From Opitutales bacterium (lineage in GTDB: Bacteria > Verrucomicrobiota > Verrucomicrobiia > Opitutales > Coraliomargaritaceae), in contig JBMYNR010000024.1 of NCBI GenBank assembly GCA_049598495.1, forward strand, positions 5,796-25,608: 19,813 nt of DNA. Reading direction: 5' to 3'. Shown here one piece after another: positions 1 through 19,813 of this stretch. Numbering within the stretch: position 1 is the stretch's first letter; each line of letters starts with the position of its first letter. The position numbers and the translations under genes were made by a program. The notes beneath the pieces are model-generated. The model saw only the letters and a list, made by a program, of their open reading frames with translations. It had not been told where the DNA came from and did no database searches.

Positions 1-121
<121 letters not shown>

Positions 122-134
122 CCGGAGGTGTTTC

Positions 135-704
135 TTGAGAATCACCGGAGGCCTCGCCCGCGGCATCCCGCTGAAAGCACCGAAGGGCGATCACACCCGG
201 CCTGCCACGGACCGCATGCGGGAGGCCGTCTTTTCCAGCCTCGGGGCGAGCCTCGAAGGCTGCAGCGTCGCCGACCTCTTCGCCGGAACCGGCAGCTACG
301 GACTTGAAGCGCTCAGTCGCGGTGCCGCCACTGCCACATTTTTCGAGACCGCCCGGCCCGCGTTGAACTGTCTGCGTGAAAATATTCGAGCAACGCTCCG
401 CAGCTGTGACCTGCCTGCAGATGTTGCCCGAACCGTCGCGCGCGATGTGTTCACGCTCGATGGAAACAGTTCCCGCTACGATCTCATTTTTCTGGATCCA
501 CCCTACGAAATGATCGAGCTGCAGCTGACGAAAGTCTTCGAGCAAACCGTCAACGCCATCGCGACTGACGACGCCCGTGTCCTCGTCGAGCTCCCCGGCA
601 ATCTCGAACCGGAGATCGTGGGCTGGACACGCCTCCGCCGCTTTGGGAAAGCGGGCAAAGACAAACCAACCGTCGCTCTGTTTGAGCGGTCGGGCGCCGC
701 CTAA
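135..704 (+). CDS. rsmD: 16S rRNA m2G966 methyltransferase RsmD
   Basis: [39 protein letters not shown] and IFLDPPY motifs. TTG start at 135 is preceded by GGAGG at 124-128; the ORF-track start at 96 lies inside the repeat. Confidence 0.92.
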
Positions 705-706
705 TT

Positions 707-1129
707 TCAGCTGGCAGCCTTTTTGTAGTCGTAGCCGGGTGTCGCGTAGCTGGGGGCGAACTGAATGATACTGAAGATAGCCACAATCAGGACCGCGATC
801 TGGTTCTGCGGATAATCCGCACCGATCAGGAACAGACTGAAAAAGATGGGGGCTTCCGAGAATGCCAGTCCTACAATAAGCGCTGTCAGTTGCGCCTGAG
901 CTTGCTTGATCTTGGGGATTACCAGCCAACGAATCGCAGTGGCGACGACCAGCGGCCCAAAGCACATCAACCAGAGCCAGACTGCCATCGGTTCGGCGAT
1001 ATTCTCACCCTCGGGAATACCCTTGCCCAGAAACCACTGGTAGATAAAGGCACCCTGAAGGAAGGCGAACCAGATCACCCACATGACAATGGCATGACCC
1101 TTGGAAGACGGCTGTTTACTTTCGCTCAT
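707..1129 (-). CDS. Hypothetical integral membrane protein (~4 TM helices)
   Basis: About 140 aa with four hydrophobic stretches. ATG at 1129 overlaps the polX 3' end, suggesting coupling. Confidence 0.75.
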
Positions 1130-2846
1130 CAAACCATCTCGCCACACCGGCACAGTCGCGGCAATTCAAAATCTGTTCTGCCGGGATACCTCCCTTGCGA
1201 GCGATGTTCACACCCGCTTCAAAGTGGCGAAGCCCCTCCGTGTTATGAGCGTCCGGATTGATGGCACACATGAGGCCCCTCCCGACCGCGCGCTGCCAGA
1301 GCCGCCAGTCCATATCGAGCCGATGCGGGTTGGCGTTGATCTCAATGATCACCCGATTCGCGATGGCCGCATCGATAATCTTCTGCAGGTCGATCCTGTA
1401 GGGCTCTCGGCGCAGCAGGATCCGCCCCGTCGGGTGCCCGAGCATAACCGTATTTGGATGCTCGATTGCACGGATCACCCGCGCCGTCATCTCCTCCTCG
1501 GACTGGGTGAAACTTGAGTGCACCGACATCACCGTATAATCCAGCGCCTCCAGTGTGGCGTCTTCCAAATCGAGCGACCCATCGGGCAGGATATCGCATT
1601 CAATCCCTGAAAAAACATGTACCCGAGACTCCCCCGATTCATTAAACGCACGGATCTGCTCGATCATTTTCAAGACCCGCTCGTCATTTAAGCCATTCGC
1701 CTGATAGCTCGCCTTCGAGTGGTCGGCCAGCCCGAGGTAATCAAAGCCCAGCGCAGCCGCCGCTTCGGCCATCTCCTCGACACTCGCCCGCCCGTCTGAT
1801 GCGGTGGTGTGGTTGTGAAAGACCCCCCGTATTTGTTCTGAGGATACAAGAGCGGGCAGAATCTTAGCTTCCGCCCAGTCCAGCTCATGAGTCCCCTCCC
1901 GCAACTCCGGCGGAATCTCCGGCAATCCGAGAAATTCGAACAGCTCCTTTTCTGATCCTATTTCAGCTTTCAGTTTTCCCATTTCAGCTTTCGGAGTGAG
2001 CCCCCATTCGCTCAGGCTGTAGCCTTGCGCGAGAGCTCTCTGCCGCATTGCAACATTATGCTCCTTCGATCCCGTAAAATGATGTAGCGCAAAGGCAAAC
2101 TGCTCTGTAGGAACCACACGAAGGTCCGCCTGCAGCCCTGTGCCGAATCGAACGCTCGATTTTGTAGCGCCATGCGCACTCACCTCCTGAACATCTTCCT
2201 GTGCGACAAACCAATCCATGATCGGCTCGGGATCGGATGAGGCGACAATGAAGTCAAGATCGCCCACGGTTTCTTTCAATCGACGCAGACTCCCCGCAGC
2301 CTCCGCACGCTCCACTTGAGGCAGGGCTCGCAGCCCTTCTAGAATCGGTTCTGCGACTGCACGTGCATTCCACCAGAGATGACGCTTCGCGTAGGCCGCT
2401 CGATTGGCGATCCCCGTTAAGATTTTTTCCTGCGACTTCGCGCCAAAGCCTTTGAGCGCTGCCACCTCATCGTTCTCACACGCCTTCTTCAAAGCATCGA
2501 TACTCTCAACGCCGAGCGCTTCGTGAAGCTTCTTCACCTTTTTCCCGCCCAGGCCGGGGATCTCAAGCATCTCTATCAAGCCCGGGGCAATCGATTCACG
2601 TAGCTTGGTATAGTATTCCAACTCACCCGTTGCATGGAGTGTTTTTATCTTATCCACGAGCGCGGATCCGATTCCTTTGATCGCACCGAGGCGCCCCTCC
2701 TCAATCACATCGGCGAGGTTTTCTTCCATCGTCTCCAGCACGCGCGCGCCTCCCGAGTAAGCGCGGATCTTGAACGGGTTGTCCCCCTTCAACTCAAGGA
2801 GCACAGCAATATCTTCGAGGACGTCTACAATGTCTGCTTTGTTCAT
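1116..2846 (-). CDS. polX: Family X DNA polymerase with C-terminal PHP domain
   Basis: NPFKIRAY, HhH motifs ([13 protein letters not shown]), GSLRR..ETVGDLD and QADLRVV catalytic Asp triad, [12 protein letters not shown] motifs HNHT..SDG, DHS, HPTGR, NPDAH. Confidence 0.95.
1961..1995. repeat. Degenerate heptamer array (TTTCAGC-like x5) inside polX
   Basis: TTTCAGC TTTCAGT TTTCCCA TTTCAGC TTTCGGA; translated within [13 protein letters not shown]. Confidence 0.7.
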
Positions 2847-2884
2847 TCGCTACTACGATGCGACCTGGCTTAAAGATGACAAGC

Positions 2885-3024
2885 GTAGGGGCGTTCCTTG
2901 GGACGCCCGCCGTGCGGTCCTTCACATCTTCAGCGGGCGCCGCAAGCGACGCCCCTACGTTTTCCCGATCTACATTCCCCAATCTCGATTCGTCTTGACC
3001 CGGCGCCGCGAGCAACGCCCCTAC
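2885..3024. repeat. 140-bp REP block (family A, GTAGGGGCG..), copy downstream of the RAYT
   Basis: GTAGGGGCGTTCC..GGGACGCCCG unit, then an inverted unit ending GACGCCCCTAC (2958), then a third unit ending AACGCCCCTAC (3024). Ungapped direct repeat of 3571-3710 with 17 mismatches by hand count. Confidence 0.93.
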
Positions 3025-3570
3025 GGTTTTAGATCCTTTTCGATCAAATCTTCGGTGAGCACATCGGCTTCGGTCAACCACTCTTGGGGAGGCCCGCCGG
3101 CAGCATTGAGATGCGAAAAAAACTCGGGCCGGTAGTCATCGCTCAAGTTCCAATACGGCCATGGCTCCTCACACCGAAGCAGGGACTTTCGATAGGGGTT
3201 CAAATAAATATACCGCGCAAAGCCTTCCATCGAATCATCTGTCCGCAGTCGATGGTCGTAGAAATCGCGTTGCCACTTAAGCCCCTCAATGGCGAGGGCT
3301 TCTTTGGTTTTTGCCTTAAACTTCGAAATGCACTTTCCCAAACTCAGTCGCTCACCGAGAGTCAAAAGAAGATGTATATGATCCGGCATCAGCGTGCCGC
3401 ATTCTAAGATGTAATCTTTTTCGACCTCCTGATGCTTCCATACACCGAGGATGGCATTAGCCACCGCTTTGGTTAACAAACTCTGCTCCCGATCCTTCAA
3501 ACAGAGCGTAACAAAGTAGCGAGCTTGGGGAATGGACACACGCCCCAGATAAAGACGGCCTGTCTCTCTT
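3021..3570 (-). mobile_element. REP-associated tyrosine transposase (RAYT / TnpA-REP, Y1 HUH) domain
   Basis: GRVSIP.ARYFVTLC, MPDHIH (HUH), WQRDFYDH, and YIYLNP (catalytic Tyr + NP). Flanked on both sides by GTAG-REPs. Possible independent GTG start at 3611. Confidence 0.92.
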
Positions 3571-4877
3571 GTAGGGGCGTTCCTCGGGACGCCCGCAGTC
3601 TGGTCCTTCACATCTTCAGCGGGCGCCGCAAGCGATGCCCCTGCGGGATATCGAGCTACATTCCCAAATCTCGATCCGTCTTGTCCCAGCGCCGCAAGCG
3701 ACGCCCCTACGTTTTGCAGCTTCGCAGGAATCGCGTCCACCTGGATCAACTTTTTGGGGATCTTGTGAGGAGCCAGAATGCCTGAAAGGCGAAGCTTACA
3801 CACAGCCTGATCGATCAACCGATTGCCTGTGTAAAATGCCACGACGGCCTGCCCCCAATCCTCGTCGGCCTCGCCAACAACAAGCGTCTCTTCAACGCCC
3901 TCAATTTCAAGAAGCGCCGCCTCCACCTCGCCGGGATCGACTTTCTCCCCTCCCGTAATGATCAAGCGGTCTGCCCGGCCGTCGACATGCAAACGGCCAT
4001 TCCCGTCGATTCGACCGAGATCATCCGCGACATAGCCATCGGAGAGCTCGGGCTCGCTGCGACCCTGGTATCCCCGAAATAATGCACTGCCACGGATGCG
4101 TATGCGCCCGTTCTGTTCGATCGAAAATTGCGCATCGCCGAGGGGAACCGCACCCGCCGACGGGTTGCTAAGAAAGTCCGCGTTCGGGATGGCTGCAATC
4201 ATGGCAGCGGTTTCCGTCATGCCGTAGACCGGAACGACCGGGAGCCTGAGGCGCCGAGCCTCTTGAGCGAGGCCCTCCGGCATCGGAGCGCCACCGACAA
4301 ATATGGCGCTAGCAGTATTCAAATTTTGGATACTTACATCATCCTGAAGCGCACGCTGCAACTGAGTCGGCACGAGCGATAGGCAGCGACCGTCGACCGC
4401 ATCCTGATGGAACCGGATGGTTCCACCTGACACGAAGCTGCGAATCAGCTGCATCAGTCCGCTCACATGATAGAGCGGCAGCACGCAGGCTGAATGGATC
4501 GGCCCTCCGCCGAGGAATCCCTGAGTCGCACGTGCGGCGGCCGAGAGACTGGCCCAGTCGTGGATCGCGAGTTTTACCCCGCCTGTCGTGCCCCCGGTTG
4601 GTATTAGGATGGCGCCCGGCTCCGGCGTCTCCAGCGCCATGAGTGTTTCGAACTCGTCGATTTCCTGCGCAGCCCAATTCGGGTTTGGCAGAACGATCGA
4701 CTGGCCCCCGAAGAGTCCTGCGAAGAACTCGACGGCAAAATCGATTGGTTCCGTTGTGCGGATGAGCAAGGGCCCCGCACCGAGCCCGGCACATCGGGCT
4801 TCGACGCGGGCATGGAGGACCTCGCCGGAGATTCCTTCAATCCAGTCGCGCCGCAGCAGCTCTATATCAAATTCCAT
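3021..4877 (-). CDS. menE: In-frame fusion: o-succinylbenzoate-CoA ligase-like ANL enzyme (MenE) + translated REP linker + RAYT transposase
   Basis: The first ~389 aa carry PTGGTTGGVK, LPLYHVSGL, YGMTET, DDLG and GRADRLIITGGEKVDPGEVE, and the gene overlaps menC. About 47 aa are encoded by the REP block, followed by a ~182 aa HUH transposase. No stop codon in between. Confidence 0.85.
   Translation of the reverse strand: MEFDIELLRRDWIEGISGEVLHARVEARCAGLGAGPLLIRTTEPIDFAVEFFAGLFGGQSIVLPNPNWAAQEIDEFETLMALETPEPGAILIPTGGTTGGVKLAIHDWASLSAAARATQGFLGGGPIHSACVLPLYHVSGLMQLIRSFVSGGTIRFHQDAVDGRCLSLVPTQLQRALQDDVSIQNLNTASAIFVGGAPMPEGLAQEARRLRLPVVPVYGMTETAAMIAAIPNADFLSNPSAGAVPLGDAQFSIEQNGRIRIRGSALFRGYQGRSEPELSDGYVADDLGRIDGNGRLHVDGRADRLIITGGEKVDPGEVEAALLEIEGVEETLVVGEADEDWGQAVVAFYTGNRLIDQAVCKLRLSGILAPHKIPKKLIQVDAIPAKLQNVGASLAALGQDGSRFGNVARYPAGASLAAPAEDVKDQTAGVPRNAPTRETGRLYLGRVSIPQARYFVTLCLKDREQSLLTKAVANAILGVWKHQEVEKDYILECGTLMPDHIHLLLTLGERLSLGKCISKFKAKTKEALAIEGLKWQRDFYDHRLRTDDSMEGFARYIYLNPYRKSLLRCEEPWPYWNLSDDYRPEFFSHLNAAGGPPQEWLTEADVLTEDLIEKDLKP
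3571..3710. repeat. 140-bp REP block (family A), copy upstream of the RAYT, translated as the MenE-RAYT linker
   Basis: Same three-unit layout as 2885-3024. Encodes VGASLAALGQDGSRFGNVARYPAGASLAAPAEDVKDQTAGVPRNAPT. Confidence 0.93.
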
Positions 4878-5878
4878 AGGTCCTCAACACTGTAACTAAG
4901 TCGATCCACCGCGCGAATGATGGGCGCGTTTTCAATCGGCTGGAGTCCGTCCTCGAAGGCATTGAGTGTATCGAACCCGACTGGCCGGCTGAGCCCGGGA
5001 AGTGCATCCGCCAGGGACAGGGCATTGGATAGTCCGATCCCCGTCTCAAAGACGGAGGAGATCACGACCTGCTCAGCGAGGGGTCTCAAGCGCTCGCAGA
5101 GCTCTGAAATGTCTCCCATCAACGGGGCCTTGATCACGAGCGGCCCGGGCCAGGCATCCGCCTCGAGCCATTGCACGCCTTTTGTCCCGTTGAGCGATTC
5201 ATCCAGGGCGATCGGAATACCCGTATCACTCATGCACTCGGCCATGCGCGCCTCCTCGCCCACCGCCAGGGGCTGCTCAAGATAGTCCAGTTGCTCACGG
5301 TGCTCCGAGAGAAACTCCACCCAGCCCTTCAATTCCTCCGAAGCGAGGCTCGCGTTCGCATCCAAACGCAGCTTCACCCCCGTCGGCAAGGAGCGGAAGA
5401 GCTGTGCCGCATGCTCGAGCTCGACCTTGAGCGACTCGACACCGATCTTCCATTTCAGGCAGCGATAGCCCGATGCCATCTTCTGGGCGGCGATCGCATG
5501 CACGGCGGAACCCGCCGGAAGTAATGCGGAAACTTCATAATCTTTGGTAGGGACGGCTGCCCTCAGCCGTCCACGACTTTGAGCGGACGCTTGAGGACGA
5601 ACGTCCCTACCTGCAGCGGAGAGTGCAAAGGCGCAACAAGGGTGGTCTGCCGGCACAGCTAAATCAGGCTCGAGAACCAGCTCCTCCAGAAACGCGCCTG
5701 CGGAATCAACCGTCTCGGTAGCAAACTCCGGGATCGGTGCCACCTCGCCGTAGCCGATCTGCCCGTCTTCTTCGACCCGAACAACATAGCCTTCCCGAAC
5801 CGACCATTCACCAAGAGCTGTCTTCAGCGGACGCTTAAATCTGCGCCGGTAGGATTTCACTGCGATTTGGCGGGGCAT
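4862..5878 (-). CDS. menC: o-succinylbenzoate synthase (enolase superfamily)
   Basis: GYGEVAPIP, KWKIG (KxK), LRLDAN, YLEQPL, IALDES and VISSVFETGIG motifs; directly upstream of menE. ATG at 5878 is preferred because the 5938 start lies in a REP. Confidence 0.9.
   Translation of the reverse strand: MPRQIAVKSYRRRFKRPLKTALGEWSVREGYVVRVEEDGQIGYGEVAPIPEFATETVDSAGAFLEELVLEPDLAVPADHPCCAFALSAAGRDVRPQASAQSRGRLRAAVPTKDYEVSALLPAGSAVHAIAAQKMASGYRCLKWKIGVESLKVELEHAAQLFRSLPTGVKLRLDANASLASEELKGWVEFLSEHREQLDYLEQPLAVGEEARMAECMSDTGIPIALDESLNGTKGVQWLEADAWPGPLVIKAPLMGDISELCERLRPLAEQVVISSVFETGIGLSNALSLADALPGLSRPVGFDTLNAFEDGLQPIENAPIIRAVDRLSYSVEDLWNLI
5546..5611. repeat. REP doublet (family B, GTAGGGACG..) in frame inside menC
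   Basis: GGTAGGGACG ... CGTCCCTACC 10-bp terminal inverted repeat, with internal hairpin GGACGGCTG-CCCT-CAGCCGTCC. 66 bp = 22 codons. Confidence 0.85.
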
Positions 5879-5898
5879 TTCAGTCCGTTTTACCAAAA

Positions 5899-5974
5899 GT
5901 AGGGGTGTCGCTTGCGGCACCCGCCATATGCAAAGCACCTATCATGACTCGGGCGTTGCAAGCAACGCCCCTAC
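5899..5974. repeat. REP doublet (REPIN), family A
   Basis: GTAGGGGTGTCGCTTGCGGCACCCG ... CGGGCGTTGCAAGCAACGCCCCTAC between divergent menC and guaB. Confidence 0.9.
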
Positions 5975-6073
5975 GGCCACCGCATGGGGCAACCATTGTT
6001 TTGCTAGTAATCATTTCGGCAGACACAGTCATTTCCTACTTGAGAAAAGACAATCTTTTGCTGTAGTCGGAAC

Positions 6074-7648
6074 ATGAAAGCACCTCGAATCGAAGACTAC
6101 TATCAGACTGCGGATCTGTTCTTCCAGCACAACTTGCCCGTTGGCTTGACTTACGACGATGTTTCGTTGGCCACGCTCTACTCTGAAGTGCTCCCCCGCC
6201 AGACCAACTTGGCCACCCGGCTCTCGAGCTCGCTCGAGCTGCAGATCCCGATCATCTCATCCGACATGGATACGGTGACGGAATCCAAAATGGCCATCCA
6301 AATGGCGCTCAACGGAGGCCTCGGCCTCATTCACTACAACATGAGCGATGAGAAACAGGTGCGCGAAGTCGCCCGGGTGAAGAACCACATTCACGGCTTC
6401 ATTCAGGAACCGATCAAAGTTCAACCCGAACAGAAGATCGGCGAAGTTATCGACCGCATCGCCGACCGTGGTTATGGATTCAGCACCTTCCCGGTGGTTG
6501 ACGACCAAGGCCATCTGCTCGGCCTACTTCCGGGCCGCGTGGTCAAGGCCCGCTACGCCGAGCGCCTTGTCTCCGAGGCCATGTCTCCCCGCGACCAAGT
6601 CTACACCCTCAGAGAGACCGAGATTAAGCACAACCCTATCAAGACTGCTGACCAGTTCTTCACGGATCATCTCGGCATCCATAAGCTCTTGGTCGTCGAC
6701 GATGAGGACCGCCTTCGTGGTCTATTCACCCTCTCCGATATCGAGCGTATCGAGGCGGAATCTCAGCAGTCAGTAAAGCCCGCTCGAGATAGTGAGTTTC
6801 GCCTCATGTGCGGCGCCGCGATTTCCGCCCACCGCAAGCCCGATGGCGAACTCGACCGCGATCGCATCCTCAAACATGTCGGTCAACTCGTCGATGAGGG
6901 GGTGGATGCTGTGGCCGTCTCAACTGCTCACGGTTTCTCCAAGGGCGTCGGCGATGCGATCCGTATGCTTCGAAACGAATTCAAAGACCTCACCCTGATC
7001 GCCGGCAACGTCACTAGCGCCGAAGGTGTCGAGTTTCTGGCCGATGCCGGTGCCAACACCATAAAGATCGGACAAGGCCCCGGATCGATCTGCACCACCC
7101 GCGTCGTCGCCGGGGTCGGCATCCCGCAGATGACCGCCCTCCACTGCGCCTCCATTGCTGCCCGAAAGAAGGGTGTGACCACGCTGGCTGACGGAGGAAT
7201 TACCAAATCCGGAGATATGGTCAAAGCGCTCACCCTCGCGGATGGCGTCATGTGCGGCAGCCTCCTCGCAGGATGCAACGAAGCCCCCGGGCAAATCATC
7301 GAAATTAACGGCAAACTTTATAAACAATACCGCGGCATGGGCAGCAACGCTGCCATGAAAGACGGTTCCGCCGCCCGCTACGGGCACGACCGTAAGGATG
7401 TGGCCACCAAGGCCGCGGCCGAAGGCATCGAAGCCCTCAAGGAAGCCGCGGGATCCCTGAGTGGCGTACTCCGCGAACTCGTTGGCGGAATTCAATCCGG
7501 CATGGGCTATCTCGGCGCCGCGAATCTTAAGGAGCTGCGCGCCAATGCCAGATACATCCGTGTTAGCCCTGCAGGTCAACGTGAGTCCGCACCTCACGAT
7601 GTCATCACCGTGAAGACGAGTGACCTATCCGGTGACGCGGCGAAATGA
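6074..7648 (+). CDS. guaB: IMP dehydrogenase with CBS pair
   Basis: [36 protein letters not shown] (catalytic Cys), [30 protein letters not shown]. Confidence 0.97.
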
Positions 7649-7736
7649 CCGTTCTCGAAAATATCATTTCTATACAGATTCCTGCTAGACATGAGAAAAG
7701 CTCCTGTGTTGGGCGTTTTTGTAACGCGAATCCCCC

Positions 7737-8141
7737 AGGCAGTGTCTGGAAATAGACTTAAATCAGGTGTAACCACGGCACTCCGTTGCCGTGTCAGCAT
7801 GCACGAACGCCTCAACAGATCCGTCTTCGCTCTGCGAGCTACGCCGAGACATAATGAGGCGGCTACATCCCTAGTCTATTTCAAATGAATTCCAGAGCGC
7901 TTGAAAGTCTTGGGCGGGGATCTTTTTATCACGGAGGCACATCCACGTGAGGATTACAGAAGCAGTCGCTTGATTCTATTTTTCAGGACAGGCACATTGA
8001 GTTTCATAAGGAGTCCCACTCGACACTCCATGAGCTTCATTCTTCGTGCGTGCACGGGCTCCCGCTCGCAACAGCACGAGCCGCCTTGTTCAAGCGAGTT
8101 TCGGGAATTGTCAGCTTTGCCTTTATTCCCAGACACTGCCT
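7737..8141. mobile_element. MITE-like element / IS remnant with 18-bp terminal inverted repeats
   Basis: AGGCAGTGTCTGGAAATA (7737-7754) versus TATTCCCAGACACTGCCT (8124-8141): 17/18 inverted match. Interior is lower in GC with no recognisable transposase. Confidence 0.6.
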
Positions 8142-8280
8142 AGCCACTCTCCCCTAGTTCCACAAGAAGGCGCTCGAGCAATTTCGGAATCGTTAAATCC
8201 AGTTCCTCCGCCATGAGTGAGAGTTTCCGGTAGGTTGCTTCCTCCACATCGAGGGAGACCTGAGCCTTCGTAGTATTCAT
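8140..8280 (-). CDS. Small ribbon-helix-helix-like protein (46 aa)
   Basis: MNTTKAQVSLDVEEATYRKLSLMAEELDLTIPKLLERLL: alternating beta-strand, helix, 'A...DLT' turn, second helix. ATG at 8280. Confidence 0.6.
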   Translation of the reverse strand: MNTTKAQVSLDVEEATYRKLSLMAEELDLTIPKLLERLLVELGESG

Positions 8281-8437
8281 TGTGTTTTCTGTGTCCCGCA
8301 TACAATAATTCGGTATATTTTCTAGAGATATTAACTTCGACAAGCTTATAGTCACCGTTTCTGTCATTTGACTCATACTGTATATCGAATTGACTACGGT
8401 GTTGATATTCCCCCCCCCTTGTAACACGAGTGCAACT

Positions 8438-8629
8438 ATGACTAAAAAGCAGATCAACTGCTGGATTCCCGAAGAAGCCTACGCGAAGATTGAAGAACGT
8501 GCCAAGCGCATGGGCATGAAGATCTCCTCCTACGGCTCTCTGATCCTGGACGAATGGGCGACCAAAGACGAACCTTTGACTCCCATCGAGAAGGAACTAG
8601 CCATGCTCAAAAAGAGCAAGCGCGGCTAA
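8438..8629 (+). CDS. Small ribbon-helix-helix-like protein (63 aa)
   Basis: MTKKQINCWIPEEAYAKIEERAKRMGMKISSYGSLILDEW fits the RHH pattern (strand, P-E-E helix, A...G.x.S turn). Codon usage resembles host genes. ATG at 8438. Confidence 0.72.
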   Translation: MTKKQINCWIPEEAYAKIEERAKRMGMKISSYGSLILDEWATKDEPLTPIEKELAMLKKSKRG

Positions 8630-8755
8630 TCGCCCCCTCAGGCCCCAGACCACCTCGAAGAAGCTTTCGCCTGTTTGAGTTCGGGCGTGCTCGCCTAGCG
8701 CGCCGCTCGGCAAGGGATTCCGCATGCCCAGAGCATCTGGATTGTCTGTAAGTTT

Positions 8756-8848
8756 CGTCGACGCATGAAGGGTTCCGAACAAGCGGAAGCGCCTGTCCGT
8801 CGACCTTGCTGGCGCAAGGTCGCTACCTCGTGCCGTGTGTCGCGATGC
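8756..8848 (-). repeat. ~95-bp GTAG-REP unit (family C)
   Basis: Reverse complement reads ..GTAGCGACCTTGCGCCAGCAAGGTCGACGGACAGGCGC..AACCCTTCATGCGTCGACG, homologous to the tandem copies at 19644-19813. Confidence 0.85.
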
Positions 8849-9071
8849 AGCGGCAGATTGGATCCACCCTCTGTTTCTCTGCCATCCCACGACTGCCGCC
8901 CGGCATATCAGCTCAGGCTCGCTTCTAACCTGCGTCCCTGAAATCGTGTTGCGCGATGCCGGGGTCGATCGTTTCCTCGCGACTTTGCTCAGGGCTGGAT
9001 TCTAGACTCGCTCAACGGGCCGGAGTCATCATTTCATAGACAAGTCTGCTGTTTTAAGCTTTTCAACATAC

Positions 9072-10622
<1,551 letters not shown>

Positions 10623-10647
10623 TTATCGCCCAAAGCAAAATGATAGC

Positions 10648-10667
10648 CGCCCCAGTCCCTTGGGGCG
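10648..10667 (+). terminator. GC-rich hairpin after purA, possible terminator
   Basis: CGCCCCA-GTCCCT-TGGGGCG, a 7-bp stem with only a poor U-tract. Confidence 0.35.
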
Positions 10668-10726
10668 ATTCACGAACGGACTAAACGAACGGCAACAGAG
10701 TTCCGTTGCTACAATTTCCGAAAATC

Positions 10727-11065
10727 ATGAACGCCAAGATCATTGCGGCCTGTGAAGCCTTCTCCATGGGCGATCCCGCTCCGGCCCAGGTTTTTCTTGC
10801 CGAGAACATCGAGTGGCACATTGTCGGCGACCGCACAATCGACGGCCACGCCGCCGTGCAGGAGATGTGCGACGATGCCGCGGCACAGGGCACGCCCAAT
10901 TTCAAAAACGGCCGCGTGATCAAAGCCAAGCATCACATCATCGTAGAGGGCGCCGACCTCGACAGCGATATGCACTACTGTGATATCTACGCTATTGATG
11001 GTGGCCAAATCGCCGAGATCACCTCTTACAGCCTGGCAGGGGCGTCGCCTGATTGCTCTCCCTGA
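10727..11065 (+). CDS. SnoaL/NTF2-like protein
   Basis: AFSMGD...FLAENIEWHIVGD..IDGHAAV...IIVEG...YCDIY.IDGGQIAEITSY pattern. The 3' end overlaps convergent yjbQ by 40 bp. Confidence 0.85.
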   Translation: MNAKIIAACEAFSMGDPAPAQVFLAENIEWHIVGDRTIDGHAAVQEMCDDAAAQGTPNFKNGRVIKAKHHIIVEGADLDSDMHYCDIYAIDGGQIAEITSYSLAGASPDCSP

Positions 11066-11472
11066 AAGCTGAGCACGATCCGGCGTTCGTGGCTGCGGCT
11101 GCGGTGCTCCCAAAGGAAGACGCCCTGCCAAGTGCCGAGACAGAGCTGTTGATTGACGAAGGGGATGACCTCCGCCGTTCGCGTGAGCGCCATTTTGATA
11201 TGACTCGGCATATCGTCCGGCCCCTCGTAAGTGTGGGTGAAATGAGGGTCATTTTCCGGGACGAGCCGATCGATGAATCCTTCGAGATCACGGCGCGCTG
11301 AAGGATCGGCATTTTCCATTATCACCAGACTGCAGCTGGTGTGGCAGCAAAAGACCGTCACAGTGCCCTCACGCAGTCCGGATTCCAGGAGCGCCTCCTG
11401 AATCATATAGGTGAACTCGGCCGTGGATTTGCCGGGCGCAGAGACAAGGATCTCCTTCGTGAAGACTGCCAT
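11026..11472 (-). CDS. yjbQ: YjbQ/UPF0047 family protein
   Basis: HTSCSL.I.ENADPS...DL, F.HT.EGPDDMPSHIK, LGTWQG.FLWEHR. Confidence 0.93.
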   Translation of the reverse strand: MAVFTKEILVSAPGKSTAEFTYMIQEALLESGLREGTVTVFCCHTSCSLVIMENADPSARRDLEGFIDRLVPENDPHFTHTYEGPDDMPSHIKMALTRTAEVIPFVNQQLCLGTWQGVFLWEHRSRSHERRIVLSFQGEQSGDAPARL

Positions 11473-11526
11473 GGGAGGGTATAAAAGTGGGAAGGTGAGA
11501 AGGAGGAAAGCTTATTCAACAGGAGC

Positions 11527-11601
11527 GTAGTGGCTTCGCTTGCGACGCCCGAGTCAACCGCATACATTGCACGCGGCGGGTGCCGCAAGCAGCACCCCTA
11601 C
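11527..11601. repeat. REP doublet (REPIN), family A, slightly degenerate
   Basis: GTAGTGGCTTCGCTTGCGACGCCCG ... CGGGTGCCGCAAGCAGCACCCCTAC. Confidence 0.85.
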
Positions 11602-11676
11602 ACTTAGGAAGATGGCCCCCATAATTTCGCACATTCTTACTTTCATACTTTCGCGCCGTGCATAGCATACGCACAC

Positions 11677-12081
11677 ATGCTTCGGGAGTTCTGCATCATC
11701 GGGCTACTAACAGCCCTCGGCTCAGCCTTTTCGCTCTATCACGAGTGGGCACCCCTGCCTTGGGCAGAGCCCGAGCTCAAGCCCGGCGAGATTCGACTCG
11801 TCGATGCTCAGGCGCTCGACGTGATCTGGCTGGATACCCGTACGAAAGAAGAATTCGGGGTGGCTCACATCCCGGGCGCTATTTTCTTTGAAGAGAATGA
11901 TTGGGATACCGGTCTCCTCGCCCTGATGGACGCATGGCTTGGCCAACCAAGGCCCATTGTCATCTACTGTGGCAGCGAGTCCTGTGGCACGAGCAAGCGG
12001 GTGGCTGAAGGCCTTCGAGAATCCCTCCCCGACGCGGAGATCTATCGCCTGAAAGGAGGCTGGAGCGCATGGCAAAGATAG
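11677..12081 (+). CDS. Membrane-anchored/exported rhodanese-like protein
   Basis: N-terminal hydrophobic segment; WLDTR..EEF..AHIPGAI, IVIYCGSESC, LKGGWSAW. Confidence 0.9.
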   Translation: MLREFCIIGLLTALGSAFSLYHEWAPLPWAEPELKPGEIRLVDAQALDVIWLDTRTKEEFGVAHIPGAIFFEENDWDTGLLALMDAWLGQPRPIVIYCGSESCGTSKRVAEGLRESLPDAEIYRLKGGWSAWQR

Positions 12082-12539
12082 ACGCCAAAGCCTACCTACT
12101 ACTGATCGCGCGCTTGGTCGTAGCCGCGAGCTTTCTGCTGGCCGCGCTTCCGAAGATTCAGGATCCCCTCGCCTTTGCCGGCTCCATCGAAACCTACCGC
12201 ATCATTGGAAATGGGCTTTCCGCTTGGGTGGCACTCACTCTGCCCTGGCTGGAGCTCATCATCGGGGTCGGACTGCTCACCCCGCAGCTACGACGAGCCA
12301 GCGCACTCTGCATCGGCATTTTACTACTCCTCTTTATTTGCCTGCACCTCAGCGCATGGATACGTGGGCTCAATATCAATTGTGGATGTTTTGGAGCTGA
12401 GCAGGTGGAGCCCACACTTGATTACCTTTGGCGAATCCTGCGGAACGGGGGGCTCCTTGTTGCCACGGCATTCGTTTTCCTGCGCGATCTGCGAAACCCG
12501 CGCAATATTTCGGAGTCAAAAGAAACAGGCATTTCTTGA
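12069..12539 (+). CDS. MauE/DoxX family membrane protein
   Basis: KI.DP..FA..I..Y, LPWLEL..G..LL, RGLNINCGCFG, ILRN; four TM segments. Confidence 0.9.
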   Translation: MAKIDAKAYLLLIARLVVAASFLLAALPKIQDPLAFAGSIETYRIIGNGLSAWVALTLPWLELIIGVGLLTPQLRRASALCIGILLLLFICLHLSAWIRGLNINCGCFGAEQVEPTLDYLWRILRNGGLLVATAFVFLRDLRNPRNISESKETGIS

Positions 12540-12570
12540 ACTGAAGCGCCTTCTCGATACACCTTCTAGA

Positions 12571-13239
12571 ATGGTTCATCGTATTTCGATCTACGCCCTG
12601 CTACTGTTCGTTCCGCTGGCGTCGTCGCTTGCTTCAACTCTGGCCTGGGACCGGACCGAGGCTCACATTGAAATGGACCCGGACCAAGTCGAAGCAAGAG
12701 CGATCTTCACGGTGACCAATCGTGGCGAAAAGACCGTGCGGATTGCCCGCATCAAGACTAGTTGCGGTTGCACCAGCTCCGTTATCGACCGTAGGATTAT
12801 CGCCCCCGGGAAATCAACACGGATCACTGCAACTTTCAATAAGGGCAAGCGTGAGGGACTTAACCGGAATCGTTTGGAGGTCTTTCTTGATAACCAGGCC
12901 GATGCGGTCGCCACGCTTATCATGAGTGTAAAAATTCCCGCGCTCATCGATGCCACGCCCAAGTTCGTCTATTGGTCTAAAGGTAACTCCCGCTCCGAAC
13001 GCCGGGTCCGGATCCGTATGGATGAGCGCTACATCGATCAAATCGTAGGGATCAAATATGATCGTGAGCGCTTCCGCATCACCGAGGAGCCGGGCGACCC
13101 GAAAACCGAAGTCGACCGCGTGCTCGTGATTGAACCACTCGATTACGATACCCTCTTCCGGGGCTCGATCCAAATACAAGGCACGGGGCCCGATGGATAT
13201 AAGCACGAAACGCGGCTACACGTATTTGTGCAACCCTGA
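12571..13239 (+). CDS. Exported DUF1573 (Ig-like) domain protein
   Basis: Signal peptide from ATG 12571; FTVTNRG....I..IKTSCGCT.....IAPG.S..I..TFN signature. Confidence 0.85.
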   Translation: MVHRISIYALLLFVPLASSLASTLAWDRTEAHIEMDPDQVEARAIFTVTNRGEKTVRIARIKTSCGCTSSVIDRRIIAPGKSTRITATFNKGKREGLNRNRLEVFLDNQADAVATLIMSVKIPALIDATPKFVYWSKGNSRSERRVRIRMDERYIDQIVGIKYDRERFRITEEPGDPKTEVDRVLVIEPLDYDTLFRGSIQIQGTGPDGYKHETRLHVFVQP

Positions 13240-13387
13240 TGAAACTGCGGCCTCACGGGTTGTCGTTTGGTCGCCTAAGACAATCGCTACATCCGACATG
13301 ACGCAGCGAACTATAAGCGAGCTGCATTTTTGCTTACAGACGGAACTTGCCAGAGCACGTAAAAGCAGGAAGAACCCCATCGCATAA

Positions 13388-13771
13388 ATGCGACGACGCT
13401 TCTCCAAACTTTGCCTCCTTATTTTCAGCTGCTGGCTGCTGCTGGGGCCACTCGCCCTACTGCAACTGGGTGCCTGGGGCTGGATGCTGGCGAGCTACTC
13501 CCAGGAAAGCTCATTTCAGCAGGCGTTTGTTGAAACGTTTGGCGATGAGCGGCCTTGTGAGCTCTGCCTCGTGATTGATGCGGTGGAAGAGACCGAGCGT
13601 GACCTCCCCGTGCAGCAGACCCCTGATAATGATCTCAAGCTGATGCTTGGCCTGGCTTGTGCGGTCCGAATCCAGGCCCCGGTGGCGGCCTATCAGCCGG
13701 CGGCAATCCCTGTGGGTAAACCAGAGGATGTGTCCGGGCGGGTGCCCACTCCGCCGCCTCGACGCGTGTAA
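13388..13771 (+). CDS. Membrane-targeted CxxC / C-terminal PTPPPR protein (DUF2946-like leader)
   Basis: N-terminal hydrophobic segment, RPCELC at residues 55-60, C-terminus RVPTPPPRRV; lies upstream of an outer-membrane barrel gene. Confidence 0.7.
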   Translation: MRRRFSKLCLLIFSCWLLLGPLALLQLGAWGWMLASYSQESSFQQAFVETFGDERPCELCLVIDAVEETERDLPVQQTPDNDLKLMLGLACAVRIQAPVAAYQPAAIPVGKPEDVSGRVPTPPPRRV

Positions 13772-14001
13772 GCGCTCTGCTCTCGGCAGTTTTTCACGAG
13801 GCCAGTCTTGAAGTGTCGCACGACGGCGAAGCCGCTGTGTTCGTCACGCGGGGCCCCTGAACACGGATTCCCGTCTGCGTTCTACGAATGACGCCGCTCT
13901 TAGGTATTTCCACTCATGCATCAAAGCAGCTCGATGACGCTGCGCTCCCGGGATCGCAAATCTCCTGATTTGCTCCGTCGCTGGGCCAATAAACACATAC
14001 T

Positions 14002-15099
14002 ATGAAATCTTTACTGAAACTACTTTCACTCTTCTCGCTCTCTTCGACGCTCACTCTGACTGCAGACGCAGTCAGCTTTCCCTGCTGTCCCGCCGAGGGG
14101 CACTCGAATCCGCGACCGGATGCCCACGCCCCCATCTCTGTCATGGGCGACCACACTCACGCAAAGGACGGTTGGATGCTCTCCTACCGTTATATGAATA
14201 TGCAGATGGATGGGATGCGTCATGGTGCCGATCGCGTCTCTTCTAATGAGGTTTTCACCGCGGATGGCGGCTATACCGTCAACCCCGAATGGATGACCAT
14301 GGACATGCATATGCTCGGGATGATGTATGCGCCGACGGACGAGCTCACCCTTATGCTGATGGCCAAGTACATCGAGTCGGAGATGGAGCATCGCATCGTC
14401 ACACAAATGGCGGCCGACATGATTAACGGTGGCGACACCGTATTCACCACCCGCTCCAGCGGCCTGGGCGACTGGAAGCTGAGCGCACTCTACCGATTCT
14501 ATCTGGAAGATAACCGCAAGGCGCACTTCGGCATAGGGCTCAGCTTGCCCACTGGATCAATCGATGAAAAAGACCGCCTGCCTGCGATGGGAGGAGCCAC
14601 GGATCAACAAATGCCGGCTCCCATGCAGCTGGGTTCCGGCACGGTCGACCTTCTGCCTTCGTTGACCTACGTGCAACAGTACAAGGATTGGTCTTGGGGG
14701 GCGCAGGCCAACGGAGCTGTGCGCCTTCAGGATGAAAACTCCAACGACTACCGACTGGGTCACAAGCTTGAGTTGCTCGGCTGGGCCAGCGTCAATCTGA
14801 CTGAATGGCTCGGCCTTAACGGCGGCCTCAGCTACGGATACACCGGCAAGCTCAAGGGCCACCAAAAGGACGTCAACACAATGGGGCCAAACGGCCGCTC
14901 CGTTACCACGGCGTTCGCAGACAACTACGGCGGGGAGCGCCTAGATGCACTCCTCGGGGCCAACCTGTTGATTCAAAATGGTTTTTTAAAGGGGCACCGC
15001 CTCGCCTTCGACCTGCGCCTGCCTCTCCGGCAAGACCTCCACGGCTACCAACTGGAAACGGATTCCGTACTCTCGATCGGATGGCAGAAGTCGTTCTAG
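14002..15099 (+). CDS. His/Met-rich outer-membrane beta-barrel transporter (MetA-pathway/phenol-degradation-like family)
   Basis: Signal peptide; RPDAHAPISVMGDHTH, YMNMQMDGM, MTMDMHMLGMMY, GLGD, GLSLPTGS, MQLGSGT.D; C-terminal Phe (GWQKSF). Confidence 0.8.
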   Translation: MKSLLKLLSLFSLSSTLTLTADAVSFPCCPAEGHSNPRPDAHAPISVMGDHTHAKDGWMLSYRYMNMQMDGMRHGADRVSSNEVFTADGGYTVNPEWMTMDMHMLGMMYAPTDELTLMLMAKYIESEMEHRIVTQMAADMINGGDTVFTTRSSGLGDWKLSALYRFYLEDNRKAHFGIGLSLPTGSIDEKDRLPAMGGATDQQMPAPMQLGSGTVDLLPSLTYVQQYKDWSWGAQANGAVRLQDENSNDYRLGHKLELLGWASVNLTEWLGLNGGLSYGYTGKLKGHQKDVNTMGPNGRSVTTAFADNYGGERLDALLGANLLIQNGFLKGHRLAFDLRLPLRQDLHGYQLETDSVLSIGWQKSF

Positions 15100-15391
15100 C
15101 AAAGGCCACCGCAGCTAGTGTGGTGTCAGGCGCGCGACGTTCATACAGCCCCCCGGGGAGAACCCATTTCCCGTAGCCCTATACGGCATCGTATCTTCGT
15201 TTGACAATTCTATCACCAGAGACGATCTAGTCCCCATGCTAGGTCGTCTTTTTTGTCTCTTTGCCAGCATCGCGTTGGCCTGTCTCGGTAGCTCTGTCAG
15301 AGCAAGCTAGCAAGTAACTCCACCCTTGTCGTCCCGCTACTCGAGACTCGATCATAAAACAACTCCCCATTCTTGAATCTCCATTTGAAAA

Positions 15392-15913
15392 ATGAATAAC
15401 AAACTCGGTCCGACAGGGGAAATTTGCTTCGACCTCCCCTCGCCTTACGAGCCACATCCTTGCGGCCTGCTCCACCTGCCTCGCTTCATCGCGAAGATTC
15501 GCAAGCATCTCGCGGGCGAATTACCAAAATCGTATCAGAAAAACTTCTGTCGCGGGTTCGATCGTTTCCTCTGTATGCACCTCGGCGTCGACCCGAAACA
15601 GGTCGTTGAGGCGGTCAAGGCCGCAGGCGAGGACGAAATCGAGCTCGATCGTTTGCTCGGTGAGTTCTTCCCCGAGGATTTACGGGTTGTCGACTGGAAC
15701 CGAGAAGTCGTTCACAAAGGGCAAACCGATGCCGGCCGTGAGTTCCTCGCCGAATCTCTGACCAACATGGGGACCCCAGAGATGATCGGTAAGATCGACA
15801 GCGTGATGGACATGATGGACTTCGACGAAGGGCGCATCCCCGGCTTCTCGGACGAGCAACGCAAAGCATGGGAGGCGGGCCATAGGCATCCGACTGTCCA
15901 CCCCGCTCGATGA
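15392..15913 (+). CDS. DUF5069 family protein
   Basis: LPSPY.....GL.HLPR.IAKIR....GELP..Y.....GFD..LC..LGVD and C-terminal DFDEGR. Confidence 0.8.
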   Translation: MNNKLGPTGEICFDLPSPYEPHPCGLLHLPRFIAKIRKHLAGELPKSYQKNFCRGFDRFLCMHLGVDPKQVVEAVKAAGEDEIELDRLLGEFFPEDLRVVDWNREVVHKGQTDAGREFLAESLTNMGTPEMIGKIDSVMDMMDFDEGRIPGFSDEQRKAWEAGHRHPTVHPAR

Positions 15914-16000
15914 TTAAGAGGATGGTTTTTGTGGGTAAATTCCCAATCGGCAATCAGATCAGAAAAAGCCCCTAAGGTCGGCCCAAGAAAGCGTCACACT

Positions 16001-16930
16001 ATGCCACACTCCGCCCGATATTCAAAGGATACTTTCAAGACCCGCCTGGCCTGGGAGGACCTCGATCCAGCATATCTACGCCAGTTGATCGGGCTCGCAA
16101 AAATCGAAGATCTCGCCGGAGCCGGACTTGCCAACCGACCGGAGCGGCTCGGTGATGTGACCACAGCCCTCATGCCGGAAGGGGCCACCGGGAAGGCTCC
16201 ACTCATCGCACGCGAACCACTGACCGTCTGTGGACTTGGGCTCATTCAACCCGTGCTGGACAGCTATGGCGAGGGTTGTGAGTTTACTGCCGAAAGCAGG
16301 GACGGAGGCTACTTAAAAACAGGCGATCGAATCGGTGTATTAAGTGGCCCTTCAGGAACCCTGCTGCAAGCGGAGCGGGTCATACTGAATTTTCTTCAGC
16401 ACCTCAGCGGCATTGCGACAGAAACACGTCGCTATGTCGATACGCTTAAGGGAAGCCGGACCTCCTTGCTCGACACCCGCAAGACTCTGCCCGGGTATCG
16501 CGTTCTACAGAAATATGCATTTGCCTGCGGAGGTGGATACAATCATCGCATCGGTCTCTTCGATCGGGTTATGCTAAAAGACAACCATTTGGCCGTCGCA
16601 GGTGCCACAGGCGGCAATCGATTGACCGAAACGGTCGCGCTCGCCGTGGATCATTTCAATGGCCTCGCGATTGAAGTGGAAGTCGATACCCTTGAACAGA
16701 TCCCGCCCGTGCTCGAGGCCGGTGCAGATATCATTCTGCTTGATAACTTTTCGGTCGATGCGCTGAAAGAAGCAGTGGCTCTGATTGGCGACCAAGCCAC
16801 GACAGAGGCAAGCGGTGGTATTACACGGGAAACTCTACCCACGCTCGGCGAACTAGGTCTGGATTTCATCTCCACGGGGGCACCCATCCATCAAAGTCAG
16901 TGGAAGGACATCGGTCTGGATTGGTTATGA
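16001..16930 (+). CDS. nadC: Quinolinate phosphoribosyltransferase (decarboxylating)
   Basis: [72 protein letters not shown]. Confidence 0.96.
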
Positions 16931-16953
16931 GCGCTGGCGATTCTCATTGCTAT

Positions 16954-16981
16954 TTCATCTAATTTAGACAAATTAGATGAA
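16954..16981. promoter_or_regulatory. Perfect 12-bp inverted repeat, probable TA autoregulatory operator
   Basis: TTCATCTAATTT-AGAC-AAATTAGATGAA, overlapping the antitoxin start region. Confidence 0.75.
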
Positions 16982-17252
16982 CATGAACTCCGTTACAGCG
17001 AATACAGCGAAGCAAAACTTCGGCGAACTCATTGATCAGGCGCAGAAGGGCCCTATTTCCGTCACCAAACACGGGCGCCCTTCCGTCGTCGTGACTTCAG
17101 CGTCCGAGTATCGTGAATTGATGGCCTTTAAACACGCCCATTTGAAGGCTGAGGTCGCGGCAGGATTGGATCAATTGGATCGGGGAGAGATCTCGACCCG
17201 CTCTGCTCAGGAGATTGCGGCAGCCGTTTTAGAGAACAACACAGCGGGGTAG
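16977..17252 (+). CDS. Type II antitoxin, Phd/YefM N-terminus
   Basis: VTANTAKQNFGELIDQAQ..PI.VTKHGRP.VVV.S..EY. The true start may be 16983. Confidence 0.88.
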   Translation: MNMNSVTANTAKQNFGELIDQAQKGPISVTKHGRPSVVVTSASEYRELMAFKHAHLKAEVAAGLDQLDRGEISTRSAQEIAAAVLENNTAG

Positions 17253-17255
17253 GTT

Positions 17256-17579
17256 TTGGCCGACTACATTCTTTCCAAAAGCGCCGACGAAGATCTCAAG
17301 TGTATCTTCGAATACACTCTCGAAACATGGGGCGCCGACCAGCTCGCCATCTACGCGCTTCAGCTCGGTGCGGCTCTGCGCCAGATTGCCGGAGACCCGA
17401 CCCACCCCCGCAGCAAAACCCGCGAAGACCTTGCAGCTGGATGTCGAACCTTTCCTGTGGGTCACCACTTCATTGTTTACCGGGTCAATCGGGGACGGGT
17501 TGAGGTCGCGCGGATACTTCACGAGCGGATGGACTTTGAAAACAAAGCCGTAGAAACTGACTTCCCGAACAGACCCTAA
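17256..17579 (+). CDS. Type II toxin, ParE/RelE family
   Basis: Y.LS..A.EDL..I..YT...WG..Q...Y, REDL..GCR.FPVG.H.IVYR......EV.RILH.RMD; 3 bp after the antitoxin. Confidence 0.9.
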   Translation: MADYILSKSADEDLKCIFEYTLETWGADQLAIYALQLGAALRQIAGDPTHPRSKTREDLAAGCRTFPVGHHFIVYRVNRGRVEVARILHERMDFENKAVETDFPNRP

Positions 17580-17621
17580 CTCTGATTCGTAGAATGCTAT
17601 CCTTTCATACAGTCTTCAAAC

Positions 17622-17691
17622 GTAGCACGCTGGCGATAGCCGGTGTGAGGCGCTTGCCTGATGCGCACGCTGGCGATCGCCAGCGTGCTAC
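17622..17691. repeat. REP doublet (family D, GTAGCACGCTGGC..)
   Basis: GTAGCACGCTGGCGATAGCCGGTGTG ... CACGCTGGCGATCGCCAGCGTGCTAC; terminal inverted repeat with a GTAG foot. Confidence 0.85.
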
Positions 17692-17768
17692 AATTCGATG
17701 CCAGAACCATTGGAAGTGAAGCTGACCCGTATTCCAATTTGACCATATCCGACACAGAATACCGCCAA

Positions 17769-18761
17769 GTGGCACCGAACGACGATAGGTTGGCTATTCT
17801 GCGGGCCCTCCTGGAAGAGCGCGACGCCTTTGTTTCGGGAAGTCTATTGGCTGAGCAGTTGGGCATGTCGCGCCCCGCGATCCACGGCAAACTGGACAAG
17901 CTACGTGAGCAGGGTTTTGAATTCGAAGCGGTTCGCAACAAGGGCTATCGCATAACCAAAGAGCCGGACATTCTGCATGCCGACCTCATGCGCGCGTATG
18001 TGGAACAACAACCCAGGCCTATAGAGATGCTCTATTTCCCGGTCATTGATAGCACTAACAACGAGGCGGAACGCCAGCTCTCCTTTGGTCGCAAGGCTCC
18101 TTTCGCGGTCGCCTCTAGCTGCCAAACGAAAGGACGGGGCCGCTTGGGGCGGGACTGGCATAGCGCCTCCGCAGAGAACCTATACCTTTCCGTTCTCTTC
18201 GAGCCCAATATTGCGCCACAGGCACTTCAACACTTTACGCTTTGGGCGGGCATTTACATTTGCCGAACACTCCAAAGTTTCGTCCCCACGGCGCCGCTTA
18301 AAATTAAGTGGCCGAATGATCTATACTGTGATGGCCGAAAATTCGCAGGCATGTTGACCGAGGCAAAAATGGATGCGGACCGAATCCGCAGCATCACTCT
18401 CGGCATCGGTTTGAATGTAAACAGCAATCCGGCAAAATACCCGCCCGGGATTCAAAAGACAGCGACGAGCCTACAGGCAATCCATGGCGCTGAACTCTCG
18501 CTCAATGAGATCGCCGCCGCGGTCGCGTCATCGATCCATGCCGCCTACAACCGTTGTATTCTCGGAGAGGGATCAGAGCAATTAATCGAAGCATGGAGCC
18601 CGCTCAGCTCTCTGTCGGGGCAGCCGGTCACGGCGATCGCCAGGGGCCGCGAAGTGACCGGTATCGAAGCTGGAATCAATGAGACAGGAGCGCTTCTTTT
18701 GCAACAACCGGACGGCTCACGGGTTCCCATTCACGCAGGTGATGTGACTTTAAAAAAATGA
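17769..18761 (+). CDS. birA: Bifunctional biotin-protein ligase / repressor with N-terminal HTH
   Basis: [16 protein letters not shown] (HTH), [22 protein letters not shown]....RK.AG.L.E, GIGLNVN. GTG 17769 chosen because the 17661 start lies in a REP; start uncertain. Confidence 0.93.
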
Positions 18762-18867
18762 CAGATACATGATAAATGATGTCAAATTCCCGGTCGCCCA
18801 TCATTGATTCGCCATCTCCGGCAGATCTCCGTCATCCATCATCCTAAATCACGAATCATTCATCACA
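18759..18867. repeat. Degenerate inverted heptamer arrays between birA and coaX
   Basis: Left arm TGACAGATACATGATAAATGATG; right arm TCATCCATCATCCTAAATCACGAATCATTCATCAC, with TCA recurring at roughly 7-nt spacing. Confidence 0.5.
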
Positions 18868-18871
18868 CGTT

Positions 18872-19636
18872 ATGAACACCCTTTGTATCGACGTTGGTAA
18901 CACCAGCACCCATTACGGTTTGGTCGCCGGCCAATCGGTCACCCGGACGGGCCATTTTCCGACAGGCGCTTTCGAAAAATCACCGTCTCAAGATTTCACA
19001 GCCGAAGTCGGGGCACTCGCCGAGCGTGCGGACAAGATCTCATTTTGCTCCGTGGTGCCTGGTATTAATGCTCATCTCAGGGAAAGCCTGCTTCCGTTCA
19101 AGCGCCCCATCTTCCATCTAAGCTGTGAGACCTGCCAGGGTCTGGAGTTGGTCTATCCGAAGCCGCACGAAATCGGGCAGGATCGCATCGCCAACGCCAT
19201 CGCCGCACAAGAGTATTATGGCACCCCGGCAATTGTGATTGATATGGGCACCGCTGTCACATTCGATATCGTCAGCGCCCGAGGCTACGAAGGTGGCATC
19301 ATTGCACCGGGGCTCGCCGTGATGACCCAATACCTCCACGAGCAAACCGCGCTTCTACCGAAGTTGACTCCAGAGGATCTGTTAAGCGTGGAGGGGGCGA
19401 TCGGCAAGTCCACCGTGCACGCGATGAAGCTCGGCGTGGCAGTTGGTTTTTCAGGTATGATTGACGCGCTGCTACAGAAAGTATACTCCGAACTCCGCAC
19501 GAAGGGTGAGTCGGAACCAGTCGTGCTCTCCACGGGAGGCAGTCTACCTAATCTGACTCGCGAGTGGGTTGGGAAAAGTCGTTTTGTCGAGGATTTGACT
19601 CTCTTGGGTTTGGCAGTCGCAGTTAAACGCGTTTGA
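18872..19636 (+). CDS. coaX: Type III pantothenate kinase
   Basis: [50 protein letters not shown]; follows birA. Confidence 0.95.
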
Positions 19637-19643
19637 ATCGCCA

Positions 19644-19813
19644 CGCTACACACGCTACGACGTAGCAAACTTGCGCCAGCAAGGTCGACGGACAAGCGCC
19701 CTCGCCTGTTCAAAACCCTTCATACGTCGACGCGACGGGCATCGCATCGCTACACACATACGACGTAGCAAACTTGCGCCAGCAAGGTCGACGGACAAGC
19801 GCCCTCGCCTGTT
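19644..19813 (+). repeat. Tandem 103-bp-period GTAG-REP units (family C), truncated by the window end
   Basis: TACGACGTAGCAAACTTGCGCCAGCAAGGTCGACGGACAAGCGCCCTCGCCTGTT is identical at 19656-19710 and 19759-19813. Confidence 0.9.

Follow-up and report, generated by a model that had tools for sequence, protein, structure and literature searches.

The window analyzed here, a 19,813-nt stretch of a contig from an Opitutales bacterium of the family Coraliomargaritaceae, contains a single open frame (3021..4877, minus strand; 618 codons, 618 aa) in which a MenE-like ligase is joined to a RAYT (TnpA-REP) domain through a peptide translated from a block of REPs. The fusion recurs in relatives, and its RAYT part has lost the start codon that its stand-alone kin possess. 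We consider it probable that this RAYT borrows the transcript and the start codon of menC-menE and that it is likely an ordinary REP nuclease, with MenE as its carrier. An earlier note, made from the letters of this stretch, had proposed that the RAYT is made as a fusion from the menC-menE unit; we uphold that proposal as what we infer for a RAYT without a usable start of its own.

The fused frame and its domains

The frame begins with an ANL ligase of the MenE type (aa 1-389; 3711..4877, minus strand), continues through a 140-nt translated REP block (aa 390-436, 47 aa; 3571..3710, minus strand) that is predicted to be disordered, and ends with the RAYT domain (aa 437-618; 3021..3569, minus strand). 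This is the layout that the earlier note had given, with about 389, about 47, and the remaining residues for the three parts, and the 618-codon frame itself is borne out by the stop-free ORF list, by domain models, and by contigs from four runs. Pfam places AMP-binding at 83-270, AMP-binding_C at 317-385, and Y1_Tnp at 451-531, and the NCBIfam model REP_Tyr_transpos (NF047646) spans aa 445-576 and scores 87.3 bits (cut-off, 80). Hint is not among the three families recovered in the Pfam scan of the 618-aa fusion, which is thus without an intein splicing domain.

The stretch is contained wholly or partly in 20 of 24 listed runs, from 15 studies, and the contigs of four runs (four studies, among them that of the possible source run) were aligned over the locus, a contig-level comparison in which rare alleles are invisible. 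All four cross the MenE-REP junction without a gap, so that the indel by which the earlier note thought the frame might be explained away is absent, and none of the 17 substitutions listed inside the ORF in the contig comparison introduces a stop. In one run (X11) the entire ORF lies on one record, with an insertion of 41+16 = 57 nt in the linker; 637-aa database proteins show the same 19-residue gain, an in-frame extra REP unit in one strain. The six-member protein cluster of the window includes four proteins with the longer linker (three of 637 aa and one with a later start), one of 618 aa, and, at the 90% level, a 387-aa MenE from which the tail is absent (P0011). The window's genome comprises 1.75 Mb in 73 contigs, and the one RNA run among those listed shares 5% (0.05) of the words of the stretch.

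For the ligase half, MenE models rank first, with scores below their cut-offs (269.6 vs 525 and 181.8 vs 330), and MenE structures are also the top matches. The genome carries menC, menB, and menD, the latter two above cut-off, and a search of it found no closer menE copy, its other ANL genes being 26-27% identical. The active-site residue K471 of Bacillus subtilis MenE (accessible text of PMC11619455) corresponds to V390, at the canonical C-terminal lysine position; K386 lies four residues earlier, and the window MenE, if it is active, may act through it. The P-x3/4-GK motif is retained by most other fusions and is absent from 20 of 55 relatives, including whole stand-alone lineages; because these stand-alone relatives also lack it, its loss is not specific to the window fusion. 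Stand-alone MenE lineages without the canonical lysine end a few residues past K-x-P-K (window 3711-3730 and relatives). In several relatives, a loop close to MenE residue 85 has also taken up REP-like sequence (alignment A1, columns 100-150).

The motifs of the RAYT half are intact, as had been claimed, with DHIH, WQRDFYDH, and YIYLNP all present. Its HUH motif is H500-I-H502, whose two histidines do not vary across 16 rows of fusions and 35 of RAYTs; the catalytic tyrosine, likewise invariant, lies in Y556-x3-N560-P561, which a profile alignment pairs with YIYINP of the Escherichia coli protein 4ER8; and the N-terminal threonine is T457, with serine instead in one fusion (P0008). In place of the signature NP(L/V)(R/K)xG given in the available text of PMC2817692, the second motif reads NPYRKSL across the whole subfamily, stand-alone members included. 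The domain is modeled with a pLDDT of 89 and has E. coli TnpA-REP (4ER8) as its top structural match (E = 3e-10; rmsd, 2.8 A), and the linker is modeled with a pLDDT of 20-27. A complex prediction for the MenE and RAYT domains gave a score of 0.00, which we counted neither for nor against an association. GTAG REP blocks flank the RAYT on both sides, its stop codon TAG falling within the GTAG foot of the REP that follows, and the genome holds 27-31 copies of the REP, depending on the pattern used. We rejected an IS200/IS605 insertion sequence as the identity of the element: several copies at unrelated sites would be expected, and we found one copy per genome, always behind menE.

Recurrence of the fusion, start codons, and selection

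The RAYT part, searched against proteins of 339-1082 aa (567 candidates), recovered eight matches, all with MenE domains, and in a profile search MenE-RAYT clusters made up 10 of 21 matches, with the type found in genomes G005 and G007 as an eleventh; the fusion thus recurs in at least 11 protein clusters. Since a search of long proteins sees fusions only, genomes were also searched in six frames. Among 101 genomes of the family, MenE was found in 94, a close RAYT in 22, and both in one open frame in 5; a sixth case (G018) is split by the assembly at a 28-nt overlap inside the linker. The 79 metagenome loci kept include four whole fusions and one locus (L110) that is out of frame and has lost two thirds of its RAYT. 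Across 401 genomes sampled evenly from the order, frames over 600 aa are confined to this family. Among the best 150 matches of a representative search, 3 exceed 310 aa, namely, two MenE fusions and a protein with a long N-terminal part (P0102), and the RAYT subfamily is therefore mostly stand-alone. The fusion is present in named isolates, in one of them on a 4.7-Mb contig, and cultured Coraliomargarita isolates carry it (WP_458263846 and WP_458280600).

A tree of 39 rows unites the 12 fused RAYTs in one clade (support, 96/97), and on this tree they share a single origin. In a quick tree of MenE (60 rows), which is itself subject to exchange by recombination, the fused MenEs are scattered within a group of 45 rows, mixed with unfused ones. 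Outgroup MenEs mostly end in GK and a short helix, and this helix is missing from the fusions. In seven RAYT-less genomes (G001, G003, G008, G010, G013, G015, and G017), MenE stops inside what is left of the REP arm that in carriers lies behind the RAYT. A list of the 120 closest MenE proteins contains 6 fusions and 43 proteins with this stub at their end (two matches to the REP-tail pattern, P0183 and P0184, are false). One further MenE (G073) reads on in frame into a REP where the contig stops; that genome, 88% complete, yielded no close RAYT, and the case was excluded from the fusion count. We read this distribution as that of an ancestral fusion that was lost repeatedly, with many sister lineages probably now keeping only the REP stub.

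All 26 stand-alone kin have a start (ATG in 23 and GTG in 3) 5-13 codons before the R-x-T motif; these are the 27 non-MenE loci minus one with a PrmC frame, in which a GTG lies at -6 (L060). No ATG occurs within 25 codons of this motif at any of the 10 fused loci, which represent about six lineages; the earlier note had observed the lack of an ATG for the window RAYT. The companion statement that GTG 3611 is the sole nearby alternative does not hold: a second in-frame GTG is found at codon 447 (3539), 3' of residues that are invariant in all fusions. Because one of 19 fusion proteins (P0004) has a methionine seven residues before R-x-T and 4 of the 10 loci have TTG at -3, internal starts could be used there. 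We also considered and rejected a canonical REPtron, i.e., a stand-alone RAYT with its own start and extragenic REPs, as a description of the locus; ATG is absent in 10 of 10 fused loci and the upstream REPs are coding.

Omega is estimated at 0.110 in the fused RAYTs (nine sequences), at 0.107 in the MenE parts (eight), and at 0.086 in the stand-alone RAYTs (14 of the 26), with dS between lineages at 1.8 or more or saturated. By these estimates the fused RAYT is under purifying selection, much like MenE.

RAYTs also occur on other host genes. Four proteins have a sister RAYT in frame behind a PrmC methyltransferase (L060:1498-2997, minus strand, and P0021-P0023; 61-73% identity to the first), which is a second fusion, independent of MenE-RAYT; the copy in genome G021 has lost part of the RAYT N terminus. 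Within CarB, an acyl-CoA synthetase, and a flavin oxidoreductase, repeat-like peptides bracket more distant RAYT-like domains that are read in frame, and such a domain also stands in front of a uracil-DNA glycosylase (P0025, P0026, P0027, P0029, and P0030), and restriction-modification enzymes too contain such domains in frame.

REP blocks and the surrounding locus

The linker block is composed of two REPs (starts, 3710 and 3644) and one inverted REP (end, 3571), and the block downstream of the RAYT (2885..3024, minus strand) is a direct repeat of it (87% over 145 nt; 122 of 140 positions alike). The corresponding figures for upstream and downstream blocks are 74 of 77 in G093 and 68 of 74 in G007, and at one metagenome locus (L096) only 49 of 75 positions are alike. 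Between lineages the blocks are mostly less alike than such a pair within a genome, and this difference suggests that the linker is continually rewritten. Its frame has been kept throughout. Seven different block lengths (77-257 nt) are found among eight DNA loci, every one of them 2 mod 3; the frame used is stop-free at all eight, versus two to five stops in the frame that reads TAG. The 19 fusion proteins have 13 different linker lengths of about 25 to 90 residues, all in frame, those of five proteins being counted with four residues that precede the REP. If each change of length had a one-third chance of keeping the frame, six would all do so about once in 700 times, a figure to which survivorship applies, since a copy that fell out of frame would decay. 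Taken singly, a locus tells little on this point, because 4 of 11 other REP doublets in the window's genome are also 2 mod 3. The predicted RNA fold of the linker region is not stronger than those of shuffled sequences (z = -0.30).

A census of REPs across the family provides an indirect view of activity. One linker REP type is present in 107 (G006), 42 (G007), 36 (G018), 33 (G005), and 24 (G093) copies and in 0-4 copies in the other 96 family genomes, i.e., it is abundant exactly where the fusion carries it; the pattern was taken from fused linkers, and the five rich genomes include three that are closely related and are without exception large (3.2-5.4 Mb). The window's own linker REP type has 27 copies in its genome, is abundant also in genomes with stand-alone relatives, and is common in three genomes with no close RAYT match (G064, G102, and G108). 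Among the five RAYT/Y1-like genes of the window's genome, the linker REP flanks only the MenE-fused one. We regard the census as the usual sign of a working RAYT, indirect and weakened by kinship and genome size. The other four genes (C5:30-413, C57:5210-5422, C12:8429-8689, and C2:37212-37394) are without flanking linker REPs; three of them have repeats of their own nearby, and the C12 frame contains three copies of a translated 11-residue repeat.

Upstream of the fusion lies menC (4862..5878, minus strand; likely start, ATG 5878), whose 3' end overlaps the ATG of the fusion by 16 nt, which suggests translational coupling of the two. A REP doublet of a second family, with about 30 copies in the genome, lies in frame inside menC (5546..5611), and a noncoding doublet of the linker REP family lies upstream of it (5899..5974). 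The usual downstream neighbor is a polX-PHP gene (1116..2846, minus strand). About 30 nt before its ATG, 6 of 8 fused loci have conserved the hexamer TTGTCA (2877-2882), as have sisters that bear the stub (window 2847-2882); it may be polX's own promoter, giving a nearly leaderless transcript. A promoter scan of 2800-6100 returned 0 sites.

The locus also bears marks of recombination. In G093, polX groups with its own genus (with G089; support, 98), menE groups with that of another genus (G010), and the RAYT falls inside the fused clade, a combination that looks like lateral replacement of the locus. Between the loci L096 and L100, a 1.9-kb menC-menE tract (about 1500-3400 in L096) is ~70% identical, versus 90-100% in the flanks and 94-99% over RAYT and polX, a pattern that we interpret as a recent homologous replacement.

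Elsewhere in the window, a tandem array of the heptamer CATCGAA (1-70) stands directly 5' of an ORF for an RsmD-like methyltransferase (96-704). A third repeat family (55-89 nt) has direct and inverted copies, 84-100% alike, at 8756-8844 and 19644-19813. Two adjacent small ORFs of 91 and 107 aa (16977-17579) resemble what we take to be an antitoxin-toxin pair of the Phd and ParE/RelE kinds.

Readings of the fusion and comparison with described systems

We propose the following course of events. A REP-RAYT-REP unit would have settled once at the 3' end of menE, just past the catalytic-lysine motif, where it probably took the place of the last helix of MenE. Translation of the upstream REP would have used the frame in which its GTAG foot gives no TAG codon, and the RAYT presumably lost its ATG. 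Thereafter the REP block would have been rewritten many times and held similar to the downstream block with its frame kept, and loss of the frame or deletion of the RAYT would have left a REP-derived stub on MenE. An intact RAYT domain thus stands in one frame behind MenE, with the RAYT's own REP hairpins as the connection; the whole is probably translated as one protein, and the RAYT likely has no other source than this MenE tail. There it would cleave REP hairpins as an ordinary RAYT does, with MenE contributing expression only, and the fusion would likely supply the enzyme that spreads the linker REPs.

An unlikely alternative to a carrier that supplies expression is that the cassette is a selfish passenger of a homing-like kind that stays unspliced: its RAYT would nick the REP stub of menE alleles that lack the cassette, recombination would restore the cassette, and selection would act on the element, not on the host. 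The discordance of menE and polX in G093, which points to lateral replacement of the locus, the commonness of REP stubs as potential targets, and the scatter of fused among unfused MenEs are what such a passenger would be expected to produce. However, the large stub-bearing clade (43 of the 120 listed proteins) is still empty, each genome has a single copy at one locus, and the divergent tract between L096 and L100 is menC-menE, with RAYT and polX 94-99% alike, so that recombination need not center on the RAYT. A wider formulation, which we hold to be fairly unlikely, treats REP-RAYT-REP as a nonsplicing, intein-like homing element. As the protein tail of a housekeeping enzyme, it would write its own DNA target into the frame of the host, and by nicking the REP stub it would return to menE alleles that had been emptied; the clades on MenE and on PrmC, together with the CarB and acyl-CoA synthetase inserts, would then be independent cases of one undescribed RAYT way of life.

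We consider it very unlikely that the two enzymes are partners, such that the nuclease answers to the ligand state, oligomer, or location of MenE and REP processing is thereby linked to menaquinone synthesis. The long life of the fusion and the equal constraint on its two parts would suit this idea, but they are joined by a predicted disordered linker of about 25 to 90 residues, MenE has been exchanged between lineages with the RAYT retained, a sister RAYT sits on the unrelated host PrmC in four proteins, and the RAYT is absent from most relatives. None of the results of these analyses shows a functional partnership, and it has little support.

That the RAYT is made separately, by an internal non-AUG start or by proteolysis of the linker, with the open frame incidental, strikes us as highly improbable. 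The window does have GTG 3611 and 3539, TTG lies at -3 in 4 of 10 fused loci, P0004 has its methionine, and a disordered linker could be cut. Against this, no candidate start is common to the fusions, with none within 25 codons in G005, G007, G018, G006, and L098; the invariant residues R437, T439, L442, G445, and R446 lie 5' of the second GTG; and retention of the frame over 13 linker lengths would go unexplained. Scarcely credible is an artifact of assembly or a neutral read-through of recent date in a single strain, the "accident" that the earlier note had entertained: the tail-less P0011 does fall in the same 90% cluster, but the indel is absent in 4 of 4 runs, the fusion recurs in named isolates, including on the 4.7-Mb contig, and we reject an accident because the fusion is shared by lineages with saturated synonymous sites, its RAYT is under purifying selection (omega, 0.11), and its frame has outlasted the turnover of the linker.

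With a RAYT expressed as the tail of its carrier MenE, the expression of a RAYT would be tied to a known gene, and the linker would provide a record of REP turnover under the constraint of a frame. The mode of RAYT expression and long-term selection on single copies are an open question in the accessible texts of PMC5581495 and PMC3733652. Close sisters are available with the fusion, with a decaying copy, and with a stub alone; together with the cultured Coraliomargarita carriers, these states make a nuclease role in REP maintenance and a gain to the host testable. The case also shows that a long RAYT protein dismissed as an annotation error can be genuine and ancient.

No published description of a MenE-RAYT fusion was found in our literature searches, which covered mainly the main texts of openly accessible articles, and the fusion is apparently undescribed; the earlier note, too, knew of none. 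In the accessible part of PMC6006769, Quentin et al. (2018) set aside long TnpA-Y1 proteins, discarding them without analysis, and the supplementary files of that study may list some fusions. With respect to the MenE half, B. subtilis o-succinylbenzoate-CoA ligase (5BUQ/5X8F; available text of PMC11619455) shares the ANL fold, provides the best sequence and structure matches, and like the window protein belongs to a type that here adjoins menC; in contrast to it, the window MenE is shorter, has REP-coded sequence instead of the last helix, and has a valine at the position of K471.

The REPs recall those of Opitutus terrae and others, in which GTAG REPs inside genes are described (PMC3733652 and PMC3184786, as far as accessible); in both settings, proteins of Verrucomicrobia contain REP singles or doublets in frame, internally or terminally. 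PMC3733652, in its accessible text, proposes RAYT expression from upstream read-through transcripts and notes REPs that overlap the ends of RAYT genes. The cases described there add 20-30 repeat residues to the host protein, and the proposed read-through is one of transcription, whereas here a whole nuclease is in frame. RAYTs are described as single genes between REPs in the accessible portions of PMC2817692, PMC5581495, PMC8266576, and bioRxiv 10.1101/2021.07.10.451892. The fused RAYT resembles such a REPtron (E. coli YafM, PDB code 4ER8; PMC2817692, PMC8266576, and PMC5581495, in the parts available) in the HUH motif, the tyrosine beside NP, the N-terminal threonine, and the fold, and further in the GTAG-footed REPs on both sides, the matching genome-wide REP family, the single copy, and purifying selection. 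It differs from the REPtron described there in reading NPY(R/Q)K(S/E)L instead of NP(L/V)(R/K)xG after the tyrosine, in having no start codon of its own, in upstream REPs that are coding and form a linker, and in being the C-terminal domain of a metabolic enzyme.
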